Assembly: GCA_046759165.1 (NCBI GenBank)
Contig: JBHIBS010000005.1
Coordinates: 1-54,885 of the forward strand
From: a bacterium
GTDB taxonomy: Bacteria > UBA6262 > WVXT01
DNA length: 54,885 nucleotides
Direction: 5' to 3'
Position 1 is the first letter of the stretch. Every line of letters starts with the position of its first letter. The position numbers were made by a program, and so were the translations under genes. Positions 1 to 54,885 of the stretch are shown here, piece after piece. Under the pieces are notes generated by a model. It made no database searches. It worked only from the letters and a program-made list of their open reading frames with translations, and was not told the DNA's origin.

Positions 1-21
1 GTGAAGCAATCTGACACGCAG

Positions 22-110
22 TGTCATTCCGACCCTGAGTGAAACGAAGGGGAAGGAATCCCATTTTATTGTAGTGATTGCCACGCCCCTTTCAGTCGCT
101 CGCAATGACA
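22..110. repeat. GTCATT-type REP-like palindrome; empty copy of the IS target
   Basis: Ends are TGTCATTCCGA...TCGCAATGACA. The reverse complement of 76-110 (TGTCATTGCGAGCGACTGAAAGGGGCGTGGCAATC) differs at one base from the site interrupted by the IS at 16101/17391. Confidence 0.8.
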
Positions 111-215
111 GGCGGTGATCAAAGACAAGAATTCCCTTTGAGGATACTTCCAGAGGGGATTTCACTCCTCTGGCGTTAACCAAATGTCCACCGAACATTT
201 GGCTCTCTGTCCCTT

Positions 216-330
216 GGGGCGCTCACCGTCTCACGCCCGTCGCTAACACGGAGCTCCTTATTCGTCGCTCCCCCGGGGCGCTCACCGTCTCGCGCCCGTC
301 GCTAACACCGAGCTCCTTATTCGTCGCTCC
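216..330. repeat. Two-copy tandem repeat, 59-bp period
   Basis: GGGGCGCTCACCGTCTCRCGCCCGTCGCTAACACSGAGCTCCTTATTCGTCGCTCC starts at 216 and at 275; a related copy lies at 24496-24570. Confidence 0.85.
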
Positions 331-502
331 AGCGACCCCTTGGAGAAAATCAGATTATGGGCAAAGACAAACTCCCTAATCCGCATCCCGATTGTTATCA
401 GGATGCTTACAAAAAATTGTCAGCGAGCGAACCAAAGCCCGAGCATATCTTCCTCAGCGATGAACAAAGTATCTTTTAAATTCGCATTTGCTTTCGTTCT
501 AA

Positions 503-3500
503 TTACTCTGTGAGGCGCCTGTAGTAAGCCTTAATCAGTTCTTCATAAATCTCTGGGTACTTCTCTTTGAGAGCTTCCAGAAGCTCCTCACGGAACTCCT
601 TAGGTGGTTGGTACTCATGAGCTTCTGGAATTTTTACATAGCCTTCCCTTAATCCCATCCTTCCCCCAGGGAGTGATCCTCCCCTTGGCTGAAGGAAGCC
701 CATAAGGGGCTTCCCTGCTCCCTTTGCCAGTTTCGCCAATTTTCTAGAGGCAGAAGCAAGGCCGTCCTTCCCCTGACCGAGATAGTAGAGAGCCTCTCTC
801 TCCTTTTCTAAGGCAGGCTCGGTCCTCTTCTTCTCCAATTCTTGAGATGCCCGATCCATTGCCGAAGAACCTTTTTCCATATCGGAGATAATTTTTGGCC
901 CAATGGCAGAAGTCTTGCCGGACAGTTTCTCTAACTTTCGCCTCAGTTTTCGAGTCCGGGTCTCGATCTCCCTCTGTTTTTCAGTCAGACTCTCCAACTC
1001 GGAGAGGCCCTCTTCTTTAAAGACCTTCACTTCCTCTTCTTCAAATTCTAAGGATTTCGCAATCTCCTCTTCTTTCTCTCGCAGATCTACAATCTTCTCT
1101 GCGATTTCAGAAATATCCTTCTCCTTCCTTTCCCAATTCTCCTTCAAAGACAGGAAACCATTCTCCTGTGGACTCAATTCTTCGCCCTCTTCTTTTTCCT
1201 GAGATAATTTAGACAGTTCATCTGAAATTTTCTCTTTCTCCTTCTCAATCTTGAGGGTGAATTTATCCAGCACTCCCAACATTCTATTTAACCGTTCAAT
1301 AGACTCTTTCAATAACTCCCCTGCCCGGCGAGGAGTCTCTACAGATAGATCGCTCAGGACTTTCTTCATCCTGCTCAAGACCACGAACAGGTTCTGGTAG
1401 ATGACCGGGTACACCTCCACATAATTCAACTTCCCTTTTAGATTTTCCAGTAATTTTTTCGTCTCTTCTATTACCTCATTTTGTAACTTAGCTAACTCCT
1501 TTAAAAGGGACTCTTGCTTCTTAAATAAGGCTTCCAGCCGCTTTTTATCGAGCTGGTTGGTTCGGTTAACCAATTCCTTTTCCTGTTCAATCAATTTCTC
1601 CAATTCCTGGGAGTAGACACTTGCCTCTTGCGACAGTCCAGAGGAGTTCCCAAAAGACGCGACTTGACTGGCAGCAGCTTGCAGGGTGGCCATCGTTGAG
1701 GAAAGCGTTTTAAGTAAGTTCTTAGCTATCCTCAGTGCGGCTGTCAAATCTCCTTTAAGGATTTTATCGGTCATCTTTTCTATGTGATCGGTCATCTCTC
1801 CCAAGTCGAGACTCTTGATTGCGTCTTGATTGATAAATTCTTCTGGCAAAGTTTCCGGTAGCTGGGAGAGGCTGTTTACCAGCTTCGCCATAAGTTTTGA
1901 GATTTTCCCCAAGCTCTTTCTAAGTTCATCCAATTTATTTTTATCTATTTCCTTCCCCATCTCTTTCAACTTTTGAGTGAGGTCTGTTTGACTCTCTAAC
2001 AAATCTTGGGCTGTCTGCAGCACATCGCGCATTCTCTCATCCTGGAGAAGATCCTGAGCTAAAAGTGACATCTTTTCCAGTTCAGAAATGATCTCTTGTT
2101 GATTATTCTTGACCTTTTCGATATATTCTTCCCTATCGGCGCTACGTGCTTTCACTCCTTCGGACATTGCAGATAAAACTTCTGCCATTTTTTCATCTTT
2201 CAGGTACTGGAGGTTTTCTTCCATGTTCTTATATTCTGAATATACTTGAAAATTGCCGAGAGGATCGGCCTCCATGCGAGGAACGAGTTCTTTTAAATAA
2301 TTGAGTAAGTCTTCGGTTGACTTTTTAATTCTTCCTTGGTCGGCCTGGATACTTTTTAACCCCTCCAGCCCCTGTGTTTCGTTCCAATTTTCTACTCTAC
2401 TTTTTGCTACAATCTGGTATCCCAGAATGTGCAATATCTCTTCTCTGAAATGGTGCTCCATTTGTCCAATTTCCTCGTGCTCCTTAAGATAGCTGAATAC
2501 TTCCAAGTAGTAGTTTTTTGAAACGCTACTTTTGGGACCAGATATAGTATCGTTGTCCCAAGCTTGTAAATAATAACTAATTAGCTCACCAGGATGCAAG
2601 TCGAGTTCTCCCACATTCCACTGGTAGTTGAGGAGTTTCTGCCTCACCGAGGGGTCGAATCGCTCAATCCTTATTCTCTCGGGCTTCATCGAATCAGAAG
2701 TTTCAGCTCTTAACTTCTGGTATATGAGGTCTATCTGGCTTAGTCCGAAGTCATCGCTCACCTCATAAGCAAGCTCAACTTTGGTTTTCTCTGAGACCGT
2801 GAGATCGCAACCAGGAGCAATAACCCTTATCCGAGGGGGACTGTCGAGAAGCGTCTTTATGTAGTGCTTAATTGGACTGGGATTTGTATAACCCTGAGTA
2901 TCTTCCACTTCAACCCAGTATGCTCTCTCTCCAGTGAGAACTAAACTTCCTTTCAAGTAGAAATCTCTCTCAATTTTTAGGGATAGTCTCTTTCCATCGT
3001 TGGTTAGAAGGTATCCTTTCCTTAGGGGCTTGTTAGCTTTCAAAGACAGTTGAACTTCAGTGCCCAGTAATGCCTCAAGGTCCCCAATGTTCTCTTCTAC
3101 CTTCAACTCAGGCAATCCTGTATAGGAAGGATAGATGTACTTCACAGAAATGTCTCCTGCTTCTGGAAGAATGACTACACTGATAGAGTAAGCTCGAGTA
3201 CGCAAATCTTTCCACTTGATAGAATAATGGACTGGTTGAGTAATCTTCGAGAATTTATAGGAGAACTTCCGATATTCTGCTTCTGAGTATGGTTCTCTAA
3301 GCATTTTGGCTCTTTGCCAGTTACCTCCAGAAACCCTATAGATTAAATGGGGAGTCCCCCCTTTCTGAAAAATCTCTACTCCAATCTTCTGACTTTCGCC
3401 GTAGAGCACTTCTGTGCTCCCCGGAGTAACCTTAATTAAGCGATTCACCTGTTCATAATCTAAGGGTTTAAAAAGGCGAGGCAGTGAAAATGGAAGAATA

Positions 3501-4021
3501 CGCGGTGGTGAGAAGAGAAAGAAAGAGAAAATGAGACAAACCGAAAGACTTATAAACAGAAACTTCTTCAGACGAGTTATATCCTCTACCTCAAAAGTTC
3601 TAACGATTCTTACTTTTTCGGAAGTCTTTCTGATAAGTTCACCAATCAGTGCCTTTGATACGTAGACTTCATCTGTCGAGCTTGCGATTGGAAAGAGCTG
3701 TATAGAATTTATCAAGTCGTCTGTCAATATGGGGTACCTTTTCTGAATTCTTAGGGCAATCTTATTGTTGGTTAAAGGAGAAATTAAAGGAATAACAATA
3801 AATTTTACTGAGAGGATGGTAATCGAAACAATAAGAGCTATAAGAAAGTAGAGGCGAATCTTCGAACTAAACGAAATTGAATAGTCTAAAATACTAAAAA
3901 CTACTACCAATCCCAGAAGAACTGAAAAGGACAAAAGAATCCCCTCAATTAAACCCTTGACTCTTACCCACCTTCTGACTTTACCAACTATTCTAATCAA
4001 TTGGGAATAGGCATCGACCAT
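503..4021 (-). CDS. DUF4175-like membrane protein with long coiled-coil C-terminus
   Basis: N-terminal TM helices, Ig-like middle region with DDFGL and YYLQAWDND motifs, long coiled coil; last gene of the MoxR cluster. Confidence 0.7.
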   Translation of the reverse strand: MVDAYSQLIRIVGKVRRWVRVKGLIEGILLSFSVLLGLVVVFSILDYSISFSSKIRLYFLIALIVSITILSVKFIVIPLISPLTNNKIALRIQKRYPILTDDLINSIQLFPIASSTDEVYVSKALIGELIRKTSEKVRIVRTFEVEDITRLKKFLFISLSVCLIFSFFLFSPPRILPFSLPRLFKPLDYEQVNRLIKVTPGSTEVLYGESQKIGVEIFQKGGTPHLIYRVSGGNWQRAKMLREPYSEAEYRKFSYKFSKITQPVHYSIKWKDLRTRAYSISVVILPEAGDISVKYIYPSYTGLPELKVEENIGDLEALLGTEVQLSLKANKPLRKGYLLTNDGKRLSLKIERDFYLKGSLVLTGERAYWVEVEDTQGYTNPSPIKHYIKTLLDSPPRIRVIAPGCDLTVSEKTKVELAYEVSDDFGLSQIDLIYQKLRAETSDSMKPERIRIERFDPSVRQKLLNYQWNVGELDLHPGELISYYLQAWDNDTISGPKSSVSKNYYLEVFSYLKEHEEIGQMEHHFREEILHILGYQIVAKSRVENWNETQGLEGLKSIQADQGRIKKSTEDLLNYLKELVPRMEADPLGNFQVYSEYKNMEENLQYLKDEKMAEVLSAMSEGVKARSADREEYIEKVKNNQQEIISELEKMSLLAQDLLQDERMRDVLQTAQDLLESQTDLTQKLKEMGKEIDKNKLDELRKSLGKISKLMAKLVNSLSQLPETLPEEFINQDAIKSLDLGEMTDHIEKMTDKILKGDLTAALRIAKNLLKTLSSTMATLQAAASQVASFGNSSGLSQEASVYSQELEKLIEQEKELVNRTNQLDKKRLEALFKKQESLLKELAKLQNEVIEETKKLLENLKGKLNYVEVYPVIYQNLFVVLSRMKKVLSDLSVETPRRAGELLKESIERLNRMLGVLDKFTLKIEKEKEKISDELSKLSQEKEEGEELSPQENGFLSLKENWERKEKDISEIAEKIVDLREKEEEIAKSLEFEEEEVKVFKEEGLSELESLTEKQREIETRTRKLRRKLEKLSGKTSAIGPKIISDMEKGSSAMDRASQELEKKRTEPALEKEREALYYLGQGKDGLASASRKLAKLAKGAGKPLMGFLQPRGGSLPGGRMGLREGYVKIPEAHEYQPPKEFREELLEALKEKYPEIYEELIKAYYRRLTE

Positions 4022-4030
4022 TTTCCCCTC

Positions 4031-6247
4031 TTACATCATCCCACTTCTCCTGCGAATATACCATTCGATACCTAACAATATGGAAAGGAGAAGAAAGATA
4101 GAAGGATGGTTCCAGACCGCCACTACTCTCTTCACTACAGGAGTAATCCCCTTTACCTCAGGCAAAATGATGTTCTCCGATTCAATACTATTAATATGGA
4201 AATATCTTCCACCAGTTAAATCTGAAAGCTCTCTCAAAAGTGGTTCGTTCAGTTGAGCATTTTCCAACTCGAGAGATGGAATGGCTACCTTACAAGAAGC
4301 AGTGTCCCTGGCGAGAACCTTCGAACCTTGCCAAGCTGTGGCACTAAATGTATACTTTCCTTCTCGCTCCGCTAAATAATTCGTTCCATATTCCCCAGGT
4401 CTATCTTTTGGTGCAGCGGTTCCCAAATCAATCCTCTTTCCTGATAGGTCTACCAATTCTATATAGACCCTGGCATTTTCACTCGGCCTGTAATATCTGT
4501 TAAGGACTCTAGTAGTCAAATGAATTGTTTCTCCCTTTGCATAGATTTTCTTATCTGTACTTAGATGGACCAGTTTAAGTTGGGGGGATTTCACCAACCA
4601 GTGGACAGTCTGATGCCAGAACCGCTCATAATATGAAGCTATACCCCCTCGGCCTCGAACCTGAAAACACCAGCGCCACGTACTATTAGAAGCCATACTC
4701 ATTACTCTCCCTTTCCCTTTCTCCCAAACAGCAAGTATCACTAGATTTCCGTACCTATTCTTAATTAAAGGATGGACTCCTAAAACAATGGCTTCAGGCT
4801 TCGGCCTTAACAGACGATTGCAGCCGTCCAACTCAGGCATCCCTGCCCATATCCGGCTATTCTCTCCCCGGTTATCGGATAATCTCAGAATTGGATGCGT
4901 GGGCTCTGTTGTTAACATTTTAAACTTACTATCTATAATGTCTTCCCTCACATCTTCCATTTCCACGGGCAGTATCTCCCCGACTGGGGTCCCTTTATAT
5001 CTTCCCCCGGCAAAGGAGTTATCTCCGCCTATCATGAGAAAGCCTCCCCCTGTTTCGGTAACGAATTTTCGAATGTTCTCCAGATACTTTTTTCCAAACC
5101 CGAACCGAGTATAGGTAAAATTTTCAAATATGAGTAAATCGAAGTTGAATATCTCTTTACCAAATATTTCTGTGACAGGAAAGGGAATCAATGAGAGCTG
5201 ATTTTCAGGCACTATCGAGATATTTTCAGGATTGCGCAGTATTATAAAAGAGACCAATTCTATGCTTGGGTCACTCTTCAAAACGGTCCTCAAAAATTTA
5301 TATTCCCAGCTTGGCTGTCCACAGATGTAGAGAATTCTAATTTTATCTCGAAGAACCTGCAGGGTGAAATCTTTTATATTATTGGCAAAGGAAATCTCGC
5401 CACTATATGATGGAATGGAAACTGTATAGTTGAAAGAGCCTATCGAGCGGGGAGTGAAGCTCAAACTCAAAGAGGTCTCTTTTCCGTCTTCTGGCATCCG
5501 AACTTTTTTTGTCTGGAGTATTTCCGACTCTTCCTTTAGGATAACCGATATCTCCTTATCTTCAAATCCATAACTTCTTATCTTGACACCTATATCTGTT
5601 GGAGTGTTCTTGAAAACAAAATCGCTAACTTGAACCTCAGTAATTTGAAGGTCCTTGAATTTTTTGGGATTTCCCACGCCGATGGAAAAGATAGGGGCAG
5701 CGATCCTTTCAGTTGCCAGACGAGGATCTCCTCCTACATTATGAGCCCCGTCAGTAACGAGGAGAATTCCGGCCAGTCTCTGACCACGAAGTTCTTCTTC
5801 TAAGCCATCTAAAGCCTGCCCAATATCAGTGCTTTCTTCTTGAGGAATCAATTGAAGGATCTCCTCTACTATAGCTCGCTTGAAACTGCCAGCGAAAGTA
5901 AAAAAGAGGAGATTATATTTCTCTTCTAAACCCTTGACCCAAGGACCTTTCAGTAATTCTTTGACCAGAGAGAACCTGGATATGGGATCTTTCACTCCCA
6001 TACTGCTTGAGGCATCTATCAAAAAAGCGAGGCTCGGTTCCTCAGCTGGCTCCTCTTCTATAGTTCTCACTGGCTCGAGCAGCAGGAATATGAGAAGGAG
6101 ATAGATTATTAACCTTAAAATAAAGAATAGACCCTTCCTTCTCTCTAACCATTTGAAATTCCAGTATAAGACTACTACCGAGACAAGCACGGTAGCTATT
6201 ATCAGCCATAGCCTATTAAAGTCTAACGAAAAATGGAGAGAACCCAC
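4031..6247 (-). CDS. VWA domain plus class I glutamine-amidotransferase-like membrane protein
   Basis: DASSSM MIDAS motif, TDG motif, GGGFLMIGG GATase-like segment, C-terminal EWYIRRR TM tail. Confidence 0.75.
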   Translation of the reverse strand: MGSLHFSLDFNRLWLIIATVLVSVVVLYWNFKWLERRKGLFFILRLIIYLLLIFLLLEPVRTIEEEPAEEPSLAFLIDASSSMGVKDPISRFSLVKELLKGPWVKGLEEKYNLLFFTFAGSFKRAIVEEILQLIPQEESTDIGQALDGLEEELRGQRLAGILLVTDGAHNVGGDPRLATERIAAPIFSIGVGNPKKFKDLQITEVQVSDFVFKNTPTDIGVKIRSYGFEDKEISVILKEESEILQTKKVRMPEDGKETSLSLSFTPRSIGSFNYTVSIPSYSGEISFANNIKDFTLQVLRDKIRILYICGQPSWEYKFLRTVLKSDPSIELVSFIILRNPENISIVPENQLSLIPFPVTEIFGKEIFNFDLLIFENFTYTRFGFGKKYLENIRKFVTETGGGFLMIGGDNSFAGGRYKGTPVGEILPVEMEDVREDIIDSKFKMLTTEPTHPILRLSDNRGENSRIWAGMPELDGCNRLLRPKPEAIVLGVHPLIKNRYGNLVILAVWEKGKGRVMSMASNSTWRWCFQVRGRGGIASYYERFWHQTVHWLVKSPQLKLVHLSTDKKIYAKGETIHLTTRVLNRYYRPSENARVYIELVDLSGKRIDLGTAAPKDRPGEYGTNYLAEREGKYTFSATAWQGSKVLARDTASCKVAIPSLELENAQLNEPLLRELSDLTGGRYFHINSIESENIILPEVKGITPVVKRVVAVWNHPSIFLLLSILLGIEWYIRRRSGMM

Positions 6248-6280
6248 AGCTAGCTTTTTCCTTCCCTGCTCAGGCGCCGT

Positions 6281-7051
6281 TTACGGTGCCGTCTTTCGAG
6301 CTTTGAGTTTCTTTTGAATATAGGGTTGATGAATAGCGTCCCTCTTATATGTGCCAGTCAAAGAATAGATAATTATATTTAAAAAGAGTTTCATTGCTTC
6401 CAATCTCTGTAGCTCTCCGCCCGGAACACATTCGTAAAGCCAGTTCCCCAGCCTATCTCTAACCCAGGCTCCTCCCAGGTCATTCTGGGAGTAGATTACC
6501 ACTGTCTGCCCGTCGATATCGATGCCTTCCAGATAAGGATTGCCTGCCCTTCGGCCAGCAACACTGGGCGATAGGTAGAAGGAACGAAAAACGGCATGGT
6601 CCGGTGGTAGCCTTTTTAGCTTCGAATCAGGGAAAAGTTTTCCCATCTCCCTGTGGACTGCCCTGTCGAAGTCGAGATTTTTCCTCCCTGACGCATCGTC
6701 AATTAAAAGTAATCCCCCACCTAATAGATAACGCTTGGTGTTCTCTATCTCTTGCGAAGTGAAGGGAGCAAATTCTTCCCGGCCGGTCATATAGAGAAAA
6801 GGAGAAGAGAATAGTTCTGGGTCATTCAATGATAACTCTCTTCTTGTTCTTTGAGCTTTCACACTGGTAGTTGTTACCAGGTAATGGAGGATCTCCTTAT
6901 ATGCTGTGGGATATGGATCCCAGTCTCCTCCTTTATATCGCAATTGGCTGAATACAAACCTGTCCCTTTGCCCGGCTCGAAGAGGATTGGCAATCAAATT
7001 ACAAGTAATTATACAAATAGCGAGTAAACAACCAAACTTCCGATGTCCCAT
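6281..7051 (-). CDS. DUF4159 domain protein
   Basis: Signal peptide; PFLYMTG, YLLGGGLLLIDD, HAVFRSFY and NDLGGAW motifs; MoxR cluster context. Confidence 0.8.
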   Translation of the reverse strand: MGHRKFGCLLAICIITCNLIANPLRAGQRDRFVFSQLRYKGGDWDPYPTAYKEILHYLVTTTSVKAQRTRRELSLNDPELFSSPFLYMTGREEFAPFTSQEIENTKRYLLGGGLLLIDDASGRKNLDFDRAVHREMGKLFPDSKLKRLPPDHAVFRSFYLSPSVAGRRAGNPYLEGIDIDGQTVVIYSQNDLGGAWVRDRLGNWLYECVPGGELQRLEAMKLFLNIIIYSLTGTYKRDAIHQPYIQKKLKARKTAP

Positions 7052-7057
7052 CCCAAA

Positions 7058-9238
7058 CTACCTCTTTCCACGCGGATTTGCCAGAAAAACCTCTAAAAAT
7101 AGGAGTCCGGCTAAAAGAAAGGTTAAATCTTTGGATACTTCCTTTCCGTAGAGGAGTTGCAAAATCTCCTTTTCTAAATTACTTAAGTCATCAATTACCT
7201 TAATAGGTGCACTGGGAAAGGTTCTCCTTATCTCTTTAGTTTCCATTTTAGTCGGATCAGACTCATTGCTTTCTATATTGATATTAACAGGTAGATATTT
7301 ACTATTCCATTTTCCATCCGCTATATATGAGAGCTGGTAGATGCCTGGGGTTTCCACAGGGCCAAATTCTATACCAGAGAAATCTCTTTTCTGGACTGGA
7401 ACCACTGAAAACTTCTTTCCCTGAGGATCGGTTATTTCTACAGATTGAGGTAATTCTCCTGGGCTCAATTCATATCTTACCTCCTGGCCAACAAGAGAAG
7501 TTCCGGAAGGTTCTTCCTTTAAAGTAGAGAGTGCCAGATAGCGAACCATCTGTTGGATTAGAGGTAAGAAGACTGGCTTGGTCGGCAAGTTATTCCAGTC
7601 CCGATCTAAGGTAGAGGTGAATAGTAACACTTTCCCTGCCCTTGGATATGGCAGTCCACCCTCGATAAGTAGAGGGAGACCACCCTCAAGCCCGAGAACC
7701 ACCTTTGCAGAAGTTTTAACCTGAGTGGCGAAGTACCGGTAGAAGCTTGCTCGGGTTAGATCTCCCTCTTTCCCTCCGGCGAAAACTTCCACGATTGGGT
7801 GAGTAAAGTCTTGAAAATCAATGGATTCAAATTCTCCCTTTCCTTTAGATTTCCCTTTAACTTCAACCAACCTAGCTGGCAGCAGGTCTCCAAAAGCGAG
7901 ATCATATTCTTTAGCATTAACGCTATCACCCGCTGAAAAGACGACCCCCCCTCCTTCCCTGACAAAACTTGTAAGTCTCTCCCTTAAGGAGCTGGTAACA
8001 TTTCCCACATTAGCCAAGAAGATTACAGAAAAATCATCTAATTTCTCTTCACGGAATTCATCTGGCGTTACCACCCTCACAGCTAAGGGTGAGTGTGCAA
8101 TCGAAACTCCGGAACTGGTAGGTGAAAGGCTGACTCTTAGATAGAACGTTTCACTCGAGAAAGACGAAATTCCGGGATCACCATCAATCAACAGCACCTT
8201 AATCCTTTTTAATGCCTGTATCTTAAAGTAGAATCTATCGTCAGAGCGTAAACTGTCTTGCTGAATCTCCACCTTTCCCAGATAAGTTCCATGTTGAGGG
8301 AAATTGTAGAAGAAATCTTTAGTGGCCTCTCTTTCCCTTTTTAAATCTATAAAGCCTTGACCTATTTTCTCTCGAGTTTCTTTATCAATTTGAAACTTGC
8401 CTTGCGACTCCAGGAAAACTGAAACAAATAGATGTGAAATATCTTCTTTAGAATAATTTCTTATTTTAGCTGAGATTTGGGAAGTGTCTCCCACAGTCAG
8501 TCGGCGACAATCAACTTTTGATAGAGCGACATTGGGAAGCAACTCCCTATTTAAATCAATAATAATAAACTTCACCTCAGGATCGAATTCTCTTAAGGTC
8601 TTTTCGTTAAATCCCTGCCATCCATTGATTCCCAAGTCTGTGATCAGGATAATCTCTCTATTTGGTGACCGGCACTCCTTGAGAATCTTGTAACCCTGAG
8701 AGATGCCAGAGAGGAGATTCGTAGGCCGAAAACTTAAGGAAGCCCCCTCCAACTTCTCCAAGAGCATCTGCCTGTCGTCAGTGAGATAAGAGACTATAGG
8801 CTTCACCTCATCAGAAATCAAAAACAGTGCCGCGCGGTCACTTCTTTTCACCATTTTCAGAATACGTCTGGCCGCTTTCTTGGCCAGGGCGAAACGGGAT
8901 TCTCCTTCTTCCACATATCCCATAGAATAAGAGTTGTCAATGAGGATTACGGTGCTCCGTGAGACGCCTTCTACCTGTGCGAAGAGAGGCGTTTTCCTTA
9001 CCACAGGCCTGGCGAAAAGAAGAGTTAAAATGAGAAGAATAAGAGACCTTAGTATAAGTAAGATTAACTGCTTTAATTTAAAGCGCCTGACCACTGTGCT
9101 GGAGGCCAACTGAGTAAACCTGACAGTAGAAAATTTGGAGGTTATCGGTCTTCTCCTGGAGAGGAGGTGAATGAGTATGGGAATCGAAACTACTGGTAAA
9201 CCCCACAGGAACGACGGATTCAAAAATGTTATGTTCAT
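7058..9238 (-). CDS. BatA N-terminal plus VWA domain protein
   Basis: FLNP..LWGL....IPILIHLL BatA motif, LFARP, DNSYSM MIDAS motif. Confidence 0.85.
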   Translation of the reverse strand: MNITFLNPSFLWGLPVVSIPILIHLLSRRRPITSKFSTVRFTQLASSTVVRRFKLKQLILLILRSLILLILTLLFARPVVRKTPLFAQVEGVSRSTVILIDNSYSMGYVEEGESRFALAKKAARRILKMVKRSDRAALFLISDEVKPIVSYLTDDRQMLLEKLEGASLSFRPTNLLSGISQGYKILKECRSPNREIILITDLGINGWQGFNEKTLREFDPEVKFIIIDLNRELLPNVALSKVDCRRLTVGDTSQISAKIRNYSKEDISHLFVSVFLESQGKFQIDKETREKIGQGFIDLKREREATKDFFYNFPQHGTYLGKVEIQQDSLRSDDRFYFKIQALKRIKVLLIDGDPGISSFSSETFYLRVSLSPTSSGVSIAHSPLAVRVVTPDEFREEKLDDFSVIFLANVGNVTSSLRERLTSFVREGGGVVFSAGDSVNAKEYDLAFGDLLPARLVEVKGKSKGKGEFESIDFQDFTHPIVEVFAGGKEGDLTRASFYRYFATQVKTSAKVVLGLEGGLPLLIEGGLPYPRAGKVLLFTSTLDRDWNNLPTKPVFLPLIQQMVRYLALSTLKEEPSGTSLVGQEVRYELSPGELPQSVEITDPQGKKFSVVPVQKRDFSGIEFGPVETPGIYQLSYIADGKWNSKYLPVNINIESNESDPTKMETKEIRRTFPSAPIKVIDDLSNLEKEILQLLYGKEVSKDLTFLLAGLLFLEVFLANPRGKR

Positions 9239-9241
9239 GTT

Positions 9242-10138
9242 TCACCTTAAGATTTTCCTCCTCGCAAGGTATGCTCCTAATGCGAAATCGAGAGGAGTTT
9301 TTGTGTCGATAAAACAATAGTCTATATCGCTGCTTAGGCAACTTAACTTGTAAGTCTCAACGAATTCTTTTACTATACTTTTATACTTTTCGCGGATGAT
9401 CTCTGGATGAGTTAGAACTCTCTTTCCAGTCTCCATATCTTCCAGCCAGACAACGTTTCTAAACCGAAGTTCCAGCTCGGCGCGGTCAAGAAGGTGAAAG
9501 ACGATTACCTCGTGCTTCTTAAATCGGAAGTACTTCAGCGCCTTCAGAACCTCTTCTTGTTCGTCGAGGAGGTCCGAAATCAGAATAATCAATCCCCGTC
9601 GTTTCGTATGTTGGCCCAGCTCCTGAAGAGACCGGCTTATTTCTGTTTTGGAGGATGGAACCAAGTTCTCGAGTTCCTCTAAGATTAGCGAAAGGTGTCC
9701 CTTGCTCTGGCGGGGAGGAATATATTTTTTAATCCTCTCATCGAAAGTGGCCAGTCCCGCCGAGTCCTGCTGTTTGAGCATCAAGAAGGCTAAGGAGGCT
9801 GCTAAATAGGAGCCATACTGGAGCTTAGACATTCCCTCGCTCCTATATCCCATAGAGGCGCTTCTGTCAAGGAGAATATATCCTTTCAGATTTGTCTCTT
9901 CTTGATACTGTTTGACGAAATATTTGTCTTTCCGCCCATAAACTTTCCAATCTACATGTCTGGTTTCATCCCCTGGTGAGTATTCCCTGTGCTGGGCGAA
10001 CTCGAGACTAAAACCCCTATATGGGCTCTGGTGTAGCCCTGCAATAAATCCCTCGACCACAAATCTTGCCCTGAGAAGCATACTCGAAAGTTTAGCCACA
10101 ACTAGAGGGTCGATGTAACCTCTTTTTGGCTCTTCCAC
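9242..10138 (-). CDS. DUF58 domain protein
   Basis: GLHQSPYRGFSLEFAQHREYSPGD, DWKVY, LDRSASM and ISDL motifs. Confidence 0.92.
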   Translation of the reverse strand: MEEPKRGYIDPLVVAKLSSMLLRARFVVEGFIAGLHQSPYRGFSLEFAQHREYSPGDETRHVDWKVYGRKDKYFVKQYQEETNLKGYILLDRSASMGYRSEGMSKLQYGSYLAASLAFLMLKQQDSAGLATFDERIKKYIPPRQSKGHLSLILEELENLVPSSKTEISRSLQELGQHTKRRGLIILISDLLDEQEEVLKALKYFRFKKHEVIVFHLLDRAELELRFRNVVWLEDMETGKRVLTHPEIIREKYKSIVKEFVETYKLSCLSSDIDYCFIDTKTPLDFALGAYLARRKILR

Positions 10139-10165
10139 TTTTAACTCCTATCTTGGCTGACAAAA

Positions 10166-11170
10166 TTAAGCTACAGCAACTTTCTTCAGGAGTCTATCTA
10201 TTACCTCATCGGTGCGCACGCCTTCAGCCTCTGCATTAAAGTTCAGTATGATACGATGGCGTAGGGCCGGATGAGCTAAGGCCTTGATATCTTCTACCGA
10301 GATATTGAACCGACCATTAAGGATTGCTCTTGCTTTTCCTCCTAAGATTAAGTTTTGTGAGGCCCTGGGGCTTGCTCCCCAACTGAGCCACCTTTTGATG
10401 AATTCTGGAGCCTTGGGTGAAGATGGTCGGGTGGCCGTCACCAAATTTACTGCATACTCAACCACATGATCAGATGCGGGAACTTTTCGCACAATCTCCT
10501 GCAGATCAATTATCTCTTTAGCATTGAGAGCCTTTATTAATTTTGCCTGAAAACTGGAGGTGGTCCTGGTGACGATCTCCTTCTCCTCTTCATACTTAGG
10601 ATAGTCTATATTCACCTCAAAGAAGAAGCGATCGAGCTGGGCTTCTGGCAAGGGGTATGTCCCTTCCTGCTCAATGGGATTCTGTGTAGCCAAAACGAAG
10701 AAGGGAGGTTCTAAAGGGTAGGTATTTCCACTGGCAGTAACCTTATACTCTTGCATAGCCTGTAGGAGAGCAGATTGAGTTTTGGGAGGAGTACGATTAA
10801 TCTCGTCCGCCAAAATTATGTTGGCAAAGATGGGTCCCTTGATGAAACGGAAACTTCTCTTTCCCGTTGAAATATTCTCTTCAATCACATCTGTTCCCGT
10901 AATATCAGAGGGCATAAGATCCGGAGTAAATTGGATTCTCTGGAATTTCAAATCGACAATTTGAGCAATTGTAGAAATCAACATTGTCTTGGCGAGACCA
11001 GGCACGCCTACAATCAGACAGTGGCCTCGGGCAAAAAGAGCGATCAGGAGCTGTTCAATCACCTCATCCTGGCCCACAATTATCTTATGGAGCTGTTCCA
11101 GAATCGATTTCCGCCCCTGGGCTAGCTTCTCCACTAACTTCAAGTCTTCTTTTTCCTCTGGCTTAACCAT
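10166..11170 (-). CDS. moxR: MoxR family AAA+ ATPase
   Basis: GVPGLAKT, RIQFTPDLMPSD, DEINRTPPKTQSALL, ATQNPIEQEGTYPLPEAQLDRF. Start placed at ATG 11170, which follows a purine-rich GGAAGGA SD. Confidence 0.93.
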   Translation of the reverse strand: MVKPEEKEDLKLVEKLAQGRKSILEQLHKIIVGQDEVIEQLLIALFARGHCLIVGVPGLAKTMLISTIAQIVDLKFQRIQFTPDLMPSDITGTDVIEENISTGKRSFRFIKGPIFANIILADEINRTPPKTQSALLQAMQEYKVTASGNTYPLEPPFFVLATQNPIEQEGTYPLPEAQLDRFFFEVNIDYPKYEEEKEIVTRTTSSFQAKLIKALNAKEIIDLQEIVRKVPASDHVVEYAVNLVTATRPSSPKAPEFIKRWLSWGASPRASQNLILGGKARAILNGRFNISVEDIKALAHPALRHRIILNFNAEAEGVRTDEVIDRLLKKVAVA

Positions 11171-11305
11171 AAGATTCCTTCCATCTAACTTTATTATTAT
11201 TATAGCCCATTTCTCCCGGCTTTTCAAGGCGAATTTTGATTCTTAGTGTCGAGAACTTCAAGCACCTTTTTGCTCTCACTGAAAATCTCAGCAATTTTAA
11301 TCAGA

Positions 11306-11341
11306 TCATTGCGAGCGACTGCTTCGCTCCTGGCAATGACA
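11306..11341. repeat. Internally deleted GTCATT-type REP copy
   Basis: TCATTGCGAGCGACTG is fused directly to CTTCGCTCCTGGCAATGACA, the two arms of the IS target repeat. A GTAG-type palindrome follows at about 11350-11377. Confidence 0.7.
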
Positions 11342-11439
11342 GTCAAACAGAGCAAAGCTTGCGCTTTGCGGCTACATGAAATGAAGACAGTGGTGGAGCG
11401 AAGCTGTGCTTTATTGATCTAATTCGGATGGGCCCTTAT

Positions 11440-12342
11440 CTAACCCCGGGGATGGAATTTCTTGTGGAGGTCTTTCAGACGCTCGCGGCTTAGGTGAGTA
11501 TATAGCTGAGTGGAGGAGATATTTTCATGTCCCAACATCTCTTGAATTGAACGCAGATCAGCACCACGTTCCAAAAGATGGGTGGCAAAAGAGTGTCTCA
11601 ATGTGTGGGGTGTTATCTCTTTACTTATTCCAGAAAGATTAGCGTATCTCTTTATTATCTTCCAGAATCCCACACGAGAAAATTTCCTGCCCGAAGGATT
11701 CAAAAATAGAATCTGCGGCTGCCTCGTAGATGGCTTCGAGAGTGCTTTATGGAAAGACCTTACCTTTTTCAGATAGAGATTTATGAACTTGACTGCCTTA
11801 GAACCGATGGGAACGATGCGTTCTTTCCCCCGTTTGCCAATGCAACGCAAATAGTCCAATTGAAGGTTAACATCTTCCAATTTAAGATTGACAATCTCTG
11901 AGACCCTCATCCCAGTGGCATAGAGAAGTTCAATTATTGCCCTGTCTCTGATCCCTGCGTGAGTAGTAAGGTCAGGAGCATTGAACAATGCTTCCACTTC
12001 GGCAAAAGTCAACACTCCAGGTAGCCTCAGGCCGAGGTGTGGGGAATCTAAGTTCTGAGTTGGATCCGTTTCACAGTAGTTATCTGATACTAAGAAACGA
12101 TGGAACATCTTGATTGAAGTTATTACTCGGGCTAACGAGGAGGGAGATAGATATCTCCTTTTAATCAGTAAGAACTCCATCAGGTCGCTATGCGTGATTC
12201 GAGAGACAATTTTGTGATTCTCTCCTAAATATGCGAGATAATGTGAGAGGTCTCTCTGGTAAGCTAACTTAGTATTTTTTGACAGACCTTTTTCCACATC
12301 TATGTAGTTGATAAATTCGCGCAAAAGGTGAGAATTTTTCAT
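11440..12342 (-). CDS. xerD: Tyrosine recombinase XerD
   Basis: RDRAIIELLYATGMRVSE, HTLRHSFATHLLERGADLR, LGH; C-terminus FHPRG. Confidence 0.88.
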   Translation of the reverse strand: MKNSHLLREFINYIDVEKGLSKNTKLAYQRDLSHYLAYLGENHKIVSRITHSDLMEFLLIKRRYLSPSSLARVITSIKMFHRFLVSDNYCETDPTQNLDSPHLGLRLPGVLTFAEVEALFNAPDLTTHAGIRDRAIIELLYATGMRVSEIVNLKLEDVNLQLDYLRCIGKRGKERIVPIGSKAVKFINLYLKKVRSFHKALSKPSTRQPQILFLNPSGRKFSRVGFWKIIKRYANLSGISKEITPHTLRHSFATHLLERGADLRSIQEMLGHENISSTQLYTHLSRERLKDLHKKFHPRG

Positions 12343-12953
12343 GTTATAAAGGGATTACTATGGAGTTCCTGACCAACCGTGGTCGATGGACCGTGGCCAG
12401 GGTATATGGTTAAATTTTCATCTAAGGACAAAATCCTCTTTATTGAATTTAAAAGTGCCTCCTGAGAACCACCTGGCAAGTCGCTTCGACCGATCGAGCC
12501 TGAGAACAGGGTGTCACCGGTAAAGATGGAATCATCTGTCAAAAGAGAGATTCCTCCGGGCGTATGTCCGGGGGTGTGGAGAACCTCCAACTTCATGCCG
12601 GCGCATTCGATTAAGTCTCCATCTTTTATGAGACTGTCTGCTGGAGGCGAAGAATATTCTAAAGCGGAGATCGGAAGAAGAACGCTCTCGCTTTTTGTAA
12701 GCATTAAAGCGTCATATTGATGAATCAAGATTGGAGCATTAGTGTACTCTTTGACCTTCCGGTTGGCGCCTACGTGGTCTGGATGTCCATGAGTATTGAT
12801 GATATAGAGAATGGAGATCTTCTCTTGTTTAATAAATTTAATTAGCCGCGATCCTTCCGCGCCGGGGTCAATAATCAATCCCTCTCTTCTATCAGGATTA
12901 TAAACAATATAACAATTGGCCTCGATGGGGCCAACTGTGAATGTCTTCAGCAT
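12339..12953 (-). CDS. MBL-fold metallo-hydrolase (glyoxalase II-like)
   Basis: THGHPDHVG, TPGHTPG, TGDTLF and PGHG motifs. Confidence 0.9.
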   Translation of the reverse strand: MLKTFTVGPIEANCYIVYNPDRREGLIIDPGAEGSRLIKFIKQEKISILYIINTHGHPDHVGANRKVKEYTNAPILIHQYDALMLTKSESVLLPISALEYSSPPADSLIKDGDLIECAGMKLEVLHTPGHTPGGISLLTDDSIFTGDTLFSGSIGRSDLPGGSQEALLNSIKRILSLDENLTIYPGHGPSTTVGQELHSNPFIT

Positions 12954-12959
12954 ATTCTA

Positions 12960-13967
12960 TTAAGCTTCTTTTCCCGACTTGAGTAGTTTTTCCCTTAGAA
13001 TTTCCTCAATTTCCTTGGCGACCTCTGGATTTTTTTTCAGGTAGGACCTGGCGTTTTCTCTTCCCTGACCTATTCTGTTCCCTTTGTAAGAAAACCAGGT
13101 TCCACTCTTCTCAATCACATCATTTTCCAGCGCAACATCCAAAAGGGAACCCTCTCTCGAGATACCCTCATTATACATCATATCAAACTCTGCACGTCGG
13201 AAAGGTGGAGCCACCTTATTTTTGGATACTTTAACTCTTACGCGGTTACCCACATCCACATCTCCAGCCTTAATAGACCCTATGCGACGGATGTCCAGTC
13301 TAACGGAAGAATAGAACTTCAACGCCCTTCCTCCCGGAGTTGTCTCTGGACTGCCAAACATCACACCTATCTTCTCTCTTATTTGATTGATAAAGATTAC
13401 GCAGGTCTTGGATTTAGATATGGCGGCAGTAAGTTTCCTGAGAGCCTGGGACATCAACCTTGCCTGTAAACCGACCTGCGCGTCGCCCATTTCACCTTCG
13501 ATTTCCGCCCTGGGCACCAGGGCAGCTACACTATCGATCGCAACCACATCGACTGCTGCACTGCGAACCAGAGCTTCAGTAATCTCCAGAGCCTGCTCAC
13601 CGTTATCGGGCTGAGAAACCAAAAGGTTATCGATGTCAACTCCCAACTTCTTAGCATAAGCTGGATCCATCGCATGCTCAGCATCTACAAAAGCAGCTGT
13701 TCCCCCCAATCTTTGAGCATTAGCGATTATCTGGAGCGAGAGAGTGGTCTTTCCTCCGCCTTCCGGACCAAAGATTTCCACCACCCTTCCTCTGGGAACT
13801 CCTCCCACTCCCAAAGCTATATCTAATGATAAGGCACCAGTGGGAATCACTTCGACTTCCGACTTATAAGCCTCCCCACCCAACCTCATTATCGTTCCCT
13901 TCCCAAACTGTTTCTCAATCTGGGATACTGCCATTTCCAGAGCCTTTACTTTCTCATCCTTTCCCAT
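12960..13967 (-). CDS. recA: Recombinase RecA
   Basis: [58 protein letters not shown]. Confidence 0.98.
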
Positions 13968-14038
13968 TTTTTCCCCCTTTCAGGAATTGAAACATGTCAA
14001 ATTCGCTATTAGAAGATTTTGAACTTCCCAACCCCCTT

Positions 14039-14479
14039 TTATAGTCTGTGAATTATGTGTAAGATGATATTAGTTATTACGCCCGCGTAAATGTCATCAA
14101 GCATTACCCCTAGGCCTCCGGCAAGGATTTCGAACTTCTTCATCGGATATATCTTGACTACATCTAAAACCCGATAAATAACAAACCCTACAATCATCAA
14201 ACCGAGCGTTTTTGGCAGGAAGGCCATCGCAATAAAGTATCCACATATCTCATCGATAACGATTTTGGGAGAATCGACCTGGCCAAAAATGTTTTCTGCC
14301 AGGTGAGAAATCATTGTTCCGCCAATAATTAAGCATAAAACGAGCATCCAGTAGAAGGTAACCGTTGTAGGTAGAATAGCATAAAGCAGAAGTGCTAAGA
14401 GTGTCCCCATTGTCCCTGGAGCAAAGGGCGAATAGCCAACAAAAAATCCTGTAGCTAAAAATCTAATAATCCATTCCAT
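14039..14479 (-). CDS. pgpA: Phosphatidylglycerophosphatase A
   Basis: APGTMGT, IVIDEICG and GVMLDD motifs; next to pgsA. Confidence 0.92.
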   Translation of the reverse strand: MEWIIRFLATGFFVGYSPFAPGTMGTLLALLLYAILPTTVTFYWMLVLCLIIGGTMISHLAENIFGQVDSPKIVIDEICGYFIAMAFLPKTLGLMIVGFVIYRVLDVVKIYPMKKFEILAGGLGVMLDDIYAGVITNIILHIIHRL

Positions 14480-14491
14480 TTTTCCCTCTTC

Positions 14492-14592
14492 ACCGAGATA
14501 ATGTGTGAAAATACGATATTTTCTCCCAACTGAACGGCAACAGACCTTGAACTTTTGGCAAATTCACCAAGATTTTCATGCATTATCTGGGT
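14492..14592. repeat. MITE-like segment with 21-bp imperfect terminal inverted repeats
   Basis: ACCGAGATAATGTGTGAAAAT (14492-14512) against the reverse complement of 14572-14592, ACCCAGATAATGCATGAAAAT; 3 mismatches. Confidence 0.6.
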
Positions 14593-15231
14593 TCAGGTCG
14601 TGGTCTTGTTGCTTATCTCTTCAAGAAGTATATGTTTATTCTTGAAAATGTAATTGAATCCTGAAATCACGGTTAAAATGGTAACCAGAAGCATCAGCCA
14701 GTAGGGAGATCTACTTAGAATATAACCAAGAACTCTTTTCCAACCCAGAAAAGTCTGCAATTCCACAGGAGTGGTCTGCCAGTAATTCTTCAACACAACA
14801 TTGACAATCAGGATTATCAGGATAGTGATAATTACCACCATTTGCGAAGTTGTCTTAAATTTTCCAGAAAGGGAAGCCGGAATTATTGTTCCTCTGGACG
14901 CTGCCACGCTCCTCAGTCCTGTTATTATAAATTCGCGACTGATTACAAGTATAACCATCCAGGCAGGAATTGACAGCTCCCTTAACTGAACGAAAGAAAT
15001 GAAGGCAGCAGAAACTATCAATTTATCCGCAAGGGGATCTATGAACTTTCCGAAATTGGTGACTTCCTCTCGATGGCGAGCAACAATCCCATCGTACACA
15101 TCAGTGAGTGCAGCCAGAATGAAAATTAGAAGGGCTGCTACCCGGGTATAAATATTGCCCATAAACATGAACAGTATAAAAAACGGAATGGCAATAATTC
15201 TTCCAGTAGTAAGTTTGTTGGCTAAATTCAC
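14593..15231 (-). CDS. pgsA: CDP-diacylglycerol--glycerol-3-phosphate 3-phosphatidyltransferase
   Basis: NLANKLT, DVYDGIVAR...FGKFIDPLADK CDP-alcohol motif, SREFIITGLR. Confidence 0.95.
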   Translation of the reverse strand: MNLANKLTTGRIIAIPFFILFMFMGNIYTRVAALLIFILAALTDVYDGIVARHREEVTNFGKFIDPLADKLIVSAAFISFVQLRELSIPAWMVILVISREFIITGLRSVAASRGTIIPASLSGKFKTTSQMVVIITILIILIVNVVLKNYWQTTPVELQTFLGWKRVLGYILSRSPYWLMLLVTILTVISGFNYIFKNKHILLEEISNKTTT

Positions 15232-16050
15232 CTATCTTTCCTGTTCTTGCAATTCGGTTTCCAATGGTTCCACTTTTTCCACTCTCAGAGGTCCTTTCTG
15301 TTCCATCTTAATCAGACCTTTTCCTTTTAATCTGGTGAAAATCAGTTCATTAACCTTCCCCAGATCTTCAGAAATAGTATCGACATCTTTCCCATTCATA
15401 TATAGTTTGACACCATCCACATTTCCAATGCGAACATTCATTTCATTCTTTGCTACCCATCTTTTCTTTTCACCAGGAAAGAGTGTTCCTTCAAAAGAGA
15501 CCACACCGTCCCCAATCACTCGTAGCCAAGTTTTATCATTTATTTCCGCTACTATAGAAATATCTTTGGGCATACTAGTGGAGACATTTATCTTTGCCTT
15601 CACCTGTTGAGAGAGTTGCCGTGAAGCCGATTGGAGAAAAAAAATCGCGGAAAGACCCGCCCCCACAACCACTCCAATCGCCAAGATAAATGCAATGGGG
15701 CTCTTGTTGGTAAATCGGAGTGCAGCGATCCCTTCTCTGGACATCAATTTCTCTTCTGCGCCCCAACTCATCACAATAGGGAATTTAGGATTGAGGTCCA
15801 TTTTGTCTTTTTGTCCGGAATGCTCTCTCTTATAAATATGGACAAGCGATTCAGCGTCCAGCCCCAGATAACGAGCATAATTCCTGAGAAATGAGACCAC
15901 ATAAATCTTTGCTGGAAAAACATCGTATCTTTCTTTTTCCAAGGCTTCCAGGTACTTCTTAGCTATTTTCGTCTCTTCTGAAACCTGATGCAAGCTAATT
16001 TCTTTATTGCGACGAGCTTCCTGTAGTCGTTTACCGACATTTTCCGCCAT
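15232..16050 (-). CDS. rodZ: RodZ-like protein (HTH, TM, DUF4115)
   Basis: N-terminal HTH (YLEALE, FLRNYARYLGLD), single TM, C-terminal WLRV..DG / IGN domain; lolA-rodZ-pgsA synteny. Confidence 0.85.
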   Translation of the reverse strand: MAENVGKRLQEARRNKEISLHQVSEETKIAKKYLEALEKERYDVFPAKIYVVSFLRNYARYLGLDAESLVHIYKREHSGQKDKMDLNPKFPIVMSWGAEEKLMSREGIAALRFTNKSPIAFILAIGVVVGAGLSAIFFLQSASRQLSQQVKAKINVSTSMPKDISIVAEINDKTWLRVIGDGVVSFEGTLFPGEKKRWVAKNEMNVRIGNVDGVKLYMNGKDVDTISEDLGKVNELIFTRLKGKGLIKMEQKGPLRVEKVEPLETELQEQER

Positions 16051-16103
16051 TTCTGTTCCTATCAGTTTTGCAGGGGTAAAACCGTGTCCACAAATGTCAT
16101 TGA

Positions 16104-16109
16104 TATAAT
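16104..16109 (+). promoter_or_regulatory. -10 half (TATAAT) of the circle-junction promoter
   Basis: Sits 17 bp from TTGACA (17370-17375) once the two ends are joined at one TG. Confidence 0.85.
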
Positions 16110-16184
16110 GAAAAGGCTTGTCCTCCCCGAGTTATTTTAGATAAAATAACTCTAAGTGAAAATTTCCGAAAGGAGGACGAAGCC

Positions 16185-17249
16185 ATGAACGCCTATATTG
16201 GTGTAGACTTACACGAGAATTATTCATTTTTTACTGCAAAGAACAGAGATGGAAAAATTATGGCACCACTACGAAAAATTATCAATCGGGAGAGAGAAAT
16301 TTTAGACTATCTCTCGCACTTTAAAAACCCCAAAGTAACGCTTGAAGCAACACTAAATTGGTACTGGCTTGTTGACCTTTTACAGGATTATAACTACGAT
16401 GTAACACTTGCTCATCCCAAGAAGGCAAAAGCTATTGCTTCTACCAAAATAAAATCTGACAAAATAAGTTCAAAAATATTAGCCGACCTTTTACGGTCTG
16501 ATTTAATACCTGCGTGTTATATCCCGGATAGAGAAAAAAGAACACTTCGTGATTTCCTGAGACATAGAACAGTACTTGTCTCCATAAGAACTTCTCTTAA
16601 GAATCGCATCCATGCTGTACTTCGTAATTTCAACTTCCATTGTCCTTACAGTGATCTGTTTGGTAAAAGTGGCAGAACCTGGCTTAAACAGGTATCACTT
16701 CAAAGTTATTATAAAACGATTATTGATAACTTTTTAAGCCTTATCGATGCTATAGAACCAAAAATTCATGAGGTTACAAAAATTATCAAAGAACTTGCTG
16801 AAAATAATCCCCAGGCACGTTTAGTTGATGAAATACCTGGCATCGATTATTACTCCGCTCTTTTAATTGTCCTGGAAATAGGAGATATAAGAAGATTCTC
16901 TGATCGTAGACATTTTTGTTCCTATATCGGTATAGTTCCCTCATCTCACAGCTCAGGTGACATAGACTATACAGGAAAGATTACCAAAGAGGGTAACAGT
17001 TGGCTTCGCTGGATTATTATTGAAGCTGCTCAGAAATCGCAAACTTTCGTGAACAACCCATATCACTCTCTGTTTTTGAAAATATCTAATAAGAAAGGTT
17101 CAGCTATTGCCAAAGTTGCTGTTGCCAGGAAAATAGCCACAGCGATATATTATATGTTGTCAAAGAACGAACATTTTAAACTTCCGAAATCTTTAAGGTC
17201 TCAAATATCTGGGGTAAGCCCGGTGCTCGCAATAGCCCAACGAGGCTGA
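16185..17249 (+). CDS. IS110 family DEDD recombinase/transposase
   Basis: GVDLH (D8), LEAT (E54), KSDKIS (D92; fourth acidic position is Ser95), IPGI, YIGIVPSSHSSG (catalytic Ser region), KEGNSWLRW, VAVARK; GGAGG SD. Confidence 0.96.
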   Translation: MNAYIGVDLHENYSFFTAKNRDGKIMAPLRKIINREREILDYLSHFKNPKVTLEATLNWYWLVDLLQDYNYDVTLAHPKKAKAIASTKIKSDKISSKILADLLRSDLIPACYIPDREKRTLRDFLRHRTVLVSIRTSLKNRIHAVLRNFNFHCPYSDLFGKSGRTWLKQVSLQSYYKTIIDNFLSLIDAIEPKIHEVTKIIKELAENNPQARLVDEIPGIDYYSALLIVLEIGDIRRFSDRRHFCSYIGIVPSSHSSGDIDYTGKITKEGNSWLRWIIIEAAQKSQTFVNNPYHSLFLKISNKKGSAIAKVAVARKIATAIYYMLSKNEHFKLPKSLRSQISGVSPVLAIAQRG

Positions 17250-17320
17250 GTCATTGAATGGGAAACCCCTCAAGCCGAATGAATATATACTGTGCCATAG
17301 AGCACAAATAAGTGCGTGAG
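17211..17320 (+). ncRNA. Predicted bridge RNA/seekRNA with target- and donor-binding loops
   Basis: Two stem/internal-loop/hairpin modules folded by eye. Loop 1 carries GCTCGCAAT and GTCATTG (target matches); loop 2 carries TATAT and ATAAGTG (donor-junction matches). Confidence 0.78.
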
Positions 17321-17369
17321 CGAAAAACCAAAGATCTTTCTTAAATATCATAAAAATCAAAGATATCCC

Positions 17370-17375
17370 TTGACA
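17370..17375 (+). promoter_or_regulatory. -35 half (TTGACA) of the circle-junction promoter
   Basis: Outward-facing consensus -35 overlapping the right sub-terminal IR. Confidence 0.85.
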
Positions 17376-17389
17376 AGCCTTTTCATAAG

Positions 17390-17457
17390 TGCGAGCGACT
17401 GAAAGGAGCGTGGCAATCTCCAGATTTCTTCGGTTGCTTCGCTCCCTCGCAATGACA
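17390..17457. repeat. Right part of the interrupted GTCATT-type REP
   Basis: TGCGAGCGACTGAAAGGAGCGTGGCAATCTC...TTGCTTCGCTCCCTCGCAATGACA. The missing left tip TGTCAT lies at 16095-16100. Confidence 0.85.
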
Positions 17458-17508
17458 ACAAAATCATTGTAGGCACACATTCAATCTGTGCATAATTTCC
17501 AGTATTGC

Positions 17509-18162
17509 CTAAGGGGATTCGAATACTTCTGCTTGGAAAGGTATCTTAAACTCAAAAATTTCATCATCTACTTCAGGATTCTTTACGATGTTGTCCAGAT
17601 AAGTGGAAACTACTGTAAAACTATCGCTGACTTCTGTTTCCACTGGCAACCAATATTGTTTTGAAATTACGAGGATTATCTCTACCCCATCTTGATTTTT
17701 TGGGACTAATTTAATCTTATAGTTTTCTCCTTTTCCTTCTACCACTTCTTTTCTATAATTTTCCAAATCTCCAATCCTACTTGCCCAAAAGAAGAGACCT
17801 AAATTCAGTCCCATTAACTCTTCCAATCTGCCAACTGAATGGATGGAAACTTGATTATACTCAGGCAAATAGAACCAGGCCTTTTTGCCATTGCATACAA
17901 TGATTTGTGGATAAGGCTGAATGTACTCAGCGTATAGCTTATCGGGAGCTTTAAATTTTATTGAACCTTTAACCAGTTTTTTCTCGAAAGTAGCTTTTAT
18001 CAGTATTTTCTGTTCGAAGTCGAAACTCCCTGTCTCTATGTTCTTTCTTTCCCTCTCCAATTTTTTCAGAATATAGGAAATTGTGTCCTTTTGAGAAAAG
18101 CCTGGAGTAGAAATTAGAAAAGTCAAACAGAGAAAAATGGCACTTGTTTTAGTTACGTTCAT
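17509..18162 (-). CDS. lolA: Outer-membrane lipoprotein carrier LolA family protein
   Basis: Signal peptide, FEQ, PYPQIIVCNGKKAWFY.P..NQV, C-terminal FEFKIP; downstream of ftsK. Confidence 0.85.
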   Translation of the reverse strand: MNVTKTSAIFLCLTFLISTPGFSQKDTISYILKKLERERKNIETGSFDFEQKILIKATFEKKLVKGSIKFKAPDKLYAEYIQPYPQIIVCNGKKAWFYLPEYNQVSIHSVGRLEELMGLNLGLFFWASRIGDLENYRKEVVEGKGENYKIKLVPKNQDGVEIILVISKQYWLPVETEVSDSFTVVSTYLDNIVKNPEVDDEIFEFKIPFQAEVFESP

Positions 18163-20209
18163 CCTTCTCTATCCTCTGCCAGAACTCTTCAATTTTATCT
18201 AAAAATATCTGACGAGGCTTAGACCCCTGCTGGGGACCAATGAGACCCTTGGTCTCCATTAAGCTTATAAGATTTGTTGCTTTTCCGTCACTGATATGTA
18301 ATGCTCCCTTGAACAGCGAACTGGATGCCTGTCTCCTTTCAAGAATTAATTTCAGAGCTTGCTTGAATAATTTCTTGATCTCCTGATCCTCTTCTTCTTT
18401 TTCTTCTGAGATCTTTGCCAAATAGGGCAGGTCTTGAGAATAGGTCGTCCCTCCCTGTCTACTAATAAAGTCTACAACCCTCTTTATCTCCTCTTGACTT
18501 ACGAATGCTCCTTGCAGGCGTGTGGGTTTTGCCTCTCCTGGAGGGAGATAGAGCATATCCCCGCGTCCCAAAAGGTTTTCCGCTCCGTTCATATCCAAAA
18601 TTGTCCGGGAATCTACTTTAGAAATCACCTCAAAGGCGAGACGAGCTGGGAGATTTGCCTTAATAATGCCAGTGATTACATTTACAGAAGGCCGTTGTGT
18701 GGCCAGCACAAGATGGATTCCTACTGCTCTGGACATTTGGGCTAAGCGGATTATCACCTGCTCAACCTGAGCGGAAGCTGTAGCCATCAGATCAGCAAGT
18801 TCATCAATAATAATAATTATAAAAGGAATTTTCTCTCCTTCTTCCTTGAGCTTTTGATTGTACTCGAATATATCACGGGTCCCGGTGGCAGCGAACCTTC
18901 GATAGCGATTTTCCATTTCGCCAACAATCCATTTTAATGCTGCCACAGCGTGTTTTACGTCTGTAACTACAGGACCTTTCAAATACGGAATGCCATTATA
19001 GATGGGCAATTCCACCATTTTGGGGTCAATTAAGAGAAAATTGACCTCCTCAGGCCTGGCTTTGTATAGAATGCTCAGGATCATTGTGTTGATCGATACG
19101 GTCTTACCTGAGCCCGTAGCCCCTGCAATCAGGAGGTGGGGCATCTGGTTCAAATCAGCAATGTATATCTTTCCAGCTACCGTCTTACCTAAAGCAAAGG
19201 AAAGAAGAGAGGGATCTTTCTTAAACTCAGGAAATTGAAAGAGTTCTTTTAGATATACCATTGCCATACTCTGATTTGGGATTTCTATGCCGATAGCAGC
19301 CTTCCCCGGAACGGGAGCAAATATTCTTATGCTTTGTGCCCGTAATGTCAAAGCGAGATCGTTAGATAAATTCGTCACACTACTCACTTTTATTCCTGGA
19401 GCCAGTTCCAGTTCATAACGGGTAATTGAAGGTCCTGGATGAATTTGGGAGACCTTTGCCGAGATGCCAAAATTCTTGAGGGTCTTTTCCAACACCTCGG
19501 CGTTATTTTTCAATTCTTCCTCCCTCTGGCTGAGATCTGCCCGGGGTGGGTCGTTAAGGAGTTCTATAGGAGGAAGTTCGTAAGTGGGCGCGCCTGGAGG
19601 GGAAACTGGGGAAACAGACTCGACTTTCACCTCAGGAGAGACTTTCCTATAATAATTAGGTTTTGCCTCTTCGCTCGAGGTCAGGCGTTTTCTTCCCAGA
19701 TGCCTAACTCGAACCGTCCGAAGTGCACTTCTTAGGGTTTGGAGGAATTGAATAATAGATATTTCGGTCACTAATTGTATAGACACGATGAATACGGTTG
19801 ATATAATAAGATAAGCGCCAATATCTCCAAAAGCAGGAGCCAGGAGAGAGTCGGAAACGAAGTCACCAACTGTTCCGCCCAATCTCGTCTCCCTACCAAG
19901 GAGGTTCAAAAAACTGCAAAAAGCCAATAGCAAAAAACCAAGGCCAGAAACTTTAACCCAGATACCTTTTATTCTCTTCCCTTTCCGAAAGGTTTTCCAT
20001 CCCCAATATCCAATAGAGAAGGGCAGGAAGTAGGCTCCCCATCCGAAGGCGGTCATCAGGGAAACAGCCAAATATCTTCCGAAAGCGCCCACCATACTAC
20101 GCCCCATCTGATAGGAAAGCAGACTCAACAATATGAGAAGGGAAACTGCAAGGAGCGTAATACCAGCGATTTCGTTCCTTTCCTCTTTTGTCTTGCTCGT
20201 TATCTTCAC
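18149..20209 (-). CDS. ftsK: DNA translocase FtsK
   Basis: N-terminal TMs, PHLLIAGATGSGKT, IDPKMVEL, IIDELADLM, ATQRPS, LLGRGDML, gamma domain. Confidence 0.96.
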   Translation of the reverse strand: MKITSKTKEERNEIAGITLLAVSLLILLSLLSYQMGRSMVGAFGRYLAVSLMTAFGWGAYFLPFSIGYWGWKTFRKGKRIKGIWVKVSGLGFLLLAFCSFLNLLGRETRLGGTVGDFVSDSLLAPAFGDIGAYLIISTVFIVSIQLVTEISIIQFLQTLRSALRTVRVRHLGRKRLTSSEEAKPNYYRKVSPEVKVESVSPVSPPGAPTYELPPIELLNDPPRADLSQREEELKNNAEVLEKTLKNFGISAKVSQIHPGPSITRYELELAPGIKVSSVTNLSNDLALTLRAQSIRIFAPVPGKAAIGIEIPNQSMAMVYLKELFQFPEFKKDPSLLSFALGKTVAGKIYIADLNQMPHLLIAGATGSGKTVSINTMILSILYKARPEEVNFLLIDPKMVELPIYNGIPYLKGPVVTDVKHAVAALKWIVGEMENRYRRFAATGTRDIFEYNQKLKEEGEKIPFIIIIIDELADLMATASAQVEQVIIRLAQMSRAVGIHLVLATQRPSVNVITGIIKANLPARLAFEVISKVDSRTILDMNGAENLLGRGDMLYLPPGEAKPTRLQGAFVSQEEIKRVVDFISRQGGTTYSQDLPYLAKISEEKEEEDQEIKKLFKQALKLILERRQASSSLFKGALHISDGKATNLISLMETKGLIGPQQGSKPRQIFLDKIEEFWQRIEKDERN

Positions 20210-20244
20210 TTTATAACCTCTTTCTTCGAAAAAAGTCTACTTCA

Positions 20245-20273
20245 TTCCAGAACTAAAGTCAAGGGCTTTCTAA
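20245..20273 (-). promoter_or_regulatory. Putative sigma70 promoter upstream of ftsK
   Basis: Minus strand reads TTGACT-N17-TAGACT; coordinates approximate. Confidence 0.4.
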
Positions 20274-20292
20274 AGTATAGATTCCACCTCTC

Positions 20293-21108
20293 TTAAATCT
20301 GAAATAAGAAAACAATGAGTCCTAACATTACGCAATAGTAAGCAAAATAGTGAAGTCTGCTTTTTTGTACAAACCGCAACACTACTCTGAGTGACCAATA
20401 TCCAGAAAAAAGAGCTGCAAGTGCTCCAGCTATATAGAAGCTTAGTGTGGAGAGCTTAAGCATGGATAAGGTGCTCGGGAGTTTCAGGAGAGTAGCTCCC
20501 AAAATTGCTGGCATAGCAAGGAAGAAGGAGTACTTTACTGCCCATTCTCGCTGGAGACCACAAAATAGCCCAAAAACGATAGTGACACCTGAGCGGGAGA
20601 TACCTGGCAGAGTTGCAGAAGCCTGGGCTATGCCAATTATCAATCCATCGACTATTCCTGTCTCCAGGATACCCTTGTGAGCGTTTCTTATCCGGTCACC
20701 AAAGGAGAGAACTATTCCAGTTATGATAAGAAAGAAGCTAATCAATCCAATATTGGAAAAAAGAAGTTCTATTTTATCTTTGAGAAGGACTCCCAAAATA
20801 GCTATAGGCAAGGAGCCAATAACCAGAAGAAGAAGAATTCGTGTGGAAGGATTGGTTTTTGGTCTGTTTATGTTTCGGAGACCTTTTAATATCTTCGATA
20901 AATCTTTTCTGAAGAAGAGAAGGATTGCTAAGAGCGTCGCGAAGTGTAAGAATACAGTGAGAGAAAGTTGGGGTTTCTCTATACCTAAATACTTCTGGAA
21001 GTATATTAGATGAGCACTACTGGAGATGGGCAAAAATTCCGTTAGACCCTGCACTAACCCGAGGATAACAGCCCTCGCCAGACTCATTTTCATCCTTCCA
21101 GGTGACAA
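20293..21108 (-). CDS. uppP: Undecaprenyl-diphosphate phosphatase
   Basis: QGLTEFLPISSSAH and PGISRSG motifs; the true start is probably a few codons downstream. Confidence 0.95.
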   Translation of the reverse strand: MSPGRMKMSLARAVILGLVQGLTEFLPISSSAHLIYFQKYLGIEKPQLSLTVFLHFATLLAILLFFRKDLSKILKGLRNINRPKTNPSTRILLLLVIGSLPIAILGVLLKDKIELLFSNIGLISFFLIITGIVLSFGDRIRNAHKGILETGIVDGLIIGIAQASATLPGISRSGVTIVFGLFCGLQREWAVKYSFFLAMPAILGATLLKLPSTLSMLKLSTLSFYIAGALAALFSGYWSLRVVLRFVQKSRLHYFAYYCVMLGLIVFLFQI

Positions 21109-21175
21109 TAGATATTATCTGCTATAGAAAAAGACGAGGCCATTGAAGGCAAGCATAAAGAGGAGAATAGTGAGA

Positions 21176-21373
21176 TCAGTGCAACCCTACTCGGTAATTC
21201 TTCATTTCCTTTTTGATATATATCTTCTCCTCTCGCATTAACCATCCCAAAGCTAAGTAGAGTAAGGTGTTAGGTACTCCCAGTTTGGTCTTCAACACCA
21301 GAACCGGTACCTCCCCTTTAGCATTCAAAAAATTCCAGATTTTTCCAGCAAGGAGCCCAATTTCTTCACTCAT
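21176..21373 (-). CDS. Small winged-helix protein (DUF2582-like)
   Basis: IGLLAGKIWNFL...LALGWLMREEKI family pattern. Confidence 0.8.
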   Translation of the reverse strand: MSEEIGLLAGKIWNFLNAKGEVPVLVLKTKLGVPNTLLYLALGWLMREEKIYIKKEMKNYRVGLH

Positions 21374-21471
21374 CTGAACTTACCTTTACCCCGTTAGAAA
21401 TTCCATTTCGAACGGACCCTACCCGAAGGGTTGTAGCAAAATCTCCAACCGGTTACACACAGAAGGTTTAA

Positions 21472-21960
21472 CTAATGCGCTATAGGCAATACTAGAAACA
21501 ATGGTTCGTTCACTTGAACGCTCTGCTTATTTGAAACCAATACTTTAAATATTTTGCATCTTGTCTCTGCCCGAATTTCATTCATCAACTTCATTGCCTC
21601 AATGATGCAGATTGTCTGACCTGCCGAAACCGTATCACCTTCTTCGACAAAAGGCGGGGTTCCAGGGGACGGGGAGGAATAAAAGACACCGACAATTGGC
21701 GATTTTATGGTAATTGTATTCTGTTCAATTTGCTCGGCAGGCACCGAAGTTTCTTTTTCCAATACCCTACCGCTCGACTCCTTTCCGTAGCGCCTAAAGG
21801 AAACACCAGAGCCAAATTTACGTCTTATTATAATTTTAAATTCTTTCTCTTCCCAATTCAGTTCCCTGAGATCCTGGTGAACCATAAAATCATAAATCTG
21901 GAAAAGCCGAGAAAAATCCCCGGAGGCGCCATCATTTTTCTTCAGTTTGATTTTACTCAT
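21472..21960 (-). CDS. accB: Biotin carboxyl carrier protein
   Basis: SPIVGVFYSSPSP and the EAMKLMNEI biotinylation motif. Confidence 0.9.
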   Translation of the reverse strand: MSKIKLKKNDGASGDFSRLFQIYDFMVHQDLRELNWEEKEFKIIIRRKFGSGVSFRRYGKESSGRVLEKETSVPAEQIEQNTITIKSPIVGVFYSSPSPGTPPFVEEGDTVSAGQTICIIEAMKLMNEIRAETRCKIFKVLVSNKQSVQVNEPLFLVLPIAH

Positions 21961-24149
21961 TTAATACTTCTCTTCCCTTTCCCTCCGGGAAACTCCTTCT
22001 CTTTTAATACAACCTTATGACTGAGGTTGATCCTACCCTCATGGTCGATTTCCATACATTTTACTAAAATTTCTTGCCCTTCCTTTACAACATCACTTAC
22101 CTTGTTGATGCGCCTGTCAGCTAACTGAGAGATATGCACGAGTCCTTCTTTTCCCGGTAAAATTTCAACGAAGGCGCCGAAGTCTTTGATCCGCGTTACT
22201 TTACCTTTGTATATTTTTCCAACCTCAACGTCAGCAGTAAGGTATTCTACCATTTCCTTGGCTGCATTCGCGTCTTCTTGAGTATCTGCGGTAATAGTGA
22301 TCACGCCGTCATTTCCTATATTCAATCTGGCTCCTGTCTCATCTTGAATTTTGTTAACGGTTTTACCTCCAGGGCCGATTACTTCTCTGACTTTGTCGGA
22401 ATTGATTTCTACTATCAAAATCTTCGGTGCCAATGACGAGATCTCTTTACGAGGAGATTCTATTTCTTCCTGCATCTTCTCCAGAATAAACAAACGAGCT
22501 TTCCTCGATTGTTCCAAAGCTCTAGCCATAATCTCTGGTGTAATCTCGTCAGTCTTAACATCTAACTGGACTGCCGTGACCCCTTTTCTGGAACCTGCCA
22601 CTTTGAAATCCATATCGCCAAAATAATCTTCCATACCAATTATATCAGTCAAAAGGATAGCTCGCTCCCCTTCTCTAACCAGACCCATAGCCACTCCAGC
22701 TACAGGCGTAGTAATGGGTACCCCAGCATCCATTAGAGAGAGTGTTCCACCGCAAACAGAAGCCATGGAAGAAGAACCGTTAGATTCTAAAATATCGGAG
22801 ACGACTCTTATAGTGTAAGGGAACTCCTCGTCGGAAGGTAAGACCGAAGATAATGCCCGCTCAGCCAACACCCCGTGTCCAATTTCGCGCCGTCCGGGAC
22901 CGCGGTCGGGCCTCACCTCTCCTGTACTGAAAGGGGGGAAATTGTAATGGAGCATAAATCTCTTCTTATATTCTCTTTCCAATTCGTCCATAACTTGCAT
23001 ATCTTGGGATGTGCCAAGTGTAGTGGTTACCAAAGCTTGTGTTTGTCCACGTGTGAATAAGCCAGAGCCATGGGTTCGTGGCAGGACGCCTACGGCGCAG
23101 GTGATTGGACGAATTTCGTCTATTTTCCGGCCATCTACTCGTGTATTTTCCTCCAGGATTATTCGTCGCAAATAATTACGCTGAACCTGGTCAATGGTAT
23201 CTTTCATAGTTTTCTCCTCTTCGGGATAATCTTTCGAAAAATTATCAATAGTCTCAGAGACTACTTCATCGATTCTCCTTTCTCTTGCGAGTTTGTCGCT
23301 AATTCTCAGTGCTTCTTCTACTTTTCCCCGGCAGAACTCAGTAACCCGAATTGCCAGTTCTAAATTTGAAATAATTCTCTTCCTCTTTGCATACGGGAGA
23401 AGGCGATAGAACTCCTTCTCCAGTTCCTGGTTTATGGAGGATTCTCCTCTTCCAGGAAGTTCAATTTTGGGCTTCCCAAATTGCTTTATTAACTTTTCCT
23501 CTACTTGAATTACTTCTACTATAACTTCATGAGCCAGCTTGATTGCTTCCAGCAAAATTTCTTCTGGTACTTCCTTTCCTCCTCCTTCCACCATAGTTAC
23601 CATGTTCCTAGTACCCGCAACAACCAGGTCGACGCTACTCTCCTCCAGTTGAGCGAGGGTGGGATTGATGATGAATCTTTCCCCAACTCTTCCCACCCTT
23701 ACTGCACCAATAGGACCAGCAAACGGTACAGCCGAAAGACCTACTGCGCAACTAGCACCAATGATTGAGGGAACATCCGCATCGTTCTCCTGGTCAGAAG
23801 ACAAGACTGTAATCATTACTTGAACTTCGTTCAGGAAATTTTTGTCAAAAAAAGGTCTTAAGGGCCTGTCGACTAGTCTGGAAGTCAGCACCTCCTTCTC
23901 GCGTGGCCTTCCTTCTCTCTTGAAGAATCCCCCTGGTATCTTACCTGCAGCATAAGTTCTTTCCCTGTAATCCACCGTAAGCGGAAAGAAGTTTTCTCCT
24001 TCTTTTGGCTCAGGCGCTACTGTGGCAGTGGCTAAAATAACAGTTTCTCCATATTTGACCAGTGCCGAACCAGCAGCCTGCTTTGCCAGGCTTCCTGTCT
24101 CAATAGTTAATAATCGATCTGCAATTTCCGTCTCCACTTTTCCGGCCAT
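21957..24149 (-). CDS. pnp: Polyribonucleotide nucleotidyltransferase
   Basis: FFPLTVDY, GKIPGGFFKREG, RREIGHG, ESNGSSSMAS, GDMDFKVAG; KH and S1 domains. Confidence 0.98.
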   Translation of the reverse strand: MAGKVETEIADRLLTIETGSLAKQAAGSALVKYGETVILATATVAPEPKEGENFFPLTVDYRERTYAAGKIPGGFFKREGRPREKEVLTSRLVDRPLRPFFDKNFLNEVQVMITVLSSDQENDADVPSIIGASCAVGLSAVPFAGPIGAVRVGRVGERFIINPTLAQLEESSVDLVVAGTRNMVTMVEGGGKEVPEEILLEAIKLAHEVIVEVIQVEEKLIKQFGKPKIELPGRGESSINQELEKEFYRLLPYAKRKRIISNLELAIRVTEFCRGKVEEALRISDKLARERRIDEVVSETIDNFSKDYPEEEKTMKDTIDQVQRNYLRRIILEENTRVDGRKIDEIRPITCAVGVLPRTHGSGLFTRGQTQALVTTTLGTSQDMQVMDELEREYKKRFMLHYNFPPFSTGEVRPDRGPGRREIGHGVLAERALSSVLPSDEEFPYTIRVVSDILESNGSSSMASVCGGTLSLMDAGVPITTPVAGVAMGLVREGERAILLTDIIGMEDYFGDMDFKVAGSRKGVTAVQLDVKTDEITPEIMARALEQSRKARLFILEKMQEEIESPRKEISSLAPKILIVEINSDKVREVIGPGGKTVNKIQDETGARLNIGNDGVITITADTQEDANAAKEMVEYLTADVEVGKIYKGKVTRIKDFGAFVEILPGKEGLVHISQLADRRINKVSDVVKEGQEILVKCMEIDHEGRINLSHKVVLKEKEFPGGKGKRSIK

Positions 24150-24172
24150 AATCAGTCCTTTCTTGAGGAAAC

Positions 24173-24442
24173 TTATTTCCTCAACTTCAATTTAATGATA
24201 ATTTCCCGATATTTCTTCAAATCATGAACCTTTAAGTAGTTTAATAGTTTCCTTCTTCTTCCTACAAGTTTTAAAAGGCCCTGCCGAGAATGGTGGTCTT
24301 TCTTGTGAGTTTTGAAGTGGTCTGTCAGGGCATTAATTCTCTCTGTCATTAAGGCAATTTGAACTACTGCAGAACCTGTGTCTCTTTCGTGGACCCGAAA
24401 TTTTTCTACGATGTCTTTCTTCTTATCATTTGCTAACGGCAC
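24173..24442 (-). CDS. rpsO: 30S ribosomal protein S15
   Basis: [33 protein letters not shown]. Confidence 0.98.
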
Positions 24443-24611
24443 TTTTTACCTCCTCATGTGAATCAGCCCGTGCTCAATAGGGGACACCTCAGCCCGGGGC
24501 ACTCACCGACTCGCGCCTTTCCCTTACTTCGTTCGGTCGTCGCTCCTTATCCGTCGCGATCGGCGCCCCTTTCCACAAGTGTTATCCTAAACATTGATTA
24601 TCTTTTCAAAA

Positions 24612-25934
24612 TTAACCTAAACAGGTCCGGTTGCGACCTTCCCTTTTAGCTCGGTAAAGAGCCTCATCTGCCTTCTTGATTAGAGCGGCCCTCAGACAGG
24701 CATCGTCAGGATAAGATGCCACTCCGAGACTTATAGTCATTATCGCCCCAACTTCTCCAAAAGTCTGCTTGCTTATTGTTCTTCTTACCCTTTCTGCAGC
24801 AACGGAGGCCCCCTCTTTGTCAGTTTCCGGAAGAATCACTGCAAATTCTTCACCACCGTACCTAGCCACGAAGTCTGTTTCTCTTAGAGAACTCTTCAGA
24901 ATTTGTGCTATTTTTCTCAGCAAGGTATCTCCCTCTAAGTGTCCATAACTATCGTTGAATTCCTTAAAATGGTCAAGATCAATCATAATTAATGAGAGGT
25001 TCAGGTCGTATCTCTGGGCGCGTTTTACCTCCACTTCCAGCTGCTCTTGGAAGTGTCTATGGTTATATAAGCCTGTTAAACCATCCGTTATAGAGAGATG
25101 CTCTGTAGACTTATAAAGCATAGTATTTTCAATAGCTTGAGCTGAGTAGTTGGCAAAGGTAGAAAACAGCCTCTTCTCCTGATCTAAGAAATGGCGACTC
25201 TTTCTCTCATTATGTAGGGTTATAAGCCCAATTAACTTCTCTCCTCTTCCAATCAATGGCATACACATTCCCGTTTCTATCTCAGGGACCCCCTCAAAAT
25301 TTCCCGAGAGGGACTCGCTTTCTTTCCTGTTGACTATGGGCTGAGGCAATTTCTGCTCCCTCCATAACTGGAGTTTCTCAGTTGTCTTTCTTTTAATTAA
25401 CCCAATTATCTGTTGATCCAAGCCCCAGGCTGTCTTTAAGGACAATTCTTTGCGCTTCTCATCAAAAATGAAAAGGGAGCCTGCATCCGCCTTAGTCCCT
25501 TTAATACAGGAGTTCATAATTAGAATGTATAACTCTTCCAATCCTATAGAAAGATCTGTTCTTTGACTGAGGCGTTCAAACTCAGCTAAGACCTTCTTTT
25601 CTCTAAGGCGATCCCACAAGAGGCTTGTTACGGGGCCTTTCATAACTTCGATATTTGAAGATTGCCCTATCCTCTGCAGTTCTTCATCTACTTCTGGATC
25701 GTCACTTAGGTTTAGGATGGCATCTACTTTCTTCTCTTTATCTTTAACCAAATCGTGAAAATCTCTTGCCGTAGGAATTCCTAACTTCCTGGCCAATTCC
25801 ATTCCACTAGAGTTTTTAATCCGATCCGCAATACCCACAATTCGCAATTCCTCATCTTCGTGTAACGTTTCGATAATCGCTGTTCCTCTTCTCCCTCCGC
25901 CAATGATTATGATGTTTTTCTTCTGTTTAATCAC
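24612..25934 (-). CDS. Diguanylate cyclase (Rossmann-like, GAF, GGDEF)
   Basis: N-terminal IIGGGRRG Rossmann-like start, GAF-like middle, DGLTGLYN, DLDHFK, RETD I-site, RYGGEEF. Confidence 0.92.
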   Translation of the reverse strand: MIKQKKNIIIIGGGRRGTAIIETLHEDEELRIVGIADRIKNSSGMELARKLGIPTARDFHDLVKDKEKKVDAILNLSDDPEVDEELQRIGQSSNIEVMKGPVTSLLWDRLREKKVLAEFERLSQRTDLSIGLEELYILIMNSCIKGTKADAGSLFIFDEKRKELSLKTAWGLDQQIIGLIKRKTTEKLQLWREQKLPQPIVNRKESESLSGNFEGVPEIETGMCMPLIGRGEKLIGLITLHNERKSRHFLDQEKRLFSTFANYSAQAIENTMLYKSTEHLSITDGLTGLYNHRHFQEQLEVEVKRAQRYDLNLSLIMIDLDHFKEFNDSYGHLEGDTLLRKIAQILKSSLRETDFVARYGGEEFAVILPETDKEGASVAAERVRRTISKQTFGEVGAIMTISLGVASYPDDACLRAALIKKADEALYRAKREGRNRTCLG

Positions 25935-25940
25935 AATTTA

Positions 25941-25969
25941 ATTATACCATTCTAATCCGGCTTTGTCAA
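25941..25969 (-). promoter_or_regulatory. Consensus sigma70 promoter of the diguanylate cyclase (probably leaderless)
   Basis: TTGACA-N17-TATAAT with TG extension, ending 6 nt before the GTG start. Confidence 0.8.
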
Positions 25970-26139
25970 ACACTCTGAAATTAGGGGTATTGTCGAGAAA
26001 CTGTTCGGGACTTCTGCTCCCGCTAAAGGGGAAGCTTATCCTATAATCTGATTCCTCTGTATGCTAAAGCACACAGCTTCCTAAGAAAGCTATGCCATTT
26101 ATGCCATAGTTGATTACATCTTAACCTAACTTCCTACTC

Positions 26140-26418
26140 TTAAGCAGGATTCTTTCCCTTATTATGAGTCCTCCTCCAGACTTCCTTACCACCCGAATCG
26201 CACTTCCTCACCCAGATGTTAGACTTTTCTACGGCAACCGACTCATAACCAACAACATACACATTACCCTTCCCATCGACTGCTATGTCATAACCACTAC
26301 TGTGACTATCGTCTATACCATCAGAAGTTCTCGTCCAGATTACATCTCCTTCTGCCCCCAAAATGGTTCCACAAAAAAGAGAAGATAGAATAACCGCCAA
26401 AACAGAAATTCTTCACAT
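26140..26418 (-). pseudogene. Truncated secreted beta-propeller (SBBP-like) protein
   Basis: ATG 26418 is followed by an in-frame TGA, then a signal peptide and about one repeat (GYDIAVDGKGNVYVVG...WVRK..S.G.EVW). Confidence 0.65.
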
Positions 26419-26456
26419 TTTCTGCTTTCAGGTCTCTTTCTTTTAAGTTTAAGGAT

Positions 26457-27422
26457 TTATATTGGCCGTAACTTTTTTGTAAATTGGATATCCTGCTCTA
26501 TCCGTTTCGTCAACTTTTCAGGAGTTGGGAATCTCATTTCTTTCCTTATTCTTTTTATAAGAAAGATTTCCAACTTCTGCCTATAGAGATTCCCCTTAAA
26601 ATTGAAAATATGGACTTCTACCGTCGGACGAGTATATCTTCTGGTTACTTTTCGAGGGTGAAATTGATGGCGATAAGAGAATGTGGGACGAGTGCCAATA
26701 TTGGCAACTCCCCAGTGCTTTTTTCCTCTAACAGTAACTAGAACAGCATAGACTCCTGGAGGTAAGATCACATCTCCAGAAATATCTAAATTTGCCGTGG
26801 GAAAAGATAGTTCTTTTCCCCTGCCGCTCCCCTTCTTCACTATCCCATCAATGCTATAATACCTTCCAAGCAGACGGTTTGCCCTCCCTATTTTGCCTTG
26901 CCAGAGCAATTGACGAATCTTACTGGAACTTACTTTAATATTACCTATTTTGACTTCACCAACAGTAGTCACCTCAAAGCCATACTTCCTTCCCAGTCGT
27001 TTGAGCAACACCACATTTCCCAAGCGGTTCTTTCCAAAACGGAAGCCAGGGCCTACCACCACTCTTCCAGCACCTATCCTCTTATAAATGACTCTCTTAA
27101 CAAATTCTTCTGGCTCTACTTGGGAAAGCTTGCGATTAAACTGGATGACGAGCATCACGCCCAGGCCCAGATTTCTGATTATCTTTCCCTTTTGTTTGAG
27201 AGTTGTGATCGATCCGATCCTCTCTGCTTCCTTTCCTATTACCGCCCGGGGGAGTGGTTCAAAGGTCACCACCACCGATGTTTTGCCATTCCTCCTCGCA
27301 ATATCCTTCGTAGTTCTAATAACTTCTTGATGGCCGTGATGGACTCCGTCAAATGTCCCCAGAGCGACCACACTATTTTCGAACTTCCTTCTTAACTTGG
27401 ATAGTCCCTCTATGACTTGCAT
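26457..27422 (-). CDS. ribF: Bifunctional riboflavin kinase/FAD synthetase
   Basis: GTFDGVHHGH, SSSKIR, FPTAN, NIGTRPTF, EVHI motifs. Confidence 0.96.
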   Translation of the reverse strand: MQVIEGLSKLRRKFENSVVALGTFDGVHHGHQEVIRTTKDIARRNGKTSVVVTFEPLPRAVIGKEAERIGSITTLKQKGKIIRNLGLGVMLVIQFNRKLSQVEPEEFVKRVIYKRIGAGRVVVGPGFRFGKNRLGNVVLLKRLGRKYGFEVTTVGEVKIGNIKVSSSKIRQLLWQGKIGRANRLLGRYYSIDGIVKKGSGRGKELSFPTANLDISGDVILPPGVYAVLVTVRGKKHWGVANIGTRPTFSYRHQFHPRKVTRRYTRPTVEVHIFNFKGNLYRQKLEIFLIKRIRKEMRFPTPEKLTKRIEQDIQFTKKLRPI

Positions 27423-28360
27423 TTCTTATATAAGTCTTCTTTCCCTATATCCCTGGAAAAAACTCTCAATAACTTAAACTCTCTCGCACCAGATGTAAGC
27501 TCTCCTTTAGCCAGAGCCATCAAATTTCCATCCTCATCTAACACTCTAAAGGTCCCTTCGGTATTGGCGATTTCTGAAGGAGATACAGAAATATTTATGA
27601 TTTCTGAACTCTTTATCTGTCTACCCATTCTAATTCCGCGACCCATCCAGCCGGTAACTACAACGGTGGGAAAGTCAGACAATGCCTCTGAAATAGGTTG
27701 AACTTTTTGGGGAAATAACTCTTTCCTATCCCAGGAAAGAGCATCACTCAATTTGAAGTTACCTATCCGCACCCGCGCCAGATGCGACATATAGGCTCCG
27801 CAACCCAAAGCCTCTCCTATGTCATGACAGAGAGTGCGCACGTAGGTACCAGAGGAGCAAATGGTGCGAAACTTAACTCTGGGCATATCATAAGATAAAA
27901 GATTCAATTCTTTAATCTCAATTTTCTGAGGAGTTCGTTCAATTACATTTCCCTTGCGGAAAAGCTGGTATAACCTTCTGCCACGGTATCTCTTAGCTGA
28001 GACCATGGGAGGAATCTGTTCCTGTATTCCCCGGAATTTATCGAAAATCTCGCTTAACTCTCTTAATTCCACTCTTGGTTCAGCCCTCCTCAGAATTTCG
28101 CCCTCTCCATCCTGTGTGGATGTACTCGCTCCCAAAACCATCGTCGCTTCATACTCCTTCTCCAGCTTCATTAAGTATGCGGAAATTTTGGTTGCCTCAC
28201 CTAAAAGAATAAGAAGAACCCCTTCTGCCTGAGGATCCAGGGTTCCGGCGTGGCCTGCCTTGCTCGCTGAAAGTAGGCCCTTCACTTCCTGAACTACAGC
28301 AAAAGAAGTCATAGCCTTTGGCTTATTAATGATGAGAATGCCGTCCTTCAGCGATTCCAG
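27410..28360 (-). CDS. truB: tRNA pseudouridine(55) synthase, extended to a probable CUG start
   Basis: GHAGTLDP, PPMVSA, SSGTYVRTL. The in-frame extension upstream of ATG 28312 encodes the conserved GILIINKP motif. Confidence 0.92.
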   Translation of the reverse strand: MESLKDGILIINKPKAMTSFAVVQEVKGLLSASKAGHAGTLDPQAEGVLLILLGEATKISAYLMKLEKEYEATMVLGASTSTQDGEGEILRRAEPRVELRELSEIFDKFRGIQEQIPPMVSAKRYRGRRLYQLFRKGNVIERTPQKIEIKELNLLSYDMPRVKFRTICSSGTYVRTLCHDIGEALGCGAYMSHLARVRIGNFKLSDALSWDRKELFPQKVQPISEALSDFPTVVVTGWMGRGIRMGRQIKSSEIINISVSPSEIANTEGTFRVLDEDGNLMALAKGELTSGAREFKLLRVFSRDIGKEDLYKKCKS

Positions 28361-29354
28361 CTTTATCTACCTCCTGGGAAACAGCGTTTAGGATTTTCTG
28401 TTTAACTTCTTCCAGAGTCCCTTGAATTGTACACCCAGCGGCATTTCTATGACCGCCCCCGCTAAATGACCTCGCAATCTTGCTCACGTCTATCTTTCCT
28501 TTTGAACGAAAGCTAACTTTAAACTGATTGAGAACAGCAGTTTCTCTGAAAAGAATTCCCACTTCCACCCCTTCCACATCTCTAGCGAAGTTGACAAATC
28601 CCTCAACCTCGTCTTCCCTGGCACCGGTTTCTTCATACATATCTTGCGTAAGCAAAAGGAGGGCGGTCTTTCTATTGGCGGTTACTTTCAATGTACTTAA
28701 AGTTGATGATAGCAATTTTAATCCGGCTGCAGTCCTCTCGTCATAAACCTTCTGAGCAACGAGTTGTGGAGAGACTCCCTTCCTTATGAACTCAGCGACA
28801 ATTTCATGGCATCGGGGTGTAGTGTTAGCTTCCCGAAATCTGCCCGTATCGGTCAGGACGCCCACATAGAGGGCTAGTGCTTCCTCCTCGGTTACCCCAA
28901 AATTAGACTCTTTAAATAGATCGTAAAGTTCTTCGGCAACAGACGATGCTTTGGGCTCAACGTAATTGTAATCCCCGAATAGTTCGCAGCCTACATGATG
29001 GTCCATATTAATTACAATTTTCACTCTACTTTTGAGGTCTATCATATTTCCTATTCTCTGAAGGTCACTACAGTCTAAAATAAAAGCTACATCAAAATCC
29101 TTCTCTATCTTCTGTGCAATGTGAATATCACTACCATGTGGCAAAAATTGGTAAACTGCTGGAACAGGGTCTCGATTTGCAATGTAGACATCCTTTCCCA
29201 ATCGTTTCAAGAAGGAACCAAGAGCTAACTGTGCGCCTATCGAGTCGCCGTCTGGCCTGGTATGAGAAGAAATAAAAAATGTACGGTTTTCTCGGATTAC
29301 TTGTAGAATCTTATCGATTATCTTCTTTTTTTCTCTGCTGAGTTCCTTTTGCAT
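28326..29354 (-). CDS. nrnA: DHH family phosphoesterase (NrnA-like)
   Basis: HTRPDGDSIG, MDHH, TDTGRF, SFRS and GGGH motifs. Confidence 0.88.
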   Translation of the reverse strand: MQKELSREKKKIIDKILQVIRENRTFFISSHTRPDGDSIGAQLALGSFLKRLGKDVYIANRDPVPAVYQFLPHGSDIHIAQKIEKDFDVAFILDCSDLQRIGNMIDLKSRVKIVINMDHHVGCELFGDYNYVEPKASSVAEELYDLFKESNFGVTEEEALALYVGVLTDTGRFREANTTPRCHEIVAEFIRKGVSPQLVAQKVYDERTAAGLKLLSSTLSTLKVTANRKTALLLLTQDMYEETGAREDEVEGFVNFARDVEGVEVGILFRETAVLNQFKVSFRSKGKIDVSKIARSFSGGGHRNAAGCTIQGTLEEVKQKILNAVSQEVDKAGIAEGRHSHH

Positions 29355-29715
29355 TATTTTTCTCTTGGTGAATCTTGTTAATCAACTCATCGATTCGGGC
29401 AGCCCTTTCAATTGTCTCGTCGTACTGGAAAACAATTTCCGGCGTATACCTCAACCTGATTCTCTGACCAACATGGTAACGCACAAAAGATGTCATCCTC
29501 TTCAGTAGTTCTTCCGTTGATATTCTTTCCTGCTCTGAGCCGTAAACTGTAAAATAGACCTTGGCATGCTGTAAGTCGTCTGTAACTTTAACTCCAGTGA
29601 TTGTAACAAAACCCAAGTGAGGATTTTTTATCCGCTTTTGAAGGATTGCACTAATCTCTTTTTGGATTAAATGGGCTACTCGTTTCGGTCTTTTAAGAGG
29701 CATTTCTTCAACCAT
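29311..29715 (-). CDS. rbfA: Ribosome-binding factor A
   Basis: VTITGVKVTDDLQHAKVY and LRYTPEIVFQYD motifs. Confidence 0.96.
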   Translation of the reverse strand: MVEEMPLKRPKRVAHLIQKEISAILQKRIKNPHLGFVTITGVKVTDDLQHAKVYFTVYGSEQERISTEELLKRMTSFVRYHVGQRIRLRYTPEIVFQYDETIERAARIDELINKIHQEKNNAKGTQQRKKEDNR

Positions 29716-29750
29716 TAAGGGAGAGCGCCAGCACGAGGAGAGATGGAGGT

Positions 29751-30056
29751 TTAGTGGTTCTCTATTATAAAATCATGATCGATAATTTCTACTTTCTTCG
29801 CTTCCCGAATAAATTCAATTATCTTATCACTTATTGTCTGTGCCTGTTTTCTGTTGGGGCAAACCAATGCAATTCCCAAAGTAGAACGCTGCCACAAATC
29901 TTGGTTATCCACCTCTGATATGGAAATGTTGAACCTGGCTCTTATTCTATCCTTAAGGCTTTTAACCACCCTTCTCTTCTCCTTGAGCGAACTCGGCTTA
30001 TCAGAAAGATATAGACTTATCCGTCCTAAGCTGAAAACCATCTCATTATCCAACAC
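29751..30056 (-). CDS. DUF503 (YlxP) family protein
   Basis: SLKEKRRVVKSL...FNISISEV..QDLWQR; infB-DUF503-rbfA synteny. Confidence 0.9.
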   Translation of the reverse strand: MLDNEMVFSLGRISLYLSDKPSSLKEKRRVVKSLKDRIRARFNISISEVDNQDLWQRSTLGIALVCPNRKQAQTISDKIIEFIREAKKVEIIDHDFIIENH

Positions 30057-30080
30057 TGATGGAGCTTTACGCTAAGAAAT

Positions 30081-32291
30081 TCAAAACTGTAGTTTGCGAG
30101 CAATTTTCTCTAAAGTGAAGGCTTCGAGAATGTCGTTCTCTTTTATGTCATTAAAATTTTCCAGTCCTAGTCCACATTCCAAGCCAGATTCTACTTCCTT
30201 CACGTCGTCTTTGAACCTTTTCAGAGAAGATATTTTACCCTCATAAATTATAATGTTATCACGCAAGAGGCGCACTCTACTCTGGCGTGAGATCTTTCCC
30301 TTAGCGACAAAACACCCTGCTACTGTACCTACCTTTGGAATTCTGAATGTGCGCTTTACTTCAGCTCTGCCCAATGGAATTTCCTTGTACTCAGGCTCCA
30401 GAAGCCCTTCCATCGCTTTCTTCGTCTCCTCCACGGCTTCATAGATAACCCTATAAGTATGGATATCAACCCCCTCTTTTTCAGCTAATTCTTCAGCGCT
30501 CGGTCCTGGACGAACATTAAAGCCAATAATAATTGCGTTGGAAGCAGCACCTAACATCACATCGCTTTCATTGATTCCACCCACTCCCCTGTGGGCTATA
30601 TTTAGAGTTATTTCCTGAGTACTCAATTTCTGCAGAGAATCACAGAGCGCTTCAACGGAACCTTGAACATCGGCCTTAACAATTATCTTGAGTTCCTTAA
30701 GCTTCCCCAATGCAATCTGCTCATGCAAGTCTTCCAATGTAACTCTCCTTCTCCGGGATAGAACCTCTTCTCGCCTGATTCTCTGTCGTATCTTACTAAT
30801 TTCTCTTGCTGCTCTATCACTATCTAAGGCATAAAATTTATCCCCAGCCTGCGGTAGACTCGAAAATCCCAGCACCTCTGCAGGCATAGAAGGACCGATG
30901 CTTTTAACTTTTTTGCCTCGATCATTAATCATGGCTCTCACCTTGCCTGCCGAGAAACCTGAAACAAAAGCACCGCCAACTTCCAATGTGCCAGATTGCA
31001 CCAAAACAGTAGCCACCGGACCCCGTTGTTTATCTAATCTTGCTTCAATAACCGTCCCCCGGACTTTCTTATTGGGATTCGCTTTTAATTCCAACATCTC
31101 CGCTTCCAAAAGAATCATCTCTAACAGATTATCCAGACCATTTCTCTCTTTGGCGGACACTTCCACAAAGATAGTCTTACCTCCCCAGTCTTCAGAAACG
31201 AGGTTGTATTGACTCAGCTCTTGCTTTACCTTCTCAACATTGGCATTGGGCAAGTCTACTTTATTCACTGCTACCAAAATCGGCACACCTGCCGCGCGGG
31301 CATGGTCTATAGCTTCTACGGTCTGAGACCTGACTCCTTCATCGGCAGCCACAACTAAAACGATTATATCGGTCACCTGAGCTCCGCGAGCTCGCATCGC
31401 TGTAAAGGCTTCGTGGCCTGGGGTGTCCAGGAATACAATATCTCCCTTATCTAGACTGATATGGTATGCCCCGATATGTTGCGTAATCCCACCGGACTCC
31501 TTGGCAATGATCTTGGATTCTCGAATCGCATCCAATAGGGATGTCTTACCGTGATCTACATGTCCCATTATAGTTACTATCGGCGGACGCGGCTGGAGTA
31601 AGGATTCGTCTTCTTCTTTCTCCTTGAGAAGCTCTTCTCCATACAAGGGAACTACTTCTACTGCGAAACCGAATTCTCCTGCAGCAAGGGTAGCGGTATC
31701 TATATCCAGCCTTTGGTTGATTGTAGCCAGGATACGCTGACCCATTAACTTCTTGATAAGTTCGTTTACTTTTACTCCCATTTTGCTGGCTAACTCACTT
31801 ACTGTAATCGTTTCGTCTATCCTAATGAGTTTAGTGGGAGGTGGGAGAACCTCCTTTTCTTCCTTTACTTCAGGGACTACCTTTTCCTCCTCTTTCACCT
31901 CTTCGACTACAGGTGTAGCCTTCTCAGGGATTTCCTCCTCTACCGGTTTTATAGTTTCAACGGGAACAGAGACCGAAGGAGCAGCAAGAGGTTTCCCTTC
32001 GGCAACAGCTCGTTTAGCACCCTTCTTTCGCCGCGTAGTGGGCGCTTTCTTCTTTTTAACCCCGACCGCTCTCTTTTTTACTACCTTGGTTGGTGCTTTT
32101 TTCCGGGAGACCCTTTTCTTGACAGGAACCTTCTCCTTTTTTTTACGTGCAAATGAACTTTTAACTTTCCTCACTTCCTGAGGAGTCAGGGAATCTTCAG
32201 GACTTTTCACTGGAATTTTCAACTCAGAGGTTTTTGTTAATAGTTTCTTATATGAAATATTTAGTTTTTTAGCCAGTTCTTTTACCTTCAT
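30081..32291 (-). CDS. infB: Translation initiation factor IF-2
   Basis: [45 protein letters not shown]. Confidence 0.98.
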
Positions 32292-33526
32292 TTTGCCTTG
32301 CCTTCTTTCTTAGCAGCCCGGTAAATTTTCTCTGCTAATTTCGCTCCAATTCCGGAAATCTTAGTTAGTTCGGAAATGGAAGATGAGGCTATCTTCTCTA
32401 AATTTGTAAATCCATGCTGAGATAGAAGTTGAGCAGTTACCTTCCCCACTCCTGGAAGCTTGGTAAGATCCCTGACCTCTGCTTCTTTTGCCTCTTTCAT
32501 CTGCGATTCGCTCTTAATATCAATATGCCAACCTGTGAGCCGGGCAGCCAAACGCACATTTTGACCTGCTTTCCCGATGGCCAACGAGAGCTGATCATCA
32601 GCCACGATTACCAGGGCATTCTTTCTATCCCTTTCTACACTAACACTTGAGACCTTGGCTGGGCTGAGGGAACTAGCAATATAGGTAACAGGTTCGCTAC
32701 TATGAGGAATCAAATCCATTCTTTCTCCATTTAATTCATAAATAATTGCCTGAACTCTCGAACCTTTCACTCCCACACAGGCACCCACAGGATCGACTTT
32801 TTCATTAGTGGAAATCACAGCCACTTTACAGCGGTGTCCTGGCTCTCTGACTATCTGTTTTATCTCCACAGTGCGATCTCTCACTTCCGGTACCTCCAAT
32901 TCATAAAGTCTTTTTACTAAGCCCGGATGCGTTCGCGAAACGTTAATTTTGGGACCTCGTGGTGATTGCTCCACCTTCAATATGTAGACTTTGAGCCTTT
33001 CGAAAAGCTCGTACTTATGATCGGGTATCTGCTCCCACTCTGGCAGGGTGGCTTCTGCCTTTCCCAAATCAACAATGATATTCTTCCGGACAAACCTCTG
33101 AACCACACCATTCATAACAGTGCCTTCCTTCTCTTTAAACTCCTTGAATAGATTCTCCCTTTCAGTTTCCCGGATGCGCTGGATAATTACCTGTTTTGCA
33201 GTTTGAGCGGCAATTCTTCCGAACTCTTTGGTTTCCACCTTAATCTTTATCTCGTCACCTACCTTAACTGCAGGGTCGAGCCTTAATGCTTCTTTTTTAG
33301 CTATTTGGGTATATCGGTTTTCTACTTTACTTACTACCTTTTTCTTTACATAGGCAGTAATCGCCCCGGATTCCGGGTCCACGTGTGCTTCAAATTTCTG
33401 CTTTTTCCCAGAATGTTTGCGAAAGGCCGAAGTTAAAGCCGCCTCAATCATCACCAGAAGCTGCTCTTTAGGAATGCCTTTCTCTCTTTCTATCTGTTCA
33501 AAAACTCCTATTAACTCTCCTTCCAA
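32288..33526 (-). CDS. nusA: Transcription factor NusA
   Basis: [45 protein letters not shown]-terminal HhH. Confidence 0.98.
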
Positions 33527-33616
33527 TAATTCCTCCGAATATCATAGAAAATTTAGTATCAGTAAAATACTGTTTCATAAAAAACAATGTTTTCTGATTA
33601 TATTGATTAAAAGTAA

Positions 33617-33677
33617 GATTACACAGATTAAACCTCGACGAGAACATCTGTGTAATCATCCTAAAATCCGTGTAATC
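33617..33677. repeat. GATTACACAGAT-type short palindromic repeat
   Basis: GATTACACAGAT (33617-33628), its inverse ATCTGTGTAATC (33646-33657) and a third copy ATCCGTGTAATC (33666-33677). Confidence 0.7.
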
Positions 33678-33714
33678 AACAGCCCTGAACCAATTTTGTG
33701 AAGAGCCGTCAGTA

Positions 33715-33778
33715 AAAACAAAAAGTGGCTTTTTATAGCCACTTATTTAAATATACCAAGTTTGAAAAAATAATGCAA
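33715..33778 (-). promoter_or_regulatory. nusA operon promoter and leader hairpin/attenuator
   Basis: TTGCAT-N17-TATATT (33778-33750), then the hairpin AAGTGGCT-ATAAAA-AGCCACTT followed by a U-rich tract. Confidence 0.6.
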
Positions 33779-33845
33779 GGAAAAAATATTTTAAATCAAC
33801 GTCAAGGCGTTAACAACACTTCCGTGAAAAATGACTTTTCAGATG

Positions 33846-35594
33846 TCACGCTCGACACGAATTTCCAGAGGAAGTGATTAGTTCCTGGACCTGTTTTTGC
33901 ACCCCGTCGGGCTGGACTTTTCTTACCTCCTTTTCTTTTCGAAGTTTCACTTCCACTATATTTTTGGTCAAAGTCTTCTCTCCCACAGTTACCCTGATAG
34001 GAATTCCTATCAAGTCTGCATCTTTGAATTTCACTCCCGCTCTCTCATCGCGATCATCCATTAAGACCTCATAGCCACCATTTTCCAGTTCTTTATGAAT
34101 TCTACTGGAAATGGCCTTGATCTTTTCATGTTCATAGTTTACAGGCAGAATTAGAACTTGAAAGGGTGCTATGGGTAGTGGCCAGATGATGCCATTCTGA
34201 TCGTGGCCCTGCTCGATAGCAGCAGCTACAATTCGAGAAACTCCTATACCATAACAGCCCATCACAAAATGTTTCTCTTTTCCATCCCTATCAAGAAAAG
34301 TCGCCTCCAACGCCTTAGAATATTTAGTTCCAAGTTTGAATGTATGCCCAACCTCAATGCCCCGGGAGAATTCTAAGGTTTTCCCACACTTTGGACAGAA
34401 ATCTCCCTTCCTCGCTTTCCTCAAGTCCAGAACTTCATCTACATTATAATCTCTTCTTATGTTGACGTTTTTCAAATGGTAATCCTTTCTATTGGCTCCA
34501 GTTACGCCATTAACAATTCCTTCCACTGAATAGTCAGCAAGTAGCTTACGCTTTACTTTTAATCCCACTGGACCGGCAAACCCGAGAGGAGCACCTGTAA
34601 CTTCCTCAATTGTTTTCTCATCTGCAAGAAAAATTTCATTTACACCAAGATAACTTTTCAGCTTGGTCTCGTTAAGCTCATGGTCCCCCCTTACCAGAAC
34701 TATTACGGGTTCATCGTTAATCTTATAAACCAGTGTCTTTATAAATTTATTCGGTTTCTCTTTCAGAAATTTTCCCACTTCCTCGACTGTCTTCATGTTT
34801 TTCGTTTCAATTTCTTCTAATTCTTTGAGCTCACTTCTCTCTCCAGCCCTTCCACCCGAAGGGACTGTCTTAGGTGGAGGAGGACATTCTGCTTTTTCCA
34901 AGTTCGCAGCATAACCGCACTTACAGGAGACTATAATTTCCTCCCCAGTATCAGCAATAACCATAAACTCATGAGAAAAGGCTCCGCCAATGGCACCAGT
35001 TACTGCTTCCGCAGACCGAAACTTTAGACCACACCTCTGGAAAATTCTGGAGTAGGCTTCAAATACGTTGTTATAACTTGTTTTTGCATCCTTATCATTA
35101 GCATCAAAACTATAGGCATCTTTCATGTAGAATTCCCTGGCCCTGATTACTCCAAATCTTGGCCTGATTTCATCTCGAAACTTCGTCTGGAACTGATAAA
35201 GCAAGAGAGGCAATTCTTTATAAGACCTGACTTCTCTTCGCACAAGATCGGTAATCACTTCTTCATGAGTAGGACCAAGACAGAAGTCTCTTCTATTTCT
35301 GTCCCTTAGCCTTATCAACTCTTTCCCATAGAAGTCCCACCGTCCGCTCTCTTCCCACAGTTCTCTTGGCTGCATTGCTGGAAGGGAGACCTCCTGTCCG
35401 CCGATTGAGTTCATCTCCTCTCGAATGATGTTTTCCACCTTTTGGAGAACTCTCAAACCTAAAGGTAGCCATTCGTAAATACCACTGGCTAATCGTCTCA
35501 TGACTCCTGAGCGAATCATAAATTGATGGGAGGGTACCTCGGCCTCCCTGGGACTCTCCTTCAATGTGGGTAAGAGATATTTTGAAATAAGCAT
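33846..35594 (-). CDS. proS: Proline--tRNA ligase
   Basis: [28 protein letters not shown] editing domain, GIEVGH.F.LG, MGCYGIG. Confidence 0.98.
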
Positions 35595-35681
35595 AACTCC
35601 TCCGAATTATGCTGGAGTCCTCCCGAAAGGGAGGGGAGACACCTTGCTTTCGCAAGGACTCCATTTATCAATGGGATTATG

Positions 35682-36353
35682 TTATACCATCCCTTTCTCT
35701 TTAAGGCTTACATATCTTTTACTGCCGATAATGATGTGGTCTAAAAGTTCTATATCCATTGTCTTTCCCACCGCGGAGAGCTTTCCTGTAATTTCTAAAT
35801 CGTCCTTGGATGGTTCAGCATCACCCGAAGGATGATTATGGGCCACAATCAGGCCGCAGGCAAGATATTCTACTGCTGGTTGAAATACTTCTCTGGGATG
35901 AACCAGATTGGCGGTCAGCGTCCCGATAGAGATTACTTCATCGTGGATGACTTTATTTCTCGCATTCAAATACAACCCTCGAAACTGCTCCTTCTTCAGC
36001 TTTCTCATGTCTTCCAGATAGGTGTACACATCTTCCGGCCCTCTAATAGTAGGCATCTTTCCCGGCTGCTCTTGGAAGAACCTCCTTCCCAGCTCAAAAC
36101 AGGCAACTATCTGACAAGCTTTGACTGGTGGAATTCCCAGAGTTTCCATCAATCGTCCAACATTCTTTTCAGAAGTAATTGCTTTGGAGCCGTATTCTTT
36201 GATTATCCTGTGGGATAACTCTAAAACATTTTCATCTCGGTATCCTGTATTCAGGATAATCGAGACCAATTCCGGAATTCTCAGAATATCGGGGCCGTAT
36301 TTTATCAATTTCTCACGTGGCTTTTTTTCTTCGGGCAATTCCTTGAGCCTCAT
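35682..36353 (-). CDS. radC: RadC/JAB (UPF0758) family protein
   Basis: PREKL, VHPREVF, HNHPSGD..PS..D, LLDHIIIG. Start placed at ATG 36353. Confidence 0.93.
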   Translation of the reverse strand: MRLKELPEEKKPREKLIKYGPDILRIPELVSIILNTGYRDENVLELSHRIIKEYGSKAITSEKNVGRLMETLGIPPVKACQIVACFELGRRFFQEQPGKMPTIRGPEDVYTYLEDMRKLKKEQFRGLYLNARNKVIHDEVISIGTLTANLVHPREVFQPAVEYLACGLIVAHNHPSGDAEPSKDDLEITGKLSAVGKTMDIELLDHIIIGSKRYVSLKEKGMV

Positions 36354-36372
36354 GCGGTAACTATTTCCAATT

Positions 36373-37539
36373 CTATTCCTGAGCATAGCGGTATTCTCTC
36401 CTTTTCAATTCTCTTTCAATCTCCTCCAAGAGAACATTTATCATCTCTCTTTCTTTAACTTTCTTAATCACTTTACCCCGCCTGAAAAGGAGTCCCAAAC
36501 CCTTCCCCCCGGCTATTCCCACATCTGCCTCCCTGGCCTCTCCCGGACCGTTAACCACACAGCCCATTATCGCTACTTTCAATGGATAGAGCCTTGAGAA
36601 TTCACTTCCAGCAACAAGGTTTTTTTGTGAAAAAAGAGATTGCAATTTTTTCTCTATTTCATTACTAATTTTAATCAGGTCAATTTGACAGCGACTGCAA
36701 GTAGGACAGGAGATGACTTCTGGGCCAAAACTTCTCAGCCTCAATGCTTTCAAAATCTCATAACCAACTCTCACTTCCTCCTCCGGGGAAGCGGTCAGCG
36801 ATACCCTTATTGTATCGCCAATACCCTCAGAAAGGAGCACTCCAATACCCAGAGTCGACTTTATGGTGCCCGAGAATTCAGTTCCGGCTTCAGTAATTCC
36901 TAAGTGGAGAGGATAATCTGTCTTCTCAGATATCAACCTGTAAGCCTGGATGGTAGTGGGAACATCCGAGGCTTTAAGGGAAATAACAATGCGATAAAAC
37001 CTTTGTTTCTCAAGTATCCTTACATATTGAAGAGCTAAAGCAACCATTTTGTTAGCTTTGCTCGCTCCTCGTCTATGAGAAATATCATCTTCATGAAGGT
37101 TAGTACTGAGCGTTCTATTGGGTGAAGGAAGTTTCAAGGAGCCTGCATTAACCCCTACCCTTATGGGGATTTTTGCGCTTCTCGCAGCCTTTGCTATATC
37201 CTTCACTCTCTCTTGACTTCCGATATTTGCTGGATTTATCCTTATCTTATCTACCCCCTTAGCGATAACCTCCATTGCCAGGCGATAATCGAAGTGGATG
37301 TCAGCAACTAAAGGGATATGGACTTTCTTCTTTATCTCTCCCATAACTTTGGCTGCTTCCATATCGGGAACAGCTAAACGGACGATTTCGCAACCTGCTC
37401 TTTCCAGTCGCCTGATCTGATTGACAGTATTTCTGATATCACCTGTATCTGTATTGGTCATCGATTGTACGGAAATCGGAGAATTTCCCCCAATAAACAG
37501 ATTTCCCACTCTTATCTTGCGCGTCTTTTTCCTTTTCAC
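36373..37539 (-). CDS. ispG: HMBPP synthase
   Basis: VQSMTNT, ADIHF, RINP, HLGITEAG, CPTCSR, MGCVVNGPGE. Confidence 0.97.
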   Translation of the reverse strand: MKRKKTRKIRVGNLFIGGNSPISVQSMTNTDTGDIRNTVNQIRRLERAGCEIVRLAVPDMEAAKVMGEIKKKVHIPLVADIHFDYRLAMEVIAKGVDKIRINPANIGSQERVKDIAKAARSAKIPIRVGVNAGSLKLPSPNRTLSTNLHEDDISHRRGASKANKMVALALQYVRILEKQRFYRIVISLKASDVPTTIQAYRLISEKTDYPLHLGITEAGTEFSGTIKSTLGIGVLLSEGIGDTIRVSLTASPEEEVRVGYEILKALRLRSFGPEVISCPTCSRCQIDLIKISNEIEKKLQSLFSQKNLVAGSEFSRLYPLKVAIMGCVVNGPGEAREADVGIAGGKGLGLLFRRGKVIKKVKEREMINVLLEEIERELKRREYRYAQE

Positions 37540-37545
37540 AATTTC

Positions 37546-38583
37546 TTACCTTCTCAGCCTCAATATGTCCTGATAAGTAACCAGAACTAAAAGAAAAACG
37601 ATTATCGCTGCTCCAATGGCTTGAGCAATCTTCATCTTATTTTCATCTAAGGGCCTACCCGTAATTCCTTCGACGAAATAGAACGTAGCATGACCGCCAT
37701 CAAGAAGCGGAATAGGAAAAAGGTTAAATAGACCAATCTCAGCACTGAGTATAGCAATCAATGAGAGCAATTGATAAACTCCTGTCCTTGCTACTTTAGC
37801 CACCATTTGGGCAATCCCTATCGGGCCGACAACAGCGGGCTTCACCGCTCCCAAGAGCATCAGCCATAAATATTTAAGCGTTACAACTATCAAGAATAAT
37901 GTTTGTTGAAATCCTCCTAAGAGAGAAGATATAAAATTATGCTTTCTTACATGCCAGGCCGGACCGATTCCGATTAAGCCCACCCCTCTAGCCTCATCAT
38001 ATTGAGGTGTAACTTTAAGGACGATTTCCTCCTTTCCTCGTAAGATTTTTATCCTAATTTTCTGACCAGGGTTAGAATAGATTATTCCCGCCATTTCCTT
38101 CCAGTTACCTACTTCTTTCCCATCTATTGAGAGGATCTTATCTCCTTTTACCACACCGGCTCTCTCCGCCGGCATCTCTGGAAGCACGCTACCGACTTCT
38201 GTCGATTCATAGTGAGGAATCACAATCCCTGCAAAAAATCCCATCAAAAAGAAAATGGTAACAGCTAAAATAAAATTCATTGCCGGTCCCGAGCCGACAA
38301 TAAGTATTCTTTTCCACCATTTCTGAGAGAGAAACTCATCGGCTGTTCCCTTCCTCTTCTGTCCGGGATGTTCCCCAGCCATCTTCACGTAACCGCCCAC
38401 AGGAATTAAACAGACTACGTATCGCGTCCCTCCTTTGGTAAAACCCAACCATTCAGGTCCAAATCCTAAAGAGAACTTCTCTACCCTCACTCCCATTCTC
38501 TTAGCAGCAATAAGGTGACCTAACTCGTGAAAAAAGATGACCAGGCCAAAGGTGAATACTATCGAAAATATGCTCAAGAGCAT
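37546..38583 (-). CDS. rseP: RIP metalloprotease RseP
   Basis: HELGH, GGYVKM, PDZ domain, NLFPIPLLDGGH. Confidence 0.95.
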   Translation of the reverse strand: MLLSIFSIVFTFGLVIFFHELGHLIAAKRMGVRVEKFSLGFGPEWLGFTKGGTRYVVCLIPVGGYVKMAGEHPGQKRKGTADEFLSQKWWKRILIVGSGPAMNFILAVTIFFLMGFFAGIVIPHYESTEVGSVLPEMPAERAGVVKGDKILSIDGKEVGNWKEMAGIIYSNPGQKIRIKILRGKEEIVLKVTPQYDEARGVGLIGIGPAWHVRKHNFISSLLGGFQQTLFLIVVTLKYLWLMLLGAVKPAVVGPIGIAQMVAKVARTGVYQLLSLIAILSAEIGLFNLFPIPLLDGGHATFYFVEGITGRPLDENKMKIAQAIGAAIIVFLLVLVTYQDILRLRR

Positions 38584-39734
38584 TCTATTTTCTCCCTCGT
38601 CCTATCTCTTGTCCACTGGTCTATTTCTAAAATCTCTTTCAAACTCGGCTTCCTATCTACTTTATGTTCTGTCATTACTGACTCGATAATTTTCGGAATA
38701 TCAATGAATTTTATTTTCCCTTCCAGGAAAGCTCCCACGGCAATTTCATCAGCTGCGTTCAAAACAACAGGCATCGTTCCAGCCGTCCTACCAGCCCTGA
38801 GAGCCAAGCCAAGACAGGGAAAATTCTTTAAGTTTGGCTTCTGGAAAGTAAGCCGAGCTACCTTTTCCAGCTTTAGTCCTTGTAACCTATTTGAATAGCG
38901 TTTGGGATAGGTAAGTGCAAATTGAATGGGAATGCGCATATCAGCAATTCCCAGTTGAGCTAAGATCGATCCGTCGACAAGTTCAACTAATGAGTGGACA
39001 GTTGCCTGTGGGTGAATCAAAACGTCAATCCGATTGATGTCAATCCCGAAGAGGTGACTAGCTTCAATCGCTTCTAAACCCTTGTTCATTAGGGTTGCTG
39101 AGTCGACTGTAATCTTTTTACCCATTTGCCAGGTTGGGTGACGTAAAGCCTCCTTCAAAGTTACTTTCTCAAGTTGACTTTTCTTATGTTTGTAAAAAGG
39201 CCCACCTGATGCTGTCAGTATTAGACGCCGGACATTCTCTACCTTTTCTGCCCTCAGACACTGAAATATAGCGCTATGCTCACTGTCCAGAGGCAAAATT
39301 TTAATTCCTCTCTTCTTGGCAGTCCTAATGATTAGGTCACCCGCTATCACCAGTATCTCTTTGTTGGCTAAGGCGATATCTTTGCCCGCTTCAATTGCCG
39401 ACAAGGTAGGTAACAGTCCGGCCGCACCAACCAAGGCGGAAACCAGAAAATTTGAAACGCGATTCCGGGCAAACTCAATTAATCCAGAAGTCCCCCTATA
39501 AATCTTCGGAAGAGGGCGGAAACGATGGATCCTCTTTTCCAATTCTTGGGCTGCCACTTCGTCACTCAGCGCTACAATTGCTGGTCTAAATTGGATTATC
39601 TGCTCTATTAATAAGTTCACATTCTTCTGGGCAGAGATTCCCATAATTTTATACCCTTTGCCGAGTTTCCTCACCACATTTAATGTATTAACCCCTACGG
39701 AACCAGTGGAGCCCAGAATTGCAATCTTTTTCAA
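38574..39734 (-). CDS. dxr: 1-deoxy-D-xylulose-5-phosphate reductoisomerase
   Basis: LGSTGSVG, LANKE, DSEHSA, LTASGGPF, HPTWQMGKKIT. Confidence 0.97.
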   Translation of the reverse strand: MKKIAILGSTGSVGVNTLNVVRKLGKGYKIMGISAQKNVNLLIEQIIQFRPAIVALSDEVAAQELEKRIHRFRPLPKIYRGTSGLIEFARNRVSNFLVSALVGAAGLLPTLSAIEAGKDIALANKEILVIAGDLIIRTAKKRGIKILPLDSEHSAIFQCLRAEKVENVRRLILTASGGPFYKHKKSQLEKVTLKEALRHPTWQMGKKITVDSATLMNKGLEAIEASHLFGIDINRIDVLIHPQATVHSLVELVDGSILAQLGIADMRIPIQFALTYPKRYSNRLQGLKLEKVARLTFQKPNLKNFPCLGLALRAGRTAGTMPVVLNAADEIAVGAFLEGKIKFIDIPKIIESVMTEHKVDRKPSLKEILEIDQWTRDRTREKIECS

Positions 39735-39745
39735 GCTATACCCTT

Positions 39746-40585
39746 TCAGCGCAAAAATAACTGGACATAGTAATACAGTAGTGGAGTATTGAACATCAGA
39801 CTATCTGCTTTGTCCAACATTCCTCCGTGTCCGCCTGGGAAGAGGTTACCTGAATCTTTCACCCCTGCATTTCTCTTGATCAGCGATTCAGCCAAGTCTC
39901 CCACCTGTCCGCCAATTCCCAAGAGAAGCCCAATGACGAGACACTCTATCGGGGTAATAAAATTGAGGTCCAAATTGAGGCGGGTGAAAAATTGCAATCC
40001 TAATAGTGCTCGGCAACCAAAGACTACACCAATCCCTGTAAGCAAGCCAAAGATGGCTCCTTCCCAAGACTTATTGGGACTGATGAGACGGCTCAACTTG
40101 TGCCGCCCAAACTTTACCCCTGCCCAAAATGCGCCAGTGTCCACACACCAGGTAGTGATAAATAGAAGATATACCAAGCCTTCTCCGTGAGGGCGAACGT
40201 CGCGAAGGAGAATTAAATGACTCAGAAACCAAGAAATATAAAAGATTCCCAAAAAAGTTACTGAAACAGAAGAGACACCGAATTTGATATCTTTCTTCAA
40301 GATTGCTTCAATTAAGATAAGAAACAAAAAGAGGGTAACAACGAAACCCCCTACTCCGCCGGATAACTTTCCTTGGAAGAGAAAAAAGCTGAGACAAAGA
40401 AAAAACCCTCCCAGCACTCCCAAGAACTTCTGCGGATGATAATTTCTCTTCTCCGTCAAACGATAAAATTCGAGAAGGCCTATAATAATTACAGCAAGAA
40501 CTAAAAGAGAAAAGGGAATAACCCCCCAATGTATAATCAACAGCAGTACGGGAATAACAACTAATGGTGTCTTTATTCGATCCAT
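39746..40585 (-). CDS. cdsA: Phosphatidate cytidylyltransferase
   Basis: ISPNKSWEG, GDLAES.IKR.AGVKDSG and HGGMLD motifs. Confidence 0.95.
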   Translation of the reverse strand: MDRIKTPLVVIPVLLLIIHWGVIPFSLLVLAVIIIGLLEFYRLTEKRNYHPQKFLGVLGGFFLCLSFFLFQGKLSGGVGGFVVTLFLFLILIEAILKKDIKFGVSSVSVTFLGIFYISWFLSHLILLRDVRPHGEGLVYLLFITTWCVDTGAFWAGVKFGRHKLSRLISPNKSWEGAIFGLLTGIGVVFGCRALLGLQFFTRLNLDLNFITPIECLVIGLLLGIGGQVGDLAESLIKRNAGVKDSGNLFPGGHGGMLDKADSLMFNTPLLYYYVQLFLR

Positions 40586-40593
40586 TGTCTCCC

Positions 40594-41361
40594 TTACCCG
40601 TTTTCCACCCTACCAAAACGACGCTCCCTCTTCTGATAATCTATGAGTGCCGAAAGTAGGTCCCGACGACTGAAATCTGGCCAGAGAACCGGGGTAACGT
40701 AAATTTCAGAATAAGCAATTTGCCATAGCAGAAAGTTGCTTAGCCTGAATTCCCCACTGGTACGGATCAACAGGTCTGGATCGGGTAGACCAGCGGTATA
40801 AAGATAGTCATTAAAAGACTTTTCGTCAATATCTTCTACTTTCTTTTCTCTCTCAGAAACCTGTTTAGCAATTTGGCGACAGGCCCGAACTATCTCCTCC
40901 CGTGCACCGTAACTCAGCGCTAAATTCAGAATCAGTCCACTATTTTCCTTTGTGGCATCTATCGACTTAGATAATTCAACGCGCACCTTGGGTGGTAACC
41001 TCTCTAGTTGCCCAGAAATGAGAAGCTTAATATTATTCTTCTTGAGATTATTTGTTTCCTGTCTTAAGAATTTGAACAGCAGATTCATCAGAGCCTGAAC
41101 TTCTTTTTTGGGCCTGTTCCAGTTCTCTGTTGAAAAAGCAAAAAGTGTAAGTATCTTAACCCCTATTTCTCCACAGAATCTTACAACCTTTCTTATCGTC
41201 TTTGTGCCTTCCAGGTGACCCACAATTCGTCTGCGGTTATGTCTCTTCGCCCAACGACCATTACCATCCATAATGATTGCTATATGCCGAGGAAGTCTCT
41301 TTCTATTAATTAGCTTGAGAAGTTCTCTGTAATCAACCAACTTCTCCTCCATTCCCATCAC
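40594..41361 (-). CDS. uppS: Undecaprenyl diphosphate synthase
   Basis: HIAIIMDGNGRW, AFSTENW, DLLIRTSGE.RLSNFLLWQ. Confidence 0.97.
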   Translation of the reverse strand: MMGMEEKLVDYRELLKLINRKRLPRHIAIIMDGNGRWAKRHNRRRIVGHLEGTKTIRKVVRFCGEIGVKILTLFAFSTENWNRPKKEVQALMNLLFKFLRQETNNLKKNNIKLLISGQLERLPPKVRVELSKSIDATKENSGLILNLALSYGAREEIVRACRQIAKQVSEREKKVEDIDEKSFNDYLYTAGLPDPDLLIRTSGEFRLSNFLLWQIAYSEIYVTPVLWPDFSRRDLLSALIDYQKRERRFGRVENG

Positions 41362-41367
41362 CCAATT

Positions 41368-41393
41368 GTAAGGGCGGGACTCTGTGCCCGCCC
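41368..41393 (+). repeat. GTAG-like REP hairpin
   Basis: GTAA-GGGCGGG-ACTCTGTG-CCCGCCC in the frr-uppS spacer. Confidence 0.5.
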
Positions 41394-41400
41394 GACTCTC

Positions 41401-41958
41401 TCACACTTCCATTATCTCTTTCTCTTTATGTTTGAGAGCTTCATCAATCTTCTCAATATATTCATTTGTTATCTCATTAATTTCTTCTATAGCTTTAAAT
41501 TTTTCGTCTTCTGAAATCGCCTTTTTTGTTTCCAGTTCCTTCAACTCATCTTTGGCTTGCCTTCTAATATTCCGAAGTTCCACCCTGTGGCCCTCCGCAA
41601 TCTTTCCGATTCTTTTTACAAGCTCTCTTCGGCGTTCCTCAGTTAATGCGGGTATTTTGAGTCGGATGATTTTCCCATCGTTGAGCGGGCTCAACCCCAA
41701 GTCGGACTTTAAGATTGCCTTCTCTATTTCTGGAAGGACGCTCTTATCCCAGGGTTTTATCTCGATTAATCTTATCTCTGGGATAACTATGTTGGCAACT
41801 TGACCGATGGGGACCTGAGTTCCATAATAGGCAACTCGAATGCCTTCCAACAGGTTAATCGAGGCGCGACCGGTGCGAATAATTGTGAATTCATGCTTTA
41901 AATCCTCAGTTGCTTTTTCCATTTGGAGTTTGACCTTATCATAAATGTTCTTTACCAT
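41401..41958 (-). CDS. frr: Ribosome recycling factor
   Basis: IRTGRAS, P.NDG, LTEERRRELVK, KEKEIMEV. Confidence 0.97.
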   Translation of the reverse strand: MVKNIYDKVKLQMEKATEDLKHEFTIIRTGRASINLLEGIRVAYYGTQVPIGQVANIVIPEIRLIEIKPWDKSVLPEIEKAILKSDLGLSPLNDGKIIRLKIPALTEERRRELVKRIGKIAEGHRVELRNIRRQAKDELKELETKKAISEDEKFKAIEEINEITNEYIEKIDEALKHKEKEIMEV

Positions 41959-41974
41959 ATGGTATTCTCTCTCC

Positions 41975-42739
<765 letters not shown>

Positions 42740-42780
42740 TCATCCCTACAGATGTCATTATATTAATGACAATGCACAAT

Positions 42781-43377
42781 CTATTCCTCTCCCACTTTGA
42801 AACGAGTGAACCGTCCCACCTTAATATTTTCTTCCAGTTTAACGATTGTTTGTGTCAAGAGGTCTTTGACTTTAAGTTTAGGGTCCTTAATGTATGGTTG
42901 TTCCAGAAGGCAGACTTGAGTGAAATATTTCTCCAGTCTGCCCTGAGCGATCTTCTCGATGATCTTCTCTGGTTTTCTTGATTCTTGCGCTTGTTTCTTA
43001 TAGATTTCTTTTTCCTTTTCAATAATTTCTTTGGGCACATCTTCGGGCTTAATCCACAGAGGGTCCATGGCTGCTATTTGCATTGCCAATTCCTTTGCCA
43101 GTTGAGAAAACTCGCTCGTTCTGGCAACGAAATCGGTCTCGCAGTTCACCTCTAACAGAACACCTAACTTACTCCCGCTATGGACATAGGAAGAGATCAA
43201 TCCTTCCTTTGTCTCGCTGGCAGAACGTTTGATTGCTCCAACACTCCCTTTCTCTCTCAAAATATCCTGAGCCTTTTGAATATCTCCACCAGCTTCTAAC
43301 AACGCCTGTTTACAATCCATTACTCCCGCACCCGTCTTATTGCGAAGTTCCCGAACTAACTCCATGCTTATCTTCAT
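42781..43377 (-). CDS. tsf: Elongation factor Ts (short form)
   Basis: [32 protein letters not shown]. Confidence 0.97.
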
Positions 43378-44119
43378 CTGTATCTCCCTCTTTCTTTGTC
43401 TCTTCCTCCACTTCTGCAGTGACTTGTTCTTTTTCTCTCAACTCTTTACCCTCAATCACAGCCTCTGCAATTATGTGAGTAATTAACCTAATTGACCTGA
43501 TAGCATCATCGTTGCCGGGAATTACATAAGTTATACCTTCAGGGTCACAATTTGTGTCCACCAAGGCGACAACGGGAATCTCCAATTTAATTGCTTCAGA
43601 GACGGAAATTGCCTCTTGAGGCGGATCAATAACAAAGGTCGCTCCCGGCAAGTTCTCCATATCTCTAATCCCAGATAGTCCTTTTACCAGTTTCAATTTT
43701 TCCTTCTCGATCCTAGCCAATTCCTTTTTTGTGAGAGTAGAAGAACTCGATTCTTGCTGAAGTTGTTCCAGTCTCTTCAGTCGCTCCACGCTCTGGCGAA
43801 TGGTAGAGAAATTGGTCAGTATCCCTCCCCACCATCGCTGATTAACATAAAACATCCCACACCGTTCTGCTTCTTCTTTTATGATTTCTTGAGCCTGACG
43901 CTTGGTTCCTACAAAGAGCACCATCTGATTCTTGGCTACAATGTCGCGAATGAACTTATAAGCGTCTTTTATCTTCGCCAATGTCTTTTGCAAATCGATA
44001 ATGTGGATGTTATTTCGAGCGCCGAAGATATACTGAGCCATTTTGGGATTCCACCTCTTGGTCTGATGTCCGAAGTGGACTCCTGCTTCCAACAACTGTT
44101 TCATAGTTACAACCGCCAT
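43337..44119 (-). CDS. rpsB: 30S ribosomal protein S2
   Basis: [38 protein letters not shown]. Confidence 0.98.
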
Positions 44120-44249
44120 TCTCCCCTCCCTATTTGGCCCCGTTAGAGGTCTCCGTCCTTAAAGCCAGAGTTAAAACCCCTTCTAAAACCCATTACAGAT
44201 ATGTCTCCACAAGGGGTAAACAGAGCAAACCTTTCTAACGTGGTTTACT

Positions 44250-45263
44250 TCACCAGTGTCTTAGAAGATAGATGATTATGCCCAGAATTAATGGTAGTCC
44301 CAAAATTCCCAGATACAATTTTTTCCTTTTTATTGTGAACTTCTGAGGCTTGAGTCTTCTGACTCTTGCTGTCTTTTCTACAAGAGCTTCGCCAACTATG
44401 CCTGGGCTAAATCTCGTCCTCACCGCCCATTGATTTCCGTCTTCCCTCAGTTCTTCTACTATTGTGGATAGAGGAACTACTTCTTCCCCCTTACATCCAC
44501 CTATAAGGCGGGAAAGATATTGAGCAATATCCCTTGAATCTAAGATTTTGGCTAAAATTAAATCATTTTTTCTTAGTTTCTCAATCTCCACTGACGAGGA
44601 AGAGTCATCAGTAACCAACTCAGTCCTTAAAACAATTGTGCTCCCTTTTCTATTGGCCGACTCCTCAGCCTGGTTCAAAGATGGTTTAACTCCTCGCTCA
44701 GCTGGGACGGTTGACTCTTGAGGAAATTTAAATTGACTCAAATTAAGTTCCTCGACATCCATTTCTACTCTGAGCTGAGGGTCCTCTAAAGATCTACTGA
44801 TGATTGATTGAAGGACACCAGTTATTTCTTCGTAATTTCTATCTTTCAGATTCTGGAAGAAAGGCCTCCTGTAATCGCTTGCAATTTGCCAGTTCAAATT
44901 CTGCTCCAGCTTTTGGATTAATTCCTGTAGACAACCCTCGCTGAGGCGATGTGCATAGAGCCTCTTTTCGAAGTCGCGCCATTTAGAATCGAGGTATTCT
45001 TCGTAAATTGAGGGATCGTATGTGGCTATTGCACCCAAGCGAACGATCCTCTTTTGATTGAGATGGCTAATGACTATAAACTGACCATAAACATTGATCT
45101 GCTCACACATAAACTTTCCTTTAATTACTACGATGTATTTAAGGAGGAGATTTATCGATTTTATAGCTTTTTCCAAGTTATTTCCTGTCGAATGGAGAGC
45201 CAATTCTGCCTGATCCTCATCACAGCCTGTCTCTTCCATGAGAATCTTTATATTCTCCCTCAT
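44250..45263 (-). CDS. Hypothetical protein with UBA-like N-terminus and C-terminal TM anchor
   Basis: IKILMEETGCDEDQAELAL..TGNNLEKAI resembles UBA/EF-Ts-N helical bundles; hydrophobic C-terminus; SD present. Confidence 0.7.
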   Translation of the reverse strand: MRENIKILMEETGCDEDQAELALHSTGNNLEKAIKSINLLLKYIVVIKGKFMCEQINVYGQFIVISHLNQKRIVRLGAIATYDPSIYEEYLDSKWRDFEKRLYAHRLSEGCLQELIQKLEQNLNWQIASDYRRPFFQNLKDRNYEEITGVLQSIISRSLEDPQLRVEMDVEELNLSQFKFPQESTVPAERGVKPSLNQAEESANRKGSTIVLRTELVTDDSSSSVEIEKLRKNDLILAKILDSRDIAQYLSRLIGGCKGEEVVPLSTIVEELREDGNQWAVRTRFSPGIVGEALVEKTARVRRLKPQKFTIKRKKLYLGILGLPLILGIIIYLLRHW

Positions 45264-45275
45264 GGTTCTTTCTCC

Positions 45276-46196
45276 TTATGCACGAGGATGATACTTTCTA
45301 TATACTCTCTTTAACCTCTCTGTCGTCACATGGGTATATATTTGAGTAGTAGATAGACTTGCATGTCCTAACATCTCCTGTACAGCTCTCAAATCGCAGC
45401 CAGCATTTAATAGATGTGTGGCAAATGTGTGTCTCAAAGTGTGAGGACTTACTCCCTTTTTGATGCTGGCAAGTCCGATGTATTTGTGAACAAGACGGTT
45501 TATGCTCTGCACACTCAACCGCAACCCCTGAAAATTTAAAAATAATGGCTCCTTACTGTAAGACAAATTCTGAAAACTTTTGATCTTGAAAAAAGCAGGT
45601 TTTTCCGGCAATTGGCGCATCCTCAAGTAGCGCTCGACAGAAGCAAGCCCAATCTCCCCAATCGGCACTAACCTTTCTTTTGACCCTTTACCTTTCACCT
45701 TAATCATCCCGCCTAGCAGGTCAACATCGCTTATATTCAGGTTGACCAACTCACTCACCCTCAGCCCCGAACCATATAATATTTCTAAGATTGCCCTGTC
45801 TCTTAAGCCCAGAAGGGTTCTCCTGTCAGGTAATTCTAGGAGTAACCTGACCTCATCCAAATCTAGAAAAGAAGGTACTTTCTTCATTCGTTTTGGTGTA
45901 AGAATATAGATTGTCGGATTTCGAGCTACAATTTTTTCCCACGCCAAATAGTTGAAGAACGACCGAATGCTGGAGAGTTTTCGAGCAATCGTGGTCTTTT
46001 CAAAATTTTTACCTGCAAGATGAGCCAGAAACTTTCTCACCTGCAAGCGATCAACTTTGTTGAGACTATCTATCTTGTCTCTTTTCAAAAAATTGATAAA
46101 GCTTTTCAGGTCCCCCTTATAACTTACCAGAGTATGCGGCGAAAAATTCCTTTCTACTTTTAAGTGTGTAATAAATTTGTCCAGATAGATTTCCAT
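45276..46196 (-). CDS. xerC: Tyrosine recombinase XerC
   Basis: ERNFSPHT, RDRAILEILYGSGLRVSE, HTLRHTFATH, LGH, HPRA; topA-xerC synteny. Start placed at ATG 46196. Confidence 0.88.
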   Translation of the reverse strand: MEIYLDKFITHLKVERNFSPHTLVSYKGDLKSFINFLKRDKIDSLNKVDRLQVRKFLAHLAGKNFEKTTIARKLSSIRSFFNYLAWEKIVARNPTIYILTPKRMKKVPSFLDLDEVRLLLELPDRRTLLGLRDRAILEILYGSGLRVSELVNLNISDVDLLGGMIKVKGKGSKERLVPIGEIGLASVERYLRMRQLPEKPAFFKIKSFQNLSYSKEPLFLNFQGLRLSVQSINRLVHKYIGLASIKKGVSPHTLRHTFATHLLNAGCDLRAVQEMLGHASLSTTQIYTHVTTERLKRVYRKYHPRA

Positions 46197-46249
46197 TGCC
46201 ACAAAAGATATTTCCTTGCGGACGTTCACCAACGCTAATTGGGTCACCC

Positions 46250-46326
46250 CCCGTTAGAAATTACCCCAAGAGGATTTCTAACGGGATTTATGGCCGTAAT
46301 TTTTGTGGAGACAAGCCCCTACACTA
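46250..46326. repeat. CCCGTTAGAAA palindrome plus GTAGGGGCTTGTC-type REP composite
   Basis: CCCGTTAGAAAT...ATTTCTAACGGG then GGAGACAAGCCCCTACACTA; homologous composite at 49923-50014. Confidence 0.75.
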
Positions 46327-46396
46327 GAGAGTCACTGCGAGAGAGCAAAGCGACCGAAGCAATTTCAAGATTGCCACGCTTGTTCCTTCACTTCGT

Positions 46397-48424
46397 TCAG
46401 GACCGCTCGGAATGAGACGATTTCAATTTCATGTATTTTTTAGTACGAATTGGCTTAGTGCTTTTGCATTTGGGATAGGCGCTACAGGCAAGAAATTTGC
46501 CTCTCCGACCCGATTTAATCACCATAGGGCTTCCGCACTTCGGACATTTTTCTTCAGTAATCTGCGCCACTATCTTTTTTCCTTGTTCATCTAAAGGAAC
46601 AGTATAACGGCAACGAGGAAATGAAGAGCAAGCAAGAAATTTGCCAAACCGCCCAATTCTGATTACCATGGTGCTTCCGCACTTTGGACAAGTCTCCCGA
46701 GTTACCTGAGGTTTGATCTTCGTCATATGTTTATAAGCAATGTTCAGGGTTCTCTTAAAGGGCTGATAAAAGTTATTGAGGACTTCAACCCACTCCCTCT
46801 TCCCCAAAGCAATCTCATCCAGATTCTCTTCCATATTGGCAGTGAAATCGATGTCCATGATTTTTGGGAAGTATTTTACTAACAAGTCATTAACTATAAT
46901 CCCGGTCTCTTCTGGATGGAACTGTTTCTTCCTTAATGTCACATACCTTCTTCCCAAAAGGGTGCTTATTATGGGAGCATACGTTGAAGGTCGACCGATG
47001 CCGTGTTCTTCGAGAGTCTTAATTAGAGTCGCCTCCGTATAATGGGAAGGGGGTTCAGTGAAGTGCTGCTCGGGAACCACCTCTTTTAAAACCAAAATAT
47101 CACCTTCTTGAAGAGGAGGAAGAATTTTTTCCTTTTCCTCCTTTTCTTCCCGATAGACCTTAAGAAACCCGGAAAACTTAAGCTTCTGTCCTGTAGCGCG
47201 AAACATATAATCGCCCGCTCTGATGTCCACAGCTACTGTATCAAATATTGCCGAAGCCATCTGGCTGGATACGAACCTCTGCCAGATCAGGTTGTAAAGT
47301 CTAAATTGAGAAGCATTAAGGTATTTCGATATGGCTTCCGGAGTGCGGAGGCAGGAAGTTGGCCGGATAGCCTCGTGAGCTTCTTGGGCAACTTTACTCT
47401 TACTTTTATAAATCCTTGGCCTTTTGGGCGAGTAGTGCTGGCCAAACTTTTTCCTGATAAAACTAAGAGCCTCAGCCTGAGCCGAGGAAGAGACAGTGAA
47501 TGAATCTGTCCGCATATACGTAATTAACCCTACACTCTCTTTCTTTCCCAGGTCGATGCCCTCATAGAGTTGTTGTGCTATCACCATTATTTTAGTCGCT
47601 GAGAAACTAAGCCTTCTGGAAGCCTCCTGTTGAAGAGTGCTTGTCTTAAATGGGGGAAGGGGATTAGCCTTCTTAGCCTTTCTGGTTACTTTCAAGACCC
47701 TAAACTCTTTACCACTCAAATCCTGACAAATCTCCTTCGCCCGTGACGCATTTGCAATTTCTAGTTTCTTAAACTTCTTTTTCCCTTTGGCAATGAGATT
47801 TGCCGCAAAGATTCGTTCCTCATCTCTCTTTCTCAAATGGGCAAGTATAGTCCAGTACTCTTGAGGAACAAACCGCTCAATTTGCCTTTCCCTCTCAATA
47901 ACTAGTTTCAGAGCCACGGATTGTACTCGTCCTGCTGAAAGACCCCTTCTGACTTTGTTACTCAAAAGGGGGCTGAGCTTGTATCCAACCAGCCGGTCGA
48001 GTATGCGTCTTGACTGCTGGGCATTAACTAAATGGAGGTCGATTTGATGTGGAGAGCGAAGGGAATTAGCAATTGTCTGTTTGGTTATCTCATGGAAGAC
48101 TATACGTTTTACTCTCCCCTGGTCAGTGTTTGTAACTGAAACTAAATGCCAACCTATAGCCTCCCCTTCGCGGTCCTGGTCGGTGGCAATATAGATCTGT
48201 TTAGCCTCCTTCACTGCCTTGGTTAAATCTTTCACAATTTTCTTTTTATTCTTAATAATCTCGTAAGTAGGGCTAAAATTGTCTCCTATATTCACCCCCA
48301 GTCTATCCGGAGGCAAATCACGAACATGCCCCATAGAAGATTTAATTACATAATCTTTCCCCAATATCTTACCGATCGTCTTTGCCTTAGTGGGTGATTC
48401 GACAATAACTAAAGCCTTGGCCAT
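46397..48424 (-). CDS. topA: DNA topoisomerase I
   Basis: LVIVESPTKAK, DQDREGEAI, SAGRVQS, ITYMRTD, AHEAIRPT, GIGRPSTY; two C-terminal zinc ribbons. Confidence 0.98.
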   Translation of the reverse strand: MAKALVIVESPTKAKTIGKILGKDYVIKSSMGHVRDLPPDRLGVNIGDNFSPTYEIIKNKKKIVKDLTKAVKEAKQIYIATDQDREGEAIGWHLVSVTNTDQGRVKRIVFHEITKQTIANSLRSPHQIDLHLVNAQQSRRILDRLVGYKLSPLLSNKVRRGLSAGRVQSVALKLVIERERQIERFVPQEYWTILAHLRKRDEERIFAANLIAKGKKKFKKLEIANASRAKEICQDLSGKEFRVLKVTRKAKKANPLPPFKTSTLQQEASRRLSFSATKIMVIAQQLYEGIDLGKKESVGLITYMRTDSFTVSSSAQAEALSFIRKKFGQHYSPKRPRIYKSKSKVAQEAHEAIRPTSCLRTPEAISKYLNASQFRLYNLIWQRFVSSQMASAIFDTVAVDIRAGDYMFRATGQKLKFSGFLKVYREEKEEKEKILPPLQEGDILVLKEVVPEQHFTEPPSHYTEATLIKTLEEHGIGRPSTYAPIISTLLGRRYVTLRKKQFHPEETGIIVNDLLVKYFPKIMDIDFTANMEENLDEIALGKREWVEVLNNFYQPFKRTLNIAYKHMTKIKPQVTRETCPKCGSTMVIRIGRFGKFLACSSFPRCRYTVPLDEQGKKIVAQITEEKCPKCGSPMVIKSGRRGKFLACSAYPKCKSTKPIRTKKYMKLKSSHSERS

Positions 48425-48455
48425 AGGTCCACTCTCAATAGATTAACCTTTTAAT

Positions 48456-48641
48456 TTAATGCAGATGCTTCTTCCGTCTCTTTGTGTCATAGTCTTCCGG
48501 GTAACTTTCTTCCAGAACCTCAAGTAACATCTTTTCCAGTTGACTTGCAGACAATTTTAATTTCTCCAAGTATTCCTTCACTTCTCTAATTCCAAAATTC
48601 TCATCCCCGAACATATCCTCGTCCCTTAATTTCCTTGCCAT
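48456..48641 (-). CDS. Small charged hypothetical protein
   Basis: Strong GGAGGAG SD before the ATG; fills the dprA-topA gap. Confidence 0.6.
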   Translation of the reverse strand: MARKLRDEDMFGDENFGIREVKEYLEKLKLSASQLEKMLLEVLEESYPEDYDTKRRKKHLH

Positions 48642-48684
48642 ACTCTCCTCCTACATTAAACCTTTGAAATTTGAAATTTTTCTA

Positions 48685-49794
48685 TTATCGTGGTTCTGGA
48701 ACGCGCAAAAACATCTTCCCAGGCGCCTGTCTAATCTTTCCTTTCATTTCCAAATTCATGAGAACGGGTGAGATCTTACTTATAGGTAAACCGCTCTCTT
48801 TACTTATCAAATCAATATGGATAGGCTCAAATGATAATAGGTTGTATACTTTTTCTTCCTCTTGAGACAACTTTACTTCCCCGGGAGACTTTATAGCTGG
48901 AAATACAGGTAGAACATCCCTTAAACAACGTATCTCCTCAATAATATCCTCACATCTCTCCACCAGTTTTGCACCCTGTTTTATTAATGAATGAGTACCC
49001 TTAGTTCCTAAATTGAAGATATTTCCCGGAACAGCAAAAACTTCCCTGCCCTGCTCCAGAGCACACTCAGCAGTGATTAGAGCACCGCTTCTGGAACCGG
49101 CCTCGACGATCACCGCCCCTAAACTGAGTCCACTTATGACTCTATTTCGCACAGGAAAATTCGTTCTTTCAGGTGGTGTACCCATAGGAAATTCAGAAAT
49201 CACGGCTCCACGCTCACCGATCTCATCAAAAAGGGCCTTATTCTCCGGCGGGTAACAGATGTCAATCCCACATCCTAAAACGGCAATGGTCCTTCCACCA
49301 CAAGATAACGCCCCTCTATGGGCAGAGGTATCGATTCCCCGGGCTAAGCCGCTAACTACCCTCACCTCTCTCTCAGCCAATTCTTTACTCAGTTTTTCTG
49401 CTACCATTTTCCCATAGATAGTTGGTCGCCTGGTTCCTACCATTGCAATGGCAATTCTATCTTTTGGCAATAATTTCCCCTTTACATACAGCACAATGGG
49501 CGGATCGAAAATCGACTCTAAGTTCAAAGGATAGTTACCATCAGAAAATGTTACTATAGAAACTTTTTGCTTTTCAATTCTGGATATCTCTTTTTCTATA
49601 TGTAATTTATCTCTGAAGTTGACAATTTGCCTGGCCGTGTACTCCCCAATACCTGAGACGTGTTGAAGTTCGTTCACATCTGCCTTAAGTATATCTTCAG
49701 GCGACCCGAAATGTTTTAAGAGCTTCTGGCATCTCGACGCACCTATGCCAGGAATCATATTTAGGGCCAGCCAATGTTCGATTTTCTCTGACAT
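48685..49794 (-). CDS. dprA: DNA-processing protein DprA
   Basis: PPIVLY, VGTR, VVSGLARGID, FPVRNRVISGLS, SGALITA, GREVFAVPG. Start placed at ATG 49794. Confidence 0.96.
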   Translation of the reverse strand: MSEKIEHWLALNMIPGIGASRCQKLLKHFGSPEDILKADVNELQHVSGIGEYTARQIVNFRDKLHIEKEISRIEKQKVSIVTFSDGNYPLNLESIFDPPIVLYVKGKLLPKDRIAIAMVGTRRPTIYGKMVAEKLSKELAEREVRVVSGLARGIDTSAHRGALSCGGRTIAVLGCGIDICYPPENKALFDEIGERGAVISEFPMGTPPERTNFPVRNRVISGLSLGAVIVEAGSRSGALITAECALEQGREVFAVPGNIFNLGTKGTHSLIKQGAKLVERCEDIIEEIRCLRDVLPVFPAIKSPGEVKLSQEEEKVYNLLSFEPIHIDLISKESGLPISKISPVLMNLEMKGKIRQAPGKMFLRVPEPR

Positions 49795-49838
49795 TCTATT
49801 CCTCGGCGAAGACAAAATTTTTTTGCACAGAGCACAAT

Positions 49839-49868
49839 ATTATATACAAAATCCCAACCACATGTCAA
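49839..49868 (-). promoter_or_regulatory. Putative sigma70 promoter for dprA-topA
   Basis: TTGACA-N18-TATAAT on the minus strand. Confidence 0.6.
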
Positions 49869-49922
49869 GCAATCCCCTCAAAAGAGTTTCCTGAAGTCAG
49901 CTTATGAGTAGTGTAGCACTTG

Positions 49923-50014
49923 ACCCCATTAGAAATTAAGCTAAGAGAATTTCTAACATCCATTTCTAATGGGGTTTATAGGCATGATTTCTACGGGGAC
50001 AAGCCCCTGCACTA
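49923..50014. repeat. CCCCATTAGAAA palindrome plus REP composite
   Basis: ACCCCATTAGAAAT...ATTTCTAATGGGGT then GGGGACAAGCCCCTGCACTA. Confidence 0.75.
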
Positions 50015-50148
50015 CCAATTCCCTATTTCTGCAAAAGAGAGCAAAAAGATGGAATGAATGAAAAAATTCGGCAGGCACAGATAGAGTGTTATGATAACAA
50101 GGCACTATCACGTGGATATGGAGCAGTGTGGGTAAATTCTTTCTACCT

Positions 50149-50808
50149 TTATTCAAGATTTTCTTTGAGTGCTTCCAGAATCTTATTCCCAAAATCTCGA
50201 GCTGCGTTTGGACCATTGGCTGTAATAATTTTGCCATCAACCTCTATTTTTCTGCCCCTATAGATAGCACCTCTTTCTACCAACCGGTCCTTTTCTGAAG
50301 GCCAGACAGTAGCCTTCACACCTTCAAGAACTTCAGCGTAAGCCAGGATTACAGGAGCAATACAAATTGCAGCTAAAATTTTCCCCTCGCTTACTGCCTC
50401 TTGGCAAATTCTTAAAGCCTGTTCATCGTTCCAGTATAACCTAGCACCAATTCCGCCAATAAAAATAATCCCATCGTACTCGTCAACTTTTGCCTCCGAG
50501 AGAAGTAAGTCTGGCTCAATCCTTGCTCCAAGCATTCCGCAGGCTTCACCCAGGCTTCTACTTGCCACTGAGACATTAATCCCTTCTTCCTCCAGAATTT
50601 CCCTCGGATAAAGGTACTCCTCATCGCGGAAATTGGTAGGAGCAATAATGAACAGTACCCTCTTTTCCGACTCGGAAACCATCTCCTGCTTAGCCACATC
50701 GGAAATTACCTCAACCGGCTGTTTACAAGTCGCCAGCGAATAGAGACCCAAAAGAAAAACTATCAGGACATTTATTCTACAAATGCATCTTTTATTCTTC
50801 TTTATCAT
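50149..50808 (-). CDS. DJ-1/PfpI family protein with possible lipoprotein signal
   Basis: FRDEEY, FIGGIG, AAICIAP nucleophile elbow, IITANGP; N-terminal LATC lipobox-like sequence. Confidence 0.88.
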   Translation of the reverse strand: MIKKNKRCICRINVLIVFLLGLYSLATCKQPVEVISDVAKQEMVSESEKRVLFIIAPTNFRDEEYLYPREILEEEGINVSVASRSLGEACGMLGARIEPDLLLSEAKVDEYDGIIFIGGIGARLYWNDEQALRICQEAVSEGKILAAICIAPVILAYAEVLEGVKATVWPSEKDRLVERGAIYRGRKIEVDGKIITANGPNAARDFGNKILEALKENLE

Positions 50809-51671
50809 TCTTCAGTTTCCACCTCTTCTGGCTTCACTTGCAATTTGATAGAATCGGCAATCTCTACCGGTTTCCGACTACTTATTATAACTGCAGTTGA
50901 ACTATCTTCCTCAATGTCTGATGTAACTTCCAACACACCAATCTTCTCAACCATTATCCCCAGAACCTCGCCGGTTATCGGATGGATAACCTCTTCCCCT
51001 TCTCGATAGATTGTAAACCTTGTCTTTGGCTTAACTTGCTGATTTTTCCCCAGATCGATGAAGATTATATCTCCATATGCCGTCATGAATTTCTTCTCTT
51101 TTACTCCCGCAATATATCCATCAAATTCAAAATCTGGGGGAGCAATAAAGATATCTCTTTCGTATTCAGTTCCTAGCTTAACCTCCTCCAATTTTACTTC
51201 CAGCTCCTGGGGTGTCTCCTCCAATGGTTCCACCCTTCGATATGTGGGAATTATCAGGTCATCACCGGGGAAAATCCAGTGGGGCTCGTTTATATACTTA
51301 TTATATCTCCATATCTCTCTCCATAGGAATGGATTGCGGTAGTACTGGTAAGCGATGTCCCAAAGACAATCTCCTCTCCTTACCTCATAAGCTTTGAGCA
51401 CAAGTTCCATTCCTTCAGGAATATCTTCTTGTGGAAGAACTCTTCTTCCAGTGAGAGACTCTTCCACCTCCTCCAGAGGCTGCTCAACTGCAAACTCCTC
51501 GGCTGGAACTTCGCTCGGCTCGGCAGGTTCCGTTTCCAGTTCAAAAACAGGAATCTCCTCTTCAGAAGATTCAGGAGGCAAAGCTTCCACGTCTTCCTCC
51601 TGAGCTCTGGCAAAAAGGACGCTGAAACTTAATAGACTACACACCAGAAAAAGAATAATTCCCCTTTTCAT
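50805..51671 (-). CDS. Secreted LysM protein (TsaP-like)
   Basis: Signal peptide, acidic linker, YEVRRGDCLWDIA...NPFLW..IW..N..I..PHWIFPGD LysM, C-terminal HPITGEVLG domain. Confidence 0.85.
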   Translation of the reverse strand: MKRGIILFLVCSLLSFSVLFARAQEEDVEALPPESSEEEIPVFELETEPAEPSEVPAEEFAVEQPLEEVEESLTGRRVLPQEDIPEGMELVLKAYEVRRGDCLWDIAYQYYRNPFLWREIWRYNKYINEPHWIFPGDDLIIPTYRRVEPLEETPQELEVKLEEVKLGTEYERDIFIAPPDFEFDGYIAGVKEKKFMTAYGDIIFIDLGKNQQVKPKTRFTIYREGEEVIHPITGEVLGIMVEKIGVLEVTSDIEEDSSTAVIISSRKPVEIADSIKLQVKPEEVETEE

Positions 51672-51714
51672 TTTTCGCTCCTTTCCGTAATTTTATAAAT
51701 TTAGAGACCTCGAA

Positions 51715-53250
51715 TTACATCCATAAATGCCTATCCAGACTTCTGTACTGGATAGCCTCAGCAATGTGGTGAGAACCAATCTTCTCCGTTGCCTCTAAAT
51801 CTGCAATTGTCCGGGACACTTTCAGAATGCGGTCATATGCCCTACCCGACAGTCCCAAACGCTCAATTGCATCTTTCAATAATTTCTCCGCTTCTCTTTC
51901 GAGAATACAATACTTCCTTATATGTTTAGCCTCCATATGAGCATTGCAATAGACCGACCTGAATTTTTTAAATCTCTCTTTCTGTATATTTCTGGCTTTT
52001 TGGACCCGAGTACGGATTATTAATGAAGATTCCCCTTCTGTATCTTCTACCAGCTCTTGATACTTGACTGGCGGCACTTCGATATGCATATCGATTCGGT
52101 CAAGGAGCGGTCCCGAGATTTTGGCCCGGTATTTCTGGACCTGGAAAGGAGTACAGGTACATTCTCTCTGTGGATCGCCGTAGAACCCACAAGGGCAGGG
52201 GTTCATAGCTGCAGCCAGCATAAACTTTGCAGGATAAGTTAAAGATGTGCTTATCCGGGCAATAGTCACCACACCGTCTTCAAGGGGTTGACGCAAAACT
52301 TCTAAGACATTACGGTGAAATTCTGAAAGCTCGTCCAGAAAGAGCACCCCATTATGGGCTAAGCTAACTTCGCCGGGCTTGGGAAAGGAACCGCCTCCTA
52401 TCAATGCTACATCGGAGATGGTGTGGTGGGGAGACCGGAAGGGCCTGATAGCCACAATGGCTGAGCCTGAAGAGATTAGACCAATGACGCTATGAATCTT
52501 TGTGGTCTCCAATGCCTCATCTAAGGTTATTGCGGGCAAAATGGATGGTAACCTCTTAGCCAGCATGGTCTTCCCAGACCCAGGTGGCCCGATGAGAAGT
52601 ATGTTGTGTCCGCCACTGGCAGCAACTTCCAGGGCTCGCTTGGCATATTCCTGACCTTTGACATCACCAAAATCTATCTCATAATTACACCTATCTTCAA
52701 ATTCGTCTTCCAAACTTATCGAGAATGAGGGAATCTCCGTTCTTCCGTTCAAAAAATCGACTATCTCTTTCAGATTTCTAACCGGAAAAACATCTACGCC
52801 TTCCACCACCGCTGCTTCTTTTCTATTCCTTTCAGGGATAATTAGCCCTTCTACATTAGCCTCTCTTGCCGCCAGGGCAATGGGCAAGATGCCCTTGACT
52901 TTCCGCACAGTTCCATCCAACGATAATTCTCCTAGGATTATATACCTTTGTAGCCTCTCCGGGGATAATTGACCACTAGCAGCCAAAATCCCTAAGGCAA
53001 TGGGCAAATCGAAAGCAGCACCCTCCTTTTTTACTGCAGCTGGAGCTAAATTGACCGTAATCCTCTTCATAGAAAATTCGTATCCAGAATTCTTAATCGC
53101 TGCCAGGACTCTGTCCTTACTCTCCCTGATTGCTGTATCGGGAAGACCGACCGTAGAGAAACTGGGAAGTCCGGAAGAGATATCTACTTCCACCTTTACA
53201 GAATAAGCCTCAATTCCTAAAACGGCACTACTCAATCCAATGGAAAGCAT
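51715..53250 (-). CDS. comM: YifB/ComM Mg-chelatase-like ATPase
   Basis: [54 protein letters not shown]. Confidence 0.95.
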
Positions 53251-53354
53251 TAAAAACTTTTCTCCTCAACCTTTGCTATTTTTAAAGTTTACCATAAATA
53301 CTTTTCTTTTGCAATAATTTTTTGCAATTCTTTCCAGACCAATTCCACCTTTTT

Positions 53355-53542
53355 CTATAAACTGACCACCTCATCAAATTTACTTTTCCTGGCCTCGCCT
53401 AATAACCGCATCATCGCAGGTCTATCATCTATTCTTTCTCCACTTATTCCAGCATCCTCGTAAATAATTGTTTGTGCCCCGGCTTTTGCCCCTTATAGTA
53501 ATCAAGACCCATCTCTTTCTGTGCGGGCAAGCTCTTTTTCAT
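53355..53542 (-). pseudogene. Frameshifted fragment of a serine recombinase catalytic domain
   Basis: One frame gives MKKSLPAQKEMGLDYYK; an adjacent frame gives IIYEDAGISGERIDDRPAMMRLLGEARKSKFDEVVSL-stop. Confidence 0.75.
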
Positions 53543-53738
53543 TCTTTGTGTAGCAATAACGACTCAGGGATAAAAAAGTTGCCGATGGGTGAATTTGAGA
53601 AAATCTTTGACTTCCCTTTTATCCCCTGTTATATGACCGAGCCCAGGGCAAGGCAAGGAACTAAGCGACGAAGAATTCCAAACCCCACCATAACTAGTTT
53701 TAAAGGTCTTTCAAACCTCTTGCAATTTTTTTTCTTTT

Positions 53739-54443
53739 TTATTCCTTTTCCCAAACAGTGGAAGATATTTTTGTTTTGCCACCTTTTTTAAACCGAAAAT
53801 CGCACCTCTTAGAGCCCCCGGCAAGTGTTTCGGTCCGAATTAGTTCCCAGCCAAATGTGTTACTGAGAGCGATATCCGACAAACAAACATAAGGGGCAAA
53901 TTCTTCGGCACCTTGGTCCTGCATAAATTTGTAAATCGAGCATCCCATCTAATCAATACCATAATCGAAGTTTTTACCATTGCCTTCAACAAATTTGAAC
54001 CTAAAATCTCCAAATGGATGTTTTTGACTTATTTCTGCAAACTTTCGCGCTCTCTTCTTGGCAAAATTGGAAAAGAACAAAAGTTTACAAAGATAGCGCA
54101 CAAATTTGGGGACAGTCTTTAACCCGACCTTGAGCGATTCGTGACATAATTCCCGAGCTTCTGTTGCAGTCTTTCCATGTTTTTTTGTTGCCCTGTATAC
54201 TGCCAATTCATAAGCAGATATGCTGAGGAATGACCTAAAGACGGGCGGGCCGCTGCTAATGTAGGGTATGTGGGGTATGAGAGCTTCATACTCCTGCCTG
54301 GTTTCTTTTAGTATAGTGTTCGCGAACTCACCACCATAGCGCGATACAAAAACCCTTTTCACGATATTTTCTGTCTTGTCGAAGGCTTTTAACAGTTTCG
54401 GCTTTCGCGAGATGTAATAATTGTTAATTGTTAGCTTTTTCAT
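53739..54443 (-). pseudogene. ATC-hydrolase-like protein interrupted by an in-frame TAG
   Basis: ORFs 53949-54443 and 53739-53948 abut in one frame: FDYGID-TAG-MGCSIYKF...YVCLSD...RTETLAGG..RCDFRF. Confidence 0.8.
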
Positions 54444-54885
54444 AGTGTCTCTTTCTTTAATAAGTTAAATTAATATATATAAAACTCCTCTAGTTTTAAC
54501 GGTGGAGGCTTACCTGTATACAGTCGACCTTCGGTTTTATCTGAGTTAAATTATAGTAAATGAAACCTGTTCAATGCAATAAAAATCTAGCATCCCAGCT
54601 CTCATCTTTGTTACCACCCAAGCAAAGTTCAAGGTTTCCTGAATTTTTTACCACATTTCCCCGTCAATTTTCCACCCGATTTAAGAGGATGAGCGTACCC
54701 GATAGACCCATACCAGGTATCCGTTACCCTTTCAAATAGATACCAGAAATTTCGTGCTTTCTGATTTGGGATAATCCGGCAAGACTCCAGTGGAGAGCAC
54801 CCGCAACAGAAGCTTCACTCATTAGTGCCTGCCCCACCGGCAAAGGAAAGGTTTAAAATAAAAGGCTGAAGACCGAAGATCAAGA

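Follow-up and report, generated by a model that had tools for sequence, protein, structure and literature searches.

The element and its insertion site

The window, that is, the whole stretch of 54,885 bases analysed here, carries a 1289-bp insert (16103–17389 plus one TG) between rodZ and lolA, which interrupts a 74-nt palindromic repeat (Table 1). Both junctions can be read directly. The left one is ...TGTCATTG/ATATAATG... at 16102/16103, and the right one is ...CATAAG-TG/CGAGCGACTG..., with the TG at 17390–91. The two TGs (16101–02 and 17390–91) are the sole duplicated sequence at the junctions, and the intact arm at 76–110 of the minus strand runs from TGTCATTG straight into CGAGCGACTG. 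This reading upholds the original prediction of an IS110 element set at a precise TG inside a REP-like palindrome, without target duplication beyond the 2-nt core. The inverted repeats are placed 5 nt inside the left end, and 3 nt plus the TG core inside the right end.

The transposase, encoded by the single ORF of the element, matches the Pfam families PF01548 (N-terminal RuvC-like, E 8e-17) and PF02371 (C-terminal, E 4e-21) and the model NF033542 'IS110 family RNA-guided transposase' (217.9 bits; cut-off 140). Its sequence matches in PDB are ISCro4 (9t56, E 2e-13) and IS621 (8wt6, E 8e-12), and no relative found in the species genome collection exceeds 46% identity to it. The gene is preceded by 82 nt and followed by about 140 nt of non-coding sequence. 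A longer end downstream of the gene together with subterminal repeats is the layout reported for IS1111-type elements (PMC11187229, Siddiquee et al.; PMC11208160, Durrant et al.). Three traits of this subgroup are present: subterminal repeats within 7–17 bp, the longer end downstream, and a top-strand match 5′ of the bottom-strand match. By its sequence features, the element belongs to the IS1111-type subgroup of the IS110 family and not to the IS621-like subgroup, since it combines a short left end, a long right end and subterminal repeats.

The ftsK-lolA-rodZ gene string contains the present copy in opposite orientation, 52 bp upstream of rodZ, and may suffer a polar effect from the insertion. 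A promoter-like site in the left end (16134–16162, minus strand, 9/12 consensus match) faces outwards to rodZ; as a consensus match only, it might offset the polarity of the insertion. A second, unrelated IS1111-type element is found on another contig of the genome (C2, approximately 4712–6021). Its transposase is 38% identical over residues 53–331, and the element has 16-nt inverted repeats and is flanked by ...AAGGAGG and GGAGG..., a ribosome-binding-site-like word.

Table 1. Features of the insertion locus and of the target repeat, in window coordinates.
Feature	Position	Strand	Basis or remark
Empty target copy	76–110	−	34/35 identical to the restored arm
Short degenerate repeat copy with ATCATTGCGAGCGACTG	11306–11341	+	BLAST, 78% over 32 nt
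rodZ	15232–16050	−	
Left stub of interrupted repeat arm, TGTCATTG	16095–16102	+	Direct reading; last two bases (16101–02) are the TG core
IS1111-type insertion sequence, 1289 bp counting one TG (17390–91)	16103–17391	+	Junctions, inverted repeats
Left subterminal inverted repeat, ATGAAAAGGCTTGTC	16108–16122	+	15 nt, 100% complementary to 17372–86
Transposase gene, 354 aa, DEDD / IS110 family	16185–17249	+	PF01548, PF02371, NF033542; single ORF of the element
Right target guide GCTCGCA	17225–17231	+	Antisense to TG and right flank CGAGC; within the last codons of the transposase
Small hairpin AGCC...GGCU between the two target guides	17234–17247	+	Fold; in relatives a variable-length hairpin at the same place
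Stretch matched by RNA model R1	17248–17340	+	26.3 bits, E 3.9e-5
Left target guide GTCATTG	17250–17256	+	Same-sense copy of left flank GTCAT and core TG
Right donor guide TATAT	17284–17288	+	Antisense to first bases of left end (ATATA)
Conserved donor-loop hairpin UGUGC...GCACA	17291–17306	+	Fold; consensus in 32 relatives
Left donor guide ATAAGTG and next two bases CG	17308–17316	+	ATAAGTG (17308–14) copies right end and core; CG (17315–16) equals first two bases of target right flank
TTGACA, −35 once the ends are joined	17370–17375	+	−10 TATAAT at 16104–09
Right subterminal inverted repeat	17372–17386	+	Pairs with 16108–22
Rest of interrupted 74-nt palindromic repeat	17392–17457	+	Folds at −22.9 kcal/mol, z −2.3
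lolA	17509–18162	−	
Degenerate repeat copy	46331–46397 (approximate)	+	BLAST, 84% over 50 nt

Target and donor loops of the predicted guide RNA

Guides were located by seeking matches between the 3′ end of the element and either the target or the joined ends of the element. Two pairs of short matches were found, each enclosing a small hairpin (Table 1). GTCATTG begins directly after the transposase stop codon, 18 nt separate it from the right target guide, and it aligns with positions 1–9 of R1, a covariance model built from 32 distant relatives with the window and the metagenome locus L008 (see below) left out. When R1 was run over the 54,885 bases on both strands, 17248–17340 was the sole match below E 0.9, the next best having E 0.94. 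The donor hairpin has five consensus pairs, of which four show compensatory changes among the 32 relatives. No match of R1 was obtained at E 0.001 in the whole 1.9-Mb genome, but this null result is uninformative because the window's own match falls just above E 0.001 in 1.9 Mb.

Nothing relevant was returned by Rfam, either for the whole window at gathering thresholds or for 16000–17500 at E up to 10. Folded as single sequences, the two small hairpins did no better than shuffles (z −0.75 and −1.4), and the right end was uninformative (z −0.21). RNAalifold, applied to a MAFFT alignment, recovered the donor hairpin and proposed one further helix, which pairs the right target guide with the bases following the left donor guide; this helix is ambiguous because target complementarity accounts for it equally well. 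A longer likeness of 17308–23 to the right junction (14/15, one extra T) was dropped. It is not kept in L008, and the claim is limited to the two bases that directly follow the left donor guide. Among the public sequencing runs listed as holding the stretch, none is recorded as RNA.

In IS1111-type seekRNAs the top-strand match is reported to lie 5′ of the bottom-strand match, and in IS110-type RNAs the order is reversed (PMC11187229). A bridge RNA of the IS621 type was considered as an alternative layout and ruled out, the RNA being at the 3′ end and the guide order reversed.

The target repeat

The repeat is multicopy, extragenic and palindromic. Removal of the element and one TG restores the 74-nt palindrome. 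Its first 35 nt, the restored arm, occur once more in the window, at 76–110 of the minus strand, with one mismatch, as had been stated beforehand; matches in shuffled sequence numbered 0/100. The two degenerate copies expected at 11306–11341 and about 46331–46397 are also present (Table 1). BLAST against the 1.885-Mb assembly (165 contigs) found about 30 full or half copies of the 74-nt repeat on other contigs. In four public runs, contigs matching from 17390 rightwards read ...TGTCAT just before it and are thus other, uninterrupted arms. The same contigs diverge at 17456–58, marking the arm and the right edge of the repeat independently.

Across the 1.9-Mb assembly, the guide-specified 12-mer GTCAT-TG-CGAGC is matched exactly at three sites, all unoccupied, and within one mismatch at 53; the reversed word gave 0 and 5, respectively. 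Long open frames (at least 120 codons) contain 10 of the 53, vs 1319 of 1500 random positions. The notion of many harmless landing sites fits these counts, 43/53 sites being clear of long open frames. Of the word variants, GTCATTGCGAAC occurs ten times in the assembly, ..GAGG six times and ..GAGC three times.

Outside this genome, 13 of the 40 searched contain the repeat pattern, which makes 14/41 with this one (7/8 family members and six unrelated families), and the reversed control had no match anywhere; the target supply would on this basis be much wider than the known range of the element. It is not a REP in the strict sense (GTAG-tagged and RAYT-associated), as it starts (T)GTCATTGCGAG and lacks GTAG. 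A literal search of papers for the repeat words gave only unrelated primers among the matches listed, and no published description of the repeat family was found there.

Other repeats occur nearby. At 17469–17491, directly adjoining the palindrome, GTAG is followed by a GCACA...TGTGC hairpin that resembles GTAG-tagged REPs, and the lolA-rodZ spacer is therefore a small cluster of different repeat types. At the contig start (1–520), at least three further modules of short interspersed repeats form a mosaic (approximately 1–109; 216–341, with an internal tandem copy; 410–483). Each module recurs many times on other contigs, frequently at their ends, and the assembly seems to be broken by repeat clusters.

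Guides and targets in relatives

Relative-encoding loci were fetched (160), and ends were definable for 65, window included. The end form TG/AT... and ...RRG-TG is present in the 65, with the TG imposed by the search pattern. Target guides were scored as exact pairs, antisense over 5 nt or more and sense over 6 nt or more, spaced 14–40 nt. Such guides to the element's own target were found in 21/65, covering 15 target words, and to foreign targets, taken from dissimilar elements, in 4 of 2976 pairings. The other 44/65 lack a guide pair under this strict exact-match rule, and many of them fall in one subgroup with a variable right flank.

The left donor guide (copy of the right end and core) is present in the right non-coding end of 63/65 relatives and changes with the element end, six pentamers being represented (ATAAG, ATAGG, AGGGA, AGAGA, ATAGA and ATGAG). 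Antisense matches to the left end (5 nt or longer), which mark the right donor guide, cluster 21–30 nt before the left donor guide: 37 lie there, and no other 5-nt bin holds more than seven. In 43/63 relatives, the dinucleotide that follows the left donor guide is identical to the one that opens the target right flank; ten different dinucleotides are represented, and 2000 shuffles gave a mean of 17.9 and a maximum of 28. Alternatively, these two bases may have their partner in the RNA itself, at the 3′ end of the right target guide.

A second insertion and variant guides

The metagenome locus L008 carries a copy of the element with 92.2% identity over 1302 nt. The flanks of L008 and contig C16 of this genome are only 80–81% alike, and L008 therefore comes from another species and another locus. 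Its site, TGTCATTG/.../TG-CGAGG..., has the same word and orientation and a different repeat variant to the right. The L008 guide is CCTCGCA, as compared to GCTCGCA in the window, and the target right flank is CGAGG instead of CGAGC. The guide differs at a single position, which is silent in the protein (GTG to GTC). We take L008 to be a second, independent insertion with a compensating guide change. One loose motif scan was mostly noise, and only one line of it was used, along with the C16 spacer.

Runs X1 and X2 hold a second variant of the element, changed at 17223–26, with a guide ending ..TTCGCA. Together with the word counts given above, this variant provides weaker hints that guides may track targets. 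If guide variants do track repeat sub-families, ..TTCGCA variants are expected in GTCATTGCGAA.. copies. The right target guide and the hairpin (17220–17249) encode the last residues of the transposase (..PVLAIAQRG), and close homologues among P0001–P0011 differ exactly at the C-terminus (..RFAIAQ, ..TYAIAL, ..EMHIAL). Because this guide lies within the last codons, retargeting would change the protein tail.

The site in related genomes and strains

DNA of the element was not found in 40 other genomes. Five IS-free genomes from the same family but other genera (RodZ 66–74% identical) have lolA adjacent to rodZ. Their lolA-rodZ spacers measure 61–143 nt and contain neither the element nor such a palindrome, as compared to 169 nt for the spacer of the window after removal of the element. 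An intact palindrome had been expected at this place in IS-free relatives, and its absence from the five, though these are of other genera, formally counts against the original prediction by the terms set for it. The palindrome-free spacers bear on the repeat's own mobility and not on the target assignment, which rests on the paralogous empty copies and on L008. These spacers show the palindrome itself to be a lineage-specific insertion here.

In runs X4 and X5, which come from other studies and differ at 2 positions over 218 nt of rodZ, contigs join 16058 to 17498 with unknown letters between, and there is no depth over the element. In the two runs that hold the stretch best (X1 and X2), no contig bridges an empty site or joined ends.

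Joined ends, catalytic residues and activity

Joining of the ends places TTGACA and TATAAT at a 17-nt spacing, matching 12/12 consensus positions, with TG-A just before the −10. At least 10/12 promoter positions spanning the join are found in 46/65 relatives, and in 0/62 in the integrated state. A promoter formed by joined ends (circle junction) has been proposed for the family (PMC11187229), and the consensus promoter seen here supports the element boundaries.

The IS110-family reference residues are those of IS621: D11, E60, D102, D105, and S241 of the SG motif. In the transposase D8, E54 and D92 are conserved and an SG motif aligns with that of IS621. The fourth catalytic aspartate, D105 of IS621, aligns with S95 (K-S-D-K-I-S-S, codons 92–96, window 16458–16472). 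Among 120 listed homologues, 117 with a motif match, the equivalent residue is D in 107, S in 8 and A in 2. The serine is common to eight homologues at 61–92% identity (P0001–P0006, P0009, P0010).

One full copy is assembled in this genome (165 contigs). On contig C3 (58800–58842, locus L002), 27 nt identical to the right end (window 17359–85), including the right inverted repeat minus its last base, are fused to the far arm of a repeat copy. This stretch looks like a relic of a second, deleted copy. One copy, three empty exact sites and the C3 relic suggest low or past activity.

Alternative explanations

It may be asked whether the boundaries are wrong, so that the repeat halves are part of the element or the repeats are footprints of it. 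The right inverted repeat does share CCTTTTCA with CCTTTCA of the repeat, and the form on C3 is fused. Against this, uninterrupted arms without the element occur both in the window and on other contigs, 13/40 other genomes have the repeat pattern and lack element DNA, and L008 has the same ends with a different repeat variant to the right. Misplaced boundaries are hardly credible in view of these copies. Slightly less remote, but still very improbable, is a protein that reads the shape or sequence of the repeat's hairpin, with the RNA matches being coincidental. The site is indeed at the base of a strong palindrome, and the target stem-loop of ISPpu10 is reported as an extra specificity layer (bioRxiv 10.64898/2026.03.19.712850). 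Such a protein would leave unexplained the 21/65 guides to own targets vs 4/2976 for foreign pairings, the variation of guides with 15 target words that mostly come from outside this repeat, and the compensating change in L008. A structural gate could add to RNA guidance but not replace it.

A reading that must be weighed more seriously, though it is rather unlikely, is that the element was RNA-guided at landing and is now a stranded, inactive copy; the guide reading holds in this case too. The single full copy in 165 contigs, the three unoccupied exact target words, the lack of empty-site or joined-end contigs in X1 and X2, and the serine in place of IS621 D105 are in agreement with it, and the 27-nt right-end relic on C3 indicates that copies do decay. 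However, the element retains an intact ORF, perfect inverted repeats and a 12/12 joined-end promoter, while the serine, common to eight homologues, looks like a clade trait and not decay. L008 as an independent insertion of a 92%-identical copy and the second sequence variant in X1 and X2 also speak against a stranded copy, and multicopy elements often collapse in such assemblies.

Proposed mechanism

The preferred reading is that an IS1111-type element chose this site through a guide RNA (seekRNA or bridge RNA) encoded in its 3′ end that reads a multicopy repeat, and we consider it highly probable. Behind it stand the anatomy of the element, the complementarity of the guide to both sides of the TG, the covariation in relatives and the second insertion with its compensating change. 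The earlier proposal of a guide programmed to a multicopy intergenic repeat is in this way supported. The RNA would have two loops of one design, each consisting of an antisense-to-top-strand guide, a hairpin and a top-strand-copy guide. The target loop (17225–17256) would read GTCAT-TG-CGAGC, the 12-nt word at the base of the multicopy hairpin repeat, and the donor loop (17284–17316) would read the joined ends of the element itself. Recombination at the shared TG core would give a single orientation and leave TG on both sides. Joined ends would then form the consensus promoter that drives the transposase and the RNA. With an intergenic repeat supplying the target word, most landing sites would leave genes unbroken. 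From sequence we infer that the RNA is produced, that the transposase binds it and that the element is still mobile.

A broader joint reading for the IS1111 clade can be put forward tentatively, and is doubtful as a whole. The bottom-strand-type guides would be short copies of the two integrated junctions, with the donor guide running two bases into the target right flank as a possible mirror image of the IS621 handshake. The right target guide would lie in the last transposase codons, so that retargeting rewrites the tail, and guide variants (..GAGC, ..GAGG, ..GAA) would appear to track sub-families of a multi-phylum hairpin repeat. If true, a mirror-image handshake would place the staging of strand exchange on the strand opposite to that in IS621.

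IS1111-type guides have received less study than IS621, and the family-wide tables may yield design rules for them that can be tested. Candidate rules are the guide order per loop, the two-base extension after the donor guide and the tolerance of serine at the fourth catalytic position. The locus also offers a fully annotated natural guide (target loop, donor loop and predicted joined-end promoter) and natural retargeting between close variants.

Comparison with known systems

IS621 of E. coli is an RNA-guided DEDD recombinase (PMC11208160; PMC11208158), as the present element, known from sequence alone, would be. Both have two loops, each reading both target or donor strands around a 2-nt core. 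REP elements are the natural targets of IS621 (PMC11208160, Durrant et al. 2024). The analogy with IS621 that was drawn originally stands as regards the REP-like target, of a different repeat family, but not as regards the subgroup, which is IS1111-type with a seekRNA in the 3′ end and not a 5′ bridge RNA. In IS621 the RNA is in the 5′ end, the guide order within a loop is reversed relative to the element here, the core is CT instead of TG, and the ends are described without long subterminal repeats, whereas 15-bp ones are present here. Protein similarity is weak (E 8e-12). Two-base handshake guides beside the top-strand guides of IS621 pair with non-cognate DNA after strand exchange (PMC11208158, Hiraizumi et al. 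2024); the two extra bases found here follow a bottom-strand-type guide.

A close likeness in layout is to ISPa11 and other seekRNA elements of the IS1111 type (ISEc11, ISKpn4, ISPst6). They share subterminal inverted repeats, a longer non-coding end downstream of the transposase gene, and a top-strand match 5′ of the bottom-strand match, overlapping at the insertion point (PMC11187229). ISPa11 inserts in REPs (PMC1525189). Unlike ISPa11-type elements, the one described here has a different target word in a different repeat family, a right target guide inside the coding sequence and serine at the fourth catalytic position. ISPpu9 and ISPpu10 of Pseudomonas putida, also of the IS110 family, are likewise reported only from copies of one intergenic palindromic repeat (PMC1525189; PMC12288879; bioRxiv 10.64898/2026.03.19.712850), but in another phylum and another repeat, and in ISPpu10 the target stem-loop is reported to add a second layer of specificity.

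In Proteobacteria it is established that REP-like repeats serve RNA-guided IS110/IS1111 elements as safe harbours. The present case extends this to an uncultivated lineage and to a different repeat family, which spans several phyla. The element joins the known class of REP-targeting IS110/IS1111 elements (PMC1525189; PMC11208160); the lineage and the repeat family are what is new.

Follow-up and report, generated by a model that had tools for sequence, protein, structure and literature searches.

A predicted bispecific guide RNA gene in an IS1111-type insertion sequence within a REP-like repeat

The window, i.e., the whole stretch of 54,885 nucleotides of contig JBHIBS010000005.1 that was analysed, contains, from about position 16103 to about 17391, an IS110-family insertion sequence of the IS1111 type with a length of 1,289 bp (Table 1). 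It encodes a recombinase and, downstream of the conserved part of this ORF, on the same strand and in the 3' non-coding end of the element, very probably a guide RNA of the bispecific kind known as bridge RNA or long seekRNA (17211–17320). The ends of the element could be fixed independently with L100, a 92.2% identical copy in another sequence context, since its alignment spans positions 16095–17395 of the window and the flanks are unrelated outside of it. The left junction reads AATGTCAT-TG-ATATAA (16093–16108) and the right junction CATAAG-TG-CGAGCG (17384–17397); the assignment of either TG copy to the element is a convention. A TG core had been proposed in the first-pass annotation of this DNA and TG indeed occurs on both sides of the element, while in 66 out of 68 relatives the core is likewise identical at both sides and mostly TG. 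The element is present once in the assembly.

The subterminal inverted repeats are perfect (15 out of 15 bp), and the same inverted-repeat geometry was found in 72 of the 161 homologue loci. For IS110/IS1111 elements, subterminal inverted repeats of 7–17 bp are given in a passage of Durrant et al. (2024; PMC11208160) and by Siddiquee et al. (2024; PMC11187229 section 6). The non-coding left end before the ORF comprises 82 nt (16103–16184), and 142 nt separate the ORF stop from the right end (ca. 210 nt when counted from the end of the conserved protein), so that, as in the IS1111 group, the recombinase gene has its longer non-coding region on the downstream side. Subterminal repeats of 15 bp together with a long non-coding 3' end fit the IS1111 type (PMC11187229 section 6), and the same short core on both sides, the site-specific insertion and the promoter at the predicted circle junction are further features of this group. 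The element is inserted in a palindromic, REP-like repeat with an inverted partner arm that extends to 17456; the stretch 17390–17456 is repeated on many contigs of the genome and the 11-mer GTCATTGCGAG is present 12 times. The empty target site that had been rebuilt from the junctions, GTCATTGCGAGC, does exist, with three unoccupied copies in the same genome.

Table 1. Features of the element and of its predicted guide RNA, with positions in the window.
Feature	Position	Strand	Remark
IS1111-type insertion sequence	16103..17391	+	ends from 92.2% identical copy L100 in unrelated flanks
Left target half AATGTCAT and left TG core copy (16101–16102)	16093..16102	+	L100 homology begins at 16095
TATAAT, -10 half of putative junction promoter	16104..16109	+	complete only in excised circle
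Left subterminal inverted repeat ATGAAAAGGCTTGTC	16108..16122	+	5 nt inside core
Recombinase ORF, 354 aa	16185..17249	+	Pfam PF01548 and PF02371
Bridge/seekRNA gene (predicted)	17211..17320	+	covariance model, structure-based
Putative target-binding loop (loop 1)	17211..17269	+	
P1 5' strand GGGGTAAGCCC: GGGGT (P1a), AAG bulge, CCC (P1b)	17211..17221	+	pairs with 17260–17269
9-nt segment of the first-pass annotation, GCTCGCAAT	17225..17233	+	
Right target guide (RTG) GCTCGCA	17225..17231	+	reverse complement of TG+CGAGC; pairs with top strand
Target-loop inner hairpin AGCC-CAACGA-GGCT	17234..17247	+	arms 17234–17237 / 17244–17247
Left target guide (LTG) GTCAT+TG	17250..17256	+	top-strand sense; pairs with bottom strand
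P1 3' strand GGGAAACCCC: GGG, AA, ACCCC	17260..17269	+	
Putative donor-binding loop (loop 2)	17270..17319	+	
TCA, proposed 5' strand of donor-loop outer stem P2	17270..17272	+	pairs with TGA 17317–17319
Right donor guide (RDG) TATAT	17284..17288	+	reverse complement of first 5 nt of left end (ATATA)
Donor-loop inner hairpin TGTGC-CATAGA-GCACA	17291..17306	+	arms 17291–17295 / 17302–17306
Left donor guide (LDG) ATAAG+TG	17308..17314	+	sense of right end and core
CG, handshake-like dinucleotide	17315..17316	+	equals first 2 nt of right target flank
TTGACA, -35 half of putative junction promoter	17370..17375	+	joined-end sequence
Right subterminal inverted repeat GACAAGCCTTTTCAT	17372..17386	+	3 nt inside core
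Right TG core copy and right target half CGAGCG	17390..17397	+	start of REP-like repeat

The recombinase ORF is intact and its product matches the domains DEDD_Tnp_IS110 (PF01548; 61.9 bits, cut-off 29) and Transposase_20 (PF02371; 75.7 bits, cut-off 21.3). These domains, together with the position of the RNA downstream of the ORF, bear out the earlier assignment to an IS1111-type element of the IS110 family, for which an RNA encoded downstream of the ORF has been described (PMC11187229 sections 6 and 9; a passage of PMC11208160). The conserved protein stops near residue 330, the ORF tail overlapping the RNA gene, and most relatives cover 93% of the recombinase query. Residues D8, E54 and D92 and the Ser-Gly motif S257-G258 are present. 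Ser95 aligns with D105 of IS621, a residue that is reported among those of the composite active site in a part of Hiraizumi et al. (2024; PMC11208158), and the set of four acidic residues (D, E, D, D) is thus incomplete. This weakens the claim to a canonical DEDD enzyme but leaves the homology to the IS110 family unaffected because this is based on the two Pfam domains. A serine at this position is common to the 11 closest proteins (60–92% identity), 12 of the 35 proteins in the alignment and 18 of the 161 homologue loci, where it occurs in several sublineages, among them sets whose insertion sites differ and whose guides match these sites. A phylum-wide search for the recombinase gave a match in one out of 12 genomes, namely that of the window.

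When the right end is joined computationally to the left end, the junction reads TTGACA-N17-TATAAT, a perfect promoter. Of the 23 public runs listed for the stretch, none is catalogued as RNA. The circle junction was absent from the contigs of four of these runs, and the sole joint in these contigs, in one run, is a repeat artefact. An internal promoter-like site (17122–17151; 10 of 12 matches) was given no weight since the region contains 14 such sites versus 4.5 expected.

All stem, hairpin and guide motifs that the first-pass annotation had listed for the RNA were recovered where it had placed them. The stop codon of the ORF (TGA, 17247–17249) overlaps the last base of the target-loop inner hairpin. 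In each loop the right guide precedes the left one, as had been remarked, and this matches the order in IS1111 elements, in which the guide that pairs with the top strand comes first, 5' of the one that pairs with the bottom strand (PMC11187229 section 9). For the right target guide the position and pairing stand, but the proposed length of 9 nt was corrected to 7 nt: the two extra bases (AT) pair with the own left target in 8 and 14 of 37 relatives, respectively. The donor guides were also partly revised. The LDG with core and TATAT as reverse complement of the left end hold, but the RDG lacks pairing with the core, as the two bases that follow it, AC, face TG and are non-complementary. Of the loop-2 stem described previously (TCA..GC / GC.TGA), TCA/TGA is retained as a weak proposal (P2), while GC/GC is unsupported and represents the core G plus the handshake-like dinucleotide. 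In 20,000 dinucleotide-preserving shuffles of positions 17190–17371, single guides appeared with frequencies of 0.006 (LTG), 0.008 (RTG), 0.019 (LDG) and 0.23 (RDG, a 5-nt word of A/T only, i.e., in 23% of the shuffles); LTG, RTG and LDG appeared together in none of them.

A covariance model was seeded from the RNAs of the window and L100, with a structure like that of the first-pass annotation, and refined once. It matched over the full length in 113 of the 162 sources, nearly all directly 3' of the ORF and on the recombinase strand, and at E ≤ 1 its sole match in the 1.9-Mb genome is the copy in the window. In the alignment, which was fitted to the model and consists of relatives that are not independent, 95.8% of the cells are paired versus 75.6% in shuffles, with 214 double-change cells versus 48, a level reached in 0 of 500 shuffles; slid controls have 21–43% of their cells paired. 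P1 and both inner hairpins covary. P1a and P1b (helices 1 and 2) have 95.1% and 97.0% of their cells paired with two-sided changes in all eight pairs, and the target-loop inner hairpin (helix 3) is 98.4% paired with such changes in all four. The donor-loop inner hairpin (helix 5; 94.2% paired) was recovered by RNAalifold with three of four pairs compensatory, and its pair 17295/17302 changed from C-G to T-A in both L100 and the second allele discussed below. These changes at both sides of four helices point to a folded single strand rather than to duplex DNA sites. The duplex energy of P1 is -18.1 kcal/mol for own strands versus -10.9 for swapped ones; for the P1 of the window itself it is -14.2 versus -11.7 kcal/mol, with 17% of the swaps equally good. 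P2 is weakly supported: two pairs are left in the model, one with 45 gaps and the other varying on one side alone, and a P2 of at least 3 bp is predicted in 13 of 50 relatives.

The loop-1 outer stem of the first-pass annotation is upheld by the covariation in relatives but does not appear in the unconstrained minimum-energy fold (17205–17325), which is a different structure (-32.8 versus -24.5 kcal/mol; z = -1.36). The outer stems emerge in folding once the guides are held single-stranded; in constrained folds without a fixed RTG, P1 was obtained neither for the window nor for L100. RNAalifold on a MAFFT alignment returned the donor-loop hairpin only, because the stems were misaligned, and a MAFFT alignment of six trimmed RNAs was of too poor quality to seed the model. 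An Rfam scan of positions 15900–17700 gave no bridge RNA family; its only two hits, both to miR-458, are at chance level (E 4.2 and 9).

The guides of relatives follow their own junctions, as the bispecific function suggested in the first-pass annotation would demand. An LTG of at least 5 nt plus core matches the own junction in 24 of 64 relatives versus 80 of 2474 for the junctions of other loci, the RTG in 15 of 64 versus 126 of 2474, and the LDG shows an exact match of 5 nt plus core to the own right end in 53 of 64 versus 704 of 2474 (28.5%). Within a set of 50 sequences, chosen by their exact LDG match, the RTG fits the own site with at most one mismatch in 39 (6.1% for the sites of other loci) and the LTG in 37 (3.3%). 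The position profile of the LTG is 0.64–0.94 for the own site versus 0.25–0.31 for swapped sites, and a register scan of the RDG gives 0.92/0.82/0.98 for positions 3–5 of the own left end versus 0.38/0.31/0.40 when swapped. The CG dinucleotide agrees with the right target flank at 0.88/0.72 (swapped 0.44/0.31). With these anchored profiles and the register scan, all four guides of the window fall in registers that covary with each relative's own target and ends. In an unselected column-by-site scan of 30 sequences the top signals were 17253/17254, 17286, 17316, 17312 and 17227/17228, with agreements of 1.00 versus 0.54 for 17312 and position -1 of the donor (right end), 0.96 versus 0.47 for 17286 and position +4 of the left end, and 0.86 versus 0.38 for 17316 and target position +3. 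An RDG of at least 5 nt including the complement of the core was found in 0 of the 64 relatives. ATATCA (17345–17350) as a core-containing RDG was dismissed as chance (4 of 64 relatives versus 7.7%; longer matches 0 of 64), and so was CACAAAT (17303–17309), which matches the left flank at -12 to -6 and is missing in L100.

Two natural cases of retargeting support the guide function. L100 differs from the window in one guide base, a G to C change at 17225 (RTG CCTCGCA), and its target has CGAGG instead of CGAGC, the base that matches this change. A second allele, found on single contigs in each of three public runs from two studies, carries five changes in the guide region, with RTG TTTCGCA and LTG GTCCTTG. 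From these guides its left flank is predicted to read GTCCT-TG and its right flank TG-CGAAAGCAAGG. The 12-mer target so predicted has nine copies in this genome, which form another repeat family; only 1,748 of 16.8 million 12-mers are present at least nine times. The two mixed combinations of the second-allele left half with other right halves each have 0 occurrences, and the left half of the window with the second-allele right half also occurs 0 times in the genome.

By analogy with IS621 and ISEc11, excision of the element as a circle would join its ends and create the TTGACA-N17-TATAAT promoter, from which the recombinase gene and the RNA could be transcribed on one transcript; the RNA would then probably be trimmed from it. 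We infer on the same grounds that this RNA is produced, and that it is bound and used by the recombinase. In its folded form it would have two internal loops. The target guides would lie in loop 1, which the two-part stem GGGGU..CCC / GGG..ACCCC would close, and may jointly read the 12-bp site GTCAT-TG-CGAGC in the REP-like repeat. In loop 2, UAUAU would pair with the left end over its first 5 nt and AUAAGUG with the right end plus core, by which the circle junction could be read. The CG that follows the LDG would pair with the target flank only after strand exchange and might so favour insertion. The handshake-like bases after the bottom-strand guides would fit a site polarity that is inverted relative to transcription. 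A further, tentative reading is that of a naturally minimal IS1111-type bridge system, with an RNA of ca. 110 nt and a recombinase of ca. 330–354 aa, that differs from IS621 by the Ser in a lineage that is still moving, by an RDG off the core and by the handshake placement, which would imply an inverted strand order or polarity of exchange relative to transcription, and whose three alleles may reflect hops of the lineage from one repeat family to another, within one genome of a vent community, through one to five substitutions in the guides; for the two parts taken jointly we consider this conceivable but rather doubtful.

Could the matches act as DNA, i.e., as protein-binding or decoy copies of the junctions, or be due to chance, without any RNA? 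The unexceptional minimum-energy fold and the lack of a matching Rfam family would agree with this, but three guides never occurred together in the shuffles, four helices are maintained through two-sided changes, and the two guides have opposite orientations to the site, antisense and sense, like those of the RNAs that have been demonstrated by experiment (PMC11187229 section 9; a passage of PMC11208160). This leaves it a next to negligible explanation. If an RNA is made, loop 1 alone might guide, with loop 2 as a scaffold or processing module and the ends recognised by the protein via the subterminal inverted repeats. For ISEc11, an 82-nt seekRNA with target matches only was better at moving a mini-IS than the 154-nt form (PMC11187229 section 10), and the authors did not settle what the long form does (PMC11187229 sections 10 and 14); the RDG of 5 nt of A/T without core pairing, the weak P2, and conserved ends that inflate matches, as in the 28.5% of LDG matches to the ends of other loci, are also in keeping with such a division. 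We nevertheless regard it as highly unlikely, as the donor-loop bases covary with variable end positions, also in the set that was unselected on the LDG, and the covariation of the CG after the LDG with the right target flank is hard to explain for a pure scaffold. Moreover, donor-complementary loops in IS1111 elements were reported from inspection in a passage of Durrant et al. (PMC11208160).

The RNA gene may also be real while the copy in the window is an immobile fossil, through the lack of the fourth acidic residue of the DEDD set or another cause. Ser95 at the position of D105 of IS621 would fit such a fate, as would the single copy in the assembly despite three perfect free sites. On the other hand, the ORF is intact and the inverted repeats and junction promoter are perfect, and the serine is shared with the 11 closest proteins and with 18 of 161 loci, including sublineages with differing sites and matching guides. 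The guides of the three alleles, finally, fit three different repeat variants, which suggests that movement continued after the change to Ser, and we therefore think that a fossil is unlikely. The reading that we prefer remains that of a gene for a bispecific guide RNA, and the element supplies a further, well-documented natural case of the RNA-guided recombinases that were described in 2024. It provides a complete guide map for an IS1111-type clade, with target loop, donor loop and handshake-like bases, across ca. 50 relatives with different sites, and its two natural retargeting events form a ready-made specificity test. The recurrent Ser is situated at a catalytic position thought essential in IS621. 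For annotation, the element accounts for the length of the ORF tail, for the single-copy insertion inside a repeat and for assembly breaks near such repeats.

The RNA class was already published in 2024, as the bridge RNA of IS621 (passages of Durrant et al., 2024, PMC11208160, and Hiraizumi et al., 2024, PMC11208158) and the seekRNA of the IS1111-family elements ISEc11, ISPa11 and ISKpn4 (Siddiquee et al., 2024, PMC11187229), and no new class is described here. Guide maps and handshake positions of IS1111-type RNAs may already be contained in Supplementary Table 5 and Extended Data Figure 10c of Durrant et al. Like the IS1111 seekRNAs, the RNA follows the recombinase gene, in the long non-coding region of an element that has subterminal inverted repeats; its top-strand guide lies 5' of its bottom-strand guide, and its matches overlap at the insertion point. 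The element further resembles these systems in the junction promoter from joined ends, ISPa11 in its REP-like target, and ISEc11/ISXne4 in natural retargeting among close relatives. It is set apart by its TG core and the Ser at the fourth DEDD position and by being known here from sequence alone, and unlike in the seekRNA paper the second loop is here read as donor-matching. The recombinase is ca. 40–46% identical to the nearest named genome records retrieved, with ISEc11 compared by description.

With IS621 the element shares a pair of internal loops, both of which have an inner hairpin and two guides for opposite strands around a 2-nt core; one loop is predicted to read the target and the other the joined ends. 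Also shared are the catalytic Ser-Gly motif (S257-G258) and the handshake principle, by which a dinucleotide beside the 3' guide in either loop matches the other partner DNA, here CG after the LDG, which equals the right target flank. In contrast to IS621, the RNA is encoded 3' of the gene, at the right instead of the left end, both loops have their guides in reversed order, and the handshake-like bases follow LTG and LDG instead of RTG and RDG. The RDG is without core pairing, whereas both donor guides include the core in the definition for IS621 (a passage of PMC11208160). The RNA is ca. 110 nt against 177 nt, the core TG against CT, and similarity at the protein level is low (phmmer hit to 8wt6_A with E 8e-12). 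By description, the fixed-position insertion in repetitive extragenic palindromes is also like that of ISPpu9, ISPpu10 and other REP-targeting IS110-family elements, as portrayed in parts of PMC12288879 and bioRxiv 10.64898/2026.03.19.712850.

The only long ORF in the region read (15400-17700) lies on the forward strand at 16185-17249, encodes 354 aa, and its product matches both IS110-family recombinase domains of Pfam, PF01548 (61.9 bits) and PF02371 (75.7 bits). A copy of the element on metagenome contig L100 shows 92.2% identity over 1,302 nt; because this alignment covers window positions 16095-17395, with unrelated flanks beyond, the element spans about 16103-17391 (1,289 bp), with a TG on each side. 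Codon 95 (16467-16469) specifies Ser at the position of IS621 D105, the fourth residue of the DEDD tetrad (alignment to 8wt6_A). The 11 nearest proteins (60-92% identity) share this Ser, as do 18 of the 161 homologue loci, spread over several sublineages, and one further locus has Asn at this position; the change seems to be tolerated, since several of the Ser lineages have multiple insertion sites.

Termini of the element and guides of its RNA gene (window coordinates)
Feature	Position	Remarks
Left TG core	16101-16102	5 nt outside left inverted repeat
Left inverted repeat ATGAAAAGGCTTGTC	16108-16122	15 bp, perfect; brackets ORF with right copy
Right target guide (RTG) GCTCGCA	17225-17231
Left target guide (LTG) GTCATTG	17250-17256
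Right donor guide (RDG) TATAT	17284-17288
Left donor guide (LDG) ATAAGTG	17308-17314
Right inverted repeat GACAAGCCTTTTCAT	17372-17386	15 bp, perfect partner of left copy
Right TG core	17390-17391	3 nt outside right inverted repeat

The element is single-copy in its own assembly, whereas the adjoining 67 nt on the right side (17390-17456) are repeated on many contigs; the word GTCATTGCGAG occurs 12 times in the genome and the rebuilt exact empty site GTCATTGCGAGC three times, unoccupied. The insertion point is thus fixed within a REP-like palindromic repeat, the inverted partner arm of which ends at 17456. At least three REP-like families with a common ...TTGCGA... core are found at 17392-17456 and on many contigs of the genome, i.e., GTCATTGCGAG[C/G]...GGCAATC (as inverted pairs), GTCATTGCGAACGAAGTGAAGCAATC and GGAGTCCTTGCGAAAGCAAGG, and the guides of different element alleles fit the first and third. 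Elsewhere in the genome (C3:58800-58826), ~100 nt short of a contig end, a 27-nt solo fragment of the right end, 100% identical to 17359-17385 and including the -35 box, is joined to an inverted REP arm; it may have been left behind by an aberrant recombination event or by a copy since lost. The genome also has another IS110-family recombinase gene, at C2:4966-5793 (39% identity), with subterminal inverted repeats of 16 bp, ATGAAAGCATAGTGCA, and unlike dinucleotides at the expected core positions (AG, GG); the rebuilt RNA model described below gave no match there at E<=0.1.

The first-pass annotation had placed a two-loop guide RNA (bridge/seekRNA) at 17211-17320, and all its motifs and coordinates are present in the sequence. 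When 17190-17371 was shuffled 20,000 times with dinucleotides preserved, the 7-mers LTG, RTG and LDG appeared in 0.6, 0.8 and 1.9% of shuffles, respectively, and all three together never; the RDG 5-mer, present in 23%, is weak taken alone. A protein search (7,061 candidates) returned 3,016 relatives of the recombinase at E<=1e-20, of which 11 are 60-92% identical, on IS-sized contigs except for one contig of 35.5 kb. Scans with an alignment of 35 relatives yielded 80 genome-contig and 80 metagenome-contig loci, 30-46% identical except for L100. An ATGAA-like inverted repeat (ATGAA, ATAAA, ATGAG, ATGGA or ATGAC) was found in 72 of 161 loci with the geometry of the window (left flank, core, 5 nt, repeat; repeat, 3 nt, core, right flank), and identical dinucleotides, TG in most cases and AG or TA in subgroups, mark both ends in 66 of the 68 loci having enough flank. 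Target and donor sequences of each relative were derived from this geometry, independently of the RNA.

Exact guide words at the own junction and at junctions of other loci with the same core (64 loci with distinct junctions)
Guide	Own junction	Others' junctions
LTG, >=5+core	24/64	80/2474
RTG, >=5+core	15/64	126/2474
LDG, >=5+core	53/64	704/2474
RDG with core complement	0/64	44/2474

The guides covary with the sites, own junctions exceeding those of other loci for LTG, RTG and LDG. Once 50 unique segments of 129 nt (50/53), chosen by exact LDG match, were aligned, the five pre-core positions of LTG agreed with the left target at 0.64-0.94 (other loci 0.25-0.31), and RTG had at most one mismatch to its own site in 39/50 versus 6.1% for other loci's sites. 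The two extra bases of the 9-nt RTG first proposed found no support (8/37 and 14/37). In the same 50-segment alignment, the covarying RDG register, the complement of left-end positions 1-5, falls exactly on TATAT of the window (variable positions 0.92/0.82/0.98 versus 0.38/0.31/0.40), and the two bases facing the core beside it (AC in the window) do not complement the core. The dinucleotide following LDG and core equals the first two bases of the right target flank (0.88/0.72 versus 0.44/0.31), CG in the window. The order RTG, inner hairpin, LTG, closing stem, RDG, inner hairpin, LDG is invariant in the relatives. A column-by-site scan of a model-based alignment without guide-based selection (30 unique sequences with known junctions) gave its top signals at 17253 and 17254 (LTG), 17286 (RDG), 17316 (handshake-like), 17312 (LDG) and 17227/17228 (RTG region), the last with a register spread of 2 nt between subgroups.

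In the unconstrained fold, which is of unexceptional stability, RTG is paired to the 3' tail; with all four guides held single-stranded, the minimum-energy structure is the proposed target-loop outer stem P1 (17211-17221 with 17260-17269) plus both hairpins. P1 strands of relatives pair with their own partner at -18.1 versus -10.9 kcal/mol with those of other loci (Wilcoxon p = 3e-9, relatives not being independent). A covariance model seeded from the window and L100 with a structure close to that proposed found 11 more full-length matches; rebuilt on these 13 sequences, it matches 113 of 162 sources, nearly all directly 3' of the ORF on the same strand, and only the window copy in the 1.9-Mb genome at E<=1. 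In the alignment fitted to this model, which favours the structure, 95.8% of cells are paired (shuffles 75.6%; slid controls 21-43%), both sides vary in 18 of 19 pairs, and double-change cells number 214 versus 48, a count that 0 of 500 shuffles reach. Both segments of P1 (P1a, P1b) and both inner hairpins are supported, and the loop-2 outer stem TCA/TGA is weak. Within 17180-17249 the final ~20 ORF codons overlap the RNA gene, and the hairpin of the target loop shares its final base with the stop TGA (17247-17249); because proteins of most relatives end near residue 330, the tail beyond it is probably functionless read-through. In three loci (L099, 2849-2961; L177, 2849-2962; L174, 357-467) the model matches 5' rather than 3' of the ORF, the gap from ORF to right repeat being merely 110-125 nt, and the RNA gene seems to have switched ends within this clade. 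At L112 (1277-1445) a tandem repeat of GCTAATGCTTATATA-like units inside the donor-loop hairpin lengthens the match to 169 nt.

Natural alleles appear to be retargeted: L100 carries a single guide substitution relative to the window (C for G at 17225, turning GCTCGCA into CCTCGCA), and its right flank reads CGAGG instead of CGAGC. Aligning contigs of four public DNA runs to the window revealed a second allele, carried by single contigs in three of the runs, which come from two studies, with RTG TTTCGCA (changes at 17223-17226), LTG GTCCTTG (change at 17253) and a compensatory pair at 17295/17302; the contig alignments end at 17393/17394. Its guide-predicted site occurs nine times in the window's genome, within another hairpin repeat, GGAGTCCT-TG-CGAAAGCAAGG; just 1,748 of 16.8 million 12-mers occur at least nine times. 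In the same genome, the mixed site with the window's left half and the second-allele right half, and those with the second-allele left half and the right half of the window or L100, have 0 occurrences.

The observation is real and its interpretation right in all testable respects; we infer expression, RNA ends, binding and activity. The RNA belongs to a known class and adds some useful details; nothing found points to a new principle. In the parts of Siddiquee et al. (PMC11187229) considered here, the RNA of IS1111-type elements derives from the downstream non-coding region, has the top-strand match 5' of the bottom-strand match and is co-transcribed from a junction promoter; the layout in the window agrees with this. 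Its joined right and left ends read TTGACA (17370-17375), 17 nt and TATAAT (16104-16109), so that a perfect sigma-70 promoter (TTGACA-N17-TATAAT) arises on end joining, whereas the integrated state has ACCGTG at the -35 position. The same parts of that paper report that a short ISEc11 seekRNA is sufficient, and the role of the donor loop in IS1111 types is accordingly a putative one. The window RNA also agrees with the two-loop bispecific design of IS621, as far as covered by the sections used of PMC11208160 and PMC11208158, where handshake bases come after RTG and RDG and, once the top strands have been exchanged, pair with the other DNA, whereas the analogous bases in the window come after LTG and LDG. 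Opposite site polarity would give the IS621 arrangement, each loop's 3' guide being followed by two bases matching the other partner. In the window, CG of the donor loop agrees with the target flank at 2/2 positions and with its own donor at 0/2, and AA of the target loop agrees with the donor at 1/2; in IS621 terms this is the insertion-favouring configuration (PMC13626964, in the part consulted).
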